Shown: positions 1 through 64,000 of the stretch, piece after piece
Layout of the letters: every line of letters begins with the position of its first letter
Position numbering within the stretch: the first letter of the stretch is position 1
From: a virus
Strand: one strand, 5' to 3'
IMG/VR virus record: IMGVR_UViG_3300034072_001149
Span: 1 to 64,000 of that record
Length of the DNA: 64,000 nucleotides
Position numbers and translations under genes: made by a program
Notes under the pieces: generated by a model
Seen by the model: only the letters and a program-made list of their open reading frames with translations
The model's database searches: none
What the model was told of the DNA's origin: nothing

Positions 1-2101
1 CGGCCGTTGGCTCTACACGATCAAGACCCTTTTCACGCTTCCAAGCAATGCGGTCATGGGCGTTACGCCATTTTGCTACGCGATCGCCTGCACCTTTACG
101 CATAATTCCCATGCGCTCAGCCTGATTAGCGTCATAAACTAGATCATCCAGTTCACTAGCCTTCTTTTCGTGATGGTCCTTGCTGGCGAGGGCCTTGGCT
201 GCATAGCGACCCTTGAGATCACCACTTAGTTCGTTGAGGGCATCATCCGACGAGAGTTCACCCTCACCAAAATCGCCACCCATATCAAAGCCTAGCTCTG
301 CACTGGTATCTTCACCATGATCTTCATCGTGGTGGTGACCATGGTAGCCAATGCCATAATAAACACCGCGACCAAACTGTGGAGTCTTGCGCTTTGCAGC
401 CGCTTCCTCGACATAATCACGGAAGCTCTTTGGGGCAACAGACTCTTCCTGATGGCGGTTGCCATGATCATTTGCTTGCTGTTCCAGCGAAGCAATGACG
501 CGCTTGTCCAGGCGGTCAACTAGGTCTTCACCAGTCAGCTTGTTTACAACTGCGGTGATTTCTAGGCTGCTACCCATGCTTGCGATTGGCATGTGATCCA
601 AACCAGTGTCAAAATCACCAGTATCCCAATCATAATAAACGGTTACTTCGACTTCACCGGCTGGGACAGTTTCGTCCTCGATCCAGGTATCGAACTCATC
701 ACTGCCACCGGACTTGTAAGGAGCCTCGGTGACTTTCTGAGATTCGTCGATATCCTCGAAGTCCATATCGTTTAGATAAACAATGGACTGGCCGTTCTTG
801 TGCTTTACCAGCCACACACCGTGGACCACTGGATCTGGGGTTGCGGTTGCGCCCTTCATGCTGTGGCTGCTCATGAACTTCATGAAGTCGATGGCACCCT
901 GTTCAGTATCAGCAAACTGGTCTCGCTTATCATCAAATGGACCTTCCTGTAACGGATTATCACCCGAACGAGCTGGAACCCTCTTAGTAGAAGGCTGGAC
1001 AATCTTCTTGTCAGCAACACCGGCATACTCAGTTGGGTGAACGTCATGTTCAACTTGCTCGTTCTTCGAGGACTTCAACACCAGCCAACCGGAGTTAGCG
1101 GTCGAAATGTTACCATACTGACCGGTCCATTCTCCAACCTTTTCGTGGTTTTTGTTAAACGCATCTCGTGAACCGTAACCATCAGATCCAAAAGTATAGC
1201 CTGCCTTCTTCGCCGCAGCCATCCACTGGTCAGCAGAATGGAAAGACATCTTTGAACCATCATCACTAATTGATGGCACCCCATATCCGTTTGAACCAAG
1301 GTCTTTGAGTAGATCTTTAACGGTCCAATTTGGCTTCTTCTTTGGATATTCACGATAGATATCTTCGGCATAATCCTGAAATTCTACCGCATCGTAATCG
1401 TCAGGGTTACCTTCTAGGGTTGCTACTGTTTTACCACATAGAATTGCGAAATCCCAAGCTGTTGACGGCCACTTGATTTTGCTATTTAGGTCAACTGATT
1501 CGCCTAGATCAGACTCATCAACAATGGCTAGGTTCCCGTCATTGTCGATAGATGCGTCAACAGCATCGCCTGGAGCCGGATCAATCATTTGATCATCCAT
1601 TCCCACATCCATATCATCAACGCCTGCTTCTAGATCACCAAGGGCCTGGAATTCTGGTTCCAGCATGTTCATGATTGCACGCAGGTTTGGTGCCTGGACC
1701 GTTGTCGTAATGCTGTTCTGATCATCAATGTTCTCACCGGCGGTCAGAGTTGCAGGACCATTAAACATTGCGCTCTTGATACCTGCGTTCTTGAGCAGGG
1801 TCACAAGGTCCATAGTGGAAGCAGCGTTAATGGTTGTGTTGGAGTTCATTTCACCTTCCGTGTTTGACACGTTCAGGCTAACAGCTTCATCAACTTTGGT
1901 CTCCTGTACCACCGGAACCCACCTAATCTCATATCGGTCACGATCGATTGATCGCAGGAACTTCGCGCCAAGACTACTCAATTCATTGTGTTTGTTGAAC
2001 GAAAATACCCTTTCGTTAGTCCATTCACCCTGAATATTACCATAGGATCCGTCAGGCTTGGGGATGCCGCGGTGTCGAGTTTGAAGCATCTTCTTGGTCA
2101 T
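1..2101 (-). CDS. Large acidic virion/head-associated protein (partial, runs off window start; missing from ORF track)
   Basis: My translation from ATG at 2101 (MTKKMLQTRHRG...) stays open to position 1. D/E-rich, with many xES/xEA motifs and an LNELSGDLKGRYAAKA module also seen in 39522..40976. Confidence 0.75.
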   Translation of the reverse strand, partial: MTKKMLQTRHRGIPKPDGSYGNIQGEWTNERVFSFNKHNELSSLGAKFLRSIDRDRYEIRWVPVVQETKVDEAVSLNVSNTEGEMNSNTTINAASTMDLVTLLKNAGIKSAMFNGPATLTAGENIDDQNSITTTVQAPNLRAIMNMLEPEFQALGDLEAGVDDMDVGMDDQMIDPAPGDAVDASIDNDGNLAIVDESDLGESVDLNSKIKWPSTAWDFAILCGKTVATLEGNPDDYDAVEFQDYAEDIYREYPKKKPNWTVKDLLKDLGSNGYGVPSISDDGSKMSFHSADQWMAAAKKAGYTFGSDGYGSRDAFNKNHEKVGEWTGQYGNISTANSGWLVLKSSKNEQVEHDVHPTEYAGVADKKIVQPSTKRVPARSGDNPLQEGPFDDKRDQFADTEQGAIDFMKFMSSHSMKGATATPDPVVHGVWLVKHKNGQSIVYLNDMDFEDIDESQKVTEAPYKSGGSDEFDTWIEDETVPAGEVEVTVYYDWDTGDFDTGLDHMPIASMGSSLEITAVVNKLTGEDLVDRLDKRVIASLEQQANDHGNRHQEESVAPKSFRDYVEEAAAKRKTPQFGRGVYYGIGYHGHHHDEDHGEDTSAELGFDMGGDFGEGELSSDDALNELSGDLKGRYAAKALASKDHHEKKASELDDLVYDANQAERMGIMRKGAGDRVAKWRNAHDRIAWKREKGLDRVEPTA

Positions 2102-2102
2102 G

Positions 2103-2810
2103 TTAGCCCTTCCTCTTGACGTTTTCGTCATAGTTGCCATGGTTGCCAGTTAGGTTTGGCTTTTCAGTTTTTCCACCGGCCTTCTTGGTATTGACATGGA
2201 CTGGCTTTACGGTGTCCATGTCCTTGTTGAAGTCGTCAGCGACGGTGGTATCTTTTTTGTTGAGCCAAGAGAACTTGTTGGTCTTCTTGATCTCTTCGAT
2301 CGCTTCTACCTTCTCAGCTTCAGCGTTTGACTTGATCTGAGCCAGATAGCCCAGGAACTTTTTGTTGTAGGAGTCACCGTAGGCAACTTCCTTGGGCTGG
2401 TCTTCAGCAGCATAGGTTGGATCATCAAGGATAGCCTTGTGCTCATCATCCTTGTGGATCTCTTCCAAAGCTTCTGCCTCGATCGCAACTGGCTCGTTCT
2501 CACCTCGAACAACAATCATGCTATCTGCGACCTGGAGTGCCGAACGCAATTCAACGGCCAAAACATAGCTGGATGCTGGAACGGCGGTCTTGATGTCTAG
2601 AACCCAAATTTCAGCCATATGGAAATCTTTGAAATCCAGAGGCGCCTTTTGAGCCATTAGCTTCTTTGGTGTAGAAACACTCTGGATGTCATATTTGAAA
2701 AGAGCCTTCTTTAGAGTCTCAACGAAGTGAGCGTCCATGGGAACAACCGACTTGACGCGATACCCAAAGCTCTTGGCAGATTCTGCCAAATAGTGGTAAA
2801 ATGATTTCAT
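2103..2810 (-). CDS. Conserved late phage protein
   Basis: 235 aa ORF with GAGGGA RBS and a TAAATA late promoter just upstream (~2838). Confidence 0.7.
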   Translation of the reverse strand: MKSFYHYLAESAKSFGYRVKSVVPMDAHFVETLKKALFKYDIQSVSTPKKLMAQKAPLDFKDFHMAEIWVLDIKTAVPASSYVLAVELRSALQVADSMIVVRGENEPVAIEAEALEEIHKDDEHKAILDDPTYAAEDQPKEVAYGDSYNKKFLGYLAQIKSNAEAEKVEAIEEIKKTNKFSWLNKKDTTVADDFNKDMDTVKPVHVNTKKAGGKTEKPNLTGNHGNYDENVKRKG

Positions 2811-2853
2811 GACGTCCCTCTCACTTGGAGTTTCGCCTATTTAGCGGAAATCT

Positions 2854-3360
2854 TTAGATCTCGCCGTTGCGGATCTTAGCCATGAGATCATTGCGATTGA
2901 CAGTGATGCTCGTGCCGTTATCTACGAACTCACCATCTTCGATGCCTTCATTCATATCACGCTTGTGCTTGTCTTGTTCCATTATCAAACGTATTTCTTC
3001 CATACGTCGTTCTGATTTGGAGCGCGAAGCTTTTAACGCAATCTCCAGAGCCTTGAGCGCCGGAGTAAAGGCATTAGGGCCAGCGTTCTTTGGTTCAATA
3101 TTGAAACCAAGATCCATGAGGTCTTTGTGGGCGCGCATAGCCACATCATAGATTTCGTCAGCTTCAGTCGTATGCTCTTTTACGCCTGCGGGGTCAGATG
3201 CCGCTGATATAGCCAATGGGCTCGCATTGGCTAGCACGTCAGCCATCTTTGATACCTCAGCATTCACAGCAGGGACTTCTTGAGATTGACTCTCTGCGGC
3301 CTCTTTTAGAGCATCTTCCAAGCGGGGGAGATTGAGTTCGTCTTCTAGGGCTTTAGTCAT
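2854..3360 (-). CDS. Helical late protein, possible terminase small subunit
   Basis: 168 aa, helical, in a late cluster. The function guess rests on size and context only. Confidence 0.4.
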   Translation of the reverse strand: MTKALEDELNLPRLEDALKEAAESQSQEVPAVNAEVSKMADVLANASPLAISAASDPAGVKEHTTEADEIYDVAMRAHKDLMDLGFNIEPKNAGPNAFTPALKALEIALKASRSKSERRMEEIRLIMEQDKHKRDMNEGIEDGEFVDNGTSITVNRNDLMAKIRNGEI

Positions 3361-3788
3361 TTGTCTTCATTCCTAGGTAGCTCAAATTCAATAATAGGAG
3401 CATTGGGCTTTAGTTTCCTGAATTGTGATGCTTCTCTGAGGCTCTGCTTGCCGCCACCTACACGAACCAACGCATCAATATATGTGAGAAACGTATCGCT
3501 TTCGTCTCCCCAATCCTTTCCAACAATGATCGTATCATCTACTGGAAAGCAAGGATAATCAGAGGCCTTGGCGCAGGCTATTCCTACGGTGGTCATTTGG
3601 CCACCTTGAGGATCAACCGCAATCTGGTAGGCAAGACTTGGTATCCCTTGATCTGTTAGACCGGATACGATGTGGGTAACCATTTTCCCACTGGAAGATT
3701 CAACATGATAGATGCCAAGGATGATGAGACGCTTTGCTTCCGCTTCGTCAAAAGTTCCTTCGCTATAACCAACAACACCAAGTTTCAT
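3357..3788 (-). CDS. SLOG-superfamily (YspA/DprA-like) nucleotide-binding protein
   Basis: KLGVVGYS, IVSGLTDQG, GDES and VRVGGGKQS motifs follow the SLOG Rossmannoid pattern. Confidence 0.5.
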   Translation of the reverse strand: MKLGVVGYSEGTFDEAEAKRLIILGIYHVESSSGKMVTHIVSGLTDQGIPSLAYQIAVDPQGGQMTTVGIACAKASDYPCFPVDDTIIVGKDWGDESDTFLTYIDALVRVGGGKQSLREASQFRKLKPNAPIIEFELPRNEDK

Positions 3789-3810
3789 AAATACACCTCT
3801 GTGTATTTAC

Positions 3811-4245
3811 TTACCTTTGACCAGCCTGGCGATAGAGTTGCTTTTCTGTCATGATACGAAACTTTATTCCGTTGGCTTTACACCAATTGTAGGCAGCTTC
3901 CCACTTGGCTTCATTCAACGTGATAGCGTCGATATCCTTTTGGGTTCTAGCAGCTTCTGGAATGCTTTGACTCAGAGGTTTGATTTCGATGATCTCAGCA
4001 TGTTTTCCACCATCTTTATCAGTGTAGAGAATAAAGAAATCAGGAATGTAGTTTCGGATCTTTCCAGTAAATGGATCTTGATACTGGATCTTCAGAGACT
4101 CGCTTGCCCATTGCTCAACATAAGGATGTTGGTCGCAAAGGTTCATAAAGGTCAATTCCCAAGCAGATCGGTATGTAATGGGCAAAGTTCCCACATACTT
4201 TTCTGGGTTCTTGGGTTCAAAAGTCCCTTGGTTATAAAATGCCAT
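3811..4245 (-). CDS. gp4: Head completion nuclease (T4 gp4-like, TnsA fold)
   Basis: PKNPEKYVG, YRSAWE, WASE, YIPDF, IEIKP and NEAKWEAA motifs. Confidence 0.9.
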   Translation of the reverse strand: MAFYNQGTFEPKNPEKYVGTLPITYRSAWELTFMNLCDQHPYVEQWASESLKIQYQDPFTGKIRNYIPDFFILYTDKDGGKHAEIIEIKPLSQSIPEAARTQKDIDAITLNEAKWEAAYNWCKANGIKFRIMTEKQLYRQAGQR

Positions 4246-5309
4246 TAGAAAAGCTTTCCTGGTCTACCAAACAACGCGCCTTTGAGAAGTCCTTGGACAC
4301 CTTGTCTAGCTGCTCCGGTATTACCAGAGACAATGTTTTTCAAACTTGATGCGGCTGTCTTACCAATGGCGAGCCCGCGATTGGCATCATAGGATCCTGC
4401 GATTTCGCTGATGATTCGCCCAGGACTACCAAAACCCTGTCCCGTTATACCACTCAATAGATTTCGCTGTAAAGTGGCTCCGATAGTGTCATCTAGATCT
4501 CGAGTAATGGCATTTGCTGTTGTGGCCAGACCTGGAGTAATATCTAGGTTTGGTAGATCGTTTGGAACGTCCCAGAACTGACCAAAATCAAGACCAGCGT
4601 CTTCAGCAATTTCCGCTGTGATGGGCTCTGGGTCAGCATACACTATACCCTCGAACTCAATAGACATCTGGATTTCGTTTGTTACCACACCAGCACTATA
4701 GTCAAAATCGTCAGGATTGAAGCTGGAGATCTTTGGGTTAATTAGATCAAATCTCTCCATTACACCATTATAGAACTGATAGACTGATATGTGGCTAAAG
4801 AAATAGGCATAGTTTTGTTCCACCATAGGAGGTAGAAATCCCCAACGACCCAATTCAAAAGCTTCACCAGTCACGATGTCATATACAGTTGATCCACTTG
4901 AACCAGTTCCATATATCTTGCTATCACCATAGTAATATTGGTAATACTCAACGAACATATTTCGCAGATCCTGCGAAATAGTGTCGTGGAATCGAACCTG
5001 GAAAGGTTCAAAATCATGCCCCGTTTGGACAATACGCTTGCGGTTATACTGGTTCAGAGTTTCTTGACGAAACGTGATTTTGGGTCTGTCAATGTTTTTG
5101 ACAACGAGACCAATACCTCGTTCCCAACCACTGCCGCCTGCCGACTCTGGACGATAAAATTTCATCCAGAATAGGAACTTGTTCTTGGGAACATTGGCAA
5201 ATCTAGTGCCAGCCAGCCCAAAGTTATTTGAAGCGTGATGGCTGTCCCCCATCATGAGGGACAGCCCATTAGGATCAGAAGTCCTTCCGCCTCTTGAGGT
5301 TTCAGTCAC
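4245..5309 (-). CDS. Tail tube-fold protein (tube initiator/second tube paralog)
   Basis: PKNKFLF...VKNIDRPK...NQYNRKR...FHD...DFDYS pattern parallels the tube protein directly upstream. Confidence 0.7.
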   Translation of the reverse strand: MTETSRGGRTSDPNGLSLMMGDSHHASNNFGLAGTRFANVPKNKFLFWMKFYRPESAGGSGWERGIGLVVKNIDRPKITFRQETLNQYNRKRIVQTGHDFEPFQVRFHDTISQDLRNMFVEYYQYYYGDSKIYGTGSSGSTVYDIVTGEAFELGRWGFLPPMVEQNYAYFFSHISVYQFYNGVMERFDLINPKISSFNPDDFDYSAGVVTNEIQMSIEFEGIVYADPEPITAEIAEDAGLDFGQFWDVPNDLPNLDITPGLATTANAITRDLDDTIGATLQRNLLSGITGQGFGSPGRIISEIAGSYDANRGLAIGKTAASSLKNIVSGNTGAARQGVQGLLKGALFGRPGKLF

Positions 5310-5319
5310 TGGCTAGACC

Positions 5320-6159
5320 TTATAGTCGGTTGCCAGGGATCTGCTCAGGTAGCGCAGTCATCAGACCGTTAGCCTGTGTTGCGTTGTCGAAACGAACAGT
5401 CAGCGTGATTGTCTGGAAACCGGATTCTGCATAATCCAGATCCATGTAATCAACGTTCTCTAGGAAGCAACCTTCAAGAGTCCATGTTTCAACCACAGTG
5501 TCGTTGCCGCCATCCATGGTTTCAATAATGGTCACAAACTTGTAGTTAATACCCGAAGCAAACGCAGTCTGTTCAAAGTGGTTCAGCTGCTTCTGAACCT
5601 GATGACCTACTAGCTTTGCCACGTTGTTGGTCAAGTCATCCTTTAGTGTAATCTGGATGCTGTCCCACTTGTGCTTACCAGCATAGTAGGCGGTTGAGTT
5701 GTAGCTGTGGACTTCGATTGGATCATGATTGATCTTTGGCTTGGTAACTGTGGCAACCTGCTGGGTGAAATCAAGACCACCAGCGATTGGACCAAAGTTG
5801 ACCACGCGAACGCGGAAGCGATACTTGTACTTGAGCTGGAGAAGACCGCCACGGCCTGCCCCGCCACCGAGTGGAACCATTAACATTCAGCCAGTGTCGT
5901 TAATACTGACCCGCCTTACGGCTGCTCATTGTTACCAATGAGATTAGACTATATCATGACCCACTTAGGGGCCCCACCCGTTTCAGCCCACTTGGGCCTA
6001 CGACCTTTCGGTCTAGTCGTTGAACGTTCCGGTTCATAACACCGGCTTCGCTGCTGATTGTCCCTGAGGGATTTCCCAGCAATTAGAGTGGTTTTTCGAC
6101 TAGGATTACTCCTAGAAGCAGCTATTCCATTAACCGAACTTGCTTAGAGTTTCTGCCAT
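5320..6159 (-). CDS. Tail tube protein (T4 gp19-like), spliced: join(6159..6133, 5877..5320)
   Basis: GGAGGTG RBS plus ATG at 6159 gives MAETLSKFG. Joining to GTT at 5877 gives MAETLSKFG|VPLGGGAGRGGLLQLKYKYRFRV (194 aa), with tube motifs YAGKHKW, WTLEGCF and LDY. Confidence 0.88.
5878..6132 (-). mobile_element. Group I self-splicing intron (IA-like, no ORF), 255 nt
   Basis: Exon ends in U and intron ends in G. P (AAUUGCUGGGAAA), Q (AAUCAGCAG), R (GUUCAACGACUAG) and S (GAUAUAGUCU) are present. P7 is GACUA/UAGUC, P7.1 and P7.2 hairpins are present, and P10 is UGGAAU pairing with exon-2 GUUCCA. Confidence 0.93.
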
Positions 6160-6256
6160 GATTTTATCACCTCCTAGGTAACGATCTATTTTGATTATTT
6201 ATCGTTACAGGTTGTAAATAGATGTGAGTAGAAACTTTTAGAAGATTTGGGGTCCA

Positions 6257-7057
6257 ATGTTTTATGTCTATGTTTTGTGTGATCCAAGAAGAGCTGATAA
6301 ACCCTTCTATGTTGGCAAGGGATCGCGAGACAGATGTAGGTATCATTTGAATGAGACCTACCAAAATACAAGCAATCGGCGCAAATGGTGTAAAATCGCA
6401 GCCATCAAAAAATCTGGTCTCGAAGTTACCATTAAAAAGATCAAAGAAGATTTATCAGAGACTGATGCCTATGAATTGGAAGAACTTCTAATCAAAAAAT
6501 ATGGCCGTATTGGATATGACCCAGGTGGCATACTAACTAATATCTGCGAATCTTCGCGCCCACCCTCTGCCAAAGGCAGGATTATATCAGAGAACACTCG
6601 TAAGAAGCATAGCGAGCGACAACTGGGGCCTTTGAATCATCGTTACGGAGTTAAGATGTCAGAGGAGGATAAAGAACACAGACGTCAATTCAATCTAAAA
6701 CATGGCATTAGACCGCCGGACCGAACCGGTATTCCTCACAAGGAAGAAACAAAAGCCAAGATGAGTTTAGCCAGCAAGGGAAGAAAAAAGAGTCCAGAAC
6801 ATTGTAAAGCTATTGGAGACGCACGACGAGGTAAGCCTCTAGGGCCTTGCCCTTCCGAACGAGCCAAAAAGATTGCTGAAGCTCAATATCGTCACTATGA
6901 ATTGACTAGTCCAGAAGGAAAAGTGTATCAAGTCAATACAGGACGTCTAAAGGAAATGATCAAGACGTTTGGCTGGTCATATGGCTCACTTATGGCTGCT
7001 AAGAAAGCTGGTAGAAATTACCAAGGTTGGAGTATTATAGATTTAGGTAGAGTCTAG
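6257..7057 (+). CDS. Free-standing GIY-YIG (LEM-3-like) homing endonuclease with NUMOD3 repeats
   Basis: FYVYVL...PFYVGKG...R...E...GILTN, followed by H(S/K)EETKAKMS-type repeats. Confidence 0.88.
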   Translation: MFYVYVLCDPRRADKPFYVGKGSRDRCRYHLNETYQNTSNRRKWCKIAAIKKSGLEVTIKKIKEDLSETDAYELEELLIKKYGRIGYDPGGILTNICESSRPPSAKGRIISENTRKKHSERQLGPLNHRYGVKMSEEDKEHRRQFNLKHGIRPPDRTGIPHKEETKAKMSLASKGRKKSPEHCKAIGDARRGKPLGPCPSERAKKIAEAQYRHYELTSPEGKVYQVNTGRLKEMIKTFGWSYGSLMAAKKAGRNYQGWSIIDLGRV

Positions 7058-7058
7058 A

Positions 7059-7970
7059 TCAGAACTCTTCTACAGCTAAGATTTCAGCCTTTGTAGTCAA
7101 ATACTCCCACAATGGGTCATCTGTTGGTTCCCCTGACCAGTATTTTTCGGCAGCTTGTTTGATACGAGTATCATCGTAATCCAAGCCGTCATCTACCATA
7201 GACGCGATCCTGCTAGACCAGTTCATGTCATGCTTGGATACAGAGCCAAGAGCTTTGAGTGTAAAAACATATTCAGTTGAACCGCCGGCTGAATCTAAGT
7301 CATCTTCATTACCGACCATGAATACTGCGTCTCTATGTGAAAGCTTGTTGGCAGGTCTATAGCGTTCTAGAACTTCAAAGAACGGAACATAGCCCCAGTC
7401 ACGATCGTAATCGCTTCCACGACCGGTTAGAATCGTTCCTACGTCTAACTCATTGGCGCTGGAGTGATAGAAAATATTTGATGACTCGGTCAACTCAGTA
7501 TTTTCATTGTCAGTCTGTTTCCCTTTAAAAAAGCGAAGAAAGACCCCAACTGATATATTCCAATCAGTATCATTGCCTATCAAGGTATCCAATTTGACTT
7601 CAGAGCTTGGATACCTCAGCAATAATGGATCGTCATCATCATATTCATCAAAAATCCAATCGGCAATATGATTTGTATCTATCGATCCATCACCGTCATA
7701 TATTTTTCCATCAATCGAAACAGCACAATGATATATTCTTGGCTCTGAGGCGATCAAATCAGTGATCGCCACATCTTCCATATCCTCAAAATCATTCTGA
7801 CAGAATATCAGAATATAACATGGTTGATTGATGTATTCCGCCAAGGCCAAGGCAAAGGTTCCGCAATTTCCTCCATAAAGAGAATCCTGTCCAAAATAAT
7901 CAGATGCTTTCTTGATTAAATTGAGAACATTTTTCTTTCCAGAAGATTCTATGATTTCTGACCATCTCAT
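7059..7970 (-). CDS. Two-domain putative head-packaged protein (Cys-His-Asp domain plus ADP-ribosyltransferase-like domain)
   Basis: MRWSEIIES start; GNCGTFALAL..HCAV..YDGDG; LTES linker; FYHSS..LDVGTIL resembles the Arr-type ART start; TAAATA promoter upstream. Confidence 0.45.
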   Translation of the reverse strand: MRWSEIIESSGKKNVLNLIKKASDYFGQDSLYGGNCGTFALALAEYINQPCYILIFCQNDFEDMEDVAITDLIASEPRIYHCAVSIDGKIYDGDGSIDTNHIADWIFDEYDDDDPLLLRYPSSEVKLDTLIGNDTDWNISVGVFLRFFKGKQTDNENTELTESSNIFYHSSANELDVGTILTGRGSDYDRDWGYVPFFEVLERYRPANKLSHRDAVFMVGNEDDLDSAGGSTEYVFTLKALGSVSKHDMNWSSRIASMVDDGLDYDDTRIKQAAEKYWSGEPTDDPLWEYLTTKAEILAVEEF

Positions 7971-7987
7971 GACCTATTTAGTCATGG

Positions 7988-8018
7988 AAATGGTCCCAGT
8001 TAATACTGGGGCCATTTT
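7988..8018. terminator. Intrinsic terminator after Ro60
   Basis: aaatggtcccagt-taat-actggggccatttt hairpin. Confidence 0.75.
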
Positions 8019-8026
8019 CTTTATGC

Positions 8027-9760
8027 TTACTTGCTGAAGAAGTCCGACATGATCTGCGGAGCCGCAGTGTCGAAACCAACCACATCCAACATACCAGCAT
8101 CCTTGGGGTCCGCAATGGTAAAGTTGGTAGCAGTCATACCTACCACAACAGACTTAGCAGCGATGCTAGTCTTCTGTCGGTAAGTCTTCAGAGCCTGAGA
8201 AGGGGCCTGACGACCAGCGTAGGTCTCGTTGTCCGTGTAGACAGCGAAGTTCTCCACTGGCAGCTTGTTATCAAGCGCCCACTCAAAGGGTAGCGAGCAG
8301 TCCGTGTTACCAAACGGCAAGTTCGAGACCGTGTTGATCACATCATCCAGTCGCTGACGCGGACTGATCTTCAGGATCGAAACCGGGCCTGCCTTCGTGA
8401 CGTTGGGATTCATACGACCACCGGACCAACCATAGCCCGACGACCCACCGGTAAAGCCAATGAACTCATAAGAGTTCTCAACATTAGCAGTGATCAGCGC
8501 CATAGCCGCCGAAGCGTCACGAGCCGTCAGACCCGGAATATTGCCAATAGCCGCAGCACCCATGGACCCCGACACGTCAAGAGCTAGCAGCGTATTCTTG
8601 CCGGTCGGGGCCACGTTACCAAACGAAGCGTAAAACGCCTGGTCCAGCGAGTCCACGACGCCGCGAACGACGTTCCAGGACAGGTTACCCTTGAAGCCAC
8701 GACCCTGACCATAGGTCTTCATCGCAGCAAGGATTGCGATCGGGTGAACACGAGCCTTGCGGAGAGTATCACCGTCAGAAAGCTTGGCCTTGACCAACTT
8801 CTCGGCAGCAGACATCGGCGTCAGAAGTCCAACGTTCGACATCTTGCCCAGGTTGCGGATCATGGCAGTCAGCGGCATATTGGTCAGCAGAGCCTCCCAA
8901 ACCTGCGCATCATTGAGGAACTGAGTGGGAATCGCCTCACGGGGAAGGTCGTGATCCACAATCAGCTGGATGATCTCCTTGGCAGAAGTTGCCTTCTTTG
9001 CTGCCTCGAATGCTAGGATCTGAGGATGTAGATGCGAAGAGGCATCCTGGCGAGTCAGACGAACCTCTCCCTCAAGAACTGCAGAACCACGAACATAATC
9101 CTTGGCACCAACGTTCTCAAGACCACCGACCATCCAGCGCAGAACTGCGTCACGCGCAACATCGTCCGTCTTGGGGTGACCAAGACGAAGCATGTCACGA
9201 TGCGACCATCCATCGCGCTGCTGATACTTGATTGCCTGGTTGGCCAGACGGTCCAGCGGCATCTCAAGATACCAATTACCTACCGCACGACGCAGAGCTC
9301 GACCCCAGCCACGGACGCCATCCACGAAGGCAGCGAAGTGGAACAGATGGGTGCCGATACGAGCAACCTTGGGCAAAGCAGCCAGCGCCGCCTTACGAGT
9401 TGCCTCACTATCAGCAGCCGATGCCAGTGCCAGCACAAAAAGCGCAGGATCGTTCTTGGGAGCGCGACCAGCGTCGCTGATTTCAACAACGCGATTAACA
9501 ACGCGAATACCATCCTCGGCGATCAGACGCAAAACGTTCTGAGCATTGGCCTTGGTTAGCTCGCGCTCACCTACATAATAGGTTCCACCCTCGGTTCCTA
9601 GAATCAGGAACCGATCAAGCTGATCCCAAGGGGAAACCACGAAGGTAAACCCGCCTGCGCTGTTCTTGGCCATTTCGGCCTCACGACCCGGAATGGGCTG
9701 GGTCTGTGGAGTCTGCTTGGACGTGATAGCACCCATCAGGGCGTTCTTGGAATTGCTCAT
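8027..9760 (-). CDS. rsr: Ro60/TROVE RNA-binding protein with vWA domain
   Basis: NSAGGFTF, LDRFLILGTEGGTYY, KYQQRDGWSHRD, MPLTAMIRNLGKM, RVHP, MIDAS motif DVSGS, YTDNET and DVVGFD. Start reassigned to ATG 9760 (GGAG RBS). Confidence 0.96.
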   Translation of the reverse strand: MSNSKNALMGAITSKQTPQTQPIPGREAEMAKNSAGGFTFVVSPWDQLDRFLILGTEGGTYYVGERELTKANAQNVLRLIAEDGIRVVNRVVEISDAGRAPKNDPALFVLALASAADSEATRKAALAALPKVARIGTHLFHFAAFVDGVRGWGRALRRAVGNWYLEMPLDRLANQAIKYQQRDGWSHRDMLRLGHPKTDDVARDAVLRWMVGGLENVGAKDYVRGSAVLEGEVRLTRQDASSHLHPQILAFEAAKKATSAKEIIQLIVDHDLPREAIPTQFLNDAQVWEALLTNMPLTAMIRNLGKMSNVGLLTPMSAAEKLVKAKLSDGDTLRKARVHPIAILAAMKTYGQGRGFKGNLSWNVVRGVVDSLDQAFYASFGNVAPTGKNTLLALDVSGSMGAAAIGNIPGLTARDASAAMALITANVENSYEFIGFTGGSSGYGWSGGRMNPNVTKAGPVSILKISPRQRLDDVINTVSNLPFGNTDCSLPFEWALDNKLPVENFAVYTDNETYAGRQAPSQALKTYRQKTSIAAKSVVVGMTATNFTIADPKDAGMLDVVGFDTAAPQIMSDFFSK

Positions 9761-9779
9761 GATCTTTACTCCTTTTTTC

Positions 9780-9930
9780 GGCTCGTGAAACCCACGAGCA
9801 AGGTTGGCCCTGAAAACAAGGCCGGTAGTTCGATCTAAGTAGTGGTGACGACCACTCAGCTCACAGCTCACGCTGTGATTGAGAAACGGACGGTTTTCTC
9901 TAGGTCTACAAAGCGGACGGGCTTTGTAGT
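9780..9930 (-). ncRNA. Hairpin array in the Ro60 leader (two CCGUCC loops, one CGUC loop, one GUGA loop)
   Basis: Stems at 9841-9856, 9861-9878, 9881-9900 and 9906-9929. Confidence 0.55.
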
Positions 9931-9943
9931 ATCGCCCTTATAA

Positions 9944-10240
9944 CTAGGCTTGGTTTGCCTCGTCAAGCGTCTTTTTCAGAACTTCAAGAACTTCTTCCTT
10001 GCTTCCAAAAGTGCCGCTCAAAGAGATCGGATTTGTGATGGCAACATGGATTACCGTGGGGCTAAAGAATCTGATGATACCATAGCCCTCGAAGCGACCG
10101 TTTCCGGGCTTGCGGTTATTCCATCGCGTTCGATACTTTCCACCTACACTGTAGACGTCGTACCGATAATTATTTTCGATGCCCAGCAGATCCGAGACAT
10201 CCTGGTAGAACGATTCTACCTCACTGATTTCCTTTTCCAT
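9944..10240 (-). CDS. Hypothetical protein with its own TTGACA promoter
   Basis: 98 aa (RTRWNNRKPGNGRF); -35 TTGACA at 10274-10269. Confidence 0.65.
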   Translation of the reverse strand: MEKEISEVESFYQDVSDLLGIENNYRYDVYSVGGKYRTRWNNRKPGNGRFEGYGIIRFFSPTVIHVAITNPISLSGTFGSKEEVLEVLKKTLDEANQA

Positions 10241-10274
10241 ACTCTATTTAAACATAGATATGGAAATTTGTCAA

Positions 10275-11097
10275 CCTATGGGTTGTCGGGTAGAACGGAC
10301 TCTACCCGACGGGTTTTTCCACAACCATATAGGCTGTATCGGAATACAAGTAAAGGTCTCGTCCGTGAGACCACCTCCTGCGTCGTCAGTAACATGGCAC
10401 TTTGGACCAAATGGCCCGAAGAGCAAGTGTTGAGGTGGACCGGGCTAAACTATCAAGATAGAAATCTTGATACCAACTCCCTAGGCAGACCGAAGTCTGT
10501 TTCCACGTTACTGAGTCAGCGTGTTAGGTTACTTTATCTGTAAGATAACCCACCATCATCGGCTCTCGATCTACTTATCAGAGATTCTCCGGAGACCGTA
10601 GTCTCCGGAGAGGCAAGATAGCTAGGTATCTACCAGCGCCATCCCGCGGGGCTTGAAATCAGGACTCGGTCTGATCACACCTACAGAGACCTATGCCTTT
10701 CAGTCTCAACGCCATTAGGGAAAGTAACTCTAGACTCCCTATATATCCGATCAAGGTAGTTAAGGAGGGGCCTAATCTAGGTCTTATGACCGAAGCCTGC
10801 CTACCCTCTTTATTCGCTTCACTGACTTTGGCTTCGTCAACAAAACTACTAAACCTCACCCACGAACGCTCGAGCAAGGGAGAGGGGTGATCCTTCCCTC
10901 TACATAACTACCATGTGGGACCGAAATCCCAGATCACTAGGGACACGGCTAAGCGCCCCGTCGCATTTTACCAGGTCAATTCCTGGACTTTTGTTCTCCT
11001 CCGGTGCCGTCCGGCAGATACCTTTATGTGTCAGCACACACCCCAGTCGCCAAGAACAAAATATATGGGTTCAGGGACCGAAATCCCTCCATGCCGT
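10275..11097 (-). ncRNA. Large structured non-coding RNA upstream of Ro60
   Basis: No credible ORF. Promoter TTGCGA-N17-TAGAAC at 11132-11104. Many UUCG/UACG/GNRA-capped stems on the minus strand, and long-range helices such as 10755-10762 with 10905-10912. Confidence 0.7.
10421..10565 (-). ncRNA. Y RNA-like domain (Ro60-binding bulged helix)
   Basis: 5' GAGCCGA pairs with 3' CUUGCUC with a bulged C. UGAUGGUGG pairs with CCACCUCA, then GGUUAUC follows, as in bacterial Yrl RNAs. No clear T-arm. Confidence 0.65.
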
Positions 11098-11145
11098 TCA
11101 TTCGTTCTATATAACCAAGGATTGAATCGCAATATTTCATTCATG

Positions 11146-11178
11146 GAAATGGAGAGAGTTTTACCTCTCTCCATTTTC
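11146..11178. terminator. Intrinsic terminator after tail sheath
   Basis: gaaatggagagag-ttttac-ctctctccatttt hairpin. Confidence 0.8.
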
Positions 11179-13593
11179 TTAGTTAAACAGTGCGCCTAGA
11201 TCGTCGCCGGTCGCAACGATACGAACTGGAATGTAGATGAATTCAATTGCCTGGACTGGCTGAATAGCAATATCCACCCAAAGTTCCTGACGATCAATTC
11301 TCTCCGGAGTGTTGTTGGTTTCATCGCAAACTACGATGAAGTCATACAAGCCGCGGAGACCTACGAGGTCTGCTAGAAAGCGCTCGAAGGTTGTTCGAAC
11401 AGAGTCACGTGTCTGGAAGTCGTTTGGCTCAAAGAGAAACGGCTTACTGATATTATCCAAGTTGTAGCGTAGGTAGTTGACCAAACGAGCAACGTTGATA
11501 CGATCAAGAGAAGTTTCTAGACTGTGGCGCGTTTTCTGACCATAAACAACCAGACCGCGATTTGGAATAAACGCGATTGGGTTGATCTTGTTGGAATACA
11601 GGATATCACGCTGGCCAGGGTTCAAAATAGCAGCCTTGAATTCACCTTCTTCGTCAAGGTATCCAACGCTAGAAGCGTTATTGACCAGACCACGAGTGAA
11701 ACCAGCAGGAGCCAACCAAGGATAGCTGATGCTATCGCTGTAAGCCAATGTTCTAAGAGCAATGGTCGATGGTGGAACCATGATCTCATTACCATCAACG
11801 TTGGTGCTCAAGCCCCAAGGATAATACATACCAACATATGGGTTGAAAGTGCTAACTCCATTTTCGGTATTACCGTTACCTGAATTTGTAGCAAATTCAG
11901 TGATATCTGCTCCAGTTGGCTTCAGTCTAATAGGAGTGTCACCAACAATAAACGCTACTTCCTTCATGTCCGTGTTCAAAGTAACCATCTCATCGATGAG
12001 TTCAATGTAACCAGGAGCAGCTAGGAGGTTGAAGTAAACTGTTTCAGCACGAATATCTTCATTACCCGAAATAGTAGCAGCAAGCGACTTAACGATCATC
12101 TGACGCTGAGCACGGCGACCAAAGAATGGAACACCATTGGTCTGGAAGCCTGAAACGTTTGACCACTTACCAGCCGAAGCATTATATTGCTTGACGTCGT
12201 TGGTAGACTCAGCCAAGTCGAATAGTCTCATACCTTCAGCATAGTTGAGCGGCTCAGTAGTGTCAGCTTCACCAAAAGCGATACCGTCGATTGGGTCAAT
12301 GTTGTTCTCAACATTGATAGCTTTCCAAAGACCGCCAACTCGACGATACATCTTAGGATAGTTCTCAAGATCGGAAGTATCAACCCAAAGGTCGTTTTCA
12401 ACCAGTGGAGCACCAGTAGACTGAACAGTAGGAGCCGATCCTAGAAGGATTACACCATTTGCGTCAGTTGCTGGATAAACAGTGCGATATGGACGCCATT
12501 CACCGCCTTGGTTTACCTTGACATTGACAACCAAATTCTGGTTGTTGAACCAAAGCGTGCCGTCATCAGCAGTGTTGGTTGGTTCAGAAGCGCCAGCTTC
12601 TTCACCAAGTGGCTCCCAGACGTCAGTGTTTTCGTTATAACGCAGGAATTCAAAAACAGCGCGAGTGTCTTCGTGGCTCAGGAATACTGATCCAGCAACT
12701 CTGGTTAGAGTGTTGACCTTAGACAGGCTGTAGATAGGAACAAGCGTTTCAGCCCAAACACCGGTGCCAACATTATATGTCTTCAACAGCCAAGTTGCTG
12801 CTGCGCTGATGCTAGTGATAACGTCTGGTGTGTTGAGAACCAATACGTCACCAATGTTACCAGTTGCTGGACGGAAAGTGCCATACTTTAGTTCAAGCGA
12901 TGCCGAAGAACCTTCAGCAACCTTGGCAGTTTTCCATTCAGGAGTTCCAACAACAAACCATTCATCAGCAATACGCTGGTAAAGGACCTTCTTTGAATAT
13001 AGGACCACCATGGCAAAATCACCATCAGCGGAATCAACTAGAAGAGGAACCTTCTGGCCAGCAATGATTTCTGGTGCCGCACTATCAAGGGACGATTCGT
13101 CTTCTACGATCCAAAGATCGCGTTCTGTCCATTCGCTACCGGTGTATTCATAGATACCCCATGTGTTGTTCTGGGTATCAAGCCAGTTCGTGCCATTGGT
13201 AGCTTCAGCACGTGGCTCAGAGGCCTGTGGCATTAGCTGACCGTAGTCGATCGCAGCACGAATAACAAAGGCACGGTTAGCAATACCAAGATACTGGTAA
13301 GCAGCATGAAGACCGTATTCGTTGAGTTCGTAACCATGAACGGCAGAGCCATTTCTGGTGTAGAAAATTGGGTTGCCAAACGTCTGGAGGAGTTCGCGCT
13401 GGCTCGTGATAGGGTAGAGCTTGTTCGCGTTCTCGGGCAAGGTGCCTTCGGCCACGCCGCTACCCGAAGGCAGTGACTTGAATTCGTGCGTGCCGATAAT
13501 AATCAGCGGAACAGTGCCTTCACCAGCCGTTGCGTAGTTGGATTCGTCGGTAACGGTAACAGATGTACCGGGCGACACTAGAGGATATACCAT
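11179..13593 (-). CDS. gp18: Tail sheath protein (T4 gp18-like) with large insertion
   Basis: LVSPGTSVTV, ITSQRELLQTFG, PWLAPAGFTRG, GQKT, LDRINVARL, FEPND and EFIYIP motifs. Confidence 0.95.
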   Translation of the reverse strand: MVYPLVSPGTSVTVTDESNYATAGEGTVPLIIIGTHEFKSLPSGSGVAEGTLPENANKLYPITSQRELLQTFGNPIFYTRNGSAVHGYELNEYGLHAAYQYLGIANRAFVIRAAIDYGQLMPQASEPRAEATNGTNWLDTQNNTWGIYEYTGSEWTERDLWIVEDESSLDSAAPEIIAGQKVPLLVDSADGDFAMVVLYSKKVLYQRIADEWFVVGTPEWKTAKVAEGSSASLELKYGTFRPATGNIGDVLVLNTPDVITSISAAATWLLKTYNVGTGVWAETLVPIYSLSKVNTLTRVAGSVFLSHEDTRAVFEFLRYNENTDVWEPLGEEAGASEPTNTADDGTLWFNNQNLVVNVKVNQGGEWRPYRTVYPATDANGVILLGSAPTVQSTGAPLVENDLWVDTSDLENYPKMYRRVGGLWKAINVENNIDPIDGIAFGEADTTEPLNYAEGMRLFDLAESTNDVKQYNASAGKWSNVSGFQTNGVPFFGRRAQRQMIVKSLAATISGNEDIRAETVYFNLLAAPGYIELIDEMVTLNTDMKEVAFIVGDTPIRLKPTGADITEFATNSGNGNTENGVSTFNPYVGMYYPWGLSTNVDGNEIMVPPSTIALRTLAYSDSISYPWLAPAGFTRGLVNNASSVGYLDEEGEFKAAILNPGQRDILYSNKINPIAFIPNRGLVVYGQKTRHSLETSLDRINVARLVNYLRYNLDNISKPFLFEPNDFQTRDSVRTTFERFLADLVGLRGLYDFIVVCDETNNTPERIDRQELWVDIAIQPVQAIEFIYIPVRIVATGDDLGALFN

Positions 13594-13707
13594 AAACCAG
13601 CCCCTTTTGCAATCGGTGGATTTCGTTACCAGTATTTATCCAGCGCGCAGAAAGGTAGCGGTATTAAGTGCTAGGAGAACCTAACCTAAATTCAGACTAT
13701 AATGATA

Positions 13708-14310
13708 TTACTCTTCAAACCAACCAAATAGATTCCTGATGGCCCATTTGCCTGCATGATTGATTTTTCTAGTACCAACACCGGCCCAGAGGCCCTCTGG
13801 CTTAGGCGGGGCATCTATTGGCTTCCATCCACCAATATATTGATACCACTGTTTTTCTTCTTGGTCGAAAACAAAGGCATTTAATGCCTGGAACTGGCCA
13901 AGTTTTTTGTGTCTATCAAGAAACATTTGAACCGCCCAGCCGGTGCCGCCGTTTACAACGCCATCATTTCTAAGCGATGAAACCGCATAGATGGAATCAG
14001 ACCATCGGACTTGATACCAATTGCGTCTCAGAAGCGATTTAACGTTCTGTGAGCGCGATCCTGGCCAAGAGCGCTTCAGAGTCTTGCTGGCAATCTTGAG
14101 GTCATTGTCGGCCCTTAAAAGCTGCTCCTCAGATAAAATCACGATTTCTTGTTTGGGCGCTTGGCTTTTGTGTCCTTCATAGGACCAATGAATCACATTT
14201 TGTCCGTCACGTCCAGCATTCATGCCCCAATGGAGATCAGCACCATCGGCGCCTCCACTGAGACAGATATTGCCAGTTAGGGCCTCTAAAAGTGATTCTT
14301 CAGTAGACAT
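13708..14310 (-). CDS. SLOG-like hypothetical protein
   Basis: CLSGGADGAD, LLRRNWYQV, GGTGWAV and AGVGTR motifs. Start reassigned to MSTEES (14310). Confidence 0.5.
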   Translation of the reverse strand: MSTEESLLEALTGNICLSGGADGADLHWGMNAGRDGQNVIHWSYEGHKSQAPKQEIVILSEEQLLRADNDLKIASKTLKRSWPGSRSQNVKSLLRRNWYQVRWSDSIYAVSSLRNDGVVNGGTGWAVQMFLDRHKKLGQFQALNAFVFDQEEKQWYQYIGGWKPIDAPPKPEGLWAGVGTRKINHAGKWAIRNLFGWFEE

Positions 14311-14939
14311 TGTGTTTTGCCATATAAGTCTTGGATGGTCCCATCGTTCTCCACTAGAATGGCATCTTCCCCAAGCCACGCCCATTCAGAAACATGAACC
14401 GTGGGATAGGCCAAAGCCATCTCTGGGTTACATTCGTCATCACTTAGTGCGGTCTTACGGGCCAAGTCAAACCATTCAGGTTCAGGCCCTCTTTTGACCC
14501 GGAAGAGCAAGCCATCATATTGGCGAATCAATTTACACTCGTTGGGGAAACGGCAGTCAGTGACCACTACCCGCTCTTTTCCACGGAGGCGAGATTCCAG
14601 GCTCTTAATCCAAAGATTATTGTCAAAATGCTCGCGCATCACATCAGTGCCAATGACCTGCATAGCCACTCTAGGAGTAAAGCGTCCTAGATATTTGTAA
14701 GGGCTCTCACTCCAGTTGAGTTTATGTTCCCACCAAACGTCAGGAGTTTCACGCCACGTTCTACTATCAGTGGTGTTGCCTTCCAGCAAGGCACGATCCC
14801 ATCCAAAGACTGCGGCTAGCAAGTCCTTCAGAGGGTTGGCGAAGCTTTCTACTTCAAAACCATGCTCTCGGACTAGATATTCACCAGCGGTGTCTTTTCC
14901 CGAGCCTTTGAAGCCAAGAATTCCTACTACTTGAACCAT
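14286..14939 (-). CDS. Deoxynucleoside monophosphate kinase (T4 gp1-like)
   Basis: GFKGSGKDT P-loop, SFANPLKD, TPRVAMQVIGTD, DCRFPNE and HVSE. Confidence 0.92.
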   Translation of the reverse strand: MVQVVGILGFKGSGKDTAGEYLVREHGFEVESFANPLKDLLAAVFGWDRALLEGNTTDSRTWRETPDVWWEHKLNWSESPYKYLGRFTPRVAMQVIGTDVMREHFDNNLWIKSLESRLRGKERVVVTDCRFPNECKLIRQYDGLLFRVKRGPEPEWFDLARKTALSDDECNPEMALAYPTVHVSEWAWLGEDAILVENDGTIQDLYGKTQCLLKNHF

Positions 14940-14996
14940 ACTCTCACCTATAATATTTCAGGTAGAGTAACAGGTTGAGTAGTAGGAAGTCAGTAT

Positions 14997-15350
14997 TTAG
15001 GTGATAAACTCCTTGAGCCGAGCGATGGCTTCGCAATGGATAGGAACAATATAGCTGCGACCCATACCAAGAGGATCAGCAGGTTTCTTGAGCTCTTCGA
15101 TCAGGCTTTCAATCTGAGTCGTGTCCGGTAGCTCGCCGTCTTCCAAGCGTTGAATCATTCCGGCCGCCACGAGTTGTAGAGCCCGGCCATTATCATGAAA
15201 TTCACGAACAAAATGAGGAACACCGTCGATGATCTGTTCACCCTCTAGAGGCCCAAGACCATCATTGATGGGTATGGCATAGATCCCAGTAAGCCGACGG
15301 ATCAGCGTACTGGGATCATACCATTCAGGAGCCGCATAGGGATCAGTCAT
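14997..15350 (-). CDS. Hypothetical protein
   Basis: Probable start MTDPYAAPEW overlaps the stop of the upstream gene. Confidence 0.55.
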   Translation of the reverse strand: MTDPYAAPEWYDPSTLIRRLTGIYAIPINDGLGPLEGEQIIDGVPHFVREFHDNGRALQLVAAGMIQRLEDGELPDTTQIESLIEELKKPADPLGMGRSYIVPIHCEAIARLKEFIT

Positions 15351-15831
15351 TTGGGTAAAGGCCAAAGCGAGCCAGCAGGATAGCCAGTTCAGCCTTGTCA
15401 CCAAACACATAGGCCGTGGTAACTTCATTGCGGAAGCAGACCATCGTTCCATCGGGACCGGGAACAGGAGGCAAAGTGTGAACCTCAGGGTTCATCAGCG
15501 GAACAATTTCCTTGTCCACCAAGTAGGGGTAGGAAGTGTCGACGACTACGTCTGCGACGAAGCCCATCTTCTTCGCTGCCGCGATGACCGCCTCGACCGT
15601 CCGCAGATCCAATTGGTTCTTGTCACCCAGCGCGATCGTGGTACCGAAGCCGCGAGCCATCTTGGACCACTCGACGACATCCGCGTTGGGCTCCTTGCCG
15701 TTCATCAGCGGCTCGACGACCTCCAGCCACGTCATTTGATTGCCTGCGTGCATTCCATGGGCAATGGCCTTACCAGCGCCCAGGCTAGGCAGATCAGTGC
15801 GAACCAAGCAATATCCGATTAAATCACGCAT
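15343..15831 (-). CDS. Peptidyl-tRNA hydrolase 2 (PTH2)-like protein
   Basis: VRTDLPSLGAGKAIAHGMHA matches the PTH2 VRxDL..GK.AAQ..HA motif; VVD and ending FGLYP. Confidence 0.7.
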   Translation of the reverse strand: MRDLIGYCLVRTDLPSLGAGKAIAHGMHAGNQMTWLEVVEPLMNGKEPNADVVEWSKMARGFGTTIALGDKNQLDLRTVEAVIAAAKKMGFVADVVVDTSYPYLVDKEIVPLMNPEVHTLPPVPGPDGTMVCFRNEVTTAYVFGDKAELAILLARFGLYPND

Positions 15832-15879
15832 AAATAAACTTGCTCCTCTGTTTCTATTTGTTTAACACCAGGTTTCTAG

Positions 15880-16515
15880 ATGTCAAACACTTTCTACGTC
15901 TATCTTTTGCTTGATCCTAGAAGGGACTACCTTCCCTTTTATGTTGGTAAGGGAAAGGGTGATAGAGCCAATCACCACCTAAAATACGAAAGTCACGCAA
16001 AGACCAATACCTTTAAGAAGTCAGTCATTCAGAAGATTAGACGCGATGGTAAAGAACCAAAGGTGATGATCTGGTCTGATGCGTTGTCTGAGACTCAAGC
16101 CTTTGATATGGAGAAAAGTCTCATAGAACGGTTTGGTAGAAGGGATCTTAAGACTGGCATACTTACCAACCTGTCGGATGGAGGATATGGCAATGCAGGG
16201 AGAAAATTCACCGAAGAGCATAGGCGGAAACTTTCTGAAGCCGCTAAAGGCAGAAAGCATACTGACGAAGCCAAAGCTAAGATGAGCAAGAAACGTAAAG
16301 GTGTTCTAGCTTCAGAAAAGACTAAACAGAAGCTGTCCGAGGTGAAAAAGGGACGGGGAACTGGCCCAGCCAACCCAATGTATGGACGTTGCGGAAAACT
16401 ACACCCTAACTATGGAAAAGAAGGTCTTACTGGCGAGAAGAATGGAATGTTCGGTCGTAAACATTCCCCAGAGACTATCGAAAAGATTCGACAGAAAGCT
16501 CTAGCCAGGAAATAA
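15880..16515 (+). CDS. Free-standing GIY-YIG homing endonuclease with NUMOD3 repeats
   Basis: FYVYLL..PFYVGKG..GILTNLSDGG, then NPMYGR and MFGRKHSPETIEKI. Confidence 0.88.
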   Translation: MSNTFYVYLLLDPRRDYLPFYVGKGKGDRANHHLKYESHAKTNTFKKSVIQKIRRDGKEPKVMIWSDALSETQAFDMEKSLIERFGRRDLKTGILTNLSDGGYGNAGRKFTEEHRRKLSEAAKGRKHTDEAKAKMSKKRKGVLASEKTKQKLSEVKKGRGTGPANPMYGRCGKLHPNYGKEGLTGEKNGMFGRKHSPETIEKIRQKALARK

Positions 16516-16574
16516 GATCTTTCAAATGAGCCTCCTTTGTTAATAGAAAAGCTCTAGCACATATACTGAATCTG

Positions 16575-17033
16575 TCAACCAGATTGGCTCAGATAATGAG
16601 CCTGTTGGGCTTGTTGGTATTTTACCGCATCTTTCTGGTTACTGAAATAGTAGTGGTTGTAGAATGAGTTATTGGAATTGATGCGACTACCAACACTGAT
16701 ACGATGTTCACCACCATCTTGGTGTTCTTGCTCACACTCAAGTATGAGGGTTAGCGAACTCAGATGATTACCGTTTACATCTATTGGTTCGAAATTTCGT
16801 ATTGTATTGATGTGACTGGTCACATTGTTGCCGGTTTTATAGCAGATGACTTGATAGATCCTACTTTGGTTCAAGCCCAAAAGCTGCTCGGGAAAGACAA
16901 TAGCAGCCCTATATGGACGCATCAACTTTTCACGATTAAGATATATTTGGGCCCACGCGTCAGGCGCTGACAGAATCCGCCAGGCTTTATAGGATTTGCT
17001 GCCTATCTTCTTAAAGTCAACGGCTTCAGACAT
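16575..17033 (-). CDS. Hypothetical protein
   Basis: 152 aa ORF downstream of a TTGACA element. Confidence 0.55.
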   Translation of the reverse strand: MSEAVDFKKIGSKSYKAWRILSAPDAWAQIYLNREKLMRPYRAAIVFPEQLLGLNQSRIYQVICYKTGNNVTSHINTIRNFEPIDVNGNHLSSLTLILECEQEHQDGGEHRISVGSRINSNNSFYNHYYFSNQKDAVKYQQAQQAHYLSQSG

Positions 17034-17127
17034 ACCTAGATCAATATATTACCATTGATGTTTGTCAACCATAATCTACTGAAGGCTGTCGCCTGTTGAT
17101 ATACTTTGCCCACCCAGAATCTATTGA

Positions 17128-17544
17128 TTAATAGGTAATGTCCATACTTTCTTGGTAATCTATACCCCTGAGCCTGAAAATGTTACGAGCCCTGAATTTG
17201 TTATTATGCTGCCATACTGGCCTACGAATATCTTCCCAACTGTTATAGTTGTTCATGTAGGTCTTTGGTAAAAAGGTCTTATCTTCTTCGATGAAACCAT
17301 TGAAGCTGAGACAATTGAGTGGAAATTTCAGTTTGACCGCCAATACTCTATTTTGATCCATTGGTGAAAGATGGCTGAAATTAGAGTAAAGCACCTCGGC
17401 TATTTCGTTAGGAGTATAGAATTGGCCATCAATACCTATCAGACCATCGCGAAGTCGAAGCGCAAAAAGGGCGCGCCAAACATCAAAAGGATGTTGGCGA
17501 TTCATCCGGCGATAGGGATCAATCTTGCGAGCAATAGGCCTCAT
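17128..17544 (-). CDS. Hypothetical protein
   Basis: 138 aa ORF downstream of a TTGACG element. Confidence 0.5.
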   Translation of the reverse strand: MRPIARKIDPYRRMNRQHPFDVWRALFALRLRDGLIGIDGQFYTPNEIAEVLYSNFSHLSPMDQNRVLAVKLKFPLNCLSFNGFIEEDKTFLPKTYMNNYNSWEDIRRPVWQHNNKFRARNIFRLRGIDYQESMDITY

Positions 17545-17580
17545 CTAGTCAGATTAACACAAGACTAGATAGCGTCAACC

Positions 17581-18354
17581 TTAGCCGAATAAAAACCCGT
17601 ATCCAATGTTTTGTTCAACCTGGTTGCTGAGTTCTAGGAGCAAAGCATCCATCTCTTGCTGGCCTTCTGCTTTGAGCGCGGCACCATTCAAGGTCGTGCC
17701 GCCCTGTGGACCAATGAAAGTACCAAAACGATCACGAGCCTCACCTAGCATAACTTTGGCCTGAGCCGTAGTAAAGCGGACCAACCAAGGTCTAGCGTAG
17801 GTATCACTGAGGATCAGTTCGTCAGGGCGATGAGCATATACCCAAAGCATGACAGTTTCATTGGCAACTGGCTTGCGAAGGATATCTAGACGGTGACGAG
17901 TAGGATGCCAGTTGAACATAATATGGAAACCAAACATTCTACCAACTAGTTCCTGGAAACCAGTGAATAGTTCGTAGGTTACCAAGCTGGGGATACCACC
18001 CCCGTTGCCACCGAATCCACCAACGCCTGCTGAACCCAATAAAGTATGGTTGGCTACTGCGGCCGCAAATGGTTCAAAATCAGAACCAACATTTGACATC
18101 GCTCCGCCATATCCGCCTCGAAAGATTTGACGGACTTCTTGGATTTCATCGGGAAGTATATACTCTGATTGATCCGGTTGTAGTTCCAGGAACGCATAAC
18201 GTTCCTCTACTGAATTGCTGGATCGCTGACGATAAGTTGCTAGAGCAAAATCCAAAGCATCTTCAAAATGCTCAGGGGTCAATTCAATGTTGACCATGCC
18301 TCCACCAAGGCGACGAAACACCTCTTGTATCAAGATTTCGCGCTGAGTTTTCAT
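17581..18354 (-). CDS. gp13: Neck protein (T4 gp13-like)
   Basis: RRLGGGMVNIEL, YRQRSSNSVEE, LGEAR and GPQGGTTLNG. Start reassigned to MKTQRE (18354, GGAGG RBS). Confidence 0.85.
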   Translation of the reverse strand: MKTQREILIQEVFRRLGGGMVNIELTPEHFEDALDFALATYRQRSSNSVEERYAFLELQPDQSEYILPDEIQEVRQIFRGGYGGAMSNVGSDFEPFAAAVANHTLLGSAGVGGFGGNGGGIPSLVTYELFTGFQELVGRMFGFHIMFNWHPTRHRLDILRKPVANETVMLWVYAHRPDELILSDTYARPWLVRFTTAQAKVMLGEARDRFGTFIGPQGGTTLNGAALKAEGQQEMDALLLELSNQVEQNIGYGFLFG

Positions 18355-18428
18355 AGTCGATCCTCCACTTGGGTTCTTCATATTTAGTGGACAGCTTCGG
18401 ATAAGTAATAAGCAACAGGAGGATCTAC

Positions 18429-19553
18429 ATGGCCAAGATGTCAATGTGGAATCGTCACAAAAATGACGATTACTACTTTATTGATAATCAAGTTCGAGAA
18501 CAATTCAACATCGGCGGTGTTGAAGTTCTTCTACACAAGTATCTTGGCATCCACGATCAGGGTGAACAGGGCGACGCTACCCAACCCAGCAAAGCCAAGA
18601 GCAAAAAGCAAGGCATTCGTCAGATACAGGATCTATTCTTCTTGGAGAACCGAGATAGAGCCTATGACCCTAACGTTTATGAGATGAGAGCATCCTATAA
18701 CGTTCAGGATACAGAGTTTGATATCAGACAATTTGGTTTATTCTTAGAAGCCGACACTTTGTATTTGGAGTTTCATATAAATGACACTCTGGAAAAGATC
18801 GGAAGAAAGCTGATGTCCGGAGACGTGCTTGAATTTCCTCATATGAGGGATGATGCTCTTTTGGATGAAGATGCTCCTGCTATCAACAAATACTATGTGG
18901 TAAACGACGTAAGTAGGGCCGCAGGCGGATGGTCTCAGGTGTGGAGACCGCATATTTTCAGAGTCAAGTGTAAGCCTTTGACTGATAGTCAGGAATACAA
19001 AGACATCCTTGATAAAGCGGCCACTGATGCCAACGGCGATGATACTGGTTTCAATATCCGTGACCTAATTAGTGATTTCAGGGATCAGATTGAAATCAGT
19101 GATGCGATTGTAGAGCAAGCCAACAATGATGTTTCGCTAAGAAATTTTGAAACCGCTCACTTCTATGTGGTTCCTGGAGATGAAATGGGTAAACAGTATC
19201 CATGGATATTCGCTGGCGATGGTAAGCCACCTAACGGTGCAGAGCTCGCCGGAGCCGGTATGAGCTTCCCAGACGAACCAAGGGATGGTGACTGGTTTCT
19301 ACACCTTGGTATGGAACCCAATGTTCTATATCAATTCGTAGGTAACCAAGAACTTGATCAGTTCGGTCAGCCCACCGGGGCGGGCGGCGGTTCTTGGCAT
19401 CGTAGAGAAGTGGATCTGCGAAAGAAATGGCAAGCCGCACACAGAATACTTCAAAGTTTCATCAACAATGATCGAACCGGCGACATCGGTGGCGACCAGG
19501 TTAAAGAAAAGGTGGCCTTGTCAAAAGCCGTCAAACCTCGCGCGGATTTCTAA
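18429..19553 (+). CDS. gp14: Neck protein (T4 gp14-like)
   Basis: IQDLFFLENRDR, QFGLFL, GRKLMSGDVLE and DSQEY; divergent from gp13. Confidence 0.8.
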   Translation: MAKMSMWNRHKNDDYYFIDNQVREQFNIGGVEVLLHKYLGIHDQGEQGDATQPSKAKSKKQGIRQIQDLFFLENRDRAYDPNVYEMRASYNVQDTEFDIRQFGLFLEADTLYLEFHINDTLEKIGRKLMSGDVLEFPHMRDDALLDEDAPAINKYYVVNDVSRAAGGWSQVWRPHIFRVKCKPLTDSQEYKDILDKAATDANGDDTGFNIRDLISDFRDQIEISDAIVEQANNDVSLRNFETAHFYVVPGDEMGKQYPWIFAGDGKPPNGAELAGAGMSFPDEPRDGDWFLHLGMEPNVLYQFVGNQELDQFGQPTGAGGGSWHRREVDLRKKWQAAHRILQSFINNDRTGDIGGDQVKEKVALSKAVKPRADF

Positions 19554-19563
19554 GGAGAATAGA

Positions 19564-20004
19564 ATGAAAACAGGTTCAAAAGGAATTGAGTTAATCAAAT
19601 CGTTTGAAGGGTTCAAGGCAGAAGCCTATCTCTGCCCTGCAAATGTTTGGACGATCGGATATGGTACAACCTCTGGTGTAAAGAGAGGACAAACGGTTAC
19701 TATCAAGGAAGCTGAAGATCTGCTCCAGAAAGATCTGGTCAAGTTTGAAAACACAGTCAATAGTGCCGTGAAGGTCAAGCTGACGCAGGATCAATTCGAT
19801 GCCTTGGTATCGTTTGTTTATAATGTTGGCCCAGGTAATTTCAGAAGCTCTACTCTTCTGAGCTTGTTGAATCAGGGTGATTATGCTTCGGTGCCATTCC
19901 AGATGGCACGATGGAACCGAGCAAACGGTCGAGTTCTAGCCGGTTTAACTCGTCGCCGAAAAGCTGAAGGTGACCTATTCAGAACTGGTAGATTTACCGC
20001 TTAA
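19564..20004 (+). CDS. Lysozyme/endolysin (GH24)
   Basis: IKSFEG..AYLCPANVWTIGYG, QFDALVSF and LAGLTRRRKAE. Start at ATG 19564 after AAGGAG. Confidence 0.93.
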   Translation: MKTGSKGIELIKSFEGFKAEAYLCPANVWTIGYGTTSGVKRGQTVTIKEAEDLLQKDLVKFENTVNSAVKVKLTQDQFDALVSFVYNVGPGNFRSSTLLSLLNQGDYASVPFQMARWNRANGRVLAGLTRRRKAEGDLFRTGRFTA

Positions 20005-20013
20005 GGAGCGATA

Positions 20014-21405
20014 ATGTCATTAGACTATTGGTATGACGGGCAGTTGCGTCGCTACTGGCTTCAATTCTGTAGGATTTTTGAAGGCTTTCAATATGAAAGC
20101 GGTGTTGGTGCCAACGGCACCAAGACCCTTCGTACCTTCCCAGTTAGTCTTGGAGGGAAAAATCGTCAAGTAGGTCATATTCTAAGAAACGGTAGCGAAA
20201 ACACGATGCTATCAACTCCTAGAATAACTTGTGAGATGACAGAGATTGTGCCGTCAAGTGAACGACGTCAAACACCCAATCATGTTTCAACGGTCAACAT
20301 CTTTGAAAGGGCAATTGATCCCAATACTAACCTCTATACCAATGAACTAGGAAAAACCTATACGGTAGAAAGGTTTATGGCGATTCCCTATGATATTACC
20401 ATGAGGGTCAACGTCTGGACTTCTAATGAACAGCAAAAACATCAGTTCATGGAGCAAGTATTGGTTCTATTCAACCCTAGTATTGATATCCAAACTGGAG
20501 ATAATCCAATTGATTGGACCAGCTTGACTATTGTTGAATTGGACTCAATCACTTGGACTAACCGTGAGCTTCCAATAGGAACTGAAGACGATATTGAAAT
20601 TGCCACCTTGACATTCAAGATGCCTATTTGGTTAACGCCTCCGGCGAAAATCAAGAGACAGAACATCATTCATCAAATCATTACTAACATTGGTGAGATG
20701 AATAAGAGTTATGTTGATGAACAAGCCGGTGGCTATAACTTCTCCCCAACTGATCTTCATACTAGAGTCATTGTAACTCCTGGGAATCACCAGGCTAGAG
20801 CTGAAGTGCTTTTGGATTCTGCCGGTAGACCTTATTGTGAAATCACTCTTTTGAGTGAGGAAGGTCTGGTCACTAGGCCAAATAGCGAAGAAGTATGGGA
20901 CTGGAGAGAACTCCTCACTAGATATGGACAGTATCGAAAAGGGGTTAGTCAGTTCCGTCTCAAAACCACTAACGATTTGGATGATGAGGACTCGGACATC
21001 ATTGGAATTTTCGATTTCCATCCAACTGAGCGCAATAAGATTCTCTGGACACCAGATCCAGAAACCTTGCCGATCAACACATTACAGACCATAAACGGTA
21101 TGGTCAGCCCAAACAGAGGTCATGCGCCTGGACGTGGATTACCAGATGCTGAGACGGGTCAACGATATCTGTTAGCGGACGATCTGAATGCTGTCCCTGA
21201 ATGGACAAATCTCATAGCATCTGCCAATGATATAATTGAGTTCGATGGCAACGAATGGAAGATTTCCTTTGACGCTTCTGTTGTTACTGACGTCAAGGTT
21301 GTTTTAAACGGAAGATCAGGAAAACAACTTCGCTGGACGGGGGAAATTTGGGTCGATGCTATATCGGCCGACTATAATCCCGGATATTGGCGAATTTTCC
21401 TGTGA
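20014..21405 (+). CDS. gp15: Tail sheath stabilizer/terminator (T4 gp15-like) with C-terminal extension
   Basis: YWYDGQLRRY, ERFMAIPY, QVLVLFNP, DWTSL and PIWLTPP motifs. Confidence 0.8.
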   Translation: MSLDYWYDGQLRRYWLQFCRIFEGFQYESGVGANGTKTLRTFPVSLGGKNRQVGHILRNGSENTMLSTPRITCEMTEIVPSSERRQTPNHVSTVNIFERAIDPNTNLYTNELGKTYTVERFMAIPYDITMRVNVWTSNEQQKHQFMEQVLVLFNPSIDIQTGDNPIDWTSLTIVELDSITWTNRELPIGTEDDIEIATLTFKMPIWLTPPAKIKRQNIIHQIITNIGEMNKSYVDEQAGGYNFSPTDLHTRVIVTPGNHQARAEVLLDSAGRPYCEITLLSEEGLVTRPNSEEVWDWRELLTRYGQYRKGVSQFRLKTTNDLDDEDSDIIGIFDFHPTERNKILWTPDPETLPINTLQTINGMVSPNRGHAPGRGLPDAETGQRYLLADDLNAVPEWTNLIASANDIIEFDGNEWKISFDASVVTDVKVVLNGRSGKQLRWTGEIWVDAISADYNPGYWRIFL

Positions 21406-21465
21406 CGGCATAGAAGCCTGTGCGGCACATACCGAACACCTAGCCGGACGTAACCAGCAGACTGG

Positions 21466-21705
21466 TCAAATATCCGGTGTAACGTTCTTGCGGGCTTCTA
21501 TCTGTTCTATAAACCATTGAGTTGAATGTTCTGCAGAACAGAAATCCACTCTAAAATCTGTATAATAGCTTATGGCGGGATTTGCCCAATAGATTCCTCG
21601 CCCATATTCATCTTTTAGATAGCCGGCATCAGATAAAAGCTTACCACAAATCTGACACTTGGTAATCCGCGAATTCACCAAATCAAACATATTGACTCCA
21701 TTCAT
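21466..21705 (-). CDS. Small putative Zn-binding protein
   Basis: CQIC...FCSAEH motif. Confidence 0.45.
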   Translation of the reverse strand: MNGVNMFDLVNSRITKCQICGKLLSDAGYLKDEYGRGIYWANPAISYYTDFRVDFCSAEHSTQWFIEQIEARKNVTPDI

Positions 21706-21744
21706 GTGACTCCGTTACTGGTGAACTGAGGAAAGGTCAAGACA

Positions 21745-22134
21745 ATGCGCGAAACAACTAAAATCAATCTCATCATAAGATATCTGGACGATGACGGTGA
21801 ATATGTCTATCTAGAGAGTTTCAATATCAACGATCGTCGTAACATAGTGGTTTATGAGTGCTATAGCCTTGAAGATGCTAAGAATCTAGAAGGTCTGGCT
21901 GAAGAGCAAATTTTAGCTGTATTCGAAGCATTTCAGAAAGAACATAAACACAAAAATTGTGAGTTTGTTACTATCACGACTACTGAAAAAGTTGATGACT
22001 TTCTTGAAGATGATGACCGACTCAAAGAGATACGAAAGATGTCTGGCATTGCCAAACTTACTGAAAGTGAGATCAAAGCCTTGGATCTGGTTAATACTGC
22101 CGTTTATATCAAAACCAAATATCACAACGCATAG
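21745..22134 (+). CDS. Hypothetical protein
   Basis: RBS present; C-terminus resembles that of 29604..30113. Confidence 0.65.
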   Translation: MRETTKINLIIRYLDDDGEYVYLESFNINDRRNIVVYECYSLEDAKNLEGLAEEQILAVFEAFQKEHKHKNCEFVTITTTEKVDDFLEDDDRLKEIRKMSGIAKLTESEIKALDLVNTAVYIKTKYHNA

Positions 22135-22201
22135 TCCGCATTGAAACCATAATGCTTGACTCCTGAGCATAGTCTGTTAGACATCTGCAAAAGGAGAATC
22201 T

Positions 22202-22846
22202 ATGACGATCCGCACCGTTTATAAAGTAAAAGATTTGAACACTGGCCTTTATATGGGCAAAGGCGGACATTGGGATAAAAAAGGCAAAACCTGGGAATCC
22301 ATTGGACAGCTTAAACTCACTTTGGGCAACGCCGGATGGTGGTCCAAAAGCAATCCCAAATTGAATAATTCTGATCTTCCAGATCCTGACGTAAAGATCA
22401 TAGAGATCAAGATTACAGAGTCTGAAGATAATATGACCAATCTTCATGAGTTGGTCAGCCGCCAAAGGCGATATATCGCGCTTGAGGAAAAGTTTGGCAC
22501 ATCGTTCAGGGATCTGGTCGAACGGATTGAAGCTCAAGGTCAAGAAAACCAGTTTCAGTGGGTTATGATCGTCCAGTCAAGCTATGACTATAACAACAAA
22601 GTCCACAAAGGTGATATTGTGGAAATGCTTGACTTGATCAAGAGCATGAAGCTCAAACATAACAAAGACTTCAAGAAGGCTTCCAGCTATTTCCACGGCC
22701 AGGCGGCGATTGCCTTTGCTAGCAAAATGGTAGCCATGCAGATTCGTTTGGCAATGAAGGCCAGCGTCCAAAGTGTGGATATCAAGAATTTTATTGAAAC
22801 AAATCTTGACGACTCGGAAGAACTACTGCTAAATAGTAGCACATAA
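22202..22846 (+). CDS. Hypothetical protein (paralog of 31517..32098)
   Basis: Shared N-terminus YKV(K/R)D..TG..GKTW; AAGGAG RBS. Confidence 0.7.
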   Translation: MTIRTVYKVKDLNTGLYMGKGGHWDKKGKTWESIGQLKLTLGNAGWWSKSNPKLNNSDLPDPDVKIIEIKITESEDNMTNLHELVSRQRRYIALEEKFGTSFRDLVERIEAQGQENQFQWVMIVQSSYDYNNKVHKGDIVEMLDLIKSMKLKHNKDFKKASSYFHGQAAIAFASKMVAMQIRLAMKASVQSVDIKNFIETNLDDSEELLLNSST

Positions 22847-22911
22847 GACATCGTGAATCCATTCGGGGTTACACGAACTTATTCAACAGACCTATCGGAA
22901 GGTAAGGTACT

Positions 22912-23907
22912 ATGACACTGAAATCACAAATACTCGATCTGTCGCGCCAGAACAATATTGGTGCTCTCTCCCCGTTCATGGATCGTCTCCTCGACGACCA
23001 GATTGAAGCAGGACTCTTCCCAACGACCACTGAGTTAGAGGTAACCAAGGACTCTATTATTGAGTTTCTGGTCAACTACCGCGAGCAGACTGGTCGACAG
23101 ACGGTGGTTCTGGGGATGAGCGGAGGCGTTGACTCGGCCCTCACGGCAGCACTATTCAAGAGCGCCGGCTGGCGAGTCATTGGCGTCACTATGCCTATCC
23201 ATCAGAACCCTGAGGAAACTGCTCGTGGCAAGGAAGCTTGCGAGGCTCTGGGAATCGAGGCCCGTCACATCGACCTCTCTGAACTTTATGATGTAACGTT
23301 GGCGCACGAAGCTGCTCTGGATCCAGAGCTCAACGGCATCATCATGGAAACCTTCGGCAACGAAAGGCGCGTTGCTATTCGCAAGGGCAACATCCGTGCC
23401 CGACTTCGCATGATCACGCTTTACAATCTCGCAGCCAAGGAAGGCGGGCTGGTCGCTTCGACTGATAACTTCAGCGAACTCACCGCTGGTTTCTGGACCC
23501 TTCATGGAGATGTGGGTGATGTCTCGCCCATTCAGGCTTTGCTGAAGAGCTGGGAAGTCCCTTATATCTCGAGCATTGCAGGTGTCCCTGAAAGCACCTA
23601 TCGCGCAACGCCAACTGATGGCCTGGGTATTAGCAACGGTGACGAAGCCCAGCTGGGTGCCAGCTATCTCGAATGGGACATCATGGTCAACGCCATGATG
23701 CGAGTCGATCTGCATTCGCTGAAGAAGTTCATCGAAGCCAGCAAGGACGAACGCGCCATGGAAGTATACCAGGCAGTTAGCGAGCGTCTCGGAGGAAGCT
23801 GGTTCAAGCGTATGAACCCAGTCAACACCAAGCACCCGCTCTTCCCCGAGCGTTATGATCAGCTTGCTGGGCTGGATCAGGAATTTCAGCCCAAGGTTGT
23901 CCTCTAA
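22912..23907 (+). CDS. nadE: NH3-dependent NAD+ synthetase
   Basis: LGMSGGVDS, GNIRARLRM, GFWTLHGD, PTDGL and DEAQLG motifs. Confidence 0.95.
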   Translation: MTLKSQILDLSRQNNIGALSPFMDRLLDDQIEAGLFPTTTELEVTKDSIIEFLVNYREQTGRQTVVLGMSGGVDSALTAALFKSAGWRVIGVTMPIHQNPEETARGKEACEALGIEARHIDLSELYDVTLAHEAALDPELNGIIMETFGNERRVAIRKGNIRARLRMITLYNLAAKEGGLVASTDNFSELTAGFWTLHGDVGDVSPIQALLKSWEVPYISSIAGVPESTYRATPTDGLGISNGDEAQLGASYLEWDIMVNAMMRVDLHSLKKFIEASKDERAMEVYQAVSERLGGSWFKRMNPVNTKHPLFPERYDQLAGLDQEFQPKVVL

Positions 23908-23993
23908 TCACCTTTTGGTTGCGATAACACGGAGACGTGTTATCGCACCATTAGCCGTTGACAAGAAAATTCCGCTGACAAAGGAGAACAGCA

Positions 23994-25307
23994 ATGACTG
24001 ATCTCGCACTTCGCGCCCACAATAAGAACTGGCGGCTTGATCCAATTGTTCGGTCGCTGCTAGACACCGATTTCTACAAGCTGATGATGGGGCAGTTCAT
24101 CTGGGAACGCTACCCACTTCACGTTGTGACCTTTGGTCTCAAGAACCGAACAAAGACATTTGTTCTGGCCAATCACATCCATATCGATGATCTCGTCGAT
24201 CAGCTAAACTATGTTCAATCTTTGAGGTTCACTCCTCAGGAGTTGATCTGGCTACAGGGCAATACCTTTTATGGTCAAGAGAGGATCTTCAAACCCGCTT
24301 ATATTGATTTTCTCAGAACGCTGAAGCTGCCTCCCTATGAGATCAGATTCAATCAAGATGGGGACTATGCTATTACCTTCACTGGAAACTGGGCAGAAGT
24401 CACCTTTTGGGAAATTTATGCCCTCTCCATCATCAGTGAACTTAAGAGTCGAGCAGCGATGCGGTCACTCAGCAAGTTTGAACTGGATATCCTCTATTCA
24501 GGCGCCAAGTCCAAACTTTGGGGGAACCTGAAGCGGATTCGAGAGGCCGGAGTTCGAGGTCTGTCGGATATGGGAACTCGTCGCAGGCACGGTTTTCTTT
24601 TTCAGGAATGGGCGGTCCTCGCCGCAGCTGAAGCTCTAGGTGAAGGATTTTCTGGAACCAGCAATGCCTATCTGGCCATGAAACACGGCTTTGAAGCCAT
24701 TGGAACCAATGCTCATGAATTGCCTATGACGCTTGCTGCTATCAAGGCAAGCCAGGGTGGTACTGATGACGAAATACGTCAAACGCAATATGACGTTCTT
24801 CATAAATGGCAGAATCAATATTCAGGAAATGTTCTTGTTGCTCTGCCTGATACCTTTGGCACTTCGCAGTTTCTCAAGGAGGCTCCGCAGTATTTGAGTA
24901 ACTGGAGGGGTTTTCGTCCTGATAGCAAGGAGCCGGATGCTGCCACTGAAGAGCTGATTGCCTTTTGGAAGCGTATGGGAGTTGATCCTTCGAAGAAGCT
25001 GGTGCTCTACAGCGATGGTCTGGATGCCGATGAAATCATTCGCATCTGGAAGAAGTGGAATGGTATTGTGCAGGTCGGCTTTGGTTGGGGCACAAATCTC
25101 ACCAACGATTTCAAGGGTTGTCATCCTCGTGGTGAAAATACGTTGGATCCGCTATCTTTGGTTTGTAAGGTTGTGGAGGCTGATGGTCATCCGGCAGTAA
25201 AGCTCTCGGATAATTTTGCCAAAGCAACTGGGCCGGCTGACGAAGTTGACCGCTACCGTAAGATCTTTGGATCAGAAGGTATGAGTAATATTGGAGTAGT
25301 GGTCTAA
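23994..25307 (+). CDS. pncB: Nicotinate phosphoribosyltransferase
   Basis: SLLDTDFYKL, GTRRRH, GTNAHE, LPDTFGT, RPDS, SDGLD, GWGTNLTND and VKLSDN motifs. Confidence 0.95.
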   Translation: MTDLALRAHNKNWRLDPIVRSLLDTDFYKLMMGQFIWERYPLHVVTFGLKNRTKTFVLANHIHIDDLVDQLNYVQSLRFTPQELIWLQGNTFYGQERIFKPAYIDFLRTLKLPPYEIRFNQDGDYAITFTGNWAEVTFWEIYALSIISELKSRAAMRSLSKFELDILYSGAKSKLWGNLKRIREAGVRGLSDMGTRRRHGFLFQEWAVLAAAEALGEGFSGTSNAYLAMKHGFEAIGTNAHELPMTLAAIKASQGGTDDEIRQTQYDVLHKWQNQYSGNVLVALPDTFGTSQFLKEAPQYLSNWRGFRPDSKEPDAATEELIAFWKRMGVDPSKKLVLYSDGLDADEIIRIWKKWNGIVQVGFGWGTNLTNDFKGCHPRGENTLDPLSLVCKVVEADGHPAVKLSDNFAKATGPADEVDRYRKIFGSEGMSNIGVVV

Positions 25308-25651
25308 TGACGAAGGCAAATCCCCGCTTTGATTGTACGACGCCAGGATGCGGTGCCAAGAACACTCGCAAACAGCTCAGGATCAATAATGGGATTTGCC
25401 TTCATTGTAAAAAGAGCATGACTCACAAAAACTGGATGGGTCAGCATACGGCTAGTGCTGCGCAGATATTGTCATTACCTAAATCAGACGAACTTGATAT
25501 CGAGAATATTGCTAGAATAGTTGGTATCTCTCAAACCGATCTGATGTCTTTGGCGATTCAGGATAAAATTAGGGTTTGGCTTTCTGATCCAAACAGTATA
25601 GAGGTTGCGGTGAAGCAAGATATGATGCTTGCCAAACTCTACAGGAGATAA
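25307..25651 (+). CDS. Hypothetical Zn-finger protein
   Basis: CxxxxC...CLHC; translationally coupled to pncB. Confidence 0.55.
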   Translation: MTKANPRFDCTTPGCGAKNTRKQLRINNGICLHCKKSMTHKNWMGQHTASAAQILSLPKSDELDIENIARIVGISQTDLMSLAIQDKIRVWLSDPNSIEVAVKQDMMLAKLYRR

Positions 25652-25653
25652 AA

Positions 25654-26331
25654 ATGGCGTATTGTTATCCGTTCCGTATGGCCAGTGGCACAGCCACTAT
25701 GCTTCCCATTGATGCCAAGAGGGAACGGGTTCTACTTGGTATTCGCTCCAAGAATGCTTGGGTATATCCCAACAAGCTAAGTCTGCCCGGTGGTTTCATG
25801 GAAGCCCGGTTTACTGAAGAACAGAATCATGACCTCATGAGCCAGGCTCGACAGTTTGTGATGAGCCTGCTGGGTTGGAAGCTTGCTGCTGACGAATATT
25901 CCGAAGGCGAAACTCTTGAACAATGCGCGGTGCGCGAAGTCAGCGAAGAAATGCTGATTGAGATTGGAAGCCACCAACTCAAGTTGTTTGGAGTTCGTAG
26001 CAATGCGAGAACCGATACTCGTGCCCATGTGATCAATGCCTGTTATTATTTTGAAATGACCGATGAGCAGATCGCTTCGGCCGCAGCAGGAGATGATCTC
26101 GAGGAACTCGTCTGGCACGATATGTCAGATTTCGATCTGGAGATGCCTTTTGAGGCCATGAAAGCCAAATACGATATGGCCTTCAATCACTTTGAAGTGA
26201 TGATCCAGGGTATCGCGGCGTGGCGTGAAGACAAGAGAATTGAGGAACTCAAAGCCGAGAATGCTCGGCTTCGTGATCGACTCAGTGACGCAAGCTGGTC
26301 GCTGAACGCCGATCGGCAAGGAGGTGCTTAA
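25654..26331 (+). CDS. Nudix hydrolase (ADP-ribose pyrophosphatase-like)
   Basis: LPGGF...GETLEQCAVREVSEE Nudix box, RTDTR, AGDD and AFNH. Confidence 0.88.
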   Translation: MAYCYPFRMASGTATMLPIDAKRERVLLGIRSKNAWVYPNKLSLPGGFMEARFTEEQNHDLMSQARQFVMSLLGWKLAADEYSEGETLEQCAVREVSEEMLIEIGSHQLKLFGVRSNARTDTRAHVINACYYFEMTDEQIASAAAGDDLEELVWHDMSDFDLEMPFEAMKAKYDMAFNHFEVMIQGIAAWREDKRIEELKAENARLRDRLSDASWSLNADRQGGA

Positions 26332-26936
26332 TGGCAAAGAGAACCGCACTGGCAGCAATGAGGACAATGCCTCTCCACAAGGGCCATACGCTGATTGCTC
26401 AGCAGATGGTCGACAATTACGACACCGTAATCATTTGTAACGGCTCGGCGGACAAACCTATCACTATTCAAAATCCGTTTCCAGTTCAGGTCCGAATAGA
26501 GATGTGGAAACGTGTCTTCGGTGATCGTATCAAGCTGGTCCCGGTATCAGATCTGGGTGCAACAAGCGATACCAACGAATGGTGTGATTATCTATTGGCC
26601 AAGATCAAAGCTCTTGGCTTGCCAGATCCAACGGATTATTGGACCGGGTCACCGGCTGATGCTATCTGGTATAGGGGCCGATTCTTCAACAAGGAATGTG
26701 GTTCACCGGCAGATGACAACCCGGACGAATTCATCCGGCGTTATATGCCCAACGGCGTTTTTCGACAGCTTCACATGGTCGAGAGGACGGGGAATTATAT
26801 CCCTAGCGCCACAGAATTGCGTCAGTTCATGGTCACTAGAGATGACGGTTGGAAACGTTGGGTTCCTGCTGTTATACATGATCTCGTCGAGGAACATTTC
26901 CCCGAAGAGTTCAAAGTAGGCCATGGAGACAGCTAA
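26331..26936 (+). CDS. NMN/NaMN adenylyltransferase (NadM-like)
   Basis: PLHKGH (HxGH), GSA...NPF..R and SATELR motifs. Confidence 0.88.
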   Translation: MAKRTALAAMRTMPLHKGHTLIAQQMVDNYDTVIICNGSADKPITIQNPFPVQVRIEMWKRVFGDRIKLVPVSDLGATSDTNEWCDYLLAKIKALGLPDPTDYWTGSPADAIWYRGRFFNKECGSPADDNPDEFIRRYMPNGVFRQLHMVERTGNYIPSATELRQFMVTRDDGWKRWVPAVIHDLVEEHFPEEFKVGHGDS

Positions 26937-27277
26937 TGGGCGATATGGGAGACCTGTTCAAGGACCTCAAAGATTTCAAGCAAATGCGGGCCCAAAAACG
27001 GGTCGCTGAGTTTGAAAGCAAACGAGCTGATATCGAGACGCTGATTAGTTCGATTGTTGATGACAGGCTGGGACAGGTCTTTTTTAATGTCGATAGAAGT
27101 GGCACCTTCAACATCCGACTGAAAAGCAATACCGGTCCAGTCAGGAAACGAGAAAGTCTAACAACGATCCAATTCTATCCTACCAAAGGCACCTGGCAGA
27201 TCAAAGGTAAAATGTTCCATGGTGGAGTAGATGCTTTCACTGCTTGGATTGAAAAAGCACTAAGGAAATTGATGTGA
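26936..27277 (+). CDS. Hypothetical protein
   Basis: Coupled ORF (MGDMGD.F...FYPTKGTW). Confidence 0.65.
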   Translation: MGDMGDLFKDLKDFKQMRAQKRVAEFESKRADIETLISSIVDDRLGQVFFNVDRSGTFNIRLKSNTGPVRKRESLTTIQFYPTKGTWQIKGKMFHGGVDAFTAWIEKALRKLM

Positions 27278-27702
27278 GCGCAGTTATCCAAACCGTTGAA
27301 TCAGTCGAGCCTTATGGTGAAAACCTGTCAATTGTCACCACAAGTGAAGGACACAAGGTCATTGCCAATCGCAAACAAGACGGAAGCTTTCGATGGAAAG
27401 AAGGCGAAGTCGTTTGTTATGTCAGCGAAGGCTCCATCATCCCTGACGATGTGCTCAAAGAGCGTGGCTACTGGGACGAGGAAAAGGATCGCGGCCTGCT
27501 TGACGGTGGCAAGAGAAATCGCGTCAAGATGAAGAAACTTGCTGGCTTTGAATCTCGGGGTCTGCTTTTCAAAGTCATGGAAGGCGGCGCAGGTCCTCTG
27601 AACGGAGATCTTTGGGTGGTCCGAGGAGATCAGAATAGCTTGATGCTGGCTCCAGGCGATGATGTCTCGGAGTTCTTCGGCATCACCGAGTTCAAGGGAT
27701 AA
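27274..27702 (+). CDS. Stand-alone OB-fold domain resembling the N-terminus of DRB0094-type RNA ligases
   Basis: VESVEP..NL, GEVVCYVSEGSIIP, RVKMKKLAGFESRGL and GDDVSEFFGI motifs. Confidence 0.7.
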   Translation: MSAVIQTVESVEPYGENLSIVTTSEGHKVIANRKQDGSFRWKEGEVVCYVSEGSIIPDDVLKERGYWDEEKDRGLLDGGKRNRVKMKKLAGFESRGLLFKVMEGGAGPLNGDLWVVRGDQNSLMLAPGDDVSEFFGITEFKG

Positions 27703-27758
27703 CAGTTCTGGTTGACAAATCAGGATTAGGTTATACGAATAAAAGATTGGAGGACAAT

Positions 27759-28379
27759 ATGTCAAAGTTTCTAATCGTTGTGGACACCCAAAAGGATTTC
27801 ATGGATCCTAGTGGGGCTCTATACGTTCCCAATGCCAATGAAATCATTACACCGGCTCAACAGTTCCTGCGGGACCTTAACCCCCGGGAATATGCTGGTG
27901 TTCTGTTCACAATGGACACTCACACGATTGATACCTACGCAGGATCACCTGAAAGTGAACAGTTTGGCATCCACTGTGACAAAGCCACAGACGGATGGCG
28001 GAACGTCTTCAATCCTGAATATATGGCAGAAGCCTTGCCGATTTACTATCTCGAAAAAGGCGTCTTCAATATGTGGGAAGAACCTGGTCTGCAGGTTTAT
28101 CCGTCCAGTGGAGTTGAGAACTCGTATGACGAGACCCGTGGTCTCCAGGGTAACGAAGTCGGTATTGATCGTGACCAGTTCTTTGCTCAGCTACTCAGCC
28201 AGGGCATGACGATCCAAGTGATCGGGGTAGCAAGTGACTTCTGTGTGAAATGGGCTGTTGACGGTCTCATCCGTCAGGGATTCCAAGTGGAGGTCATTGA
28301 TGCTCTGACCCGAGGTATATATGACCAGACCTCGGAAGTTTTCGCAGCAGAAGGTTATGGTCTGGTAAAGGTGATCTAA
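27759..28379 (+). CDS. pncA: Nicotinamidase
   Basis: IVVDTQKDF..GAL, DTH, HC, KG and GVASDFCV motifs. Start MSKFL after GGAGG. Confidence 0.93.
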   Translation: MSKFLIVVDTQKDFMDPSGALYVPNANEIITPAQQFLRDLNPREYAGVLFTMDTHTIDTYAGSPESEQFGIHCDKATDGWRNVFNPEYMAEALPIYYLEKGVFNMWEEPGLQVYPSSGVENSYDETRGLQGNEVGIDRDQFFAQLLSQGMTIQVIGVASDFCVKWAVDGLIRQGFQVEVIDALTRGIYDQTSEVFAAEGYGLVKVI

Positions 28380-28852
28380 TGGGTAAAATAGTCAAAAGTC
28401 CTGGTTCGCTATTACCGATCCAAAATCGCAGTATCTTCCTAGCCGGTGGGATCAGCAACTGTCCCGATTGGCAGGAGGAAGTTGCCCAGCGTATTGCTGA
28501 AAGCGTAGACGACTGTGTGGTCTATAACCCTCGGCGCGATGATTTTGATATGTCGGCCTATGAGACAATCAGCAGACAGCAGATCACCTGGGAATATCAT
28601 GCCCTCAGGATGTCTACCGCGAATCTGTTTTGGTTTCCAAGCGAGACCCTCTGTCCTATCGCACTATTCGAATATGGGAGCGCACTAGAACGTCTTTCTG
28701 TTGGTGCGGTAATGTGTGGAGCTCATCCGGACTATGAGCGACGCTTTGATCTAGTTGAGCAGACCCGTTTGCGTAATGGAATGCCAATTCTGGATAACCT
28801 TGATACCCTTGTCAAGGAAACTATCATATTGCTAAAAAGTATTCCTGCTTGA
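28379..28852 (+). CDS. Nucleoside 2-deoxyribosyltransferase-like protein
   Basis: SIFLAGGISNCPDWQ, NPRR, QITWE and CPIALFEYG motifs. Confidence 0.8.
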   Translation: MGKIVKSPGSLLPIQNRSIFLAGGISNCPDWQEEVAQRIAESVDDCVVYNPRRDDFDMSAYETISRQQITWEYHALRMSTANLFWFPSETLCPIALFEYGSALERLSVGAVMCGAHPDYERRFDLVEQTRLRNGMPILDNLDTLVKETIILLKSIPA

Positions 28853-28897
28853 CAATTCTCCTTTTCTCGCTAAACAGGTGAGGAAAGGAGACAAACA

Positions 28898-29557
28898 GTG
28901 ACACCGCCCAAATATCCTCGCACGTTTCACTGGCCGTGGTCCCAGCAGGTCCATAGCGATGACTCCTACCATCAAGATCCGGAGTTCTTCGTCGGCAAAG
29001 AGATCGTAATCACAGAAAAACTAGACGGTGGAAACACTGCCCTGAATGCCGGCAACGTTTATGCTCGTTCGACAGGACAGGAAGCCACACAGGGCTGGTT
29101 TGCTCATGTGAAGAAATACCATGCTTGGAAGACTACTGGGCTAGACCCTATTGTCACCATTTATGGTGAAGATCTGGCTGCTCTTCATTCTATCAAGTAT
29201 AATCTTCCAATGGACGAGACTTACAAGGTCTTTGCTGTTCGGAAGAACGATACGTTTCTGAACTGGGCAGAAGTGGTTTCCACTGCTGATGCTAATGATC
29301 TTGACGTTGTCCCCGTTATTTTTCAGGGCCAGTTCAATAGCGTCAAGGAAATTACCAAGTTCTTTGAAGCGGAAATCGTTAAGCCTAGCTTGTTTGGAAA
29401 CGAGCGCGAAGGTTTTGTGATGCGGACAATCGAAGACATTGTTGCTGATGAATTTGGCCAGCATGTCTGCAAGTATGTTCGGAAGAATCACGTTCAAACA
29501 GATGAGCACTGGACTAAAAACTGGACATGGAACGATTTGAGCCAGCCTAGTTACTAA
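28898..29557 (+). CDS. ATP-dependent RNA ligase catalytic domain
   Basis: KYPRTFH, TEKLDG (motif I), YGE, REGFVMR and KYVR motifs. Confidence 0.85.
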   Translation: MTPPKYPRTFHWPWSQQVHSDDSYHQDPEFFVGKEIVITEKLDGGNTALNAGNVYARSTGQEATQGWFAHVKKYHAWKTTGLDPIVTIYGEDLAALHSIKYNLPMDETYKVFAVRKNDTFLNWAEVVSTADANDLDVVPVIFQGQFNSVKEITKFFEAEIVKPSLFGNEREGFVMRTIEDIVADEFGQHVCKYVRKNHVQTDEHWTKNWTWNDLSQPSY

Positions 29558-29603
29558 ATTGACTCTTTGGGCCCTTTGAAAGCAAAGTAAGCCCAAAGAG
29601 TCA

Positions 29604-30113
29604 ATGGAGTCGTCAGTGTTTAAACCAGGCCAATACTATGCGATCCAAGCCGAGGACAAAAGCGGCATGGAAGTTTTCTGCGAGGTCCTTTATCAGTTCT
29701 CGACCCATGCTGATCGCCTGAGATCAATTGCCCGAAACGCGGCCAGATCCAACATAAATGACATCCATAGTTATGAAGATGATTATGAAATAACCACCAG
29801 GAATAATCCATTTGGCACAAAGCTATGGCCTATTAATTCTGATGTCACTGACATCATTCATAATATGAGAATCATACGAAAGTATGCCAGCAAATCAGAC
29901 ATTGATCCAAACAGCCTAAAAATTGTTGTCATCAATTGTTCAGTTGAGTCGTATGTTCCTGAAAGTCCTAGCGATGAAGAAACTGAACTAAGACGATTTG
30001 TTTTGGAAAAACTCAATAAAGAGGAAAAGCGTCTCTTGAAAGTAGAGCACTGGGACGTCTACAATAAACTCGCTGATCGATCCATGATCGATGACTCAGA
30101 AGATCCCGATTGA
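29604..30113 (+). CDS. Hypothetical protein
   Basis: 169 aa ORF in an early-gene run. Confidence 0.6.
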   Translation: MESSVFKPGQYYAIQAEDKSGMEVFCEVLYQFSTHADRLRSIARNAARSNINDIHSYEDDYEITTRNNPFGTKLWPINSDVTDIIHNMRIIRKYASKSDIDPNSLKIVVINCSVESYVPESPSDEETELRRFVLEKLNKEEKRLLKVEHWDVYNKLADRSMIDDSEDPD

Positions 30114-30144
30114 CAAATCAGAGTTAGTCTACTATAACTCTGGT

Positions 30145-31080
30145 ATGAAAAAGCCAAAGACAAATCCATGGTCACCAGTTCAGGGTCAAACCAATAGTGC
30201 CAATCCCACTAGCTTGAAAAAGTTAGAGGACGCCTATACTGTCCTAGAAAAAACCAAGGAAGCATTTGTTCCGGCTATGCCACTTAAGCCCACAAAGCAA
30301 GTTCCCAACATTGAAAAGCGATATAAGCAAATGGGGGAAATCATGGGGATTTGCCCCTATGAGCTCAAGGCTATATTGAATAGCTCGTTTGGCGAGCATG
30401 AAACACTGGTTATCACACTTCTAAAGAAGTTTGTAACCGCAGCAAAGCTCAGCGGATCGGTAGACCTCGTTTCTATCAACAAAATGTTGAAAGAAGCTGA
30501 AGATCGACATCAAAAAGATCTGCAGGAATGGAAAGACCACAGCAGGAAAATTGCTTCCATTCAAAAGAAGCACAAGCAAGATGTTGAAGAAAAACAGAAG
30601 GCATTCAGCCTAGCTTGGGGTAATATTCTCATTGACCTAGTAACCAAGCTGAGTCGAAATGATAACCTCCATAGTTTGGGTGATATGGATCAGCTAACGG
30701 TTCTGGCTATTGCTAGAACCGGAAGCAAATACTGTAAGGTGATAAAGAACAAGGTTGAGCTTGACTTCAACGAATGTAAAAAGATGCCATCTGATTTGAT
30801 AGTCAAACTTCAGAGTGTTGCTGCTACGATCAAATCAGAGCAAGAGTATAGAATTTGGGTCAAGTGGTTGAAGACCGCTTCAATTGAAGAGCTGAAGAAC
30901 GAACTCTATAAATCAGAAATGGGATTGAAGGATCTATCCTTTGATAAGGTAAGCGATATTACCATGGCTCTTTCTGAAAAGCTAGGCATCCAGTCAGCAA
31001 TAGACGAGTATGGTAATACGGAATACTTCTATAGCAAATCAAATTATGATGATTCATGGGATCCGTGGGGCGGTTACTGA
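30145..31080 (+). CDS. Hypothetical coiled-coil protein
   Basis: TTGACA-N17-TATAAC promoter at ~30110-30138; likely start MKKPK. Confidence 0.6.
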   Translation: MKKPKTNPWSPVQGQTNSANPTSLKKLEDAYTVLEKTKEAFVPAMPLKPTKQVPNIEKRYKQMGEIMGICPYELKAILNSSFGEHETLVITLLKKFVTAAKLSGSVDLVSINKMLKEAEDRHQKDLQEWKDHSRKIASIQKKHKQDVEEKQKAFSLAWGNILIDLVTKLSRNDNLHSLGDMDQLTVLAIARTGSKYCKVIKNKVELDFNECKKMPSDLIVKLQSVAATIKSEQEYRIWVKWLKTASIEELKNELYKSEMGLKDLSFDKVSDITMALSEKLGIQSAIDEYGNTEYFYSKSNYDDSWDPWGGY

Positions 31081-31169
31081 CCAAAAGTTTAGACGTTATG
31101 AGAATATAGACAGGTGGTGATACACCTGTCTACCGTATCCAAGAAGGTTAAAAACCGCTTGGAGTTCAG

Positions 31170-31517
31170 ATGTCTAGTTCCCCTGAAACTGATGATCTAG
31201 TAGCAGAGCTACAGGATCGCACCTATACCACTATCGCGTATATCATCAGAAATCTAGCGCAATCATATAACGCTAAGATCAATGATGCCCTGGCCGTCAA
31301 CAATGCGATACTCAACACAGTATCGCAAATGGTCGGAGAGATGATCGCCTGCTACCCCGAAAATGAAAGGGAGGAAGTTTCTCGAAACACCATTGAGCAT
31401 ATGAATTATGCTCAGGATATGATGGTTTTAGAACTTGATCCGAAGACTACCCCACCATCCACTGCTACTGAAGATACGCTTGATCTTGCCAACATGACCC
31501 CAAAGGGGAATTGTTGA
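31170..31517 (+). CDS. Hypothetical protein
   Basis: 115 aa ORF with GGAG RBS. Confidence 0.6.
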   Translation: MSSSPETDDLVAELQDRTYTTIAYIIRNLAQSYNAKINDALAVNNAILNTVSQMVGEMIACYPENEREEVSRNTIEHMNYAQDMMVLELDPKTTPPSTATEDTLDLANMTPKGNC

Positions 31518-32098
31518 TGACTAAGCTGTATAAAGTTCGAGACAAAGTCACTGGCAAGTTTTGGAATGGAAACTACCGTCGATCATCGTTTGATGATACC
31601 GGCAAGACTTGGAAAAAGGTGGATAAGGTAGAAAATAGCATAAGTCACTTTATCCGCTATCGTAATAGATTCAACGCCTCAACCAGCCACAGTCTTCCAG
31701 ATTCATGGGAAATTGTCACCGTTGAGCTGGTTGAGAAAGAAGTAGGCAAGGAAAGTTTAAACGACTATTTGAAATTCATCCTACTAAAGGATGAAGTCGA
31801 AAAGGTCAGCTTTCAGTTCTCTAACTTTCTAGACAGAATGCGATCCAAGAAGGTTCTTGATCAAATCGAGTTTCTAATTCTCCTGAAGCCGTCCGAGGGA
31901 CGATCCTATGTTACCATGGAAAGGATAATTGAAGCCAGAGCTCACATTCGAGGGCTTGGTATCAAGACTAGGACTTTCAAGGAGAGTTATGGCGTGTTTG
32001 GTATGATGGATCGTCAACAAGCACTGCGGGCTCGGATGACGCTAGATGTCGCGGCTGTTGTTGATCTACGTGAATTGAGAAACAAACTAGGAATTTAA
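31517..32098 (+). CDS. Hypothetical protein (paralog of 22202..22846)
   Basis: Shared N- and C-terminal patterns. Confidence 0.65.
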   Translation: MTKLYKVRDKVTGKFWNGNYRRSSFDDTGKTWKKVDKVENSISHFIRYRNRFNASTSHSLPDSWEIVTVELVEKEVGKESLNDYLKFILLKDEVEKVSFQFSNFLDRMRSKKVLDQIEFLILLKPSEGRSYVTMERIIEARAHIRGLGIKTRTFKESYGVFGMMDRQQALRARMTLDVAAVVDLRELRNKLGI

Positions 32099-32180
32099 CC
32101 TAACCTTTGCCTTTCTGGTTGACATCCTATCTCCTGAGTGTAGAACCAGGATATAGGCAGTAAGGCAAAGGAGATCGAAA

Positions 32181-32552
32181 TTGGGCACTACCACACTCAA
32201 GGATTATGGCCGCCATTCGGAACGCCATGGTGACATTCCTTTTTATTATGGCTTTCCCTATCGTTTTTGGTTTGGGGAGCACCAGCTGGCTCCGGAAGAC
32301 GTCGAGACCTGGTGTCGTGAGAACTGCGTTGGCTTCTACAAGACGGTCAGCTATACCCACAAGTCGTCGGTCCGGGTCAAGGGCCAGCCCAACAAGTTCG
32401 ATACCAAGGTGGTCTATATCGACAAGATCTACCTGGCCAGTGATGCTGATGCCATGCGCGTCAAGCTTCAGTTCGACGTTCGTGACGAGGTCGTGAAGCG
32501 GCCGGAACGAATCAAGGCTCGGCGCAAGAAGCGCAGGGTAGTCAAGGCTTAA
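32181..32552 (+). CDS. Small basic protein of the expanded 'F....DA..FKL' family
   Basis: AAGGAG RBS, TTG start, GC-rich codons, IYLASDADAMRVKLQF. Confidence 0.7.
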   Translation: MGTTTLKDYGRHSERHGDIPFYYGFPYRFWFGEHQLAPEDVETWCRENCVGFYKTVSYTHKSSVRVKGQPNKFDTKVVYIDKIYLASDADAMRVKLQFDVRDEVVKRPERIKARRKKRRVVKA

Positions 32553-32565
32553 CGCCTTGAAACGC

Positions 32566-32604
32566 AAGAAAAAGGTCGGGGAACCAATCTCCGACCTTTT
32601 TCTT
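32566..32604. terminator. Bidirectional intrinsic terminator
   Basis: aaaaaggtcggg...tccgaccttttt. Confidence 0.75.
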
Positions 32605-32680
32605 TATTTTGAGTATTGATCTTTTGGATCATGCTCAGTATATAATGTTCTATCCATTGAACAACAAAAGGATATCGTTC

Positions 32681-33181
32681 ATGAAGACTATCGTTCTCGC
32701 CGCCGTTGCGGCTCTGGCCGCAATGGCAACTCCTGCCGCAGCACAGGATTTCACCGGCGCTCGTGTTGGCGCAACTGTCGGCTACGACAACGTTCAGGGC
32801 GTCGAAGACGTCGCTTACAATGCCGTGGTCGGATATGACCTGGCTGTTGCTCCCAAGGTGACGCTGGGCGCTGAAGCTACCCTGGGTGACTCGGAAATTT
32901 CGACGGCCGGTGTGGCTGCTTCGCGCGACGTGGGCATCTCGCTCCGCGCTGGCTATATCGTGACTCCTCGTCTGCTGGCATTCGGCAAGGTCGGCTACGC
33001 AACGACCCGCGTCGAGACCCTGGTCGGCAACACCAACTTCGAAGGTGTTCGTTTCGGTGGCGGTCTGGAATATGCGGTGACGAAGAACGCCTATGTTTCG
33101 GCTGAATATGCTCGCACCGAGTATGAGGCCGGCATCGGTGGCCGCGACCAGGCACTGGTCGGCGTCGGCATCCGCTTCTAA
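32681..33181 (+). CDS. Outer-membrane 8-stranded beta-barrel protein (Omp25/RopB/porin-like)
   Basis: Signal peptide MKTIVLAAVAALAAMATPAAA, FTGARVGATVGYD, RAGY, GGGLEY and C-terminal GIRF. Confidence 0.88.
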   Translation: MKTIVLAAVAALAAMATPAAAQDFTGARVGATVGYDNVQGVEDVAYNAVVGYDLAVAPKVTLGAEATLGDSEISTAGVAASRDVGISLRAGYIVTPRLLAFGKVGYATTRVETLVGNTNFEGVRFGGGLEYAVTKNAYVSAEYARTEYEAGIGGRDQALVGVGIRF

Positions 33182-33194
33182 TACAAGCGAAATT

Positions 33195-33232
33195 GAAATG
33201 GGCGGCTGGGCGCAAGCCTGGTCGCCCATTTC
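33195..33232 (+). terminator. Intrinsic terminator
   Basis: gaaatgggcggctgggc-gcaa-gcctggtcgcccatttc. Confidence 0.7.
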
Positions 33233-33275
33233 CATGAATATAGCATCTACCTACCTAATATGTTAACACCAGTTA

Positions 33276-33824
33276 ATGTTTACGTTATTCCTCCTAGCTT
33301 GTGCCCTTGCTGCTGACGGGTTCGCTGTTTCAATCTGTCGGGGAGCAGCAAGCAATCATAGCTGGAACAAGGCTATTGGAACCGGTATCATATTTGGGTT
33401 GATGCATGTTTTCATGATTGGTTTAGGCTGGTATGTTGGTGATATTATACACGACTGGAAAGACTTTGCTCCTTGGATTGCTTGTGCCATTCTCTGCCTT
33501 CTAGGCGGGAAAATGTTGATAGAAGGGCGAGAGGAGCCCGATAGCGTTGACGCAGGTCAGACTAATAGAGATATCAAGATCGCCCTCATAGGGCTTCTGA
33601 GCGCATCTGTGGCTACTAGCTTGGACGGTGCTGCTGCCGGTATTACTCTCCCTCTCATGGGGCTGAGCTTCTGGATTAACGCAATTGTAATAGGCGGAGT
33701 CACAACTGTGCTCTGTATTGCCGGATATAGAGCAGGCGCTCTTATAGGGGCTCGTTGGGGCAAATATGCGGAATCTGCGGGTGGTCTTGTGCTCATTGTG
33801 ATCGGTCTAAACCTTCTTCCTTGA
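33276..33824 (+). CDS. mntP: MntP-like manganese efflux membrane protein
   Basis: ALAADGFAVSI and ATSLDGAAAG match the two MntP motifs; ends AESAGGLVLIVIG. Confidence 0.85.
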   Translation: MFTLFLLACALAADGFAVSICRGAASNHSWNKAIGTGIIFGLMHVFMIGLGWYVGDIIHDWKDFAPWIACAILCLLGGKMLIEGREEPDSVDAGQTNRDIKIALIGLLSASVATSLDGAAAGITLPLMGLSFWINAIVIGGVTTVLCIAGYRAGALIGARWGKYAESAGGLVLIVIGLNLLP

Positions 33825-33872
33825 CAAACGGGCTCTAAATGTAGCAAATGCTGATAAAGCAAGGAGACGTTT

Positions 33873-34205
33873 ATGTTTGAGAAGACCCAAAAAGCTGTTA
33901 CTGAACTCAGTCAGGCAATTTCACAGGATTTGACATCCGCTGTCGCAATGGCCAAAGCTGTTGTGGTTCCAACGGTTACTGAGTATCTGAATAAGATCGC
34001 GGCGGCAGCTCAGAATACTTCACAGGGCGTTCAGGACGGTTCGCTGTTCAAGGCCACCGAGCAGGTAGTCAAGCCTGTAGCCGATCCGCTTCCCACTGAA
34101 GCACAGAACGATGCTATCAAGGTTCTACGGGCGCTCGGCAAAACTGACGAAGAGATCGCCAAGGCTGTTGGAGTCTCGGTCTTGACAGTGAAGATGGCAG
34201 TTTGA
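33873..34205 (+). CDS. Hypothetical protein with C-terminal HTH
   Basis: LRALGKTDEEIAKAVGVS. Confidence 0.65.
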   Translation: MFEKTQKAVTELSQAISQDLTSAVAMAKAVVVPTVTEYLNKIAAAAQNTSQGVQDGSLFKATEQVVKPVADPLPTEAQNDAIKVLRALGKTDEEIAKAVGVSVLTVKMAV

Positions 34206-34206
34206 C

Positions 34207-35040
34207 TTGATATCTGAATCACATCGTCGAGCCCTCAGTGAATCTTTGAAAAGAGGATTCGCTGAGGGTCGTTCTGCGAATAAAGGTAAGTTGGGGAAAA
34301 AGGATTCTCCTGAAACTCGGGAGAAGAAACGACTTGCTGCCTTGAATCGTAAGCCCCACAGCCAGGAAACCAAGGACAAGATAGGTAAAGCACATAAAGG
34401 TAAGATAATGCCTCGTGAAGCGGTAGAGAAGCAACAAGCTAGCTATCTTGAAGCCATAGAGAGAAATGGTGGCGGTTTTGCCACTGGTCCACGGTCACAA
34501 GAGATGCGTGATCGAATGAGTGAGATCGCGAAGAATCGTCCTGAATCTGAATGGCGGCCAAAGATGGAAGCCGCGTGGGAAGCTCGTCGAGGCGTTAAAC
34601 TCTCTCCTGAGCAATGTGAAAAACATCGCCAAGCTACTTTAAAATGGATGCAGGAAAATCCTACAAGGGTCTTCAACACCAAAGTTGAATTAGCCTTTAG
34701 ATCTGAGCTTGATTCTCGAGGAATAGCTTATGTCCAGCAGTTCAGAATAGAAAACCATCCCTACGACTTCTTTCTATCTGATTATAATACCATTGTTGAA
34801 ATAGATGGTCCACACCACTGGAAAGGTCCAATCTGGGGCGTTTCTGGCAAAACCCAAGAAGAGAAAGATCAGATCTTTGAACGCCAATTAAACAAAGATG
34901 CTCGAGAAAACATGATTGCTGGTCTTTATGGATATCGTATTGTTCGTTTGCCAGTAGGTTCTAAACTAGATAATGGACCATATGGTCCATTTTTGGAAGT
35001 TCTCAAATCTCAAGGTTTAGAACTCAAAGAAAAGGAGTGA
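34207..35040 (+). CDS. Homing endonuclease: NUMOD3 repeats plus Vsr/DUF559-like nuclease
   Basis: HSQETKDKIG repeats; TKVE...YDF...VEIDGPHHW...D...GYRIVR. Confidence 0.8.
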   Translation: MISESHRRALSESLKRGFAEGRSANKGKLGKKDSPETREKKRLAALNRKPHSQETKDKIGKAHKGKIMPREAVEKQQASYLEAIERNGGGFATGPRSQEMRDRMSEIAKNRPESEWRPKMEAAWEARRGVKLSPEQCEKHRQATLKWMQENPTRVFNTKVELAFRSELDSRGIAYVQQFRIENHPYDFFLSDYNTIVEIDGPHHWKGPIWGVSGKTQEEKDQIFERQLNKDARENMIAGLYGYRIVRLPVGSKLDNGPYGPFLEVLKSQGLELKEKE

Positions 35041-35065
35041 CCCTTTCGGGTCACTCCCTTTTTTT
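35031..35065. terminator. Bidirectional terminator between HEG and capsid gene
   Basis: aaaggagtgaccc-tttc-gggtcactccctttttt. Confidence 0.8.
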
Positions 35066-35106
35066 GAAGTCGTGGTGTAATAAAATTACACCACGTTGTA
35101 ATAAAA

Positions 35107-36330
35107 TTACAAAAACTTCAGGTTGTTGGTGTTGATACCAACCAGACCTAGGTAGTCTGCAGCGTTACCCAGCGACGATGCGCTGTTGGTGAGCTCCAGG
35201 TAACCATAACGGGTCATGAACGAAACCACTGGCTCGAAAGTCTGTGGATCGATAACAACGCCCGAAGAGGTCAGTGGGACGTATGGGCAGTAGTATGCCG
35301 CAGCGTCGATTTCACCCTGGCCTTTGTAACCAACGAGAACAGGAGTGTCGTCCTGTGCGTACTGGTCAACGTAGACGCGCAGCGAGTTGTTCAGCGTACC
35401 AACATACTTGGTGTTGGTTGGTGCTTCAAACACGCCTTCGGTGGTGCGAGCGAACGCCGAAGTAGTAGCAGACTGCAGGATGGTCAGAGCGGTTGGGCTC
35501 ACAACAATCCAGTTAGCTGCGCCACGACGGGTGCGCTGTGCGATCAGGTTAGCCTGACGGTTGATCAGAACCGAAAGAGCAGCATGTTCGTCACCGACGA
35601 ACGTTGCGGTGCCCGAAACCGAACCCTGGTCATAGATAGCAGTCGCAGCACCTGGAAGCATACGCAGCGAGTTCAGGATTTCCTGGTCGATTTCTGCGGT
35701 GATTTCCTGTGCCAGAGCAGCCATGATTTCAGCTTCAATGTCGATGCCCTGCTGAGCCTGTGCGTCCTGCTGAGCCTCAAAGGTCCAACGAGCGCTCAGA
35801 CGACGAGTCTTAGCTTCGACGGTTTCCTTCAGGATCTGGATCGACAGACGGTTGCCTGGGCGACCTTCAAGAGCTGCGGTCGAAGCAGCACGTGGGTTCT
35901 GAGCGTTGGTTTCACCGTTACCCGAATATGCCTTAGCAATATCGAATGGGCTTAGTGCTTCTGCGCCAGCGGTAACACCAGCAGCGTTGTCCGCATAGCG
36001 AACGCGCAGGGTGTGGATCTGAGCAACAGGACCAGTCATTGGCTGAACGCCGATGATTTCGTTAGCAATAACGGTTGGCATAACGCGACGCAGAACTGGA
36101 AGGATAACCTTGTTCATTGTTGCCACGTTACCAGCAGCGGTGCCACCAGCGGAAGCTGTTTCCATCAGAGGGTTACGACGCATCAGATCCTGGCGAGTGT
36201 TCTCTAGAACAGTCTCCATAACCTTCTGCTTGTTGGGGTTTGGCGAGCCATCCATGTTGACCTGCAGGTCGCGACCCTCGCAGAGAGCCTCCTTGGTAGC
36301 CTTCCAATTGCTTTCAAAAAGATTAGCCAT
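35107..36330 (-). CDS. gp23: Major capsid protein (T4 gp23-like)
   Basis: RRVMPTVIANEIIGVQPMTGP, EAKTRRL, EITAEID, YCPYVPL and MTRYG motifs. Confidence 0.97.
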   Translation of the reverse strand: MANLFESNWKATKEALCEGRDLQVNMDGSPNPNKQKVMETVLENTRQDLMRRNPLMETASAGGTAAGNVATMNKVILPVLRRVMPTVIANEIIGVQPMTGPVAQIHTLRVRYADNAAGVTAGAEALSPFDIAKAYSGNGETNAQNPRAASTAALEGRPGNRLSIQILKETVEAKTRRLSARWTFEAQQDAQAQQGIDIEAEIMAALAQEITAEIDQEILNSLRMLPGAATAIYDQGSVSGTATFVGDEHAALSVLINRQANLIAQRTRRGAANWIVVSPTALTILQSATTSAFARTTEGVFEAPTNTKYVGTLNNSLRVYVDQYAQDDTPVLVGYKGQGEIDAAAYYCPYVPLTSSGVVIDPQTFEPVVSFMTRYGYLELTNSASSLGNAADYLGLVGINTNNLKFL

Positions 36331-36344
36331 TGTAAAGATTCTCC

Positions 36345-37754
36345 TTATTCTTCAATTCCAGCCAGTCGGCGAAGCTCTGCAATCTCGGAAGTCGACTTTG
36401 CAGGGGCATCCTCCGCGCGGGCAGATTCAGCAAGTGGGTTGACGCGGTTGCCAGTTACGGCCACCGTCTTCTTAGGTTCGGCAGCAGTCTCAGACAGCGT
36501 GCGACGACCCTGGTTTGCGCTCCTCATGCCCTCGTTGAGGACAGTTGGAAGGTACTTTTGGAAGGCTTCTTTGAGCTTATCCGTTTTCACGGTTTCAAGA
36601 AGTTCTTCCATCACGTTCCTCTTCTCCTTACTTAGTGGGGAGAGAAGTTCGTTCTTGATCTGAATACGAGCAGCGCGCTCTTCAGCTAGCTTTGCCTTGC
36701 GGGCAGCTAGCGTGATTTGTTCGTTCTTCTCGTTCAGAATCTGGTTAGCAGCTTCTAGCTGGCTCTTGCTTTCGTTGAGCTGCGCCTGCAGCTTACGAAC
36801 TTCAGAACCTTCGCTTAGGTAGCTGGTCATGAACTCGGCTTGGAAAGCTTCAAACAGTCGGCGACCGAACATATTGTTGCGGGCTTCCTGGATGTCTTCC
36901 TTCAGCTGAGTCAATTCGCTGCGGATCTGAGCGTCGATGGTTGATTCAACTAGCTTGCTTGCGCGAGCAATGAATGCCTTCTTGGTCTCATCCAACTTTG
37001 CCTTGGACTCAGCAATCAAACGAACCTTGGCTTCAACAAGAGCATTCTTGTCTTCTTCCAGTTCCTTGATTTCCTTGTTCAGGTTTTCGAGAACAAAGTT
37101 CTCGAGCTTGTTAATACGGGCAGCGGTCTGCTCGTTCATCGAAATACGGTGCTCACGAAGCTTCTTCGCATCTGCGACGCGCTGCTCAGCAAGTGCCTTT
37201 TCCTGTGCCTTAACCGAACCAATCTCTTCAGATAGCTTGGTCATGACAAACTGTTCGATGCGAGAAGTGTGTTCAGCAAGCTTGGCATCATAAGAAGCCT
37301 TGGCTTCCGAGATTTCCTTTGCTAGCTTGACACGCTGTTCCTGCATTAGAGCGTGATCTTCTGAAATGCCCTTTAGCTCTTCAGCCAACTGGGTCATAAC
37401 AAACTGCTCAAGCATCTTGGTGTGCTCAGCAATCTTAGCCTTGTAAGAAGCACGAGCTTCCTTGATGGCCACTGTTAGATTAGCGCGCTCTTCATTTAGT
37501 GCCTTAGTCGCCGCAACCGACTCAATCGCATACTGCTTAACAGCATCGGTGAGCATGTTGTCCATTGCTTCAACAAGGTTACCCTTGTCAGCTTCAAAGC
37601 GAACCGAAAACTCTTCGCGAACCTGTTCTTCAACTTCCTCACGGATAGAAGAACGGACCTCGTCTAGCTTTGCGTTCCAGGCTTCCTCGAGTGCGGTTTT
37701 TGTGTCTTCGTTTAGAAGACCCGACTCCAGGAGTGAATTTAGTCCATTATCCAT
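36345..37754 (-). CDS. Prohead scaffold/core protein (gp22-like)
   Basis: Long coiled coil, FGRRLFEAF, ends LRRLAGI; located between protease and capsid genes. Confidence 0.85.
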   Translation of the reverse strand: MDNGLNSLLESGLLNEDTKTALEEAWNAKLDEVRSSIREEVEEQVREEFSVRFEADKGNLVEAMDNMLTDAVKQYAIESVAATKALNEERANLTVAIKEARASYKAKIAEHTKMLEQFVMTQLAEELKGISEDHALMQEQRVKLAKEISEAKASYDAKLAEHTSRIEQFVMTKLSEEIGSVKAQEKALAEQRVADAKKLREHRISMNEQTAARINKLENFVLENLNKEIKELEEDKNALVEAKVRLIAESKAKLDETKKAFIARASKLVESTIDAQIRSELTQLKEDIQEARNNMFGRRLFEAFQAEFMTSYLSEGSEVRKLQAQLNESKSQLEAANQILNEKNEQITLAARKAKLAEERAARIQIKNELLSPLSKEKRNVMEELLETVKTDKLKEAFQKYLPTVLNEGMRSANQGRRTLSETAAEPKKTVAVTGNRVNPLAESARAEDAPAKSTSEIAELRRLAGIEE

Positions 37755-37765
37755 GAAACTTCTCC

Positions 37766-38404
37766 TTAGGCTTTGAGGTTGTGGATCCAGTTCAAGAGCT
37801 CTTTAGCAAGATGCCCTTGTGCCTTTGGATCATGCTTCACGGCATGTGCCAGATCTTCAATGACCGCACCACGACGACGCATATTCAGCGCCTCGTAGAC
37901 TGCCTTGGGATAAGCCTCTGGTGCCGATGGACGCGCTACGATATCAACAGTAACGATTTCAAAATCTGAAACGTTACCATGTTCGTCTACGTTACCGGAA
38001 CCGCGAGAGCTAACACCAAGCTTCACACCATTCTCAAGAAGGGTGCGAACAATGTTGCCCATTGGGGTTGGGAGAATCTTCAGCTTGCCCATACCATTTG
38101 GACCATCCATATACATCTCGGTGATCATGTGTGAAACACGGTCGATGTTAATGTTCAGTTCCTCAGGGTGGTCGGCTTCGCCGAGAACACTCTCTCCCCT
38201 ACGTAGGGTGTCATTGATGCTATCAACAGCCATGCGAATTTCGCTAACTGGATAGACTCTCTGGTTATGGTTCTTGGTACCGCCCTGGACGAAAATACCG
38301 CGCATGAACAAGTCCTTGGGCTTGCCATCTACGCCACTTGCGCCCTCTTCAACGACGCACTTAGCTTCGTCAAAGTTCATTCTTTCGGTGAGAACCAATG
38401 CCAT
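37766..38404 (-). CDS. gp21: Prohead maturation protease (gp21-like)
   Basis: NQRVYP, GEADHP, RVSH, TPMG, LGVSSRGSG and DIVARPSAP motifs. Confidence 0.95.
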   Translation of the reverse strand: MALVLTERMNFDEAKCVVEEGASGVDGKPKDLFMRGIFVQGGTKNHNQRVYPVSEIRMAVDSINDTLRRGESVLGEADHPEELNINIDRVSHMITEMYMDGPNGMGKLKILPTPMGNIVRTLLENGVKLGVSSRGSGNVDEHGNVSDFEIVTVDIVARPSAPEAYPKAVYEALNMRRRGAVIEDLAHAVKHDPKAQGHLAKELLNWIHNLKA

Positions 38405-38409
38405 GTTGC

Positions 38410-39357
38410 TTACTTCCTCTTGAAGTCGGAACCACGTAGATCAGTTGCCTGACCGATTGGGCTCTTTGGCGAATCGGAACCAAAACCATCCTTGGAATTC
38501 AGCTTAGCCGACTTGTCGCCTTCCTTGCTGACCTTGGACTGGCCATCAGTTGCCTTCTTAACCTGGTTCTTCAGTAGAGGACGAGCCTTTACTTCTGGAG
38601 CAGCTTCGCGGTCATGACCTTCGTGATGATCGCTGTGGATTTCCACGGCCTTGCCACCAACGCGGTCATCGGCATCGTGCTCTGGAAGAGGGCTCTTGTC
38701 GTTAACAGCAACCTTCGCACCGTCAGCGCCAATTTCCTTACCACCGTTGAGGTTTGGATCCTTTACAGGCTCAAGAGTCCAGGATTCTTCGAGATCAGCA
38801 AAATCGTCTTCCGACTCAGTTACTTCTTCGTCTGCTTCTGCAGATTCAAAAGCCGGGGCTTCTTCAGTCTGTTCTTCATCACCTTCCATGTCAGCTGGCT
38901 CTTCAATGTCTGCGTCCAGTTCAGGACCCATTTCTTCGCCTGCTTCATCAGCACCGGTGATTTCAGCAAATTCCGCCTTGAGGCGAGCCATTACAGCTTC
39001 TAGATCCTCAATGGTATCTGCAATAGTTTCTTCGGCTGGAAGCTCTTCGCCACCAACCATGTCTGCGTCCATATCAGCAGGCAGCTCTTCACTGTCAGCT
39101 TCTAGGTCCGCATCAGTCTCTTCGCCTTCAGCTTCGTCTTCAGCATTGTCGCCTTCAGCTTCGCTGTAGAACTCTTCAGACTCGATTGCTTCCTGGTCAT
39201 CCTCGATGTCCTGGGAAAGCGTATTGTCCTCCGACATAAGCTCTTCGTGGATCTGCTTGCTGCGCTCCACGAACCACTCGTGCAGGAGACCAGCTGCCTC
39301 GTTCTGCTCCTCATTGATGAGCATTTCGAGCACCTTGTTCAGGTCAACTGTCTTCAT
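38410..39357 (-). CDS. Acidic prohead core protein
   Basis: Very D/E-rich with LHEWFVE; start MKTVDL after GGAG; TAAATA upstream. Confidence 0.7.
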   Translation of the reverse strand: MKTVDLNKVLEMLINEEQNEAAGLLHEWFVERSKQIHEELMSEDNTLSQDIEDDQEAIESEEFYSEAEGDNAEDEAEGEETDADLEADSEELPADMDADMVGGEELPAEETIADTIEDLEAVMARLKAEFAEITGADEAGEEMGPELDADIEEPADMEGDEEQTEEAPAFESAEADEEVTESEDDFADLEESWTLEPVKDPNLNGGKEIGADGAKVAVNDKSPLPEHDADDRVGGKAVEIHSDHHEGHDREAAPEVKARPLLKNQVKKATDGQSKVSKEGDKSAKLNSKDGFGSDSPKSPIGQATDLRGSDFKRK

Positions 39358-39521
39358 AGTTGCTCTCCTTGTTACATTGAACATCGCGTGGCTCTGTTCA
39401 CCAAGTATTTAACCAAAGTGCTTCACAGCTAAGTGAAAAGGGTCAAAAACTTAGATTTTTGAGTTTTTGATGTTCAGATTGTTATGGTGGGGAGTTTTTC
39501 ACTCCCCACCAACACTGTCTC

Positions 39522-40976
39522 TTACTTTTTGAGACCTTTCGAACCCTTGCCACTAATTGGCGACTGGGTATTCACCGAACCATCCATTTTATTCAGAAGA
39601 GCCGACTTTGGTGCCGTGACCTTCTTTGGATCGTCCTTGGAATTCTGGACATGATGCTTGACTGGAGCATCCTTGACCTTTGGAGCCTTTTCAAGAGCAT
39701 GACCTTTGTGGTCTTTGCTCTTGATCTCGACGGCTTCGCCACCTACTCGCTTGTCACCCTTCTTTGAAGGAAGAGTCGACTTGGTGTTTACTGGCACTTT
39801 GCCTTCTTCACCAACTTGTGCTCCTTCAACATTCTGAAGCTTATCTGAGACGGTTTCTAGACCAGCAAAGCTCTCCTGTAGCTCAGCGATAAGAGACTCA
39901 ACGGTATTTGCCTTTGTGTCATTTCTCCAGGCGCGCTCTTCAGCATTGCTGTTACGATCAAATTCTTTGGAGAATTCTTCGTCGTCAGCTGATTCATCAA
40001 CTTCATCTTCGTCGTCGAATTCTTCATCTTCATCGTCATATTCGTATTCAGCAGCAATGCTCTTTTCAACATGATCGCTGATTGCCTGAGCCAGTGGGAT
40101 TTTGATTTCATCTGGCATCTGGGACGATGGCAAGACATTCCCCGTGCTATCATCATCAGGAAGTTCGTCACTTGCTTCGATTTCCGCCATTACACCTTTA
40201 ACGCTGTAGTCAGAATACTGTTCAGTGAAAAGAAGATTGATGAAATATCCGTTTACTATTCCAATAAAGCCGACTTGTGGTCCCGACGTTGGGTTACCAT
40301 CCTGCTCTACTTCTAGATCAGGATATCCTTCCAAGGAATACAAATCAAAATCATCATCGTCAGATTCAGTCACTTCGCCTTCATACTGAAGAGCAGCTTT
40401 TTCTTTACGTGCTTTGTTGGCAACCATATCAAGACCAACAATACGACGACCAATCTTTTCATCATCAGCATTTGGTTGATCACGATACTTGCGGGCCTTC
40501 TTTGCGTATGCCATCTGGGTGTCGCGAGATAGTTCGTTAATCTGAGATTCGTCCATGTCTTCATCACCAGACAAGGTGGCTACAACATAGGCGATAGAAA
40601 CTTCACGCTCTTCATCTGGCCAAATACCACTGTCAAAGACTTCTTGATCGTCGACATTTCGCATCAGTTCAGCCATTACATCGTCATGCCCATCATAAAC
40701 GTCGGCTTCATAAGGCACTTGTATCCAAAAAATTTGAGCGAGGTCTTCACCTAGATCGAATTCTTCCATCCCCTCAGTCTGGCCACTTTGAATCATATCA
40801 CCAATCTGATCTAGAATGTCGTAAACATCGTCTTCAGTATTTTCCATTACCGGTTGGACGATTTGCTTGTGGACCTTTTTACCTTGCTCAACAAACCACT
40901 CATGTAGAGCAGCCTGGGCGTCTTCCACGTTATCGCTGTTAAGCGATTCCATGATATCCATTAGAGTGATTTTCAT
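39522..40976 (-). CDS. Acidic prohead core protein paralog
   Basis: Shares LHEWFVE and RVGG.AVEI...GH..E.AP.VK with 38410..39357. Confidence 0.7.
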   Translation of the reverse strand: MKITLMDIMESLNSDNVEDAQAALHEWFVEQGKKVHKQIVQPVMENTEDDVYDILDQIGDMIQSGQTEGMEEFDLGEDLAQIFWIQVPYEADVYDGHDDVMAELMRNVDDQEVFDSGIWPDEEREVSIAYVVATLSGDEDMDESQINELSRDTQMAYAKKARKYRDQPNADDEKIGRRIVGLDMVANKARKEKAALQYEGEVTESDDDDFDLYSLEGYPDLEVEQDGNPTSGPQVGFIGIVNGYFINLLFTEQYSDYSVKGVMAEIEASDELPDDDSTGNVLPSSQMPDEIKIPLAQAISDHVEKSIAAEYEYDDEDEEFDDEDEVDESADDEEFSKEFDRNSNAEERAWRNDTKANTVESLIAELQESFAGLETVSDKLQNVEGAQVGEEGKVPVNTKSTLPSKKGDKRVGGEAVEIKSKDHKGHALEKAPKVKDAPVKHHVQNSKDDPKKVTAPKSALLNKMDGSVNTQSPISGKGSKGLKK

Positions 40977-41051
40977 TTTTTCTCCTTCGCGAAAGGAATC
41001 AGAGATAAAACTCTGATATTCGTTCGTATTTACCGTAAAGGCAAATCACCT

Positions 41052-41552
41052 TTGATGTTTGACAGGTGGTCTTTGTCTGCTAAGATGCGGTCAAAGGAGA
41101 AAAGCGTGCTTCAGATTAATCCACAGCTTATTGAAGGAGTTAACTCCTTCAAGGAAAAAGCAGATCGTTCATTCCTGAACCTGTTGCGCGAAATGGACCG
41201 CAACGATATACAGGGCCAAGCAACAATTCGATATCTCATCCAGCTCAAGCACTGGCCCTTTACCCCAGATAGTGAATTCGCAGGGCTTCTAGAGCATTTC
41301 TTTGGTTCTTATGAAGGCAGAAAGTCATTATCTCCTCAAGAATACCAGAACACGACCTTTGAGATGATAAAGAGTGCCTGGGATTATGAATGCGTATTAC
41401 CAGTAGTTGAACCAAAAGAGCCGGTTGTTGAAAAGACCAAATCAAGTCATAAAGCTTCCAAACCAAAAATGGTAAGTGAAGATAGTCTTGAAGAAGGTGA
41501 AAGCGGCTCAAAGACTTTCAAATCTATCAATCAAGCAGCCTCTGAAACTTGA
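41052..41552 (+). CDS. Hypothetical protein
   Basis: ORF; likely true start is GTG ~41106 after AAGGAG. Confidence 0.6.
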   Translation: MMFDRWSLSAKMRSKEKSVLQINPQLIEGVNSFKEKADRSFLNLLREMDRNDIQGQATIRYLIQLKHWPFTPDSEFAGLLEHFFGSYEGRKSLSPQEYQNTTFEMIKSAWDYECVLPVVEPKEPVVEKTKSSHKASKPKMVSEDSLEEGESGSKTFKSINQAASET

Positions 41553-41597
41553 TCTAGAAGACCAAAGATTCTAGAATAGGTGTAAGGAGTTTCTTGA

Positions 41598-41885
41598 ATG
41601 CAGAGCGAAAAGATCAAAACCATTGTGGCCCAAGTCAAAGCATTGTCTAGGGGCGAGGAAGAAGCTGAAAATGTAATGATGGCAATGGTAAAGGATATGG
41701 CCAGATCGCCAACTTTTGCTGTTGCTATTATTCACCGACTAAAGGATGAAGGGATAGACCTTCTCAGTCAAGACGGTGATACCGCGGAAGTTTTCAAATC
41801 CAAATTCAGACCACAGATGGAAAAACTGGGTGAGCGTGAACTCACCCAGATCAAGAAGATTTCAGGAAAGCTATTTCAGGAGTAG
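41598..41885 (+). CDS. Hypothetical protein
   Basis: 95 aa ORF with AAGGAG RBS. Confidence 0.6.
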   Translation: MQSEKIKTIVAQVKALSRGEEEAENVMMAMVKDMARSPTFAVAIIHRLKDEGIDLLSQDGDTAEVFKSKFRPQMEKLGERELTQIKKISGKLFQE

Positions 41886-42152
41886 TTATTCTTCACTAGC
41901 ATTGACACCATTGAGGCCATACATAATACCCAGCAGCTCTTGCTTGCGGGTCATTTCTAGGTTTTTAGTGGACCTGATCTTTTTCAAACGATTGATCATC
42001 TTCAAAGTCAGCTTTGGCTTCCTAGTAGATTCAATATCTGGTCCACTAACCTCGTCCTCTTCAGGACTATAACGGGAATTAGCAGCTTGATCCCTAGAGG
42101 ATTCTACCCTCTGGGCATCTTCATTCAAATTTGAAAATTCACGATACCTCAT
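41886..42152 (-). CDS. Small head-assembly protein
   Basis: TRKPKLTL..INRLKK..MYG; overlaps the portal stop codon. Confidence 0.65.
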   Translation of the reverse strand: MRYREFSNLNEDAQRVESSRDQAANSRYSPEEDEVSGPDIESTRKPKLTLKMINRLKKIRSTKNLEMTRKQELLGIMYGLNGVNASEE

Positions 42153-43888
42153 GCTGCTTCCTCCCCGTCATCAGCTGATGACTCGTCTCCACTTATTGGA
42201 CTTGCTGATCCGTCATCGGCGCCATCATCAATTGTTTCGTCACCCAAGTCGTCACCCATGTCTAAATCGTCATTGGGTCGAATACCAATGCTGTCTAGAC
42301 CAGCGGGAGTAGCACCTGCAAAGCTATCATCGGCTGCGGTTCCCTTGGTAGCGTCGCGATTTTCTTCTCGCCACATGCGCTCGTTCTCGTTGATTTCTTC
42401 TTCTGACATACCCAACTTGTTGAGCATCAACCAACGCTTGGAGAAATGTTTCATCTCAGCAAGAGGCTGATAAACACTGATCGCGACAGCGTCGCGCTCT
42501 AGCTTCGCATAAACACCAAAGTTCTCTGGTGGGTTAAAGTTCAGCTCATAGAGACTAGCATCAATATTGTAACCGCGACGACGAACAAAAAGCTTGAATT
42601 CATCATCAAAAACGGGAGCCAATAGATTCTGTAGGCGTTGACAGTATTGAGCAAAACGAAACTCTTGAATATAGGCAGTTCCTACTCGACCATCGTTGAA
42701 GCTCTGCATACCATCATCAGGACCAGTTGGTAGATAACTTGAAGGAACTCTGAGACCGCGAAGAAGCTTATTGGACCAGAACCTCAAGTCGTCAATCTGC
42801 CCTAGGTTTTCACCTGCTGGTAGAGTTTCAACCCTACTACCGCGTCCTTCAGCACTCTGCGCAAAGAAGAAATCTTCCATCATGCTCATGGGATTATAGG
42901 TAGCATCACCAATACTGGCTCCACCACCAGTTCGGTTAGGGTATCGTCGCTGATGGATCTCATTCTTGACCTTTTCAAGATATCCACCGACTTTGTGAAG
43001 AGGCATGCCTCCAACGTCCACATAGAAAACTCTACGCTCAGGAGCTCTCTGGATACGATAGATGATTACCGCTTCTTCTAGAAGACCTTTTTCACGCCAT
43101 ACCTTGTAGACACTCTCTAGAATTGAAGTACCAAAAGGCCAATTGGCATCAAGTCCTTCACTCAAGCTGAGATGAACAACATGGGTTGCTTCAATAGCAG
43201 TCTGAGTTGAGTCCCTGTCAAAACGGGTATTATTTGGATGACCACGACCCCAACGCTTCAAATCCTTGCTGGGCTGTTGGACGCTCATTTGACTTGAGCC
43301 GCCTGTCAAATTCTGCCCATAAGCATCAGGAGCAGTAGCCGTGAAACTGTTTAGATTAACATCAAGGTCACTGAAAACATAGGCTTCTGGTTGCTTACCC
43401 TCAGCTTCATTGACTAGAATTTTATCAACTTTTGTGGGATCAACCCAGAACCAACGAAGAGTTTCAGGGTCACGGATAAAGAACTGGTCACCATACTTTA
43501 GAGTAGAACGAAACATTCTCCAAGTTCTACGCTTGAAGTCGTTGATCTTACTCCACTGCATCAAACAGTTTTTTAAAATCTCCACTTCAGTATCGCTTGC
43601 TTCTTTGCGATAGTTGATTTCAAAGACTTCATCTGTTTTTGTGTCCTTTTGAACACAAAAATCTGCAATTGTATCCAAAGCAGCATTTACTTCTGAATCG
43701 TTATCCATGTCATCATATTGACCATATCGGTCAATACGCATTGGTGAACCTTCATAAACTTCTGGTAAGATGCTAGCATAGTTGGCGCTACTCCCACCGG
43801 TGGTTGGATCATAGTCGCGAGAACGAGCCAGCTGGTTTTTCAACCTCTGGTTCATTGGTACGACCTGCATATGCTTTTTATAGGACAT
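42149..43888 (-). CDS. gp20: Portal protein (T4 gp20-like)
   Basis: MDNDSEVNAALD, YGDQFF, IYRIQRAPERRVFYVDVG, EDFFF and ETLPAG motifs. Confidence 0.96.
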   Translation of the reverse strand: MSYKKHMQVVPMNQRLKNQLARSRDYDPTTGGSSANYASILPEVYEGSPMRIDRYGQYDDMDNDSEVNAALDTIADFCVQKDTKTDEVFEINYRKEASDTEVEILKNCLMQWSKINDFKRRTWRMFRSTLKYGDQFFIRDPETLRWFWVDPTKVDKILVNEAEGKQPEAYVFSDLDVNLNSFTATAPDAYGQNLTGGSSQMSVQQPSKDLKRWGRGHPNNTRFDRDSTQTAIEATHVVHLSLSEGLDANWPFGTSILESVYKVWREKGLLEEAVIIYRIQRAPERRVFYVDVGGMPLHKVGGYLEKVKNEIHQRRYPNRTGGGASIGDATYNPMSMMEDFFFAQSAEGRGSRVETLPAGENLGQIDDLRFWSNKLLRGLRVPSSYLPTGPDDGMQSFNDGRVGTAYIQEFRFAQYCQRLQNLLAPVFDDEFKLFVRRRGYNIDASLYELNFNPPENFGVYAKLERDAVAISVYQPLAEMKHFSKRWLMLNKLGMSEEEINENERMWREENRDATKGTAADDSFAGATPAGLDSIGIRPNDDLDMGDDLGDETIDDGADDGSASPISGDESSADDGEEAA

Positions 43889-43924
43889 CTGGCGCCTTTG
43901 CGGGTAAAACTCCAGATATTTAGC

Positions 43925-46321
43925 TTAGAAGGAATGCTCGGCTATAGACTTTGTATTCTTGTTGCCTTCCTGTAGCAGACGATCCATTCTATCACTCATA
44001 TTGCGTATCACAGCGATTTCTTCACGAACCGCTTCTAGATGTCGATCGCTGTTGTCTTTGATCTGCTTTAGGATTCCTGTAGAGCGTTCTGTTGCTTCCA
44101 TTATTCTATTTGTCATTTGATCAACAGTCAGAGAAGTCCTAGAACGCTGCCCTGTAGCATCAGCTGGAGCGGCAACGTTGCGTGGTTTAGACTGCGGCAC
44201 GTTAGACCCTGCACGGGCACTCATAGGGCTTTGAGAAGCATCACTGCCCGTTAAGTTGTCCCAGTCGTTGTAGATTGCTCCTCCAAGACCAGTAAGACCA
44301 CCTAGGACAGCACCTGGAATCGCACCAACACCGGCAAAGGCTGAACCAGCTAACGCACCACTACCGGCTCCGCTTAAAATACTAGTTAGATAGCTAGTGC
44401 TTCGTGATCCAAAGAAGCCTTTTTCATTGGCCCCAGTTCCAGTAAAACTTTCACCTCGACGACTCTGGATTTGTTCACCGGATAGATACATGCCACCAAC
44501 ACCGGCAGCGACACCGCCTGCGATCCCAAGAGCAGGAGCAGCAACCCTAGCCAAACCAGCCAGTCGACCTGCGCCACCAGCAAGTCGCCCTGCGCCTCCA
44601 ACTGCGCCTCCAGCCCCTCGGGCACCAGAACCCAAAAACGAGCCGATGCCTCGAAAAACTTTCAAACCACCTGCTGCTGCCGTCAATGCTCCGGAGAAAA
44701 TAGCCAGACCACCAGCTACACCAATTGCTGCCACCCCAATAGAGCCCATTGTATTAGTCTGAAGGGAAGCGCTCATAGCAAGTTCTTGAAGCTTTACGTT
44801 GAAAGCATCCATATTAGGTAGAATGTCGTCCCTGAGCTTAGGACCCATCATATCAACCATAGGATTGAATACAGCAGTAACACCCGAATCAATAGTTACC
44901 ATTGCCTTGTTGAATGATTCAGCAAGCTGTAGGGCACCTACACCAGCGCGCTGTTCGTCATTCTGATTTTGATCAGAAGCACGGTTGAAATCATAATCTG
45001 TATTATTGCTCTGAGACACAAAGCGATTTTGAAGAACTGATTTCAAAGCACCGCTTAATGGATTATTGTCAAGACCTGCTTGTTGGGCAAATTGTAGCTG
45101 AAGATCTTTGTTCTTAGCTAGATTGGCCCCATTTTCCTTTAGAGCTCTAGCCACCTCTATCTGAACTTGGTCGGAGGATGCTCCGCGACTCAACATACTT
45201 TCAGCAAGAGACAATGCTTTCTGTAAATCAGGATTGACAGCAGCAAGTTCAGCAGCAGGTTTGTTGACTACCTGCCCATAAGTTAGCTGATCCGTAATGG
45301 CCTGAACACCAACATCGCCAAAGTTGTTTTTAAAGATATCTCGAACCGCATTGGCAGTTTGGGCATCAAATCCCTTGGAATCTGCCACAGCATTAAACTG
45401 ATAATCAGCGGCTGCTAGTTTCTGTGCTTCCAGGGCCTCTTCTCGGGTTTTACCTAGAATATGAGCTGTGGTTTCACTGGTCTTTACCAAGTTTAGGATA
45501 CCAGCAGCCATTTGCTCACTTGAACGATTCTGACCGGCACCCTGAAGTCTTAGAATCTCAGCATAAGTGGAAGTGACTTCAGTGATTTGATCAGGCAACA
45601 TTCCCATATAACCAGACGCACGAGTCATCTCTACTAGGGATTTTCTAACGTCGCCGAATTTGATAGCACCTAGCTGACGAGCACCCTGGGTTCCGTTGCT
45701 CATTGCTTCAACAAACTGCTTTACAGTCATACCAGCTGCTGATGCTTGGCGGCCCATATCCTGCATGGACATGACTGAGCCTTCACCAGTAGCCATGAGC
45801 TGTCTATAGAAGTCTATTCTTTCAGCACCAACTGAAAAGCTTTTTGCTACGAATGCAGATGCCGATGATGCCACTGCTCCAAAAGAGCTATTGGCCGCAG
45901 CCAGTCTTTCACCAAAGGTTTTGGTGTTTTTTCCCGCTGTATCAACAGCGTCGGAAAACTCATTGGCTTCAGAACCGGCTTTTCGCAGGATCTGATCCAA
46001 AATGGTATTACCATCGCGATCACCCTGACGACGAGTCTTTTCTTCAGTTATTATGGTATTGCGTTTGGTAGTTGGAGACTGAACCGGATTAGGTCCTGGA
46101 CGAGGGGCGCCCTTGCGCATCTCTTTGACCAATTCACTTATGATAGTTTTTCTATCTTGTGTGGATGAGTCACCCTTACCAATAGATCCACTCATTTTAT
46201 TGAGGATCATTCTAATGCGGTAAAGCTCGTCGCGAGACAGCTGGTCACCCTTGGTTCTCTCTAGGCGGTCACCAAGATTTTCAATGATCGTCTTGAGTTG
46301 TTCAAGGTCAAAATCAGCCAT
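43925..46321 (-). CDS. Tape measure-like tail protein
   Basis: Ala/Gly-rich helical protein with glycine-zipper segments; start MADFDL after GGGGAG. Confidence 0.7.
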   Translation of the reverse strand: MADFDLEQLKTIIENLGDRLERTKGDQLSRDELYRIRMILNKMSGSIGKGDSSTQDRKTIISELVKEMRKGAPRPGPNPVQSPTTKRNTIITEEKTRRQGDRDGNTILDQILRKAGSEANEFSDAVDTAGKNTKTFGERLAAANSSFGAVASSASAFVAKSFSVGAERIDFYRQLMATGEGSVMSMQDMGRQASAAGMTVKQFVEAMSNGTQGARQLGAIKFGDVRKSLVEMTRASGYMGMLPDQITEVTSTYAEILRLQGAGQNRSSEQMAAGILNLVKTSETTAHILGKTREEALEAQKLAAADYQFNAVADSKGFDAQTANAVRDIFKNNFGDVGVQAITDQLTYGQVVNKPAAELAAVNPDLQKALSLAESMLSRGASSDQVQIEVARALKENGANLAKNKDLQLQFAQQAGLDNNPLSGALKSVLQNRFVSQSNNTDYDFNRASDQNQNDEQRAGVGALQLAESFNKAMVTIDSGVTAVFNPMVDMMGPKLRDDILPNMDAFNVKLQELAMSASLQTNTMGSIGVAAIGVAGGLAIFSGALTAAAGGLKVFRGIGSFLGSGARGAGGAVGGAGRLAGGAGRLAGLARVAAPALGIAGGVAAGVGGMYLSGEQIQSRRGESFTGTGANEKGFFGSRSTSYLTSILSGAGSGALAGSAFAGVGAIPGAVLGGLTGLGGAIYNDWDNLTGSDASQSPMSARAGSNVPQSKPRNVAAPADATGQRSRTSLTVDQMTNRIMEATERSTGILKQIKDNSDRHLEAVREEIAVIRNMSDRMDRLLQEGNKNTKSIAEHSF

Positions 46322-46393
46322 AGGTCTCCCCGATCTTACATCATTATTTAGTGACCTATTAACCGCGCGGTTTATCAACCGATAAGTAGACGT

Positions 46394-47272
46394 ATGAAAG
46401 AGGAGACAAAGATGTCCAACAATCCATTAGCCGCTTATTTCCGTGGGGCAGACGTTCACCAAATGCTACCCACACAGGGTCAGTTTTTTGAAGAAGGTGA
46501 AATTGACCTAGCCATTAACGGGGAAGTCGCCATTCTACCAATGACCGCCGCTGATGAGATTATTTTGAAGAACCCAGACGCTTTGCTGAATGGCGATGCT
46601 CTGGAGCGTCTTTTCAAAAGTTGTGTTCCGGCAATCAAGTCTCCCCGTAAAATCAGCGTTCCTGACATGGACGTTTTGCTACTGGCTATAAAATTGGCCA
46701 GTTATGGAGACACGCTTGAAATCTCCACTACTTGCCCCAAGTGTAAGACAGAATCTTCTTTTGAAACAAGCATAAGGGGAATCCTGGCTAGTATCACTCT
46801 GGTCAAAGATGAAGATACGCTAGTTCGAATTGACGATGACATGGTAGTGTATCTGAAGCCTTATGATTTCGAAAGTAAAACCAAGTTGGATCTGGCAGCA
46901 TTTGAAGAGGCCAAGCTTCTTCAACACCTATTGAGCATGGATGCCGATGACGAGGAAAAGGCCAAACTTTTCAATGAATCGTTTGAAAAAATTGCAGAAC
47001 TCAATCTGGATTTGCTCAGTCATTGTATAAGACATATTCAGATTCCTGACCGGGCTTCTAATGGTGAAACCATAATGGTTTCAGACCAAACCCATATCAG
47101 AGAGTTTGTCCGCAACGCTGACAAGAATAAGATCAAGAAGATCAACGAAAAGCTTGCTCATCTAAGTCAGAGTGGTGTCAATCGTGATATTGATGTTCAG
47201 TGCGCAAATGAAGAATGTAAGCATGAATGGAAAACCCAAATGACTTTTGATGCTGCCCATTTTTTCGCCTAA
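46394..47272 (+). CDS. Baseplate hub assembly/tail chaperone (T4 gp26-like)
   Basis: NPLAAYFR, PMTAADE, PDALLNG, CPKC and C-terminal HFF. Confidence 0.8.
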   Translation: MKEETKMSNNPLAAYFRGADVHQMLPTQGQFFEEGEIDLAINGEVAILPMTAADEIILKNPDALLNGDALERLFKSCVPAIKSPRKISVPDMDVLLLAIKLASYGDTLEISTTCPKCKTESSFETSIRGILASITLVKDEDTLVRIDDDMVVYLKPYDFESKTKLDLAAFEEAKLLQHLLSMDADDEEKAKLFNESFEKIAELNLDLLSHCIRHIQIPDRASNGETIMVSDQTHIREFVRNADKNKIKKINEKLAHLSQSGVNRDIDVQCANEECKHEWKTQMTFDAAHFFA

Positions 47273-47496
47273 GGCTCTTGGGGACTCCACCTGAAGATGT
47301 GCCGCTGATTCTTCAGGAATATGTGGACGAAGCAAGAGCCCTTGAATCACAATTGATACAGATAGCTTTTTATATGCGAGGAGGTTGTCCACTGGATCAA
47401 GCTTACAAGCTAACAAATAACCAGAGGAAGAGCACCCTAAAGTTCATTGAAGAGAATATCGAGAGAACCAACAAAACTGGCATTATGATGCACTAA
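47260..47496 (+). CDS. -1 frame extension of the upstream chaperone (putative frameshift product)
   Basis: Slippery T TTT TTC at 47260-47266. The -1 frame is open into ORF 47278..47496 (YMRGG), which has no RBS. Confidence 0.6.
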   Translation, partial: FFRLRLLGTPPEDVPLILQEYVDEARALESQLIQIAFYMRGGCPLDQAYKLTNNQRKSTLKFIEENIERTNKTGIMMH

Positions 47497-47909
47497 AGGG
47501 AGCCAGTTTCCAGAAAAATACCTGCTAGATTGGAGTTGCGACTTACATGGCAAAACTCAAGATCAAGACCCTGAGAGACCTCCTTGAACTTCTTGAACAG
47601 GTCGATAAGCAATTGGTTATTGATCTTCCAAAGACCGGAAGCCTGATTGATAACCAGCTGACTGTCACCAAAAATGACAGCCTTTTGAACGCCATTGTCT
47701 TTGGCCCAAATAACAGCCCAGATCAACGCTGACCATTCCGCCACATTATTAGTTCCCTGCCCGAGATCTTTCATTGTGAGTGCTTGAGGTTTTTCATTAT
47801 CCCTGCAGATGACGATACATGAACTCATTCGTCCTGGGTTGGGTGAACAGCCGCCGTCGAAGTAGATCTTTATTTCAGGGCCATAACGGGCAAAATCAGA
47901 ATTATCCAT
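47493..47909 (-). CDS. rnhA: Ribonuclease HI
   Basis: IYFDGGCSPNPG, TNNVAEW, GDSQLVINQ and HVSRNSN motifs. Confidence 0.9.
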   Translation of the reverse strand: MDNSDFARYGPEIKIYFDGGCSPNPGRMSSCIVICRDNEKPQALTMKDLGQGTNNVAEWSALIWAVIWAKDNGVQKAVIFGDSQLVINQASGLWKINNQLLIDLFKKFKEVSQGLDLEFCHVSRNSNLAGIFLETGSL

Positions 47910-47949
47910 TCCTAATACTAATCAATCAGTCATGGAATCGTCAATCTCT

Positions 47950-48240
47950 TCATGGGCTCTAGCCCATTGGCTTCACCTTCAGCTTGCTTTGCTGCGCTGA
48001 AGGACAAACGTGATTACACTCGCTGTTACTCGTGAATCACGTTTGTATTAGGTTTGAAGTAGAGTTCTGGATTGTTGAGTAAAAAGCAGAATTACGATCT
48101 ATATTCTCCTCGAACATTATCATTGGAATTGGTTACTCAGGACGAACTAATGATTAACAAAGCACTGAGCTTTCTGGCATTGCCAGAATAGCGAAGTAGG
48201 ACTTTGCGAGTGTGAGCTTGCGAGCGCGAGTAAAGGCCTC
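47950..48240. other. Cluster of imperfect hairpins with CGAG/GCGAG motifs (possible primosome/ssi-type origin element)
   Basis: ccttcagc..gctgaagg, acaaacgtgatt..aatcacgtttgt and tttgcgagtgtgagcttgcgagcgcgagtaaag. Confidence 0.4.
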
Positions 48241-48780
48241 TTGACCTTTGGAACTTTGGCTGAACTCTGTATCCAATCGTTCAGTCACACTGACTTCCCC
48301 CGTTTCCGGGAGAAGTTCAAAAATGAATAGAATCTATAGATTTAAGGGATTCACACAATATGACTGGCGTGGACAGTTCAGAGGATCCTAGGTCTGCCAT
48401 TATATCCTGCACCTTTTCAGTGCTCACTGCCGCTTCTGTGTAATCGGTCTCCAGCTGGAGTACCTTTCCACACAGGACGGTCGGTAGTTCGTTACGCTAC
48501 CACTCAACATCTCCATTGCTCACGCCAGCGGCTCCGGAGACTTGCTCGTTTCTTTTCAAAACGAGTCTAGTCTTTGACTAGGGCGTCCCACTCTTTGGAG
48601 AGCGAGGGACCTGCCTAGATTTCCAGGACGTTGCCGAAGCCATCTCCAGATCCATTCGAGATCCGTTGAAGTTCCTCTGGGGTTTAGCACGTAGCCACTT
48701 TCCCAGCCCATGGTCGCCGCCCAATACAGCGCTCTCCGGGGGTTCGAGGGCATGATCTGCGCCTCCACTGCCTTATCTTT
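48240..48780 (-). ncRNA. Large ornate structured RNA
   Basis: GC-elevated with no credible ORF. GAAA/GUAA tetraloops on the minus strand. Long-range pairs 48364-48371 with 48521-48528 and 48379-48385 with 48673-48679. Confidence 0.6.
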
Positions 48781-48828
48781 CTCATACTTCAGTTTCCAAA
48801 CACTGATAAATAAGTATGTAAAGGACGG

Positions 48829-48861
48829 GTATATTATTGGGTGGTAGTATATTATTGGGTG
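48829..48861. repeat. 15-bp direct repeat gtatattattgggtg x2
   Basis: Copies at 48829-48843 and 48847-48861 within a G/T-skewed tract. Confidence 0.9.
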
Positions 48862-48920
48862 TTTTTAGGCGTTTAAGTGTTTAGGTGATCGCCTGGTGGC
48901 TCAAATCGTTCTTAGTGTAT

Positions 48921-48970
48921 GGGCCCCGGTTGGAACTTCCAGTTCCTCCGGGGCTCTTTGTTTTTGTTTT
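48921..48970 (+). terminator. Terminator of a short plus-strand transcript
   Basis: gggccccgg...ccggggctc followed by tttgtttttgtttt. Confidence 0.65.
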
Positions 48971-49103
48971 GTGTCTAGGGGCTATAAAGTAGAATCTGTA
49001 ACAATCCTCTTGTGGGATATTTAGTACACAGATTAGACCAATTTAGTGGTCTCGATTCAGCTACATCTGATTATCGATCTGGGTGACAACCAAAATCACC
49101 CTT

Positions 49104-49913
49104 TTAGAAGTTTTCTTCTTTCATCGAAACAAGAATACACCCACTTCTGGGGCTCTTTACTCTTTGATCCTTTATCCAGTATGGTACCTTACTGTGCTTG
49201 ATGTCAACAAACCAGGTTTCTTTTTCTGTATTCTCCGTGCCAAAAACATAACGTAGAAAGATCAGATTCCAGCGATGATCTGATTCCAAATCATAACCCT
49301 TGATTACAATTGGATTCTTGGAGTATGAGGTATAAAGGTAAGTTAGATCGGATTCTTTTACATACTCCACCTTTGTCAAAGTCTTCCTAGGAATTTGAAG
49401 ACATTGTCTGTTGGTATCGTATTTGCTTAATAGTTTGATCGGTCCAGAGTAGACATCTTTCCTCAACGCTTTGGCTGCTTGAAGCTTATAAAAATCCAAA
49501 AGGACTCGGGCCATGCTCTTTTTTACCTGGGGGTCAATCCTAGCTGGTTTGGCTGGTAGATCCAACAGATACAAAAGCTTTTCACTTAGAAAGCGATTGC
49601 CCTGAGAATTTTTACCAAGGATCATCCTACGATGTGGTTGAAGATGATTTGGCAATACCGGTTCAGAGGAATCGTTAAAGTATGGCTTTAGTGACATCCC
49701 AGACTCTGCTAGCGTTTCCCAAAGACTAACCCAATCTTTATGAAGAGAAACCAAAAGTTCAGGACAAGACCGGACCCTAGAATTCAATCCTTCTACCAGA
49801 GAATTATAATAGCCTATCTCTTGCTTTATAAACCCTTTGTAAAGAGCAGCATCGGTAGAAGCTAGATCAATCATAATACTCAAATCACGAAATTTAGCTT
49901 TCACAATCAACAC
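49104..49913 (-). CDS. Protein resembling the WED/REC half of TnpB/Cas12f, lacking RuvC
   Basis: R-DLSIMI-(22 aa)-YYN, IDPQVKKSMARVLLDFYK, PIKLLSK..RQCLQIP and TWFVDI occur in TnpB-like order. No GIDLG follows. Confidence 0.45.
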   Translation of the reverse strand: MLIVKAKFRDLSIMIDLASTDAALYKGFIKQEIGYYNSLVEGLNSRVRSCPELLVSLHKDWVSLWETLAESGMSLKPYFNDSSEPVLPNHLQPHRRMILGKNSQGNRFLSEKLLYLLDLPAKPARIDPQVKKSMARVLLDFYKLQAAKALRKDVYSGPIKLLSKYDTNRQCLQIPRKTLTKVEYVKESDLTYLYTSYSKNPIVIKGYDLESDHRWNLIFLRYVFGTENTEKETWFVDIKHSKVPYWIKDQRVKSPRSGCILVSMKEENF

Positions 49914-49996
49914 CTTTCTTAGATCACATCATGCGATAGGAATGCCTCCTTTGTCTATATTCTGGTGGGAATAAATACCCATATAATTGGAAAAGG

Positions 49997-50542
49997 ATGT
50001 TTATGACTAGCCGACAAAAATCCAAAGGTAATGCCTGGGAAAACGAGATCTGTAAGTTTTTTGGAGAGACTCTAGGAGGCAACTTCCAGCGAGTCCCCAA
50101 TTCAGGCGCATATATCGGCGGGAAGAACGTCTTCAGAAAGGACCATCTATCTGAAGGGCAGGCTCGAGCAGCCAAGGGAGATATCATTCCTCCTGATGAT
50201 CTACCAAAGTTGAATATTGAAGCCAAGAACTATGGCGACATTGCCTTTCATCAGATCATTGATGGGAGTTGTAAGCAACTTGATACTTGGATTGATCAGA
50301 CAGAGGAACCAGCCGACCAAGGCGACTTTTCAATGACCATCTTCAAAATTACTCGCAGGGGAAGTTGGGTTGCGTTCAAGGCTGAAAATCTAGAGAAGTT
50401 TGATATGACTGGACTCTCATATGTTACCTATCGAAAAGGGTTCGGTTCTGAAAATGCTTGCGACTATATTGTAGTCAGTCATGTGCCGTTTTTCATCCAA
50501 AACAAATCGGCAGTAAGGAAACTAGGTGGCGCTGAAAATTGA
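49997..50542 (+). CDS. Holliday junction resolvase (Hjc-like PD-(D/E)xK)
   Basis: SKGNAWE, RVPNSGA, GDII and IEAK motifs. Confidence 0.85.
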   Translation: MFMTSRQKSKGNAWENEICKFFGETLGGNFQRVPNSGAYIGGKNVFRKDHLSEGQARAAKGDIIPPDDLPKLNIEAKNYGDIAFHQIIDGSCKQLDTWIDQTEEPADQGDFSMTIFKITRRGSWVAFKAENLEKFDMTGLSYVTYRKGFGSENACDYIVVSHVPFFIQNKSAVRKLGGAEN

Positions 50543-50567
50543 CCTTTTGGTGTCATCTATAGCATAA

Positions 50568-50599
50568 AGAAAGCCGGAGTTGTTTCCGGCTTTCTTTTT
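50568..50599. terminator. Intrinsic terminator
   Basis: agaaagccgga..tccggctttcttttt. Confidence 0.75.
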
Positions 50600-50608
50600 G
50601 GAGTTCAT

Positions 50609-50959
50609 ATGGGTAAGCTAAGTTTAAGACAGGTTGAACGTAAGAACTACCCGTATGGAAAGTTCAAGTATATTGTCCTTCTCAACCGAGAATCTCGTAG
50701 GATCTGGCGTTGTCCCAGCAACGCGTCTATGGTTGAGCAGATCCGTGGCCTGCTCAAAACTACCATAAATGGATCTTATAAGCTTGTCCATGACTACAAC
50801 TATCGTAGTCGTAGGGTTTATACTCATCTGTATCTAACAGAACCAATGGACCTTGCTATGCTCAAATTGGTTCACGGTGACAAGCTTTTTAAGATTTACA
50901 AGGTAAAGCTAGTTCAGCCTCACGAATCACCTTCAAGTGATGATCAAACTGAATCCTAA
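50609..50959 (+). CDS. Small protein of the expanded family
   Basis: LYLTEPMDLAMLKL. Confidence 0.65.
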   Translation: MGKLSLRQVERKNYPYGKFKYIVLLNRESRRIWRCPSNASMVEQIRGLLKTTINGSYKLVHDYNYRSRRVYTHLYLTEPMDLAMLKLVHGDKLFKIYKVKLVQPHESPSSDDQTES

Positions 50960-51143
50960 CAGCAAAGACATCCTGAAGTTCATTGGTGTAAAATGAATCA
51001 CCTATGATTTCATGATCGCCAACAAATCTACCGGCAAACCAGTCATCGACTTGCTTGGCTTTATCTTTATGGACGAATTGCGCTTGGTAACGCCACTTGT
51101 TGAAAAACTTATTCTTCGTCGTTTGAAATCTCATCAGGATCAT
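50889..51143 (-). CDS. Small protein of the expanded family
   Basis: FYTNELQDVFAVRIQF. Confidence 0.6.
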   Translation of the reverse strand: MILMRFQTTKNKFFNKWRYQAQFVHKDKAKQVDDWFAGRFVGDHEIIGDSFYTNELQDVFAVRIQFDHHLKVIREAELALPCKS

Positions 51144-51462
51144 CCGTATGCTGCTCTACCCGGTCGAACAGCGTCTTAAAAGCTTCATGATCCTGTAGTT
51201 TCCACATCAGCAGAATTCCAGAATTCTGCAGATAGAGTTCAACTTCATTGGTGGAAGGATGGTTCTGGAGTTTCCAGTCAACACCATCTTCCCCAACTTC
51301 CCGCCGGAGTCGCTTTTCAAGTCGGCTCTTTTGGGAAATGGCAGTGATCACATCATTCGTTTTGGCGAGAACAGCCCGGATTTTGAAACCAGTGAAAATC
51401 GTTGAAGGATCCCAATCCGCGTCGTAGCGATTGACCTTGCGAATTTCAAGTTTGCTGCTCAT
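51109..51462 (-). CDS. Small protein of the expanded family
   Basis: LYLQNSGILLMWKL; GGAG RBS. Confidence 0.65.
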   Translation of the reverse strand: MSSKLEIRKVNRYDADWDPSTIFTGFKIRAVLAKTNDVITAISQKSRLEKRLRREVGEDGVDWKLQNHPSTNEVELYLQNSGILLMWKLQDHEAFKTLFDRVEQHTDDPDEISNDEE

Positions 51463-51522
51463 CGTTCACTCCATATTTAACCTTGTAGGCTTTCTAGCAC
51501 AGGAAGGCTAGACGTCAACCAA

Positions 51523-51831
51523 TTAGGCCCAAGATAGTTTGAATAGAATCGCATGGTCTGGATTCTTGAAGAATATCCGCATTTGTGTTTGACGGTTTGA
51601 ATGGGATGAAGAGACGCAAGGATCTATTGGTCCATAGGGACACCATGCCCAATTATTTCTGTCATGGGTCAAGGCGGTATGGACTTCATCTTCAGTCCAC
51701 CATAACATCCAATCACCTTTTCCAGCGATTCGTTCTAGAGTTTCAACTAACTTCTCACTGGCGTGCGCCCGAGACCGTACATTACCGTTTTTGGAAAGAC
51801 AGTCCAATGGTATGATAACGCTTGCGGTCAT
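51523..51831 (-). CDS. Small protein of the expanded family
   Basis: IFFKNPDHAILFKLSW. Confidence 0.7.
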   Translation of the reverse strand: MTASVIIPLDCLSKNGNVRSRAHASEKLVETLERIAGKGDWMLWWTEDEVHTALTHDRNNWAWCPYGPIDPCVSSSHSNRQTQMRIFFKNPDHAILFKLSWA

Positions 51832-52055
51832 AGCCAGGTCAGCTTGAATTTTAGGGCATCCGTTAGGTTGAAAAAGTAAATGGCTACTTCTCGCTCTTCA
51901 CGAAAATGATCCCAATACCAGTCTTCACCTTTGACATTCTGGTATAACCATGACAGGCAATCTGAAGATAGGAATACGTCACCCCAGATATCTGCTCTGA
52001 CTATTCCCTTTTTACGCCATTCTTCAATAGTGGCATCAAAGCTGATGGGGATCAT
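51828..52055 (-). CDS. Small protein of the expanded family
   Basis: [16 protein letters not shown]. Confidence 0.7.
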
Positions 52056-52914
52056 TTATGAACATTCCACATGAGGCGGCAACATCAAAACCAACCCTTG
52101 GAACGATTCGACTGTTTTCGTTTCCAAAAGCCTCAGACAAGATATCAAAGTTTCTTTGTATGATATCTTCACTGGGTTCTTGTCCCTGTGCTGGGCTATA
52201 AGGGTTGTAACGAACCAGATTGAACTTTACATCAAGGCTACGAACCAAGATAGCCATAATGATTTCTTCCAAAACTTCAAGGCTATCGTTTTCATTTTCG
52301 ATAAAAGACCAATGGAGAGTTACCAGTTGCCCAGTGCGCTGCTGCCATTCCACTAGCTTCCAAAGAGCATCATGAGGATTCATGGATTTGGGAAGCCATC
52401 GTTTGCGAAAGTCATCTCGCATGGAATAAAGGGAATAATAGATTTGTGCTCCAGTGTCACCAAAGATGTCATAGAGGCTGCGATCTGAAACTTCTAAAGG
52501 CATGATTGTGCTAATGTTATACTTGGCAATCAGAGCATGTTGTTCTGCTAGGCTCTGTAAGGGCCTAGAGACGTCATCCCATTTTGTTAGCACTGTGGGA
52601 TTAGACAACGGCTCTCCACGCGCCATGAAGTTAAAATTGACCCTCTGGGCATCGTCAAATTGACGATAGTGGCGAAACACCTGCAAGGCTTGGTTTTCAT
52701 AGTCCCAAGCACTTGCAGGTGTCATCATGGTTTGACGTGTCTGCGTCAAATGGCAAAACCTACATGCTTTGTTACAACCAGTATGGCTGCTCAAATAGGT
52801 AATGAAATAATCCTCTTGGCGCCGAACATACCTTGCTTCAAATGCTCCTTTGTCATCCTGTGGTATAACAAAGTTTACACTGGCATCTTCGGCGCTGTAG
52901 AGGATTCTAGTCAT
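52036..52914 (-). CDS. RlmN/Cfr-like radical SAM RNA methyltransferase
   Basis: [13 protein letters not shown] (CxxxCxxC), [15 protein letters not shown] and DVAASCG motifs. Confidence 0.85.
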
Positions 52915-54691
52915 TTGCTTCAGTATCCGTTACAAAGGTGGTGAAGTTGTTTTCCTTCTGAACCAGCAATATCCGTGGCACACGACTGACCAAACTGTCA
53001 TTATGTGAAATTAGGAAAATGTTCTTGCCGCGGTCACGAGTCATTTTCTTGAGAATCTCAAGGGCCAAATCCATACCTGCTGGGTCCATGCCAGAATCCA
53101 CCAATTCGTCAATCATCAGTAGGTTCAAGGGCTTGTTCATAGTTTCCCAAACATCACGGAACGACCACGCCAAAGACAGAACCAGGCGGTTAGCTTCACC
53201 ATTTGAAAGCTGGGCAAAATCATATTCTTTACCAAGCAGCATGATTTCAACTGACAGATCACTCTGGAAGCTGACCTCATGTGGAAGCTGAACTTTGTCC
53301 AAATAGCTATTGAGGCGAACGTTCAAATAACTAAGATTCTGGTCAATGATCTTCTTGCGAATAAAGGAGTTCTTATCGGTCAGAAGCTTGACCAGAAAGT
53401 TCTGGTGTTCTTGTAAGCGAGTCAACTCATTGAGGTATTCATATGAAATATCCTGTAGACCAGACGTGCTCAAGGTGGCAATTTGATCCAGGTAGGGTGA
53501 TTCAACCGCTGCCTCTCTGGTGATATCGCTGATCAGCTTATCCAGAGTATGACGATGATTGAGAGCCTGCTCCATGTTGTCGTAGTTGACAACAGGTGCT
53601 TCCCCCAATTGACTCAATTCACCTATAGCTTTTTCAAGGTCAGACGCCGCGGCATAGAGTTCAGCTTCGGCGGCTTCTCGCTCAGCGACCAACTTTGCCT
53701 TGCGCTCCTGTAGATCAGCTAGGATCTCAGCATGTTTTTCACTGTGAACTTCCTGACCACAAGTGTGACATAGGTTTTCGTTAGCCATTTCAAGCTGGCT
53801 ATCAATTCGGGAAATACTCGACTCAACTGCGATATAGGACTTTTCTATCCTAGAAGCATCACGTTCAAAACGTGCGACTTCCTGGCTGAGTCGATTAAAC
53901 TCAACCAAAGTCCTCTGATTATTGATTTCGGTCTCAATATCAATTTCATTGAGGTTATCAATAGCCTTTTCCAACTTGAGCAGCTTGGCGGTATGCTCTT
54001 TGTCCCACATCTTGCTCTTGAAGTTGAGTTCATTGATAGTCTTTTGGATCTTTTCGTTAGAGTCCTTGACCGTCTTTATGCGAATTTCCTCGCTTTTGAT
54101 TTCATCTTTGATTTGCTTGACTAGTTCTTTTAGCTGATCGGCTTTGCTTGACAACTGAGTGATTCCAAGCAGTTCTTCAATGACATCTCTTTGGTCTTTG
54201 GCTGACATATCCAAGAATGGAACGGTCTTGCTGTGGAGGGCAACAATATGCTTGAATAGAAGATGCGAACATCCAATAGTCTTTTCGATTTCTGCCTGTG
54301 TTACCTTGCTTTCACCGTGGGCTTCGTCTGTGCCGTCCGCATTCACCAATCCATCATTGACATAAAAACGGAGGAAGTTTGGCTTGCGACCGCGCTCAAT
54401 TCGATAGTTCTTGTTGCCAATATCAAAATCCAGACTCACACTCATCTGCTTTTGATTGGTTTTGTTGACAAGGTTATCGCGCTTGATGGCTGTGAGCGGC
54501 AGTCCATAGATCGCATAGCAGATCGCTTGGATCAAAGTGGTCTTACCTACACCATTGCGACTGCCCCCTGAACCCAGGTCAACATTCTCACCCAATATCA
54601 AAGTCAGACCATGCTCGTCAAGATTAACTGCCTGAGTGGTGTTACCTACACTAAGAAAATTCTTCATAGTTACGGTTCGAATTTTTATCAT
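52907..54691 (-). CDS. gp46: SbcC/Rad50-like recombination ATPase (T4 gp46)
   Basis: [19 protein letters not shown] hook, LSNGE, IDE and ISH motifs. Confidence 0.95.
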
Positions 54692-55032
54692 TCTTTGTTC
54701 TTTCGACCCAAATGGTTGTTTACCTGAGCTAGTAGCGATGTCGCATTGCTAACCTGTCCTTCAAAATTGATACCGGTAGACAGTTTGACTAATACCGAAT
54801 TCAATTCCAAAGCCTTCTCGGTGAATACGATGAAACCGTTCATGAGCACCAAGATACCATACTCTACATTCTGGCCGTTCAGAATGTCAGTTATGGCATT
54901 GGTTGTGTTTTGAAACTCAACCAAGCTCATGATCTGGTTTTTCTTTACAAACTCGTAGACATATTCAAATTGCCTAGGACTTTCAGGCTTTCTAGTAGCA
55001 ATCAGATCAATTTGCCAGGGCTCTAATATCAT
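54688..55032 (-). CDS. Hypothetical protein
   Basis: Coupled ORF between gp47 and gp46. Confidence 0.6.
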   Translation of the reverse strand: MILEPWQIDLIATRKPESPRQFEYVYEFVKKNQIMSLVEFQNTTNAITDILNGQNVEYGILVLMNGFIVFTEKALELNSVLVKLSTGINFEGQVSNATSLLAQVNNHLGRKNKE

Positions 55033-56057
55033 GAAAGCCCTCGATAAATTTCAATCAGAAGATTCTTATCGACCGTCAGGCTATCAATACCTTTGAGGCC
55101 TTCAATCACAATCTGATCAACTGACTGGAAGATCACATCCTCACCAAACGATTGTTCCTCGTTTTCCTTGGTTCCCGGCATGATGTCAATCTTACGCGGG
55201 CTAAATTGAGCCGCGAACGTTTCTTTGATAAACTGAGCTTCATCGTGGTTAACCGGTATGTCACAGGTAATACGAGCATAGGTCTTTTCATCAATGAAAC
55301 TAGTGGGTGATTCAAGAATCTCGGTTAGCTTCAAAGTCCGGTATTTTGGAGCATCAGGCCAAGCAATGAACTCGGGTTCTTGACCCCATTCCAAAAACAT
55401 CATCCCACGTTCGTCATCCCACGCATCAGCGAAGTTATGAGGAAACGGGTTACCCAGATAACAAATTTTGTTCTTGGCCTGGCGCTTGTGGAAATGTCCT
55501 GAAAACGCCCAATACTTGACATCATCAAATGCGCTGGCATTGAGGCCACCATGATCTGGCATCTCGACCATGGCATTCATCATAAAATGGGGAAGTTCAA
55601 AATGACCAAACATATAATCTGACTTCTTTGCCAGTTTGCTGATCTTCTTGCTGTCATCCCCAACCAACCAAGGGCAGAACGTGACGCCACCCACAGTCAA
55701 GAAGTCGTTGATGATGGTGACGTTCTTGAGATTTCTACCAATTGCCACGCTGCTGATTTCACGTTTTTCTTTGTAATAAAGATCGTGATTACCAGGAATG
55801 AAATAAAAGTGATCAAACGCATCAGCTAGCCTTTCCATATTAGAAAGGCTGTAGTTCAGAGTTGAAACATGGATTGCGTGTCGGTTGTCATGCCAATCAC
55901 CAGAGAAGATGATGGTATCTACATCTCTGGCTTTGGCTTGCTCAATAAACCATTTTACGAAATTTTCGCAATCCTGATTGTGCTGTCGGTCATTGTTCTT
56001 TTTTCCAAAATGGATGTCTGTGAACACTGCCGCTCTCTTGAAGAGCTTTTCGCTCAT
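55029..56057 (-). CDS. gp47: SbcD/Mre11-like nuclease (T4 gp47)
   Basis: DIHFG, GDWHD, GNHD, GHFE and SGHFH motifs. Confidence 0.95.
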   Translation of the reverse strand: MSEKLFKRAAVFTDIHFGKKNNDRQHNQDCENFVKWFIEQAKARDVDTIIFSGDWHDNRHAIHVSTLNYSLSNMERLADAFDHFYFIPGNHDLYYKEKREISSVAIGRNLKNVTIINDFLTVGGVTFCPWLVGDDSKKISKLAKKSDYMFGHFELPHFMMNAMVEMPDHGGLNASAFDDVKYWAFSGHFHKRQAKNKICYLGNPFPHNFADAWDDERGMMFLEWGQEPEFIAWPDAPKYRTLKLTEILESPTSFIDEKTYARITCDIPVNHDEAQFIKETFAAQFSPRKIDIMPGTKENEEQSFGEDVIFQSVDQIVIEGLKGIDSLTVDKNLLIEIYRGLS

Positions 56058-56113
56058 GGAAACCTCGCTATCTTATTTGCTCCAGTTGTAAGGCCCTTGA
56101 CCCCTAAAAGTCA

Positions 56114-57082
56114 TTATTGGTCTGGTAACTGGTTCTTAGCTAGATAGGCAGCAACACGAGCTTTGCGGGCTTCTTCCTCTTCTGGAGTTAGCTCTACCTT
56201 CTCAATTTTCACATTACTGGGCGAAGTCTTGCGGACCAGCTTCTTGGCCTCTGGTGCTTCACCATTGGCAATGGCTCTCTGACTCAGAGAATTATCAACC
56301 TGTCGTGTCATTGAAGGAGTTACACCGTGCATGACCAGCATGTCATCCCTGATGTTTTGGTTGCGCTTCTCCAAATTCAGAACGCGAGTAAATGCGTTGC
56401 TGACGGTAACGGTGTAGTAGGCAAATGGATTATCTGAACGCGCTTCATTGAACTGAAGACCAACTAGGCTCAACTGTAGAAGGGCTTGGCTGCGCATTTC
56501 ATCAACATATGTGTAGCCTCTCCAGTTGCCACGCTGTGAATATCGTTCAACCAGTTTCATAAACATATTGGCAAGGCGATTGGTAATTTTGCCATGCGTC
56601 TGTGAAAACTCTCCGTTTTCAAGAGCATCTTTCCAATGGGACCTGCCTACTTCCTTGGCGCCTTCATCCTCGGTAATGATGTAATGTTTGAATGGTGGAA
56701 AGTTCAAACGAACATGGTTATCGGCAACACTCTTGGGATTCTTTACCCTACCATCTTCCAGAGGAATATGCTCGTGAGTCATGACACGCCATACGATGCT
56801 ATCCACTGGAATTGACAAAGGATCGATTTCTTCGATTTTGATCTGATGATTCTTAAGACCCTTTTCCTTTTGGATCAGCTTTTCAGCCTGCATCATCTTC
56901 TTTGCTTTGTTTTCACGAACAGATTGGATCAAAGCAGGATTGATTTCATCAAGTGATCCAACAATACAGTCATATGTTGAATACTTGGGATCTACATAAT
57001 AGGAAAAGGTATTCTTGGACTTGTGAATCTCACTCAGGAGTTCTTTGTTGGTTAGATAATTGACCTTAGGTGTAATAGCCAT
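56114..57082 (-). CDS. gp55: Late-transcription sigma factor (T4 gp55-like)
   Basis: NYLTNKELL, NWRGYTYVDEM and SDNPFAYYT motifs. Confidence 0.9.
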   Translation of the reverse strand: MAITPKVNYLTNKELLSEIHKSKNTFSYYVDPKYSTYDCIVGSLDEINPALIQSVRENKAKKMMQAEKLIQKEKGLKNHQIKIEEIDPLSIPVDSIVWRVMTHEHIPLEDGRVKNPKSVADNHVRLNFPPFKHYIITEDEGAKEVGRSHWKDALENGEFSQTHGKITNRLANMFMKLVERYSQRGNWRGYTYVDEMRSQALLQLSLVGLQFNEARSDNPFAYYTVTVSNAFTRVLNLEKRNQNIRDDMLVMHGVTPSMTRQVDNSLSQRAIANGEAPEAKKLVRKTSPSNVKIEKVELTPEEEEARKARVAAYLAKNQLPDQ

Positions 57083-57320
57083 GTGTGGCGCCGCTCCTTA
57101 TGTTTTTGTTATTAGCGGTTGATGTAAAAAGCAGTCTCTGGGTCTTAGCCAGCGCATCGCTTCGTATTCTTTTTATAGACTAAAACGCACCAGAAATCTA
57201 TAACTTCGTTATCATCCATAGCCTTGACTGATTGAAAAATATAAGAATAATGACAGCAAATCTCTTTTGCTTTAGACAAAAGACTGGTTTATTAAAACTG
57301 AGGTTTATAGGTCGGTAAAT

Positions 57321-57893
57321 ATGAATAGAGGCAGTAACAAAGTGGTCTTTGGGGTTGGGCGTTTGAATCCTCCCACCCGAGGTCATAGTGTTCTGGTTCA
57401 ACAGGTAAAGGAAACGGCTGAACGTCTTGGCGCCCGCGCAATGCTCTATATTGTGGACGGTGAAAAATCGGGACAAGACAAAAGCAAAAATCCTCTAACT
57501 GGTGAACAGCGAGTTGAGATTGCCCGCCGGCTCTTTCCAGGAGTCACTATTGATGTCGTGGGCTCTGCCTATGAAGTCCTGGAAGTGTTAGAACTACAAT
57601 ACCTCGAACCGAGGGTGTGGGTTGCGGGATCTGACCGTGCTGCCAAATACCGCAAGCTTCTATCCAGTGAACTACTGGATTGTGAAGTTCTTGAGGTGGA
57701 CCGTAGCGCAGGTGAGGCCGATGGTGTAAGTGCCACTGCCGCACGCAAAGCAGCCATTGAAGGCAACATGGAAGAGTTTGCTCACCATATGCCTTCAAAC
57801 CTCGACTCAAAGGAACTTGCGGAAATAGCAGATATGATTCGCGAGGTATCCCAGTGTCAGAACCCAACAAGAGTAACACATCAACAGGACTAG
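57321..57893 (+). CDS. Nucleotidyltransferase (cytidylyltransferase-like)
   Basis: GRLNPPTRGH, KNPL, AGSDR and SATAAR motifs. Confidence 0.85.
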   Translation: MNRGSNKVVFGVGRLNPPTRGHSVLVQQVKETAERLGARAMLYIVDGEKSGQDKSKNPLTGEQRVEIARRLFPGVTIDVVGSAYEVLEVLELQYLEPRVWVAGSDRAAKYRKLLSSELLDCEVLEVDRSAGEADGVSATAARKAAIEGNMEEFAHHMPSNLDSKELAEIADMIREVSQCQNPTRVTHQQD

Positions 57894-58990
57894 TATCCAG
57901 CGGAAGTGGACAAAGTGTAAACGCCAAGGCAATCAGCGCGGGCGATTTCGCTTATGGTGCTTTGGGTAACGGAACGGCAGGTGGTCTTGGTAATGCGGCT
58001 CTTTTGAGCACCACTACTATCCTACCAAACACTCGCCGAACAAAAATCAGCAGAACTCAATTGGAAGCGGCGGACAAAGAATACACCCGCCAGATGAATA
58101 TCCTGAGCCAGTTTTGGTCTGTCAAGGATACCAGTAGCCCTGCGTATGCTGCTCAAAAGCAGAACGCAATGATGGCTCAATACCAGTGGGAACTTGCCCG
58201 CAACAATCTTGAAGAGGTAGTTTCCTCTGAGCTGTCTAGGCGCGAAGAACCAATTGAAGTTCTTCCTGGTGAAATTGTAACTTCTCCTACTATTATTGGT
58301 GATCTTGAAGGCATCGTTCCGCAAGTAGATGCCGCACCTGTAGAAGATGAGATCGTGGTAATCGGACGACCACGTGACAACAGAATTCGCATTTCTCCCA
58401 AAGAAGGCCAACGTGATGAGATTTTTGGAGATGAGAATTCTATTCTCTATATGTTGAGAGAAACTGATGGTGTATTCTTTCCCTATACACCAACTATAGA
58501 CTTTAGTCACCGTGCTGAATATTCATCTATGGCACCCACACATGCGAATACCAGCTACTATACCTACACACATACTCCAGCTATTCAGATTACCATACAG
58601 GGTCAATTCAGCGCACAGAACCTAGCAGAGGCCAAATACACTCTAGCATCCATGCACTTTTTCAGAACAGTAACCAAGATGCATTTTGGCTTCCAAGAAG
58701 CTGAAGAAGGTACAGCCGGATTACCACCTCCGGTTCTCAATCTAAACGGGTATGGCGAGTATATGTTTGATAATCTTTCGATCATCATTCAGGAATTCAA
58801 AATGGATATGCCCAACAATGTGGACTATATAGAAGTAGAGCATGTTGGCGGTCTTGCTTGGGTGCCCACACTCACAACCTTTACAATATCTTGCGTCGTT
58901 CAGAATACTCCAAAGCAGCAAAGAGATGAGTTCAATTTCAAGGAATTTGCTAGCGGAGAACTGATGCGAGATGGGAATGGATGGATCTAA
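57854..58990 (+). CDS. Baseplate/tail-tube cap-like protein
   Basis: GVFFPYTP, HFFRTVTKM, GLPPPVL.LNGYG and VDYI motifs. Confidence 0.7.
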   Translation: MSEPNKSNTSTGLVSSGSGQSVNAKAISAGDFAYGALGNGTAGGLGNAALLSTTTILPNTRRTKISRTQLEAADKEYTRQMNILSQFWSVKDTSSPAYAAQKQNAMMAQYQWELARNNLEEVVSSELSRREEPIEVLPGEIVTSPTIIGDLEGIVPQVDAAPVEDEIVVIGRPRDNRIRISPKEGQRDEIFGDENSILYMLRETDGVFFPYTPTIDFSHRAEYSSMAPTHANTSYYTYTHTPAIQITIQGQFSAQNLAEAKYTLASMHFFRTVTKMHFGFQEAEEGTAGLPPPVLNLNGYGEYMFDNLSIIIQEFKMDMPNNVDYIEVEHVGGLAWVPTLTTFTISCVVQNTPKQQRDEFNFKEFASGELMRDGNGWI

Positions 58991-59295
58991 TGAGTAAAGT
59001 TGAATACAAAAGATCAAGCCCATACGCTGACACTCCCCAAACCACTTGGTATCTAAGTAACTATGAACCACGAGTTATAAATCGTGACGGGACTGATATA
59101 CGCAAAATCCTAGAAACCAAGTATGAAAACAGACCAGATCTGCTTTCGTATGATCTTTATGGGACGCCGAACCTTTGGTGGATATTCATGGTGTTGAATC
59201 CTGATGCTATAAAGGATCCCATCTATGATTTCAAAGCAGGCCTTGTGATTTATGTTCCTACGGCCACTCGTATCTCAAATACATTGGGAATCTAA
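58990..59295 (+). CDS. Baseplate wedge LysM-like protein (T4 gp53-like)
   Basis: RPDLLSYDLYGTPNLWWIF..N. Confidence 0.85.
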   Translation: MSKVEYKRSSPYADTPQTTWYLSNYEPRVINRDGTDIRKILETKYENRPDLLSYDLYGTPNLWWIFMVLNPDAIKDPIYDFKAGLVIYVPTATRISNTLGI

Positions 59296-62165
59296 TGACC
59301 AGAGCAAGACAACTTTTGAATTCTGAAACCAGAACCAATCAATCTCAGAACGCTTCTGGTGATCAAACAGGTTCTGGTAACACGACTCCGACGAACACAA
59401 ATTTCAACGGTCAGTCTCCTGATAGAGCTGATATTGAAAATGGAGGAACACCAGGAGGCTTTCTCAAGCATTTGAATTTTATTCCTGAGCCCAATCCAAT
59501 GGGGGATTTGTTCCAGCCAACCTATCACTTTTCCTTTTATCTGGATACTGATGTGGAGGCAGAGCAAGGAACTGGTAAGGAGTTCGTAATTGCTGAAACC
59601 GGTCTCACTGGTATGAACATCCAAAGTGTTGAAATTGACAGCTTTGTGGGACCTAATATTCGAACTCGTAATGCTACCGCGACTAGCATTACGATGAAGA
59701 TTTATGAACCATTTGGTGCTCAATTTCCTGATCTTCTATTCAATGCGGCTGTAAGGATGAACATCCGCAACTACCTAAAGGCTCCTTGGTTCCTAAGACT
59801 GAAGCTTCATGGTTATGATGAAGATGGAGTCAAGGTAGAAGTAGGCCAGGGTTGGAAATGGAAAATGGTTTTGATTGATGTTCAAAGTAACATCAGTGAA
59901 AACGGATCTCTTCACACTGTAACCGCAATGCCTATGGCAGAAGTTGCTCTTAACAACCAGTATTGTATGCTGCCATCCTTGGTTAATACAAGTGGAACAA
60001 CGGTTGGTGAGGTATTGAAAAATATCATTACCAGTATGAACGAAAATGTAAAAACCAAATATGGTGACACCAATCCACCAGTTTTGGAGTTTGCTATCGA
60101 GGATAGGGAATATCCCTATGATACTAAGATAGGCGTCAGCCGCCCATTTGATCACAGAATCGTTTCTGATTCTCCCCAAGATAGCAACACTAGAACTTCA
60201 GAGAACTTTGGTACACAGGATACGCATTTTAGTCCTGGAACTGATATTCCAGCAGTTGTTGATATGTTGATGGCTCGAACTGATACTGCGATTCAAGCAG
60301 CTCGTATCAGTCGTGAAAAGCCAAAAGTGGATGGTCCTGATCTAGAAACAGATGTGAGAGATCCTGCCTCACTCATGCACCGAATTGACACCAAGGTAGA
60401 ATACCTATCATATAATGCGGTGATTGGTGATTACTGTAAAAAGATCACCTTTATCGTGAAACCATATCAAAGCCTTCGCCTATTGACATCAATGGGAAGA
60501 GCAATGTCTTTTGACAAAGAAAAGATACTGAATCGTCTAAAAGCCAAACATGCTGTAGATCAGGTTTTGATGCGAAAGCAGTATGATTATGTTTTCACTG
60601 GTCTCAACACCGAGGTGGAGAAATTTGATATCAATGTGAATTTCAGGTGGGCAGTTAGTGTTCCAGTTATACAAGGTTGGAATACAAATACAGGAACCAC
60701 TGCTCGAGTTGATATCGCACAATCTGCTCAAGACCATTCGTTGAAGCTGAATGCCAATAGCCAGGAACTTGAAGCTACCCGCCTTGAGATTTTTAATCTT
60801 GATAGGGAAATCGAGGAGGCAGGAACATCAGTCAGCCCAGAGCAAACTCGTAGGCGTGAAGAACTTGAAGCTCGTCGTCGTAGATTGGACGAAGAAAATC
60901 GACAGTTGAGAACTATTACTGGTTTTGAAGTCGACGAACTAAACCGTATCGAAAATGAACGTTCAGAAAAGCGTCGTAGGGCCAATCCTATTACTGGTAG
61001 AACCATTGATGGTGAAGATGATATCTACTATAACGCACAGAGTGAAGCCGATGGTAGTGCCAGAGAAGGGTTCGGTGGTTCAGGATCTGATGATTTAAGC
61101 TATCTACCTATTACTATTGTCCAAGATGCTGATTCACCTAGTGCTAGTGTGTATACTGGAACTTCCACGGATAATAATTCCAACAAGGGAGTTTATGGTG
61201 CTCTCTTGAACCAGTTATATGGAAGTTTTGATGGTAACCTTCAAAGTCTAGAGTTGGATATTAGAGGTGACCCCTACTGGTTAGGCCCCGGCTCAACTGG
61301 TGAGGAATACTCTGAGCCTTCAACTGCTGAGGTGCCCAATTTCAGTAACGGTGAGCATATGTTTGTTTTCCGTTTTAAGCTACCACAAGGTTACGACCAG
61401 AATACTGGAACTGTCAGTGTGGCTGCTGATGATAGAAAGGGAGGTAGTAGAGGAGAAGGTGAAAACCAAAAGCCAGCAAGCGGTGGCAATAGTAATATCT
61501 TCACTGGATTCTATGCGGTTACTCAAGTTATCAATCGTTTCAACAATGGATACTTCTCGCAGACTTTGAATGCCCAGAGGATTCAGGGATGGACTTATGA
61601 GAATATCATCGAAGGCCGAGAAGTCACAGTTGATGATAACACCAATATCACAGATTCAGATGTGCCTCTTATCTCGAATCCAAGAGCCAATGAATCAACT
61701 GCTATTGCAAACGGTAATCGTGGGTCTGGTGCTAGATTGCCATCTAGAACAACTCTCAGTGAGCGAGAGTTGCTGGCTATCACTTTGGTTGGTGAAGCCG
61801 GTGGTGAAGGAGACCAGGGTATGTTGGCAGTTGGAAACGTGATTGTCAATCGTGCCAAAAAGAACTTCACAGGAAGAACTGTAAGCGACGTGATTATGAG
61901 CCCCAGGCAGTTTTCAGTCTGGAATAATCAACGACCTGAAACCCTCTATAATGCCCGTAAGGATACTGATGTATATCGTAGAGCAGACAGAATCGCCGGT
62001 GAATTGTTGTCCGGTCGAGCATCTGATGTGACTGGTGGTGCTGATCACTATCTCAATGAGGTCGTGACTAGACAAGGTAGATCCGATGGTAGTTTGCCGT
62101 CTTGGTATCGAAAAGGCAAGATTACCAGAAAAATCGGCAAACACACTTTCCTGAAAATCCTATAA
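59295..62165 (+). CDS. Baseplate hub protein with C-terminal SleB-like cell-wall hydrolase
   Basis: YDYVFTGLNTEV and IRGDPYWL; C-terminal GEAGGE..AVGNVIVNR..QFSVWN..GADHY..IGKHTF. Confidence 0.8.
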   Translation: MTRARQLLNSETRTNQSQNASGDQTGSGNTTPTNTNFNGQSPDRADIENGGTPGGFLKHLNFIPEPNPMGDLFQPTYHFSFYLDTDVEAEQGTGKEFVIAETGLTGMNIQSVEIDSFVGPNIRTRNATATSITMKIYEPFGAQFPDLLFNAAVRMNIRNYLKAPWFLRLKLHGYDEDGVKVEVGQGWKWKMVLIDVQSNISENGSLHTVTAMPMAEVALNNQYCMLPSLVNTSGTTVGEVLKNIITSMNENVKTKYGDTNPPVLEFAIEDREYPYDTKIGVSRPFDHRIVSDSPQDSNTRTSENFGTQDTHFSPGTDIPAVVDMLMARTDTAIQAARISREKPKVDGPDLETDVRDPASLMHRIDTKVEYLSYNAVIGDYCKKITFIVKPYQSLRLLTSMGRAMSFDKEKILNRLKAKHAVDQVLMRKQYDYVFTGLNTEVEKFDINVNFRWAVSVPVIQGWNTNTGTTARVDIAQSAQDHSLKLNANSQELEATRLEIFNLDREIEEAGTSVSPEQTRRREELEARRRRLDEENRQLRTITGFEVDELNRIENERSEKRRRANPITGRTIDGEDDIYYNAQSEADGSAREGFGGSGSDDLSYLPITIVQDADSPSASVYTGTSTDNNSNKGVYGALLNQLYGSFDGNLQSLELDIRGDPYWLGPGSTGEEYSEPSTAEVPNFSNGEHMFVFRFKLPQGYDQNTGTVSVAADDRKGGSRGEGENQKPASGGNSNIFTGFYAVTQVINRFNNGYFSQTLNAQRIQGWTYENIIEGREVTVDDNTNITDSDVPLISNPRANESTAIANGNRGSGARLPSRTTLSERELLAITLVGEAGGEGDQGMLAVGNVIVNRAKKNFTGRTVSDVIMSPRQFSVWNNQRPETLYNARKDTDVYRRADRIAGELLSGRASDVTGGADHYLNEVVTRQGRSDGSLPSWYRKGKITRKIGKHTFLKIL

Positions 62166-62175
62166 GGAGTTCAAA

Positions 62176-64000
62176 ATGGCTAACCAAGGATTCCGTAGAT
62201 CATTCAGAACACCTCCGGGGTATTTGAATCAAGAAGCCAACGCTAGAGTGGGCTTATTCAACCAAGTATATCTTGGATTTGTGAAAAACAATGAGGATGC
62301 TTTTAAAAATGGTCGTCTTCAAGTTTGGATTCCTGAATTTTCTACATCACCTGACAATGAGAGTCAGTGGGTAACGGTTCAATATTGTTCTCCTATGGCC
62401 GGTGCGACTCCGGTCAAAGACAATGTCAAAGAAGGCCGAACGCTATCTGATACCCAACAGTCGTATGGTTGGTGGTCCGTGCCGCCTGATGTTGATAATG
62501 AAGTTATCGTAATGTTCATTAACGGTGATCCCAATAGGGGCATTTATATTGGCGGTCTCTATCAGCCGTTTATGAACCACATGGTTCCTGGAATACCTAG
62601 TGCCACCTCTTATCAAGAGGGAGTAGAAGGTCAAGACCCGCCAGTAGCAGAATACAATCGTTGGGATCCAGGTGTGACTGATTCTGACAATCACACTAGA
62701 GCTCGATTTGATCCCCTACACGAGGGTCTAAGAAACCAGGGTCTCTACACCGACCCACAACGCGGTCCAAGCGATGCAGGAGCTCGTAGAGCTCCTGTGA
62801 GCAAAGTATATGGCTTTAAGAGTCCCAAGGGCTCTCATATGGTTTTTGACGATGCTGATGAGAATTCATACATTCGTTTTAGGACCGCATCAGGAGCTCA
62901 AATCCTAATCAATGACTCAGCAGGTTACGTCTATATCATCAGCGCAAACGGTAATAGCTGGTTTGAAATCAGCGACGAAGGAATTGATGGTTATTCGGCT
63001 AATTCTATCAGCTTGCGATCTCAACAAGATATAAACCTTCATGCTGACGGATCCATTAACCAGTATGCCAAGAGACAATGGAATGCTTACGCGGGCGGTG
63101 GTCTCACTATGCAGGGTAAGAGCGTTGATATTTTGAGTGCGTCAACCGCCAATATCAGTGCCAATGGTGATTTGAATCTATTGAGCAATGCCAATGTGAA
63201 TTCAAGCGCAGGTGGTAATTGGAGTGCCCGAGCAGGCGGCACCGCCGCTTTAAATTCTGGTGGAGCCCTTGGCGTAAGTTCAGGGGGTACTCTATTCCTA
63301 CGAGGATCTCAGATCCAACAGAATAGTGGTAGTGGACCTCGAGCTACTGCTGCCAAAGAAGGGTCTGGACCCAGACCTGAGGAACTTGAAGACCGTGAAC
63401 TCAACGTGGAAACAAATTATGAAGAGATTTCTACTAAGACCATTGTCAGTAGAATGCCCACTCATGAACCGTGGTCAGGTCACCCCAATAGTGGATCAGG
63501 ATCTGTCCGTCGTAGGGTTGACTTGAGTGTGAGTACCCGCGTGCAGGTTGACGGTGACGGCAACGTAGCTAGTAATCCAGATGATATCCAGCCCGGTACC
63601 GAGGAAAGTGTTCCAGCAGACAATGCTGAATTTGTGGCTCCATGTTCAGGGGTCGCAGGAAGTCAGTTTGGTCCCAGAACTCCTCCCAAAGCCGGCGCAT
63701 CTTCAATTCACGCCGGATTGGATGTAAGATGTCCAATCGGAACTACTCTTGTAGCAATGCGCGATGGCACCGTTACATTTACAGGTAGAAGAGGCGGATA
63801 CGGTCTTTTCTTAGAAGTCAGACACGATAACGGATACACCACTAGATTTGGTCATTTGAGTTCTATTTCAGCTAAAGTTGGTCAAAAAGTCAAAGCAGGT
63901 CAAGTGGTTGGTAAAACTGGTAATACTGGCAACAGTACTGGTCCACATTTACACTTTGAGATTCGAAAGAATGGAAAACCTATAAATCCAGCAACTAAGT
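62176..64000 (+). CDS. gp5/VgrG-like baseplate spike with C-terminal M23 peptidase (partial; missing from ORF track)
   Basis: ATG 62176 after AAGGAG. GRLQVWIPE OB-fold, beta-helix repeats, then HAGLD...GYG...GHL...TGNSTGPHLHFEIR; open to the window end. Confidence 0.85.
   Translation, partial: MANQGFRRSFRTPPGYLNQEANARVGLFNQVYLGFVKNNEDAFKNGRLQVWIPEFSTSPDNESQWVTVQYCSPMAGATPVKDNVKEGRTLSDTQQSYGWWSVPPDVDNEVIVMFINGDPNRGIYIGGLYQPFMNHMVPGIPSATSYQEGVEGQDPPVAEYNRWDPGVTDSDNHTRARFDPLHEGLRNQGLYTDPQRGPSDAGARRAPVSKVYGFKSPKGSHMVFDDADENSYIRFRTASGAQILINDSAGYVYIISANGNSWFEISDEGIDGYSANSISLRSQQDINLHADGSINQYAKRQWNAYAGGGLTMQGKSVDILSASTANISANGDLNLLSNANVNSSAGGNWSARAGGTAALNSGGALGVSSGGTLFLRGSQIQQNSGSGPRATAAKEGSGPRPEELEDRELNVETNYEEISTKTIVSRMPTHEPWSGHPNSGSGSVRRRVDLSVSTRVQVDGDGNVASNPDDIQPGTEESVPADNAEFVAPCSGVAGSQFGPRTPPKAGASSIHAGLDVRCPIGTTLVAMRDGTVTFTGRRGGYGLFLEVRHDNGYTTRFGHLSSISAKVGQKVKAGQVVGKTGNTGNSTGPHLHFEIRKNGKPINPATK

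What the first reader, a model, noticed from the sequence alone, without database searches (positions are those of the whole stretch)
9841..11016. Network of mutually complementary hairpin loops spanning an intervening ORF
Seen on the minus strand: loop GUCCGU (10295-10300) is the exact complement of loop ACGGAC (10361-10366). Two CCGUCC loops in the Ro60 leader (9888-9893, 9915-9920) complement GGACGG at 11007-11012. UCGUCA (~9846-9851) complements UGACGA (~10383-10388). Known: kissing loops drive multimerisation of phi29 pRNA and large ncRNA cages. Inference: the RNA may oligomerise, or dock onto the Ro60 mRNA leader to control translation, with ORF 9944..10240 inserted in the middle.
Basis: partly seen in the sequence, partly recalled or inferred. 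Interest (0 to 1): 0.7.

Follow-up and report, generated by a model that had tools for sequence, protein, structure and literature searches.

The report
One real kissing loop near phage Ro60
Of three proposed loop-to-loop RNA pairings in front of a giant phage's Ro60 gene, one is real and kept by matching mutations but lies inside a 107-base three-hairpin domain, the two said to bridge the small gene are not conserved, and that gene is a genuine protein gene.

Summary
All six hexamers are at the stated coordinates, and the hairpins are real.

**Pair 1 (supported).** Loop ACGGAC (10366-10361) pairs with loop GUCCGU (10300-10295). Six related lineages keep the complementarity through compensatory changes: GUUCGU:ACGAAC, GUCCGU:ACGGAC and GUCCUU:UAGGAC. 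The stems differ between lineages. The pairing ties hairpins 1 and 3 of a 107-nt three-hairpin domain just 3' of a Y-RNA-like module.

**Pair 2 (not supported).** Two of the six GGACGG bases lie in a covarying stem. The ACGGCA loop occurs in one clade only. Ten other lineages carry the CCGUC leader hairpins with the usual GUGGCN loop.

**Pair 3 (refuted).** UCGUCA is a private variant of a CCGUC(A/U) loop. UGACGA lies in a linker that comes and goes independently of that hairpin.

**ORF98.** It is present in all 27 related loci examined. It is under purifying selection (dN/dS 0.03-0.25) and has its own conserved promoter-like motif.

**Also real.**
- A removable four-hairpin leader cassette shows CCGUC in three loops, with no conserved RNA partner.
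- A loop-closed copy of the putative Ro-binding bulged helix abuts the Ro60 ribosome-binding site.

**Limits.** Function is inferred and there are no expression data. The scan has noted uncatalogued structured RNAs beside phage Ro60 genes in other genomes.

The parts
10355..10372 (-). K1 hairpin: 6-bp stem, loop ACGGAC (10366-10361). First kissing partner.
   Evidence: Stem covaries, 4 of 6 pairs with changes on both sides.
10318..10343 (-). M hairpin between K1 and K2, with a conserved GAU bulge (CC-GAU-AC...GU-GG).
10285..10310 (-). K2 hairpin: 10-bp stem, loop GUCCGU (10300-10295). Second kissing partner.
   Evidence: Outer stem 100% paired with 5 covarying pairs. Kissing helix 97.9% paired with 2 covarying pairs.
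10379..10388 (-).
10419..10572 (-). Y-RNA-like module. The 5' strand GAGAGC-C-GA and the 3' strand ACUU-GCUCU can form a bulged helix. Internal hairpins covary.
   Evidence: Weak Rfam RF00019 match, 16.8 bits, E 3.9. Conserved in 10 lineages. Motif compared with PMC4201824.
11001..11014 (-). Hairpin CCGG-ACGGCA-CCGG of the large upstream RNA.
   Evidence: The loop is GUGGCN in all other lineages.
9906..9929 (-). Leader cassette hairpin 1, loop CCGUCC (9920-9915).
9881..9900 (-). Leader cassette hairpin 2, loop ACCGUCCG (9894-9887).
9861..9878 (-). Leader cassette hairpin 3, GUGA tetraloop.
9841..9856 (-). Leader cassette hairpin 4. Loop region UCGUCA here, CCGUC(A/U) in most of the other cassette lineages.
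9778..9801 (-). Loop-closed copy of the bulged helix (UU-GCUCGUG / CACGAGC-C-GA), 5 nt upstream of the Ro60 Shine-Dalgarno GGAG (9772-9769).
   Evidence: Sequence conserved in all loci. Two stem pairs covary.
9944..10240 (-). ORF98, a conserved small basic protein of unknown fold with the core motif RTRWNNRKPGNGRFEGYG (most positions invariant across 31 homologues).
   Evidence: No family or fold match.
10245..10274 (-). Conserved promoter-like motif TTGACA-N18-TAAATA ending 4 nt before the ORF98 ATG.
   Evidence: Present in 26 of 27 loci. Not called by the consensus sigma-70 scan.

Best explanation
The stretch is not one RNA split by an ORF. It is a row of separable modules in front of a jumbo-phage Ro60 gene:
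- a large pseudoknotted RNA;
- a Y-RNA-like module;
- a 107-nt three-hairpin tail domain (K1, M, K2);
- a promoter-like motif followed by ORF98;
- an optional four-hairpin cassette;
- a loop-closed copy of the putative Ro-binding helix next to the Ro60 ribosome-binding site.

It most likely forms within one molecule and locks the three hairpins into a compact fold at the 3' side of the Y-like RNA. I infer that this fold serves as a protein-docking module or a nuclease-resistant end of a Ro60-Y RNA particle.

The CCGUC loops form a separate, dispensable cassette. I infer that they are recognised by a protein rather than by the upstream RNA.

Shown here: the hairpins, the covariation, and the independence of the modules. 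Inferred: that the contact forms within one molecule, and every functional role.
For: - K1:K2 complementarity holds in every lineage that has both six-base loops. The forms are GUCCGU:ACGGAC (window, L070), GUUCGU:ACGAAC (L002, L067/68, L072), GUUCGU:GCGAAC (L076, L084) and GUCCUU:UAGGAC (L077-79). Loops taken from different lineages mismatch.
- The count of structure pairs gives 97.9% of kissing-helix cells paired, 2 of 6 pairs with changes on both sides and one G-U variant. For the whole three-hairpin-plus-kissing structure (28 pairs), 0 of 500 shuffles reach the observed values, and slid controls drop to 35-46% paired.
- The Ro60 tree and the Y-module tree place the window clade and L077 apart among GUUCGU lineages. 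That implies at least two independent compensatory events.
- Synonymous divergence between window and L002 is 0.84, yet 10 of the 12 loop bases are unchanged and the other two changed together.
- G-U pairs in the stems fit the minus-strand RNA.
- Complementarity stops at the loop edges.
- Modules are independent. The cassette occurs without the tail domain (L071, L075, L083, L087, L088, L008, L011, L085). The tail domain occurs without the cassette (L067/68/72, L005-7).
Against: - Only about six independent lineages carry the kissing form, so the statistics are thin.
- In L076 and L084 the K1 loop can close to a CGAA tetraloop.
- In L067 and L072 thermodynamic folding prefers an alternative pairing of the K1 loop with the M hairpin.
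- L005, L006 and L007 have the same domain with UUCG-type tetraloops and no complementary partner, so the contact is not essential to the domain.
- The functional role is pure inference.
Confidence: 0.68

Rival explanations
1. The loops form a network that lets the upstream RNA oligomerise or dock onto the Ro60 leader across ORF98 to control translation.
For: Six-base complements exist in the window. In the window clade and in L077, the K1 loop is also complementary to the cassette hairpin-2 loop, with duplex energies of -8.3 and -7.3 kcal/mol. Higher-order Ro60-Y RNA particles are reported for phage phiLo (PMC12135203).
Against: GGACGG at 11012-11007 is half stem and confined to one clade. 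Ten cassette-bearing lineages have GUGGCN there instead, and L085/86 have the cassette with no upstream RNA. No GACGG or GGACG site is conserved within 1.6 kb of the Ro60 start. UCGUCA is CCGUCA in a 98% relative with the linker unchanged. K1 mismatches hairpin 2 in L002, L076 and L084.
Confidence: 0.1
2. Everything is chance, including K1:K2. The loops are conserved only because they form stable UNCG-like hairpins, and the complementarity is coincidental.
For: One exact 6-mer loop complement arises in 9 of 60 shuffles. K2 holds a UUCG or UCCG core, and relatives L005-7 have a plain UUCG tetraloop there.
Against: Two positions changed on both sides while staying complementary, in lineages that the trees place apart. 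L077's GUCCUU has no UNCG core yet still matches its own K1.
Confidence: 0.15
3. The matching hexamers are DNA half-sites of an inverted repeat, bound by a dimeric regulator near the ORF98 promoter.
For: K2 ends 10 bp before the -35-like TTGACA. Symmetric half-sites would also co-vary.
Against: The half-sites are about 60 bp apart and sit exactly in the loops of two RNA hairpins whose stems covary with G-U pairs. In L006 and L007 the domain is separated from the ORF98 promoter by an extra gene.
Confidence: 0.03

Closest known systems
Loop-loop (kissing) tertiary contacts inside folded RNAs, such as the L2-L3 contact of purine riboswitches or the D-loop/T-loop elbow of tRNA (my own knowledge)
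   Same: Two neighbouring hairpins pair through their loops by Watson-Crick pairs, and the pairing is kept by compensatory changes.
   Different: There is no enclosing junction helix, no ligand pocket and no tRNA features. ARAGORN finds no tRNA and Rfam gives no match. The helix is a full 6 bp.
phi29 pRNA and the ROOL/GOLLD RNA-only assemblies (bioRxiv 10.1101/2024.12.08.627333)
   Same: Complementary loops on one RNA could in principle link copies head to tail.
   Different: No Rfam match to ROOL or GOLLD and no packaging-motor context. Nothing here prevents pairing within one molecule. Multimerisation is untested.
Bacterial and phage Ro60-Y RNA modules: YrlA/YrlB (PMC4201824) and Thermus phage phiLo Yrl1/Yrl2 (PMC12135203)
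   Same: Structured RNAs carrying a CGA(A)-type motif lie directly upstream of a TROVE + vWA Ro60 gene, with more than one Y-like element per locus.
   Different: No tRNA-like domain and no match to any Rfam YrlA model. I found no description of the tail domain with its kissing loops or of the CCGUC cassette in the two Y RNA papers read here.
Multi-hairpin protein-titrating RNAs such as CsrB/RsmZ with GGA loops (my own knowledge; analogy only)
   Same: Several adjacent hairpins each display the same short loop motif.
   Different: The motif is CCGUC, there are only three copies, they lie in an mRNA leader, and no binding protein is identified.

Membership tests
RNA kissing-loop interaction | Both partners lie in hairpin loops | tested here: met
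   K1 and K2 loops are unpaired in the fold of most lineages, and their stems covary.
RNA kissing-loop interaction | Watson-Crick complementarity kept by compensatory change | tested here: met
   97.9% of cells paired and 2 of 6 pairs changed on both sides. Loops from different lineages mismatch.
RNA kissing-loop interaction | Physical formation of the contact | not testable with these tools
   Needs chemical probing or mutant rescue.
   Ten cassette-bearing lineages lack GGACGG at the homologous site, and L085/86 have no upstream RNA.
   L070 has CCGUCA with the linker unchanged. The linker and hairpin 4 occur independently.
ROOL / GOLLD large ornate RNAs | Match to the family covariance model | tested here: not met
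   No hit at gathering score or at E up to 10.
Y RNA (Rfam RF00019) | Score at or above the gathering threshold | tested here: not met
   16.8 bits against a threshold of 38, E 3.9.
Y RNA (functional class) | Encoded next to Ro60 and carrying the GNCGA(A)-type motif in a bulged terminal helix | tested here: met
   GAGAGC-C-GA with ACUU-GCUCU at 10572-10419. Ro60 is TROVE + vWA. The helix itself is invariant, so there is no covariation for it.
YrlA-type Y RNA | tRNA-like T and D arms | tested here: not met
   ARAGORN finds no tRNA-like gene, and no Rfam match to a tRNA or YrlA model at E up to 10.
Protein-coding gene (ORF98) | Purifying selection and conserved homologues | tested here: met
   47 homologue clusters, 16 invariant residues, dN/dS 0.03-0.25.

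The most novel reading that the evidence does not exclude
The K1 loop is a switch. It pairs either with K2 on the Y-like RNA or with the matching loop of cassette hairpin 2 in the Ro60 leader. Alternatively it links copies head to tail. Either way it would couple the amount or assembly state of the Y-like RNA to Ro60 translation or to higher-order Ro60 particles. Two lineages that the trees place apart (the window clade and L077) moved K1/K2 to sequences that also fit their own hairpin-2 loop.
Probability: 0.12. Interest if true: 0.75.

Novelty: new variant of a known kind. Interest (0 to 1): 0.42.

Why it matters
Phage Ro60-Y RNA particles are thought to recruit host PNPase, and little is known about how their RNAs are built. 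This locus offers a small, mutationally testable tertiary contact (six base pairs, with natural compensatory variants) in a domain attached to a Y-like RNA. It also offers two candidate control elements in the Ro60 leader. The work also removes two attractive but unsupported long-range pairings and shows that the intervening ORF is a real gene.

Tried and rejected
- **Phage records.** blastn found no phage record similar to the region.
- **Pattern scans.** Scans for the Y-module pattern gave two real new metagenome relatives (L067, L068), re-found five known IMG/VR contigs, and otherwise hit coding sequence by chance.
- **CCGUC elsewhere in the genome.** A scan of the 159-kb record for CCGUC-type loop hairpins found no other site with a stem as long as the two here (9 and 6 bp), although a few loose groups of short-stem hits were not inspected. 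I did not treat it as a genome-wide operator.
- **Local partner for CCGUC.** No conserved GACGG or GGACG partner lies within 1.6 kb of the Ro60 start.
- **Partner for the UUCG-type K2 loop.** L005-7 have no partner at homologous positions.
- **ORF98 identity.** Pfam and PHROGs gave nothing. The AlphaFold2 model has pLDDT 78, and Foldseek against the PDB gave no match with E at or below 0.001.
- **Promoters and terminators.** The consensus sigma-70 scan calls no promoter in the region. K1 looks terminator-like only in the window and L002.
- **Anti-SD pairing.** CUCC:GGAG pairing suggested by RNAalifold is invariant in relatives but degenerate in the window (CUAC), so I did not adopt it.

Full report
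**Setting.** The window is the first 64 kb of a 159-kb fragment of an uncultivated virus record, estimated 34% complete. Related contigs reach 435-470 kb. The minus strand carries, in order:
- a tail sheath gene (11179-13593);
- 938 nt without a credible ORF;
- a 98-codon ORF (10240-9944);
- a 183-nt leader;
- a Ro60 gene with TROVE and vWA domains (9760-8027).

Rfam at gathering score finds only a group I intron elsewhere in the window. A permissive search gives one weak Y_RNA match at 10564-10418. ARAGORN finds no tRNA.

**The observation.**
- ACGGAC and GUCCGU are true 6-nt hairpin loops and exact complements.
- The two CCGUCC motifs are in hairpin loops.
- GGACGG is not a loop. Its two 5' G residues belong to the stem 11014-11011/11004-11001, which is 100% paired in 15 sequences and covaries at all four pairs. 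The loop is ACGGCA.
- In the window's fold, the ends of UCGUCA pair with each other.
- UGACGA lies in a linker.

In the minimum-energy fold of the 1418-nt stretch, one loop pair shares an exact 6-mer complement. Sixty dinucleotide shuffles give a mean of 0.15, and 9 of them reach one. With one flanking base allowed, the count is 4 against a mean of 0.65. The single sequence does not show a network beyond chance.

**Relatives.** I collected 27 related loci, about 20 of them distinct lineages. The sources were IMG/VR, JGI metagenomes, and ENA and Logan assemblies. Ro60 identity ranges from 99% down to about 71%. Synonymous divergence in ORF98 between the window and its nearer relatives is 0.84-1.5, so unconstrained bases should be close to randomised.

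**Pair 1 is supported.** The two hairpins (K1 at 10372-10355, K2 at 10310-10285) flank a third (M, 10343-10318). Together they form a 107-nt domain directly 3' of the Y-like module. The loop pairs by lineage are:

| Lineage | K2 loop | K1 loop |
|---|---|---|
| window, L070 | GUCCGU | ACGGAC |
| L002, L067/68, L072 | GUUCGU | ACGAAC |
| L076, L084 | GUUCGU | GCGAAC |
| L077-79 | GUCCUU | UAGGAC |

Loops taken from different lineages mismatch. On alignment A8 the kissing helix is 97.9% paired, with two pairs changed on both sides (C-G to A-U, and A-U to G-C). All three stems also covary. For the whole 28-pair structure, no shuffle in 500 reaches the observed values, and slid controls fall to 35-46% paired.

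A Ro60 protein tree and a Y-module tree both put the window clade among GUUCGU lineages and put L077 elsewhere. The changes therefore arose at least twice. Complementarity stops at the loop edges.

Four caveats apply.
- About six lineages is a small sample.
- In L076 and L084, K1 can close to a CGAA tetraloop.
- In L067 and L072, folding prefers an alternative pairing.
- L005-7 carry the domain with UUCG tetraloops and no partner.

**Pair 2 is not supported.** ACGGCA occurs only in the window, L070 and L002. Seventeen other lineages have GUGGCN in that loop. Ten of them carry the CCGUC leader hairpins: L071, L075, L076, L077, L083, L084, L087, L088, L008 and L011. L085 and L086 carry ORF98, the cassette and Ro60 in another genomic setting, with no large RNA upstream. 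No GACGG or GGACG site is conserved within 1.6 kb of the Ro60 start. In the same clade an otherwise invariant U at 11049 became C. The loop change may therefore reflect a contact inside the large RNA.

**Pair 3 is refuted.** Hairpin 4 has CCGUC(A/U) in most of the other cassette lineages, including CCGUCA in L070, which is 99% identical in Ro60, while the linker there is unchanged. The linker (UGAUGACGCA in most) belongs to the Y-plus-tail unit. It is present in lineages without the cassette and absent from many lineages that have it.

**ORF98 is a gene, not an insertion.**
- It is present in all 27 loci.
- It has 47 homologue clusters and 16 invariant residues around RTRWNNRKPGNGRFEGYG.
- dN/dS is 0.03-0.25.
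- A TTGAC-N16-18-TAAATA motif ends a few bases before its ATG in 26 of 27 loci. The generic sigma-70 scan does not call it.
- It has no family or fold match.

**What the leader holds.** A four-hairpin cassette (9929-9841) is present in 14 sequences (about 13 distinct lineages) and cleanly absent in others. Its stems differ widely. Loops 1, 2 and 4 keep CCGUC, and hairpin 3 is usually a GNRA tetraloop.

Downstream, all loci share a hairpin (9801-9778) with the same arrangement as the Y-like module. The helix GCUC/GAGC is followed by a bulged C and then G-U and A-U pairs. Here the helix is closed by a loop and ends 5 nt before the Shine-Dalgarno sequence. Two of its pairs covary. The GNCGAA-type motif is the proposed Ro60 contact in bacterial Y RNAs (PMC4201824). 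Two Y-like RNAs upstream of a phage Ro60 gene are described for phiLo (PMC12135203). Binding of Ro60 to its own leader is my inference and is untested.

**Mechanism.** I commit to the following. K1 and K2 kiss, most likely within one molecule. This compacts the tail domain of the Y-like RNA, perhaps as a docking surface or as protection for the 3' end. The cassette is a separate accessory, probably protein-binding. The contact is supported by covariation. The roles are inferred.

**An open point.** In the window clade and in L077, K1 is also complementary to that lineage's own hairpin-2 loop. It is not in L002, L076 or L084. This keeps a switch or trans-docking reading alive at low probability.

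**Standing.** The finding is a new structural detail within the known Ro60-Y RNA setting. Notes from this scan report other uncatalogued RNAs with kissing loops or pseudoknots beside phage Ro60 genes in other genomes. I did not test those.

Noticed in passing
window 10937-10932 with 10892-10887 (minus strand): A pseudoknot in the large upstream RNA. GUGAUC pairs with GAUCAC in the loop of the hairpin closed by stem 10899-10896/10886-10883. It is 100% paired in 15 sequences, and four pairs changed on both sides (GGAGUU:AACUCC in L008).
   Followed up: yes
window 11140-10748 (minus strand): A large RNA conserved in nearly all relatives that have the sheath gene. RNAalifold predicts 82 pairs, 51 with compensatory changes, and there is no Rfam match.
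   Followed up: partly
window 9801-9778 (minus strand): A loop-closed copy of the Y-like bulged helix sits next to the Ro60 Shine-Dalgarno sequence. A similar GCGAGCCGAAAAGGAG arrangement occurs upstream of a 52%-identical Ro60 in L017. It may be an autoregulatory site.
   Followed up: partly
window 10572-10566, 9837-9830 and 10752-10748 (minus strand): The motif (U)AGAUCGA(A) recurs at module boundaries: before the Y-like module, before the leader helix, at the 3' end of the large RNA core, and after the tail domain in L006 and L007. In L002 and L067 it overlaps a TAAATAG promoter-like motif.
   Followed up: no
window 10274-10240 (minus strand): The conserved TTGACA-N18-TAAATA motif ends 4 nt before the ORF98 ATG and there is no Shine-Dalgarno sequence. 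ORF98 may be translated from a leaderless mRNA.
   Followed up: partly
window 11049 and 11010-11009 (minus strand): Three otherwise invariant bases changed together in the window/L070/L002 clade only (U to C, and GU to AC in the hairpin loop). This hints at a tertiary contact inside the large RNA.
   Followed up: partly
L006 2836-3540 and the matching place in L007: An extra 234-codon ORF lies between the tail domain and ORF98 in two relatives. It shows that the modules are shuffled as units.
   Followed up: no
L085 and L086: ORF98, the CCGUC cassette and Ro60 occur together in a different gene neighbourhood, without the sheath gene or the large RNA.
   Followed up: partly
L014, L025, L031, L038, L048 (upstream of Ro60): More distant Ro60 phage loci carry Y-like RNAs directly upstream. 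Some have tRNA-like T and D arms. Others have GCCGA(A)...GUGGGUUAUC, like the module here.
   Followed up: no

What the first reader, a model, noticed from the sequence alone, without database searches (positions are those of the whole stretch)
10275..11097. ~820-nt structured RNA with an embedded Y-RNA domain upstream of Ro60
Seen: its own sigma70-type promoter lies right after the sheath terminator. It has two identical GGGAU-UUCG-GUCCC hairpins (11074-11087, 10917-10930), an 11-bp UACG stem (10586-10611) and long-range helices (10755-10762 with 10905-10912; 10989-10997 with 11053-11061). One Ro60-type bulged helix (10421-10565) is present, plus two more CUUGC segments. Known: bacterial and phage Y RNAs are about 100-150 nt and tether Ro60 to effectors such as PNPase. 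Inference: either a giant Y RNA with large extra domains or a precursor of several novel RNAs; most of it fits no family I recognise.
Basis: partly seen in the sequence, partly recalled or inferred. Interest (0 to 1): 0.85.

Follow-up and report, generated by a model that had tools for sequence, protein, structure and literature searches.

The report
Phage RNA-gene cluster beside Ro60
The ~940 bases between the tail-sheath gene and the Ro60 operon of this giant phage hold no protein gene but a row of folded RNA modules: a pseudoknotted RNA from a widespread phage family missing from Rfam 15, a second new module, and an oversized Y RNA that probably partners the phage's Ro60.

Summary
Window 10241-11178 is non-coding and encodes densely structured RNA on the minus strand, the strand of the flanking genes.

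It is not best read as one giant Y RNA. It is a row of separable modules:
- A ~350-nt core made of Domain I and Domain II.
- A ~150-nt module 2.
- A ~147-nt Y-RNA-like module.
- 3' hairpins.

Close relatives carry core only, core+module 2, core+Y, or all modules.

Domain I is an H-type pseudoknot RNA. It belongs to a large family found almost only in phages and absent from Rfam 15. I validated at least 117 loci (99 distinct sequences). They lie in tRNA arrays, between sheath and tube genes of giant phages, upstream of polA, or next to Ro60. Complete phage genomes without Ro60 also have it.

The Y module carries the Ro60-helix signature (stem, bulged C, GA/UU, GGUUAUC ... CACUUG). Compact Y RNAs beside Ro60 in other phages share it, as does the culturable Sinorhizobium phage Phosso.

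The function of the core is unknown. This scan met the pseudoknot family before, on other DNA.

The parts
11147..11176 (-). Hairpin after the sheath stop codon (AAAUGGAGAGAG...CUCUCUCCAUUU), terminator-like with a weak U tail
   Evidence: The stem is kept by compensatory changes in L004, L005, L011 and L006. The scan flags it only on the + strand.
11104..11132 (-). Weak sigma-70-like box: TTGCGA-N17-TAGAAC. The predicted start is a few bases before P1.
   Evidence: Read. A box of the same kind sits at the same place in 7 relatives. The consensus scan does not call it. Inferred.
10963..11094 (-). Domain I, a pseudoknotted multi-helix RNA. P1 11094-11090/10967-10963; P2 11088-11073; PK CCCA 11069-11066 with UGGG 11045-11042; P3 11061-11053/10997-10989; P4 11040-11026; P5 11015-11000; P6 10986-10971.
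   Evidence: Alifold. Family model R1. Covariation: 92% of cells paired, and 298 double-change cells against 81 in shuffles. Pseudoknot test.
10917..10959 (-). Two linker hairpins, 10959-10940 and GGGAUUUCGGUCCC at 10930-10917
   Evidence: The first has 3-6 double changes per pair. The second varies compensatorily in the alignment.
10747..10912 (-). Domain II, a multi-branched fold closed by 10912-10905/10762-10755. It ends in a conserved GAUCGG (10752-10747).
   Evidence: 32 of 54 pairs have compensatory changes among 10 relatives. Phosso and L174 show recognisably similar stretches (UAAGUAGUU, CGAAAUGAAAAGGG, closing GAUCGAA), although nhmmer does not match them.
10586..10739 (-). Module 2, with conserved UGAAAGGCAUAG and the 11-bp UACG hairpin at 10611-10586. 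It is absent from L099, L058, L006 and L010.
   Evidence: 21 of 42 pairs have compensatory changes. Presence and absence.
10420..10566 (-). Y-RNA-like module. Lower stem AGAGC/GCUCU, bulged C 10561, GA/UU, upper stem GGUGG/CCACC, GUUAUC 10549-10544, CACUUG 10429-10424, and a ~105-nt multi-hairpin insert.
10346..10419 (-). 3' hairpins, including a terminator-like stem at 10372-10355 followed by UUUACUUGU
10283..10312 (-). Conserved 12-bp hairpin. It reads as a terminator only on the + strand.
   Evidence: L004 keeps the stem through compensatory changes.
9944..10240 (-). 98-aa protein with an invariant RWNNR..GNGRF motif. It always follows the RNA, including in L045, where it precedes the tube gene and no Ro60 lies between.
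   Evidence: No Pfam, PHROG or PDB match.
8027..9871 (-). Phage Ro60 (TROVE + Ro60 vWA)

Best explanation
The gap between the sheath gene and the Ro60 operon is an RNA-gene cluster read on the minus strand. Transcription probably starts at a weak promoter just after the sheath terminator and runs about 750 nt to a terminator-like hairpin at 10372-10355. It may be helped by internal starts.

The product carries four autonomous folds:
1. A core RNA made of Domain I and Domain II. Domain I is an H-type pseudoknotted module of a large family found almost only in phages and missing from Rfam 15.
2. Module 2.
3. An enlarged Y RNA. Its closing helix is the Ro60 binding site. It is therefore expected to load the Ro60 made from the next operon. 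Following Deinococcus RYPER and Thermus phage phiLo, it would link Ro60 to a host RNA enzyme such as PNPase.
4. 3' hairpins.

The core RNA works independently of Ro60, because most family members live in phages without Ro60. It behaves like a stable RNA gene that is cut out of longer transcripts: it sits between tRNAs with spacers of 0-35 nt. What it does biochemically is not known. My leading guess is a trans-acting scaffold or decoy in the phage's tRNA and RNA-turnover biology.

Shown: the folds, the strand, the family, the modularity, the Y signature, and the signature's confinement to Ro60 loci. Inferred: the transcript ends, processing into pieces, Ro60 binding, and any function.
For: Real, strand-specific structure:
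-.

No coding signal:
-.

Modularity:
- Window, L001, L004 and L005 have core + module 2 + Y + tail.
- L099 and L058 have core + Y + tail.
- L011 and L013 have core + module 2.
- L006 and L010 have core only.
- L045 has the core with no Ro60 between the 98-aa gene and the tube gene.

Domain I family:
- 52 + 65 loci validated with model R1.
- No Rfam match.
- One exact pattern match, not confirmed by R1, in 185,579 prokaryote genomes.

Pseudoknot:
- The compensated CCUA/UAGG variant gave at least 80 loci, 65 of them validated.
- The uncompensated CCCA/UAGG variant gave 17 loci, none validated.
- Phosso, found by the model and not by the pattern, has the compensated form.

Contexts:
- tRNA arrays, with 16 loci within 35 nt of a tRNA gene.
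- Sheath-to-tube gaps and upstream of polA.
- Directly after Ro60 in L154, L132 and L138.
- TROVE is absent from complete genomes G003, G005 and G006.

Y module:
- The helix is invariant in 6 relatives.
- It covaries against Phosso (GAAGC/GCUUC, AAAGGG/CCCUUU) and L174.
- Compact RNAs with the same signature lie just upstream of Ro60 in L030, L154 and L132. One scores 37.0 bits on RF01656, whose gathering score is 38.
- CCGANG-N4-10-GGTTATC occurs once in the window, against 0.03 expected. Among 207 loci it occurs in 16, and 15 of those belong to Ro60-encoding contigs.

Precedents:
- Y RNAs lie next to Ro60 in more than 250 bacteria and phages (PMC4201824).
- phiLo Ro60 with Yrl1/2 and host PNPase (PMC12135203).
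Against: - No expression data exist, so ends, processing and even transcription are unproven.
- No intrinsic terminator separates the modules, which also fits one long functional RNA.
- The Y module fails Rfam thresholds. It scores 16.8 bits on RF00019. The L058 copy gets no hit. My model of compact phage Y RNAs reaches only the 5' half, at E=0.46, because the insert is too long.
- Ro60 relatives L006, L010, L011 and L013 have no detectable Y module in this gap. Either their Y RNA is elsewhere or Ro60 uses another RNA.
- Domain I recurs beside Ro60 in at least two arrangements. A functional link between the core and Ro60 is therefore possible and would weaken 'independent of Ro60'.
Confidence: 0.62

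Rival explanations
1. One giant Y RNA. The whole ~750-nt transcript is a single functional RNA. The Ro60-binding helix tethers Ro60 in cis to the pseudoknotted core and module 2, which act as effector-recruiting or client domains.
For: - There is one promoter-like box at the start and one terminator-like hairpin at the end.
- Phosso has a strong terminator only after its Y module.
- The order core-then-Y is kept from the window to Phosso, whose Ro60 is 51% identical.
- Domain I also sits 22-29 nt after Ro60 in L154, L132 and L138.
Against: - Modules are gained and lost independently among close relatives.
- Domain I is autonomous in tRNA arrays and in genomes without Ro60.
- Promoter-like boxes sit exactly at the Y 5' end in Phosso and L005.
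- Known Y RNAs form their stem from their own 5' and 3' ends (PMC4201824).
Confidence: 0.17
2. A long structured 5' leader, or intercistronic regulator, of the 98-aa/Ro60 operon or of the late tail operon. Domain I would act in cis as a riboswitch, a ribozyme, or a processing or stability element.
For: - The compact Domain I sits 12-31 nt before polA start codons and 4-15 nt after the preceding gene.
- The long forms sit between sheath and tube.
- It has many conserved unpaired bases and a pseudoknot, as aptamers and ribozymes do.
- Salmonella co-transcribes rsr with its Y RNAs (PMC7790460).
Against: - About a quarter of the distinct validated loci whose fetched stretch holds any tRNA have Domain I wedged between tRNAs, with no downstream ORF to regulate.
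- Downstream genes are heterogeneous.
- P1 is long, up to 11 bp, and does not occlude the ribosome-binding site.
- In the window a terminator-like hairpin separates the RNAs from the 98-aa gene.
Confidence: 0.13
3. Not an RNA feature. The gap holds small protein genes, a decayed gene, or a DNA-level element such as an origin or packaging site.
For: Small ORFs of 45-72 aa exist on the minus strand. Both strands fold better than shuffles.
Against: - The ORFs are not conserved in extent, and there are 10-26 stops per frame.
- Indels of 1-2 nt are common.
- Compensatory pair changes are abundant, and G-U greatly exceeds A-C, which a double-stranded DNA element would not show.
Confidence: 0.03

Closest known systems
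Y RNAs: metazoan Y RNA (RF00019), nematode sbRNAs (RF01656), bacterial YrlA/Yrn1 (RF02553; PMC4201824), and Yrl1/Yrl2 of Thermus phage phiLo (PMC12135203)
   Same: - It is encoded next to a Ro60 gene.
- Its closing helix has a covarying lower stem, a bulged C, GA opposite UU, an internal loop, an upper stem, then GUUAUC, with CACUUG on the 3' strand.
- That layout matches the RF01656 consensus printed. It also matches human Y1 as I recall it.
   Different: - The module is about 147 nt here and about 210 nt in Phosso, against 80-130 nt for known Y RNAs.
- The loop is replaced by 3-4 hairpins.
- There is no tRNA-like domain.
- The 5' motif is GCCGAUG rather than GNCGAA(N)G.
- It scores below every Rfam gathering threshold.
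- It stands in a row with other structured RNAs.
ROOL and GOLLD large ornate RNAs (Rfam; cryo-EM in PMC12286853)
   Same: They are large, highly structured RNAs associated with phages, and their function is unknown. I recall that they often lie near tRNA genes; I did not check this.
   Different: There is no sequence or structure match, with no hit at E<=10. Nothing here shows multimer formation. The core is smaller, at about 350 nt, and is built around a ~105-nt pseudoknot module that also occurs alone.
Uncatalogued pseudoknotted phage RNA noted earlier in this scan between sheath and tube genes (e1-5692292, e1-5694173)
   Same: Same place (after the sheath gene), same description (pseudoknot, absent from Rfam, found in tRNA clusters or beside Ro60), and one culturable member.
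   Different: Here it is extended by Domain II and followed by module 2 and a Y RNA, with the Ro60 operon inserted before the tube gene. I could not compare sequences with those reports.
Candidate structured RNAs of IMG/VR (Fremin et al. 2023, PMC10690425)
   Same: That study lists 8,495 unnamed covarying RNAs of 29-151 nt from the same collection. Domain I may be among them.
   Different: Its supplementary alignments are not held here, so I could not check. The main text does not mention the words tail, DNA polymerase or jumbo. I did not search it for Ro60.

Membership tests
Y RNA (Ro60 partner RNA) | Encoded adjacent to a Ro60/TROVE gene | tested here: met
   The module at 10420-10566 lies about 550 nt upstream of Ro60 (8027-9871) on the same strand. 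The signature motif is confined to Ro60 loci in 15 of the 16 loci that have it.
Y RNA (Ro60 partner RNA) | Long stem with a bulged helix and the conserved 5'-strand motif (GGUCCGA or GNCGAAN0-1G) facing CACUUG | tested here: met
   - The helix reads AGAGC-C-GA...GGUGG-GUUAUC / CCACC...CAC-UU-GCUCU.
- The 5' motif is GCCGAUG, one base off the bacterial consensus quoted in PMC4201824.
- The stems covary against Phosso, L174, L154 and L030.
Y RNA (Ro60 partner RNA) | Reaches the Rfam gathering score of RF00019, RF01656 or RF02553 | tested here: not met
   RF00019 scores 16.8 bits against a threshold of 38. The L058 copy gets no hit. Compact relatives in L154 reach 37.0 against 38 on RF01656.
Y RNA (Ro60 partner RNA) | Size of 80-130 nt with a single large internal loop | tested here: not met
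   The module is 147 nt with a ~105-nt insert of several hairpins.
Y RNA (Ro60 partner RNA) | Binds Ro60 | not testable with these tools
   This needs EMSA or RIP. The complex predictor does not take RNA.
YrlA-type bacterial Y RNA | tRNA-like domain with T and D arms | tested here: not met
   There is no RF02553 or tRNA hit in the gap. L154 and L132, by contrast, have such RNAs beside Ro60.
ROOL / GOLLD | Match to the Rfam covariance models | tested here: not met
   No hit at E<=10 in 9800-11400, and none at the gathering threshold in the window.
Uncatalogued phage pseudoknot RNA (Domain I family) | P3, P4 and P5 around the junction strands CUGAACC(C/U)AUAA, GGUGACU(G/A)GG and GUAANGGUA | tested here: met
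   The window has all of them. The helices covary in 43 distinct sequences. The window was in the model's seed, so its own 100-bit score is by construction.
Uncatalogued phage pseudoknot RNA (Domain I family) | Pseudoknot between CCCA and UGGG | tested here: met
   65 of the compensated-variant loci were validated, against 0 of 17 uncompensated ones. The U-G wobble variant was not scanned.

The most novel reading that the evidence does not exclude
The pseudoknotted core is not a bystander. It would be a second, undescribed class of Ro60-linked RNA, or a new ribozyme or aptamer class. In these giant phages it would be made in one piece with the Y RNA, so that Ro60 is tethered in cis to it. That would be a ~750-nt RNP unlike any known Y RNP. 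The same pseudoknot RNA placed 22-29 nt after Ro60 in an unrelated phage lineage would then reflect a shared mechanism.
Probability: 0.15. Interest if true: 0.9.

Novelty: new variant of a known kind. Interest (0 to 1): 0.72.

Why it matters
Ro60 and Y RNAs are conserved from bacteria to humans, where Ro60 is a lupus and Sjögren autoantigen. What decides their targets is still unclear. Phage versions have only just begun to be studied, with one Thermus phage so far.

This locus shows three things:
- A Y RNA can be expanded to 150-210 nt with a new insert.
- Phage Y RNAs share the GUUAUC/CACUUG signature with animal Y RNAs.
- Ro60 loci recurrently neighbour a very common phage pseudoknot RNA that I found in no catalogue I could check.

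That RNA has about 100 distinct validated copies, a proven pseudoknot and many invariant unpaired bases. It is a good candidate for a new functional RNA class. One carrier, Sinorhizobium phage Phosso, is culturable, so the questions can be tested directly.

Tried and rejected
- blastn of the gap against 50,697 phage records found nothing.
- Rfam 15 at the gathering threshold and at E<=10, on the window and on 14 related loci, found no family for the core.
- ARAGORN found no tRNA or tmRNA in the window. The T-arm look of the L018 and L048 variants is not recognised either.
- RNAalifold on a MAFFT alignment of 39 diverse Domain I copies failed, predicting only the CCCA/UGGG pairs. I solved this by seeding a model on 14 length-matched copies.
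- Model R2, built from compact phage Y RNAs, cannot bridge the long insert. It gave only a 5'-half hit in L001 at E=0.46. I therefore used motif statistics and direct helix comparison instead.
- The idea that the core depends on Ro60 is rejected. TROVE is missing from complete genomes that carry Domain I.
- The idea that it comes from a prophage or host is rejected. There was 1 pattern match in 185,579 genomes.
- Atu_ph07, PA5oct, CBB and Turkey5 show no Domain I.
- Of 16 metagenome contigs hit by an 18-mer, only those of the window's clade are real.
- The 98-aa protein has no Pfam or PHROG match. Its AlphaFold model (pLDDT 77) has no PDB match at E<=0.001.
- Literature searches found no description of the core. 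The supplementary files of PMC10690425 are not held.

Full report
**Setting.**
- The window is part of a 159-kb fragment of a giant myovirus.
- Its sheath protein is about 50% identical to those of Agrobacterium phage Atu_ph07 and Sinorhizobium phage Phosso.
- On the minus strand the order is:
  - sheath (11179-13593);
  - a 938-nt gap (10241-11178);
  - a 98-aa ORF (9944-10240);
  - Ro60 (8027-9871; TROVE 3e-41, Ro60 vWA 5e-54);
  - a 303-aa ORF;
  - the tube gene.

**The observation.**
- The gap folds far better than shuffles, with z = -5.0. The plus strand does too, so I used comparative evidence.
- Related contigs found through Ro60 and through a 20-mer of the gap keep the synteny sheath - gap - 98-aa - Ro60. 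Their gaps are 478 to 995 nt long.
- Small ORFs in the gap are not conserved. Every frame has 10-26 stops, and indels are mostly 1-2 nt.
- In the predicted helices G-U pairs outnumber A-C by about 10 to 1 in every module. The RNA is therefore read on the minus strand.

**Modules.** Alignment of eight gaps and profile searches show four separable units.
- The core (window 10743-11099) is in all relatives.
- Module 2 (10586-10739) is only in the window, L001, L004, L005, L011 and L013.
- The Y-like module (10420-10566) is only in the window, L001, L004, L005, L099 and L058.
- L006 and L010 have the core alone.
- L045 has the core, then the 98-aa gene, then the tube gene, with no Ro60 between.
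- Each unit is supported by compensatory changes:
  - core: 50 of 93 pairs;
  - Domain II: 32 of 54;
  - module 2: 21 of 42.
One is P3 of Domain I. The other is the closing helix of Domain II.

**Domain I belongs to a large family.**
- A covariance model seeded on 14 copies (R1) validated 52 of those loci.
- In 43 distinct sequences, 92% of cells pair. There are 298 double-change cells against 81 in shuffles (0 of 500 shuffles reach that), and shifted registers collapse.
- The family is not in Rfam 15.
- It is essentially absent from 185,579 prokaryote genomes: one pattern match, which R1 did not confirm.

**The pseudoknot.**
- A pseudoknot between CCCA (11069-11066) and UGGG (11045-11042) was suggested by Phosso. 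The model found Phosso, and it carries CCUA/UAGG.
- I tested this by scanning for variants.
- The uncompensated CCCA...UAGG gave 17 loci, none validated.
- In all there are 117 validated loci and 99 distinct sequences.

**Contexts of Domain I.**
- Long forms lie after sheath genes and before tube genes of giant myoviruses.
- Compact ~110-nt forms lie 12-31 nt upstream of polA genes, or before HNH endonuclease genes.
- Sixteen loci have it within 35 nt of a tRNA gene inside arrays of up to 17 tRNAs. That is the behaviour of an RNA gene released by tRNA processing.
- TROVE is absent from three complete or nearly complete (97-100%) genomes that carry Domain I, and present in two other giant ones at distant sites. 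The family therefore does not need Ro60.
- Yet it recurs beside Ro60:
  - upstream in the window's clade, L065, L174 and Phosso;
  - 22-29 nt downstream of Ro60 in L154, L132 and L138;
  - 3.4 kb upstream in L030.
- Among pattern-fetched loci, 8 of 92 validated ones hold Ro60. The only non-validated loci with Ro60 are duplicates of the window's clade.

**The Y-like module.**
- Rfam gives only a weak Y_RNA hit: 16.8 bits, E = 3.5.
- The helix is invariant in six relatives while the interior changes.
- The decisive comparison came from L154, L132 and L030. Directly upstream of their Ro60 genes lie arrays of compact ~60-nt RNAs and tRNA-like YrlA-type RNAs.
- The compact RNAs fold as lower stem - CGAAG - upper stem - GGUUAUC ... 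CCUUGCCC, with covarying stems.
- One scores 37.0 bits on RF01656 (gathering 38, E = 2.5e-5). From my own knowledge, that nematode family comprises the sbRNAs, which are regarded as Y RNA homologues. Its consensus reads UCGGUCCGG...UGGGUUAUC...CAACUUGACC.
- The window's module has the same layout: AGAGC-C-GA-UGAU-GGUGG-GUUAUC ... CCACC-UCAACAC-UU-GCUCU.
- Phosso has it too: GAAGC-C-GA-CGUAAAAGGG-UUAUC ... CCCUUUAC-UCAC-UU-GCUUC. Both of its stems change compensatorily relative to the window. L174 has a more divergent copy.
- The motif CCGANG-N4-10-GGTTATC occurs once in the 64-kb window, against 0.03 expected.
- Among 207 loci (1.9 Mb) it occurs in 16, and 15 of those belong to Ro60-encoding contigs.
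- My model of the compact RNAs cannot span the long insert, and the L058 copy gets no Rfam hit. Formal family thresholds are therefore not met.
- I conclude that this is an enlarged member of the Y RNA kind. It lacks the tRNA-like domain of YrlA.

**One RNA or several?**
- For one transcript:
  - There is a single promoter-like box at the start: TTGCGA-N17-TAGAAC. A box of the same kind sits at the same place in all relatives, but the scan does not call it.
  - There is no intrinsic terminator between modules.
  - One terminator-like hairpin follows at 10372-10355.
  - Phosso likewise has a strong terminator only after its Y module.
- For separate functional RNAs:
  - Modules are shuffled among close relatives.
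  - Domain I is autonomous elsewhere.
  - Promoter-like boxes are placed to start exactly at the Y stem in Phosso (TTGACG-N18-TAAATA) and in L005 (TTGACA-N17-TAATGA).
- I favour co-transcription with processing. Salmonella's rsr-yrlBA-rtcBA operon (PMC7790460) and tRNA arrays work this way.

**Mechanism.**
- By analogy, the Y module would bind the phage Ro60 and bridge it to a host enzyme such as PNPase. The precedents are Deinococcus and Salmonella (PMC4201824) and Thermus phage phiLo. In phiLo two Y-like RNAs upstream of Ro60 bind it and host PNPase, and they damp PNPase activity (PMC12135203). This is inference.
- The core's function is unknown.
- Its conserved unpaired junctions and pseudoknot would suit a ligand, a protein or catalysis.
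- Its placement among tRNAs suggests a stable trans-acting RNA.

**Comparison and novelty.**
- The Y module is a new, oversized variant of a known kind.
- The core belongs to an RNA family that I could not find in Rfam or in the papers searched. It could be among the unnamed candidates of PMC10690425, whose files I could not read.
- Two earlier reports of this scan describe what appears to be the same pseudoknot family between sheath and tube genes of other phages. I reached it independently and tested it here.

Noticed in passing
window 5878-6132 (-), with exon 1 at 6133-6159 and exon 2 from 5877 down: The tail tube gene is split after codon 9 by a group I intron (Rfam RF00028, 89 bits at 5925-6142). 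The exon-1 peptide MAETLSKFG matches the N-terminus of the uninterrupted tube protein of L005. L001 seems to lack the intron, while L002 and L003 seem to have it.
   Followed up: partly
window 6257-7057 (+): A GIY-YIG/NUMOD3 homing endonuclease gene on the opposite strand, next to the intron.
   Followed up: no
window 9944-10240 (-): A 98-aa protein with an invariant RTRWNNRxPGNGRFEGxG motif. It always follows the structured RNA in this phage clade, including in L045, where no Ro60 lies between it and the tube gene. It has no Pfam, PHROG or PDB relative. It is a possible RNA-binding partner.
   Followed up: partly
L154:7560-8260 (-) and L132:12190-12600 (-): Upstream of Ro60 in ~100-150-kb phages lie arrays of five or six Y-type RNAs. 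Some are compact and sbRNA-like. Others are tRNA-like and YrlA-type, with D and T arms and a GGGCCGAAG insert. The pseudoknot RNA follows 22-29 nt after the Ro60 stop codon.
   Followed up: partly
L106 (Phosso PV764938) locus 9088-9333: An annotated 'hypothetical protein' lies wholly inside the Y-like RNA module (about 9031-9243, with a terminator at 9355-9390). It is probably a miscalled ORF.
   Followed up: partly
L084, L043, L072, L022, L054, L077: about 30-40 nt before the tube start codons: A (C/A)ATAAATA box resembling the T4 late promoter TATAAATA precedes the tube gene after the RNA. In the window's clade a TTAAATAG box sits only 5-8 nt before the 98-aa start codon.
   Followed up: no
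module boundaries: window 10752-10747 and 10569-10565; also L060, L024, L106, L045: A conserved GAUCG(A/G) closes the core RNA and recurs just before the Y stem. It could be a processing or 3'-end signal.
   Followed up: no
L046, and other loci: HNH endonuclease genes are repeatedly inserted right after the compact pseudoknot RNA, ahead of polA.
   Followed up: no

Follow-up and report, generated by a model that had tools for sequence, protein, structure and literature searches.

TnpB and Cas12f always work with an RNA that is encoded at the 3′ end of their gene. They share a common topology, in which an N-terminal strand is followed by a helical insertion and then by the remainder of the barrel, and are represented here by TnpB with its omega-RNA in IS200/IS605 elements (ISDra2; PDB 8H1J, 8EXA) and by Cas12f with its sgRNA. 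TldR and the dCas12f that acts with a sigma factor (PDB 9N9C, 9N9M) are domesticated TnpB/Cas12f relatives that do not cut, and some of them are phage-borne. In these proteins an inactivated RuvC domain apparently persists, and targets can be identified for the RNAs that guide them (bioRxiv 10.1101/2023.11.30.569447; PMC10691335). An exapted TnpB/Cas12 relative without even a dead RuvC is not described in the literature that we searched.

Phages also carry large ornate RNAs. GOLLD and ROOL are several hundred nucleotides long, multi-branched, strongly covarying and of unknown function. EGFOA (RF02955) is a small RNA of ∼110 nt that has been described in unusually long gene-free regions; it has no known biology, but its oligomeric structures have been solved, and in vitro it assembles from RNA alone into trimers and dimers (bioRxiv 10.64898/2026.07.01.735769). 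Our literature search found no description of EGFOA in a jumbo phage beside a TnpB-like gene.

Here we describe a locus in which relatives of both kinds of system may meet. The window, that is, the whole stretch of DNA analysed, comprises 64,000 nt (positions 1 to 64,000 of IMG/VR record IMGVR_UViG_3300034072_001149) and comes from a giant (jumbo) T4-like phage. A protein gene (ORF269), a short structured RNA (module A) and a conserved ornate RNA of ∼490 bases are all confirmed in it. An earlier note had proposed that the TnpB-like gene, the long RNA, an antisense RNA and an RNase HI gene form a self-contained replication origin. Every element that it listed lies where it was placed or close by, and the proposal of an origin is unsupported, although nothing refutes it outright. 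We give an even chance to another explanation, namely that the locus encodes a nuclease-free RNA–protein system derived from TnpB and linked to interchangeable large RNAs.

Genomic context and relatives

The protein-coding features considered here are:

49104–49913, minus strand: ORF269, a predicted WED+REC protein, TnpB/Cas12f-like (ORF list, AF2 model, Foldseek, VIA-align)
49997–50542, plus strand: PDDEXK_15/RusA-like Holliday junction resolvase (Pfam PF24608, 6.6e-23; synteny)
47493–47909, minus strand: type-1 RNase H (RNase HI; Pfam RVT_3 6.6e-12, RNase_H 8.1e-8; PHROGs phrog_531)

The resolvase gene is the divergent neighbour of ORF269 and is used as a syntenic anchor; we do not claim it as a component of the system. 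SbcCD-like genes also lie near the locus. Loci in relatives were searched with a 12-row alignment of the ORF269 family, and the comparison genomes included the complete relative G003 and the cultured Sinorhizobium phage Phosso, alongside the 159-kb record of the source phage itself. The gene order resolvase, ORF, RNA and baseplate hub is kept in relatives down to 30% protein identity. A metagenome scan contributed one further locus (L060), a collection of 50,697 phage records gave no match to the locus or to ORF269 by blastn or tblastn, and comparison with Salicola phage SCTP-2 found no synteny.

The RNase HI that the earlier note had named is a gene at 47909–47493, for which both Pfam matches are above their cut-offs. 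We take the catalytic residues of the Sulfolobus tokodaii RNase HI to be numbered D7, E52, D76 and D125. The phage protein aligns to this enzyme (2EHG) with an E-value of 3.8e-13, and its first three catalytic residues, D, E and D, correspond to D7, E52 and D76. The fourth aspartate (D125) is apparently not conserved, as judged by offset counting, which finds no Asp at that position; it has no aligned counterpart because the printed alignment stops at residue 122 of the chain. An RNase HI gene usually lies close by and is adjacent in the window and in 10 related loci.

ORF269 is predicted to be the WED+REC half of a TnpB-like protein

The 269-aa protein recorded by the earlier note corresponds to an open reading frame at 49913–49104 on the minus strand. 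Its start codon is uncertain and may be the GTG at 49913 or lie a few codons further downstream. The protein is basic (pI 9.4; family median 9.36) and belongs to a family of 184 representative clusters at 50% identity, each of 96–345 aa, across which the ORF is intact. Searches of Pfam, PHROGs and PDB sequences with ORF269 and 115 relatives gave no match, no hit to Pfam OrfB_IS605 or HTH_OrfB_IS605 came from ORF269 or from the 115 family members, and an ESM Atlas feature search with ORF269 gave no usable lead. The label ‘RuvC-less TnpB-like’ given to the protein at first reading therefore finds no support in sequence searches; its support comes from structure matches.

An AF2 model built from a 115-sequence alignment has a pLDDT of 91.9 (45.6 with an alignment of four sequences). 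In a Foldseek search of the PDB with this model, the best 44 matches are all Cas12f, TnpB, Cas12k or Fanzor. Likewise, all 50 rows returned by VIA-align are Cas12f, TnpB, Cas12k/m/n or Fanzor proteins (Z 10.6–9, rmsd 3.5–4.4 Å, 160–172 residues aligned), with dCas12f among the best of them (Z 10.2). Model residues 5–241 correspond to the N-terminal ∼1–210 of Cas12f or to residues 1–174 of ISDra2 TnpB. Coverage of the targets is confined to the N-terminal WED and REC domains and ends at ∼174–211, at most at 296. In BFVD, two members of the family itself rank first, followed by TnpB-like transposases of giant viruses.

A RuvC domain with its D-E-D triad is absent from ORF269, and all 184 family representatives are at most 345 aa long. 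A search for longer or fused homologues found none, which is weak evidence. No match to the TNB domain (PF07282) was obtained in G000, in G002, in the complete G003 or in Phosso, and the control was positive in eight of 14 genomes; the rest of the complete relative genome likewise shows neither RuvC nor TNB. These results support the modelled ORF269 as a WED+REC module of the TnpB/Cas12f type without RuvC or TNB. As both domains are entirely absent, nuclease activity of the modelled protein would be impossible. The family, syntenic across T4-like jumbo phages, would thus offer a natural experiment on the RNA- and duplex-binding half alone. ORF269 evolves fast relative to its flanks, with 55–65% nucleotide identity between the window and G003.

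The locus resembles TnpB and Cas12f systems in the WED+REC fold (Z 9–10.6) and in its structured RNA, which is encoded where the gene ends or just past it and has a conserved, scaffold-like part ahead of a variable segment. It differs in lacking RuvC, TNB, detectable sequence similarity and a transposon context, and in having a far larger downstream RNA region (∼0.8 kb in total). No guide–target pair was found in the phage genomes searched.

A structured RNA, a variable spacer and a putative antisense unit follow the gene

Between ORF269 and the large RNA we identified the following features:

48923–49084, minus strand: module A, a structured RNA of ∼165 nt that begins ∼20 nt past the ORF269 stop codon (conservation and covariation)
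49076–49053, minus strand: hairpin H0 of module A, with loop AUGUAG; covaries in RNAalifold
49052–49035, minus strand: hairpin H1 of module A; covaries by eye in the alignments
49034–48993, minus strand: hairpin H2 of module A, which encloses the TAAATA at 49023–49018; covaries by eye
48992–48978, minus strand: invariant CUACUUUAUAGCC of module A, followed by an A-rich linker and then H3
48954–48923, minus strand: hairpin H3 of module A; covaries in RNAalifold
48813–48922, minus strand: variable spacer from module A to the large RNA, the least conserved part of the four-way alignment
48805–48975, plus strand: putative antisense small RNA unit of ∼150 nt (motif conservation, terminator scan)
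48805–48812, plus strand: promoter-like GATAAATA of the antisense unit, conserved in 7/7 close class-1 loci
48923–48975, plus strand: intrinsic-terminator-like element of the antisense unit, a hairpin (48923–48954) and then a T-run (terminator scan)

Module A is conserved in 12 loci and also stands behind ORFs of just 31–32% identity (L014, L066); 14 loci pair it with an ORF269-family gene, at protein identities as low as 31%. It is absent from Phosso, which likewise lacks ORF269 (the search of that genome had a positive control). Two ORF-family loci, L067 and L068, lack module A, and the distant family loci L025–L035 (23–32% identity) have an intergenic region of only ∼120 nt, in which both module A and a large RNA are missing. 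The pairing of the ORF with module A is therefore a property of one clade, not of the whole family. No omega-RNA model of Rfam detects module A. By analogy of position we consider it a candidate counterpart of the omega-RNA scaffold. The suggestion of the earlier note that a TnpB-derived protein handles the RNA is plausible because a structured RNA begins behind the stop codon and co-occurs with the protein.

TAAATA is a promoter-like motif of the source phage, since 16 of its 22 copies in the window fall within the 12% of non-coding DNA (binomial P = 7e-11), mostly 15–45 nt upstream of start codons. The copy on the minus strand at 49023–49018, previously read as a late promoter, is present as described. 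Its role as a promoter is uncertain because it lies inside the covarying stem H2 of an RNA that starts further upstream.

The spacer holds a 15-nt tandem duplication that is specific to the source phage. On the opposite strand, a single TATTTA(TC) occurs at the same relative position in all seven close class-1 loci, and the same seven keep the hairpin and T-run of the putative antisense unit; the body between them varies. The predicted RNA has a fold z-score of −3.0. Its promoter-like motif is also found in L067 and L068, both without module A. A convergent unit is thus predicted and conserved, as had been proposed, but it covers the variable spacer and not the conserved core of the large RNA.

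The class-1 ornate RNA contains an EGFOA-like domain

The large RNA and its 3′ flank comprise:

48282–48770, minus strand: class-1 ornate RNA core, 489 nt (RNAalifold, four phages)
48362–48533, minus strand: EGFOA-like 3′ domain within the class-1 RNA, modelled with 48 base pairs (Rfam RF02955, covariance model R1)
47925–48281, minus strand: module C, a hairpin-rich tail with GCAAG/CGAG-rich stems (fold z = −3.9)

The ornate RNA, which the earlier note put at ∼540 nt (48780–48240), has a core of 489 nt closed by a long-range helix between 48770–48767 and 48285–48282. RNAalifold on four phages gives 145 pairs in this core, 22 of them compensatory. Invariant G–U pairs assign it to the minus strand, and genomes carry it in single copy. 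The core is 98–100% identical to that of G003, as against 80–85% for the flanking genes.

Within the core, the 3′ domain resembles EGFOA. The window scores 35.9 bits against RF02955 (E = 1.7e-4), below the gathering score of 37.7, and G001–G003 score 34.8–35.9 bits; the homologous domain of L015 reaches 46 bits, so that the clade straddles the Rfam threshold. The alignment nonetheless spans the full model (positions 1–108), with insertions of 14 and 28 nt in the window copy. A covariance model of this domain (R1) scores 125–201 bits in eight phages. Across these eight, 94.5% of cells pair, compared with ∼40% in slid controls, and none of 500 shuffles is as high; 22 of the 48 pairs are compensatory, and the EGFOA consensus structure is kept. 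Here, however, the EGFOA-like part is one domain of a ∼0.5-kb RNA rather than a small RNA in its own right. The locus also provides an EGFOA-type RNA with a genomic home.

With GOLLD and ROOL the class-1 RNA has in common its length of several hundred nucleotides, its multi-branched and strongly covarying structure and its carriage by phages. Unlike them, it has no tRNA genes near it (tRNA and tmRNA scans with ARAGORN were empty), and two unrelated RNA classes alternate in its slot; besides EGFOA, Rfam searched to E = 10 gave no match, including to GOLLD and ROOL. Identities as RNase P, a group I or II intron or tmRNA were dropped, there being no Rfam or ARAGORN signal for them. The only match to an EGFOA-consensus pattern in genome contigs proved to be a coding region of a Bacillota MAG without an Rfam match, and we regard it as chance.

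The large RNA is a separable cassette

Comparison among relatives shows that the parts of the locus come apart. Four phages carry in the same slot a class-2 ornate RNA that is unrelated to class 1 and, as a second ornate RNA, uncatalogued. In these loci the large RNA follows directly after H3 of module A, with no spacer, and classes 1 and 2 swap as cassettes between common flanks, module A and module C. Module C lies between the RNA core and RNase HI and is partly conserved in loci of both classes; it holds the CGAG/GCGAG hairpins first noticed at 48240–47950, with limits now set at 48281–47925.

Phosso has a class-1 RNA and RNase HI, and ORF269 is absent from its whole genome, so the large RNA does not need ORF269. 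When the Phosso RNA region was compared with the phage collection by blastn, only Phosso itself was recovered. The function of the class-1 RNA is directly testable in this cultured phage, whose host, Sinorhizobium meliloti, is tractable. L015 has the ORF-family protein and the RNA, and an RNase HI gene was neither called nor detected there. The large RNA is a separable cassette, present without the protein in Phosso and replaced by an unrelated RNA in other phages.

Interpretation and alternatives

For a nuclease-free system, the explanation with the even chance, the analysis shows the modelled fold of the protein, the lack of RuvC and TNB, how the RNAs fold and on which strand they lie, that the ORF and module A occur together, and that the parts are modular. 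ORF269 would be the WED+REC half of its ancestor, binding RNA and heteroduplex after complete loss of the RuvC nuclease and the TNB zinc finger. It would most probably bind module A, on the analogy of the omega-RNA scaffold, which is similarly placed behind tnpB. Module A would run via the spacer into the 489-nt RNA as a single same-strand transcript, and from this arrangement it would follow that ORF269 marks, holds or delivers a large folded RNA rather than cutting DNA. We infer late expression of the complex, as we do its task. In a more specific version, an omega-type scaffold is the handle for interchangeable ornate RNAs, class 1 or class 2, in an RNA-guided or RNA-tethered, late-expressed complex. 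This version is quite unlikely; if true, the complex could carry a folded RNA to a site on a nucleic acid, or seed an R-loop processed by the neighbouring RNase HI.

Alternatively, the parts could be independent neighbours: an autonomous 489-nt noncoding RNA of the EGFOA, GOLLD or ROOL kind, which might assemble by itself, next to an unrelated ORF269, with module A as a UTR, terminator or regulatory region. We regard this as possible, if somewhat unlikely. Phosso has the RNA and neither ORF269 nor module A, the distant ORF-family loci have no large RNA, and the slot accepts either of two unrelated RNAs. Between the window and G003, moreover, the RNA core is almost unchanged while ORF269 has diverged widely, and the RNA-only oligomers of EGFOA would suit an RNA that acts by itself. 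Module A is harder to fit, however. Its four hairpins and invariant single-stranded motifs go far beyond the needs of a terminator, it tracks the ORF down to 31% identity, and the proteins that donated the fold always act together with an RNA from the 3′ end of their own gene.

It is improbable that ORF269 with module A binds DNA under RNA guidance in the way of TldR or dCas12f. In that case the spacer 3′ of H3 would act as a guide, and the complex would repress or mark a host or phage target. The succession of conserved scaffold and variable segment is the omega-RNA layout, the retained WED and REC domains are those that grip the guide–target duplex in TnpB (in the matched PDB entries), and rapid evolution of ORF269 compared with its flanks would agree. 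But in the phage genomes G000 and G003 (complete), matches to k-mers of the spacer and tail do not exceed chance, and a lone 15-mer (48911–48897 against 29530–29544) is not conserved in G003 although the target site is. Class-2 loci, with the large RNA directly after H3, have no spacer to serve as a guide. TldR and dCas12f apparently retain an inactivated RuvC, whereas ORF269 is missing the whole C-terminal half; RuvC also helps to hold the RNA, and no RNA-guided relative is known to work without it.

The replication origin is very improbable as an explanation of the block. It supposes an R-loop made by the long transcript, a primer trimmed from that transcript by RNase HI, control by the antisense RNA and help from the TnpB-like protein. 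The geometry does recall ColE1 RNA II, RNA I and RNase H, and the R-loop origins of T4, in that a structured RNA of ∼0.5 kb is accompanied by a short convergent putative antisense unit of ∼150 nt over its 5′ leader and by an adjacent RNase HI gene; the Holliday junction resolvase and SbcCD-like genes are also close by. Yet neither the complete relative of 436 kb nor the phage's own record of 159 kb shows an inflection of cumulative GC skew that is specific to the locus; in both, the skew just tracks the orientation of the genes. The triad of protein, RNA and RNase HI is not obligatory, given L015 and Phosso, and RNase HI apparently lacks the fourth catalytic Asp. An unrelated RNA takes the class-1 slot in four phages, and the antisense unit covers the variable spacer, unlike ColE1. 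Dense compensatory covariation and an EGFOA-type domain, a constraint on structure far above what a primer needs, argue for an RNA acting as a folded RNA.

It is likewise very improbable that the locus is what remains of a mobile element of IS200/IS605 type, or else a recombination cassette, with a near-identical RNA that reflects recent lateral exchange rather than function: the graded identity of core, flanks and ORF269 and the exchange of RNA classes between common flanks, module A and module C would be expected of it, but TnpA, inverted ends and extra copies were not seen, the locus is single-copy and syntenic in all relatives to 30% protein identity, the ORF is intact across the 184 clusters, and compensatory changes in more distant phages indicate selection on RNA structure.

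Against a single transcript of module A and the large RNA, the promoter-like TAAATA within module A may point to a large RNA transcribed apart from the upstream part of module A.

The locus and its relatives

The window covers the opening 64 kb of a 159-kb virus record from IMG/VR. CheckV puts the completeness of that record at 34%, an estimate that implies a jumbo phage. Neighbouring genes encode a T4-type baseplate hub, a portal, a tape-measure-like protein, a PDDEXK_15/RusA-like resolvase, a radical-SAM protein and an SbcCD-like protein. Three large viral contigs supplied syntenic relatives: G003 (435,856 bp, complete, with terminal repeats), G002 (416,714 bp) and G001 (181,816 bp). Additional viral and metagenome contigs supplied more. 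Among cultured phages, the closest relative is Sinorhizobium phage Phosso (469 kb; resolvase identity 59.7%). Elsewhere in the window, at 5925–6142 on the minus strand, lies a group I catalytic intron (Rfam RF00028, 89.1 bits, E 2e-21, full-length model covered). An earlier note had listed an ORF, two TAAATA motifs, a terminator-like hairpin, a long non-coding stretch and an RNase HI gene at the locus, and all are in place. Its main parts are:

49913–49104, minus strand: ORF269, encoding a 269-aa protein
49084–48923, minus strand: module A, a ~165-nt structured RNA with hairpins H0–H3
48922–48813: spacer between module A and the class-1 RNA core
48770–48282, minus strand: 489-nt core of the ornate class-1 RNA
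47493–47909, minus strand: RNase HI gene

The ORF269 protein

ORF269 has no sequence match in Pfam, PHROG or the PDB. Searching 1.84 billion representatives with a profile yielded 184 relatives of 96–345 aa each, likewise without any Pfam or PHROG family. The AlphaFold2 model, built from a 115-sequence alignment, has a pLDDT of 91.9, and its top 44 Foldseek matches in the PDB are Cas12f, TnpB, Cas12n/k/m/g or Fanzor. VIA-align superposes 160–172 residues (Z 10.6–9.0, rmsd 3.5–4.4 Å); residues 5–241 of the model align with Cas12f over its N-terminal ~210 residues, or with ISDra2 TnpB over residues 1–174, and these stretches are the WED and REC domains. The BFVD ranking begins with two family members, followed by TnpB-like transposases of giant viruses. 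Judged by its predicted fold, the basic ORF269 protein (pI 9.4) is very probably homologous to TnpB.

At the lengths found, members of the family are too short for the RuvC/TNB part, which is absent; the search found no longer forms, which is weak evidence. The TNB family PF07282 has no match in four phage genomes, one of them complete, and the positive control works. By the defining nuclease features of the TnpB family, ORF269 is not a TnpB. The label ‘RuvC-less TnpB-like’, which the earlier note had given the gene, is thus borne out by structure, with fold matches to WED and REC and with RuvC/TNB missing. Between the window and G003, ORF269 is 55–65% identical in nucleotides and 52–56% in amino acids, as against 80–85% nucleotide identity in the flanking genes; the protein may have evolved fast, or its allele may have been replaced.

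Module A

Module A is conserved and begins ~20 nt after the ORF269 stop codon. Its parts are:

H0: hairpin CGAU-UCAG [AUGUAG] CUGA-AUCG
H1 and H2: hairpins of variable sequence that covary by eye in alignments
Between H2 and H3: an invariant CUACUUUAUAGCC, then an A-rich linker
H3: the last hairpin

RNAalifold finds covariation in H0 and H3. The minus-strand TAAATA is enclosed by H2, which argues that module A already exists as RNA upstream of this motif and extends the transcript of the ORF at its 3′ end; we infer that module A and ORF269 share one transcript. Omega-RNAs likewise form a 3′ extension of their gene’s transcript. Fourteen loci have module A together with the ORF, at protein identities down to 31%. 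Phosso lacks module A and has no ORF269 homologue anywhere in its genome; in the positive control for that search, the gene was found once each in G000 (the window’s own record), G002 and G003.

Large ornate RNAs and modularity

RNAalifold analysis of the minus strand at 48803–48281, including the more distant G001 and G002, gave 145 pairs, 22 with compensatory changes, and a long-range helix that closes the core. The core is 98–100% identical between the window and G003, possibly through very strong constraint or recent exchange. With a covariance model of the 3′ domain (R1; 48533–48362), each of eight phage genomes yields a single copy, at 125–201 bits. In the 3′ domain alignment 94.5% of cells pair, versus 35–45% with slid partners, and double changes occur in 22 of the 48 pairs; none of 500 shuffles reached the observed values. 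Invariant G-U pairs place the RNA on the minus strand.

The sole Rfam match of this RNA is EGFOA (RF02955; 35.9 bits, E 1.7e-4), below the gathering score of 37.7; the homologous domain of the related locus L015 scores 46 bits against the same model. Trimer and dimer structures of EGFOA RNAs have been solved, but these RNAs have no known function (bioRxiv 10.64898/2026.07.01.735769). A 1,015-nt unannotated gap between the RNase HI and resolvase genes of Phosso (L036:4987–6000; PV764938.1 ~229759–230772) holds a class-1/EGFOA-like domain. There, R1 scores 125.7 bits at L036 5579–5413.

In four phages that have the ORF, a different ~480-nt RNA lies between module A and the 3′ tail; 120 pairs are predicted for it, 27 of them compensatory. 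This class-2 RNA, without a Rfam, tRNA or tmRNA match, is a second, uncatalogued ornate RNA in the class-1 slot, with the same flanks:

L018:3990–4545
L019:3990–4520
L021:3995–4540
L024:3995–4520

Class-2 loci also carry an extra ORF of ~155–163 aa between the RNA and RNase HI (L019:4786–5274, L021:4609–5070, L024:4778–5272), with no Pfam family above cut-off.

Other loci hold other combinations. L015 combines the ORF and module A with a class-1 RNA, and an RNase H gene was neither called nor detected there; Phosso has only the class-1 3′ domain and RNase HI of the block’s parts; in more distant members of the ORF family, module A and a large RNA are both missing. The sole pairing that holds within the clade is that of the ORF with module A; the large RNA and RNase HI often accompany this pair, but both can be missing. 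We hold with about even confidence that the locus encodes a nuclease-free, TnpB-derived RNA-binding protein with its own omega-like RNA, and that this pair is linked, on one strand, to large ornate RNAs that can take each other’s place. The chief rival reading, in which protein and large RNA simply lie side by side, seems to us less likely.

In four loci with distant members of the protein family (L025, L026, L027, L034), the stretch ~40–110 nt past the ORF stop holds a terminator-like hairpin and a repeated motif that is conserved, TTGGCTCAG ... AACGTTGGCTCAGGACGTTCAC. A small conserved ORF (MKKFFPKNAK...) stands 3′ of this motif, and the large RNA is absent.

RNase HI and the replication-origin model

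The RNase HI most closely resembles that of Sulfolobus tokodaii (E 3.8e-13). The first three catalytic residues are kept, and the presumed fourth-Asp position reads ...NLAGI... in this clade.

The earlier note had combined this gene, the long RNA, an antisense RNA and the TnpB-like protein into a self-contained, RNA-primed replication origin at 47493–49913, a function that we regard as highly improbable. In G003 and G000, the cumulative GC-skew curve falls almost monotonically and tracks the local orientation of the genes, with no inflection particular to the locus. Given this curve, parts that are separable and strong constraint on structure, the origin is without positive support; the parts stand, and the proposed function is unsupported.

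An RNA guide with a phage target seems improbable: spacer and tail k-mers match the phage genomes searched, G000 and G003, at chance level only. The one 15-nt identity pairs 48911–48897, in the spacer just past H3, with 29530–29544, where a gene at 29.5 kb has its 3′ end; chance alone would give ~0.28 matches of this kind in the region searched. G003 does not keep this identity, though the target site is conserved there.

TAAATA motif and putative antisense unit

Sixteen of the 22 TAAATA copies in the window lie in the 12% of its DNA that is non-coding (P ~7e-11), typically 15–45 nt upstream of start codons. Example sites are:

49972, plus strand
51474, minus strand
3804, minus strand
43917, minus strand

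The motif is probably the phage’s own promoter core, perhaps of late type. Its intergenic enrichment marks it as a genuine signal; in ‘late promoter’, the name first proposed for it, ‘late’ is an analogy with T4, whose exact octamer TATAAATA is absent from the window. TATTTA(TC), which is GATAAATA on the plus strand, occurs exactly once, ~50 nt upstream of the RNA core, in all seven of the seven close class-1 loci, and the ~110 nt between it and H3 vary freely. H3 with its T-run would terminate plus-strand transcription. With this and the conserved promoter-like motif, the ~150-nt plus-strand RNA first proposed from the window is a reasonable prediction; it would overlap the spacer, not the conserved RNA. 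The sequence TATTTATC(C), which is GATAAATA on the antisense strand, also occurs at L067:~1750 and L068:~2140, downstream of ORF-family genes without module A, so this promoter-like element may have been in place before the RNA modules.

Follow-up and report, generated by a model that had tools for sequence, protein, structure and literature searches.

Genomic setting of the locus

The window (i.e. the whole stretch of DNA analysed here, which corresponds to the initial 64 kb of an IMG/VR virus record with a length of 159.2 kb and an estimated completeness of 34%) contains, between two minus-strand genes, a 1.2-kb gap that is free of open reading frames (47910-49103). The gene upstream of the gap encodes a protein of 269 residues (p269), to which no Pfam or PHROG family was assigned; the downstream one encodes an RNase HI (rnhA; Table 1), just past which lies a plus-strand gene for a RusA-like/PDDEXK resolvase. 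As the baseplate hub shares 45-48% identity with its counterparts in Agrobacterium phage Atu_ph07 (490 kb) and in Sinorhizobium phage Phosso (469 kb), we regard the record as a fragment of an Atu_ph07/Phosso-like jumbo phage. Within the gap, a first-pass annotation of the letters had placed an unclassified pseudoknotted RNA at 48240-48780, a location that overlaps the conserved block delineated here, although the latter (~48828 to 48281) is situated slightly upstream.

Table 1. Features of the RNA locus and of its flanking genes, in window coordinates (an RNA position p corresponds to window coordinate 48829-p)
Feature	Coordinates	Strand	Basis
RNase HI gene (rnhA)	47493..47909	-	Pfam RNase_H/RVT_3, PHROG 531
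Hairpin-rich, poorly conserved spacer down to rnhA start	47910..48280	-	alignment
Conserved structured RNA block, ~548 nt (RNA positions 1-548)	48281..48828	-	nhmmer and MAFFT, 12 homologues
P15 (UCAUAUUG/CAGUGUGA, clade A only) around P16	48285..48363	-	alignment
P16 hairpin CUUCUCCCG-GAAA-CGGGGGAAG	48294-48315	-	86% paired across clades
PK1, P9-loop strand CUGGCGUG (48528-48521) with CACGCCAG (48371-48364)	48364..48528	-	paired 12/12
Rfam EGFOA (RF02955) match, model positions 1-108	48370..48512	-	35.9 bits (cut-off 37.7)
Core helices P12 (GGCAGU/ACUGUC), P13 (GCAC/GUGC), P14 (AGGAU/AUCCU)	48372..48431	-	pairing and covariation
PK2, GUC-c-UGU (48478-48472) with GCAGAC (48397-48392) in P14 loop	48392..48478	-	covariation
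P10 hairpin GGUAG-CGUAACGAA-CUACC	48483..48501	-	variants
P9 hairpin GUCUCC/GGAGAU, loop with invariant GCCGCUGG..UGAGC	48509..48541	-	covariation
P8 hairpin CUCGUUUU-GAAAA-GAAACGAG	48545..48565	-	6/8 pairs change on both sides
GACUAG, with CUAG (48567-48570) invariant in 12/12	48567..48572	-	alignment
P6 (CUAGG/CCUAG) around P6a (GUCCC/GGGAC)	48578..48618	-	P6 paired 12/12
5' domain: P2 (loop AGAUCAU), P3/P3a, P4, P5/P5a/P5b; clade A and L106	48625..48765	-	covariation in P4, P5, P5a
P1 hairpin CAUACUU/AAGUAUG, 5' end of block in clade A	48783..48818	-	compensatory variants
p269, 269 aa, predicted WED+REC TnpB/Cas12f-like, without nuclease domain	49104..49913	-	predicted fold

Homologues and conservation

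A blastn search of 50,697 phage records with the sequence of the gap returned no match, and the corresponding Phosso region matched Phosso only. Further copies were found by means of short invariant motifs common to the window and Phosso, and were confirmed with nhmmer; a 14-mer scan of genome contigs (GTAAAGCTAGACCT) produced 120 loci, all of which were chance matches. The resulting set comprises 12 distinct copies (that of the window included), 11 of them in other jumbo-phage genomes, among which is that of the cultured Phosso; except for two short metagenome fragments, the contigs or records that carry them all measure 100-480 kb. The copies split into a window-like clade (clade A, n = 7), a Phosso-like clade (clade B, n = 4) and one outlier (L106). 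The segment from P6 to P16 (~330 nt, 48618-48294) is common to all clades, and the 5' 200 nt are clade-specific. The gene order recurs in Phosso, where an unannotated gap of 1 kb precedes the RNase HI gene, and rnhA is found downstream on the same strand in 10 out of 10 genomes whose fetched DNA extends to it (the loci L014 and L020 stop before rnhA, hence 10 of the 12 genomes were scored). When the window is compared to its close relative L005, nucleotide identity amounts to 87% in the RNA, as against 79% for rnhA, 77% for the PDDEXK resolvase and 63% for p269, and by this measure the RNA is shown to be under stronger purifying selection than the neighbouring genes.

A structured RNA transcribed from the minus strand

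The flagged 541-nt stretch folds on the minus strand with -201.7 kcal/mol (z -5.43; 0 of 100 dinucleotide shuffles as good), while the plus strand attains a z of only -2.33. On the 12-sequence alignment (MAFFT) we laid out, from per-clade RNAalifold predictions and inspection, a structure of 23 helices and 119 pairs, in which 82.0% of the cells hold standard pairs, compared to 70.5% with shuffled partners (0/500 as high); as a control, sliding the partners by 1-3 columns lowered the pairing to 39-44%. Covariation among homologues, for which the first-pass annotation had proposed to look, is present as well: 63 pairs are doubly changed, where shuffling leads one to expect 39.6 (0/500 shuffles as high). 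Within a 124-column core, pairing reaches 90.9% (75.8% when shuffled) and 14 of 23 pairs are doubly changed. All of these figures are lower bounds, since in the Phosso clade MAFFT places a number of helices 1-2 columns out of register. About 20 helices are backed by compensatory changes.

In the clade that aligns well, 65 G.U pairs stand against 12 A.C pairs, from which it follows that the minus strand is the RNA strand. The same asymmetry argues against a DNA-level element (origin hairpins or a packaging site), a reading to which the inverted repeats of this gene-free region could lend some credit, but which is also at odds with the long-range and pseudoknotted covarying pairs and with an RNA-family match that falls on one strand only; we give it hardly any credence, less than any other alternative considered here. 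A coding reading was rejected since no reading frame is conserved (the stop-to-stop frames span 63 to 106 aa, none of them common to the homologues). Judged by comparative sequence analysis, the flagged stretch is a real, conserved and doubly knotted non-coding RNA of ~550 bases on the minus strand, and the earlier proposal of a large, pseudoknotted, non-coding minus-strand RNA is supported by fold, covariation and strand asymmetry alike.

Secondary structure and pseudoknots

The 5' domain is characterized by helices that vary in sequence while they retain their pairing: P1 occurs also as CAUACCU/AGGUAUG, CACUUC/GAAGUG and CAUAUG/CAUAUG, P4 as CUGGG/CCCAG, CUGGU/ACCAG and UCGGG/CCCGA, P5 as AGGAC/GUCCU or GCACC/GGUGC, and P5a as GGAUC/GAUCU, GGACC/GGUCU and GGUCC/GGACU. 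Towards the core, P9 is represented by GACUCC/GGAGUU, GCUUCC/GGAAGC, CCCAUCUC/GAGAUGGG and CCCGCUAC/GUAGUGGG, and P10 by GGUUG/CAACC, GGGAG/CUUCC and UGAAG/CUUCA. The core helices P12, P13 and P14 are paired in 100%, 77% and 100%, with changes on both sides in 4, 3 and 4 pairs, respectively.

All the strings quoted by the first-pass annotation were located on the minus strand by string search, and two of its three hairpins are retained in our structure. The one given as CUCGUUUU-GAAA-AGAAACGAG (48565-48545) is P8, which covaries strongly among the 12 homologues (e.g. CUCGCCUU/GAGGCGAG and CUAUCUAU/GUAGAUAG), and the one with arms CUUCUCCCG and CGGGGGAAG (48315-48294) is the conserved P16. The third, CUAGUC-AAA-GACUAG (48581-48567), forms all six of its pairs in one clade only and competes with the better-supported and covarying P6 (variants CUAAG/UUUAG and CAAAG/CUUUG); its 3' arm, GACUAG, may be free for tertiary or intermolecular contact.

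The long-range helix CUGGCGUG/CACGCCAG, likewise put forward in the annotation, is paired at 100% in 12/12 copies and shows compensatory changes (both-side changes in 2 of 8 pairs; variants CUGGUGUG/CACACCAG and CUGGUAUG/CAUGCCAG). This helix (PK1), whose partner strands lie 150 nt apart, crosses P9 and surrounds a core that resembles EGFOA RNAs (see below). The second pseudoknot, PK2, whose GUC-c-UGU strand immediately precedes the core, has its last pair changed from U.G to A-U in clade B (the Phosso clade); family-wide, it occurs as GUC-c-UAG/CUAGAC, GUC-c-GUG/CACGAC and, in shifted form, GU-c-GUAG/CUACAC, so that its variable positions read UGU/GCA, UGA/UCA, UAG/CUA or GUG/CAC. The comparative data thereby support a core that holds two pseudoknots, PK1 and PK2, and they replace the crossing that had been proposed between CCGGAGA/UCUCCGG (48739-48733 with 48540-48534; 48% of cells paired) and CAGAGGA/UCCUCUG (48679-48673 with 48385-48379; 56%): that pseudoknot falls, because its two helices are broken even in the close relatives L005 and L021. 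The RNA also carries three invariant palindromic CUAG elements, and palindromic loops give no covariation signal, since they are invariant; a third pseudoknot, between one invariant CUAG and another, would comprise only 4 possible pairs without covariation, and we treat it as a guess.

A divergent relative of EGFOA RNAs

At gathering thresholds, the only Rfam match in the window is a group I intron located outside the flagged stretch. Between 47400 and 49400, a search with E-values up to 10 found no group I/II intron, RNase P, tmRNA, ROOL, GOLLD, OLE or raiA RNA, and ARAGORN had no match at the locus, in agreement with the earlier remark that intron, RNase P and tmRNA signatures are missing. 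That annotation had also named the absence of an Rfam match as a sign of novelty; the permissive search gave one meaningful match, which placed EGFOA (RF02955) on the centre of the RNA (E 2.4e-4 in 2 kb, 4.5e-6 per genome), with a score of 35.9 bits that remains below the family's gathering cut-off of 37.7 bits. EGFOA is the best match at the homologous spot in 12/12 genomes, a result that contradicts the description of the RNA as unclassified; the scores of the relatives (27.2-37.5 bits; Phosso 29) all lie below the cut-off too. The whole genome of Atu_ph07 yielded no EGFOA match.

EGFOAs are putative small RNAs that occur in unusually large gene-free regions (RF02955); they are not named in the main text of Weinberg 2017. 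In our searches, canonical EGFOAs were recovered from a phage contig (68.9 bits), from 4 of 93 Paenibacillus genomes (60-77 bits) and from 1 of 151 other Bacillota (63.8 bits). The likeness extends to the order of the elements (an outer helix, a small hairpin, CCGUCC, a variable hairpin, P12 around two hairpins, and AGACCU in the last loop): the invariant EGFOA blocks CCGUCc and AGACCU are found at the right places in the jumbo-phage RNA, GACCGUCCUG and CAGACCUAG are invariant in 12/12 homologues and align with upper-case positions of the model, and the model pairs 52-59/101-108, 62-65/71-74 and 75-79/93-97 have their counterparts in P12, P13 and P14. A hairpin like P10 is present at the equivalent place in the Paenibacillus EGFOAs, both groups have a small hairpin before CCGUCC, and both possess PK2, a pseudoknot deduced here from the sequences, in which GUCc... 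pairs with the loop of the last hairpin. As PK2 covaries between the jumbo-phage RNAs and canonical EGFOAs of 60-77 bits, it constitutes the strongest argument for common descent. The setting is similar as well, for canonical EGFOAs, too, occupy extended, conserved tracts of mobile elements that hold no genes (gaps of this kind are seen in the window, 1.2 kb, and likewise in Phosso, L230 and Paenibacillus).

The two groups also differ. Scores here range over 27-37.5 bits against a cut-off of 37.7, the first hairpin of the jumbo-phage RNA bears a 28-nt insertion, PK1, which crosses P9, encloses its core as a second pseudoknot, and the core is flanked by ~290 nt of covarying 5' helices and by an 80-nt 3' domain, and the conserved unit measures ~550 nt as opposed to ~110-130 nt. 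The carriers here are jumbo phages, whose relatives in culture infect Rhizobiaceae. In the reverse direction, a covariance model of the jumbo-phage core (R1) found no more than one canonical EGFOA, at 14.6 bits and E 0.23. A 19-bit R1 match in Atu_ph07 lies inside an annotated coding sequence (gp637) and was taken as chance; a manA match downstream of the RNA in L014 (20.7 bits, E 0.43), absent in the window, was taken as noise. Given the weak reciprocal model, the kinship rests on one-way Rfam matches together with the pseudoknot covariation, and for the same reason we describe the RNA as EGFOA-type, divergent and enlarged, without counting it among the regular members of the family.

The alternative, that the RNA belongs to a truly new class and that the EGFOA resemblance reflects convergence or chance in a 140-nt segment, could draw on the uniformly sub-threshold scores, on this weak reciprocal search and on the three quarters of the conserved block that have no counterpart in the Rfam model. 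Against it stand full-length matches at one homologous position in 12/12 copies, CCGUCC and AGACCU blocks and a helix order identical to those of EGFOA, and a pseudoknot that covaries across both groups, by reason of which we hold a new class to be highly improbable. We consider that the centre of the RNA is, on these comparative grounds, a divergent and enlarged relative of EGFOA, and hence a large new variant instead of a new class. Moreover, since canonical copies are embedded in long conserved non-coding stretches, the 108-position EGFOA model may in general cover just the core of larger RNAs.

Relation to the upstream gene p269

The AlphaFold2 model of p269 (pLDDT 80.9) has, by prediction, the WED+REC half of a TnpB/Cas12f-like protein and ends where RuvC would start; its ~40 best-ranked Foldseek matches belong to Cas12f, TnpB, other Cas12 types and Fanzor (mostly at probabilities of 0.5-0.99, with TM 0.25-0.39). 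Such a neighbour brings omega-RNAs to mind, i.e. the RNAs of TnpB/IscB, which include former orphan motifs such as RAGATH-18 (PMC11061315), and the RNA studied here indeed resembles them in being structured and in following a TnpB-like gene on the same strand, an arrangement found in 8 of 12 genomes. It might on this account be an omega-RNA-like guide or scaffold of the nuclease-less p269. The association, though, breaks in both directions, which makes the RNA independent of p269: the RNA is present and p269 absent in the complete genomes of Phosso and G096, and L096 retains p269 and rnhA but has an unrelated ORF-free sequence and an HNH gene in the RNA slot. Furthermore, p269 is followed immediately after its stop codon by a conserved element of its own, and the window and L014 agree in 98% of the RNA but in no more than 57% of the residues of p269. 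The RNA is also much larger than an omega-RNA scaffold, and no guide-like variable 3' end was found. A search for related loci that took p269 as its query found no relatives. An obligate pairing of p269 and RNA is thus largely refuted, a guide function is very improbable indeed, and p269 is, as far as the comparison of genomes indicates, no part of the function of the RNA.

Candidate functions

A location upstream of rnhA invites the explanation that the RNA is a cis-acting leader, i.e. a long 5' UTR of the rnhA mRNA that would control its translation or stability. Strand and order are shared with rnhA throughout, hairpins run on to the rnhA start, and since the terminator scan detected no minus-strand intrinsic terminator in the spacer (47910..48280), the RNA could be the leader of that mRNA. 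Opposed to this are the spacer itself (~350 nt, poorly conserved), the canonical EGFOAs that lie upstream of unrelated genes (terL, parA, an HTH gene) or of none, and L096, which retains rnhA and in whose RNA slot another sequence is found; we rate a leader role as decidedly unlikely.

The gene neighbourhood could also speak for a replication RNA, one that would give rise to an R-loop or primer at an origin of the phage and be cut by the RNase HI encoded downstream, or that would control initiation, following the logic of ColE1 RNA II, T4 oriF or pAMbeta1. In favour of this option are the constant downstream position of rnhA, an upstream RusA-like/PDDEXK resolvase and the canonical EGFOAs of Paenibacillus, which were found on contigs of 12-40 kb with Rep/ParA/KfrA: in 2 of the 4, the RNA follows a same-strand Rep (RPA/Rep3_N) gene at a distance of ~0.8 kb and precedes parA, and in the other 2 it lies beside KfrA_N/HTH_54 or ParA-type maintenance genes. 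With the ColE1 RNA II pre-primer, the RNA shares a size of ~550 nt, extensive structure and a link to RNase H (here one of gene neighbourhood only); it differs in its pseudoknotted, sequence-invariant core and in the family members that reside away from replication genes, and the sequence reveals no sign of an origin, antisense regulator or R-loop. The remaining EGFOAs point elsewhere, namely to an RHS toxin array (the one in 1 of 151 Bacillota) and to a phage contig beside TerL and a portal gene; a primer would need no doubly pseudoknotted, sequence-invariant core, in the related phages L099 and L100, PDDEXK and rnhA are neighbours and the RNA is missing, and no GC-skew extremum falls at 48.5 kb, although skew is uninformative in a record of 159 kb. 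A replication RNA is accordingly an unlikely explanation, if the one to which we concede most among the alternatives. Among the three roles suggested in the first-pass annotation, the argument for a primer, drawn from gene context, is weak, nothing speaks for a ribozyme, and a scaffold agrees best, by analogy, with published EGFOA work.

That work consists of cryo-EM on two short EGFOA RNAs, of which one formed a trimer (with a hexamer class) and the other a strand-exchanged dimer (bioRxiv 10.64898/2026.07.01.735769). Multimers composed of RNA only have likewise been described by cryo-EM for ROOL, GOLLD and OLE (bioRxiv 10.1101/2024.12.08.627333); these are akin to the present RNA in length (several hundred nt), high degree of structure and frequent carriage by phages, but differ from it in that no Rfam match and no sequence or architectural similarity to them was seen.

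With moderate confidence, we propose that the RNA is a stand-alone, trans-acting structured non-coding RNA with a length of 550 nt or more that represents an enlarged member of the EGFOA lineage and probably serves as a self-associating scaffold or decoy for mobile elements. Under this proposal, it would act in trans as a particle with a compact fold, as opposed to extended antisense pairing, and it would probably self-associate in the manner of the two short EGFOAs studied in vitro, with the invariant CUAG/CCUAGG elements as candidate contacts and the additional 5' and 3' helices as buttresses of the core. It would offer a scaffold, or a decoy, to a partner that is important to mobile elements (phages, plasmids and toxin islands); the constant place by RNase HI and the RusA-like resolvase suggests that this partner may belong to DNA replication or recombination.

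A more far-reaching reading, which we regard as a distinctly unlikely one, is that the 110-nt EGFOA constitutes the visible tip of doubly pseudoknotted phage and plasmid RNAs of 0.5-0.7 kb that are stationed at the replication/recombination machinery, either as R-loop or origin RNAs linked to RNase HI or as multimeric platforms for replication proteins. If true, it would explain both the Rep/Par neighbours on plasmids and the rnhA and resolvase genes in jumbo phages.

To our knowledge, structured RNAs longer than ~400 nt with conserved pseudoknots are rare, and those with a role that has been worked out proved to be ribozymes, guide RNAs or RNA-only assemblies. For the RNA described here, an alignment of 12 members and a secondary structure open to testing are now available, and its presence in a cultured pair (Sinorhizobium phage Phosso and S. 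meliloti) makes experiments on deletion, expression and structure feasible. Moreover, the orphan Rfam family EGFOA is now tied to a much larger natural unit, and the occurrence of EGFOA-type RNAs on very different mobile elements narrows the range of functions that are worth testing.

The p269 gene and putative signals at the 5' end of the EGFOA-like RNA

The protein encoded by p269, the upstream neighbour of the conserved structured EGFOA-like RNA, drew about 40 top Foldseek matches, all belonging to Cas12f/TnpB/Fanzor, and its C-terminus falls at the expected RuvC start. Judged by sequence comparison, p269 is fast-evolving (57% identity between the window and L014, a related jumbo-phage locus that carries the RNA, versus 94% for the adjacent resolvase), and its conserved 3' element may be a candidate small RNA partner of p269 itself. 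Since the T-run flanking the GCCCCGG...CCGGGGC hairpin is found only on the plus strand (an arrangement kept within the clade), this hairpin would terminate a plus-strand transcript and not the p269 mRNA; such a transcript would be antisense, running out of the 5' end of the RNA. The loop of P1 (the 5' hairpin of the RNA) holds the conserved CTATTTATC, and its plus-strand reading, GATAAATAG, resembles a late promoter.

Features located in the window
Feature	Position	Strand	Remarks
gp19-like tail-tube ORF	5320-5886		group I intron directly upstream
Group I intron (RF00028)	5925-6142	-	89 bits
65-aa ORF	6167-6364		precedes the intron
GIY-YIG/NUMOD3 homing endonuclease gene	6257-7057	+	adjoins the intron
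GC-rich hairpin GCCCCGG...CCGGGGC	48923-48975		after p269; T-run 3' on plus strand only
Conserved 3' element of p269	48980-49103	-	covarying hairpin 3' of stop codon, then AGATCGATNNTCAGATGTAGCTGAATCG
p269	49104-49913	-	TnpB/Cas12f-like WED+REC protein (Foldseek)

Elsewhere in the window (region 5320-7057), the tail-tube gene is probably split by the group I intron.

Surroundings of canonical EGFOA RNAs and the p269-rnhA slot

In four Paenibacillus contigs (L235-L238) the canonical EGFOA RNAs lie in plasmid-like regions for replication and partition, with Rep RPA/Rep3_N, ParA, KfrA_N, ArdC and AbiEii nearby, and several hundred conserved non-coding bases, common to these contigs, flank the Rfam core on both sides. 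The phage contig L230 carries a 31-bp direct repeat (two copies) together with GTGC repeats (12940-13000). They lie in the gene-free region around its canonical EGFOA, which is close to the end of the contig and precedes the terminase gene, and may mark a genome terminus or an origin.

In L096, a related jumbo-phage locus, the slot between p269 and the RNase HI gene rnhA (1230-2470) holds, in place of the EGFOA-like RNA, about 700 nt of unrelated ORF-free sequence (fold z -3.05), for which the Rfam search returned no match; an HNH-endonuclease-like ORF also lies within this slot. The p269-rnhA slot seems to be a place where non-coding cargo is exchanged.
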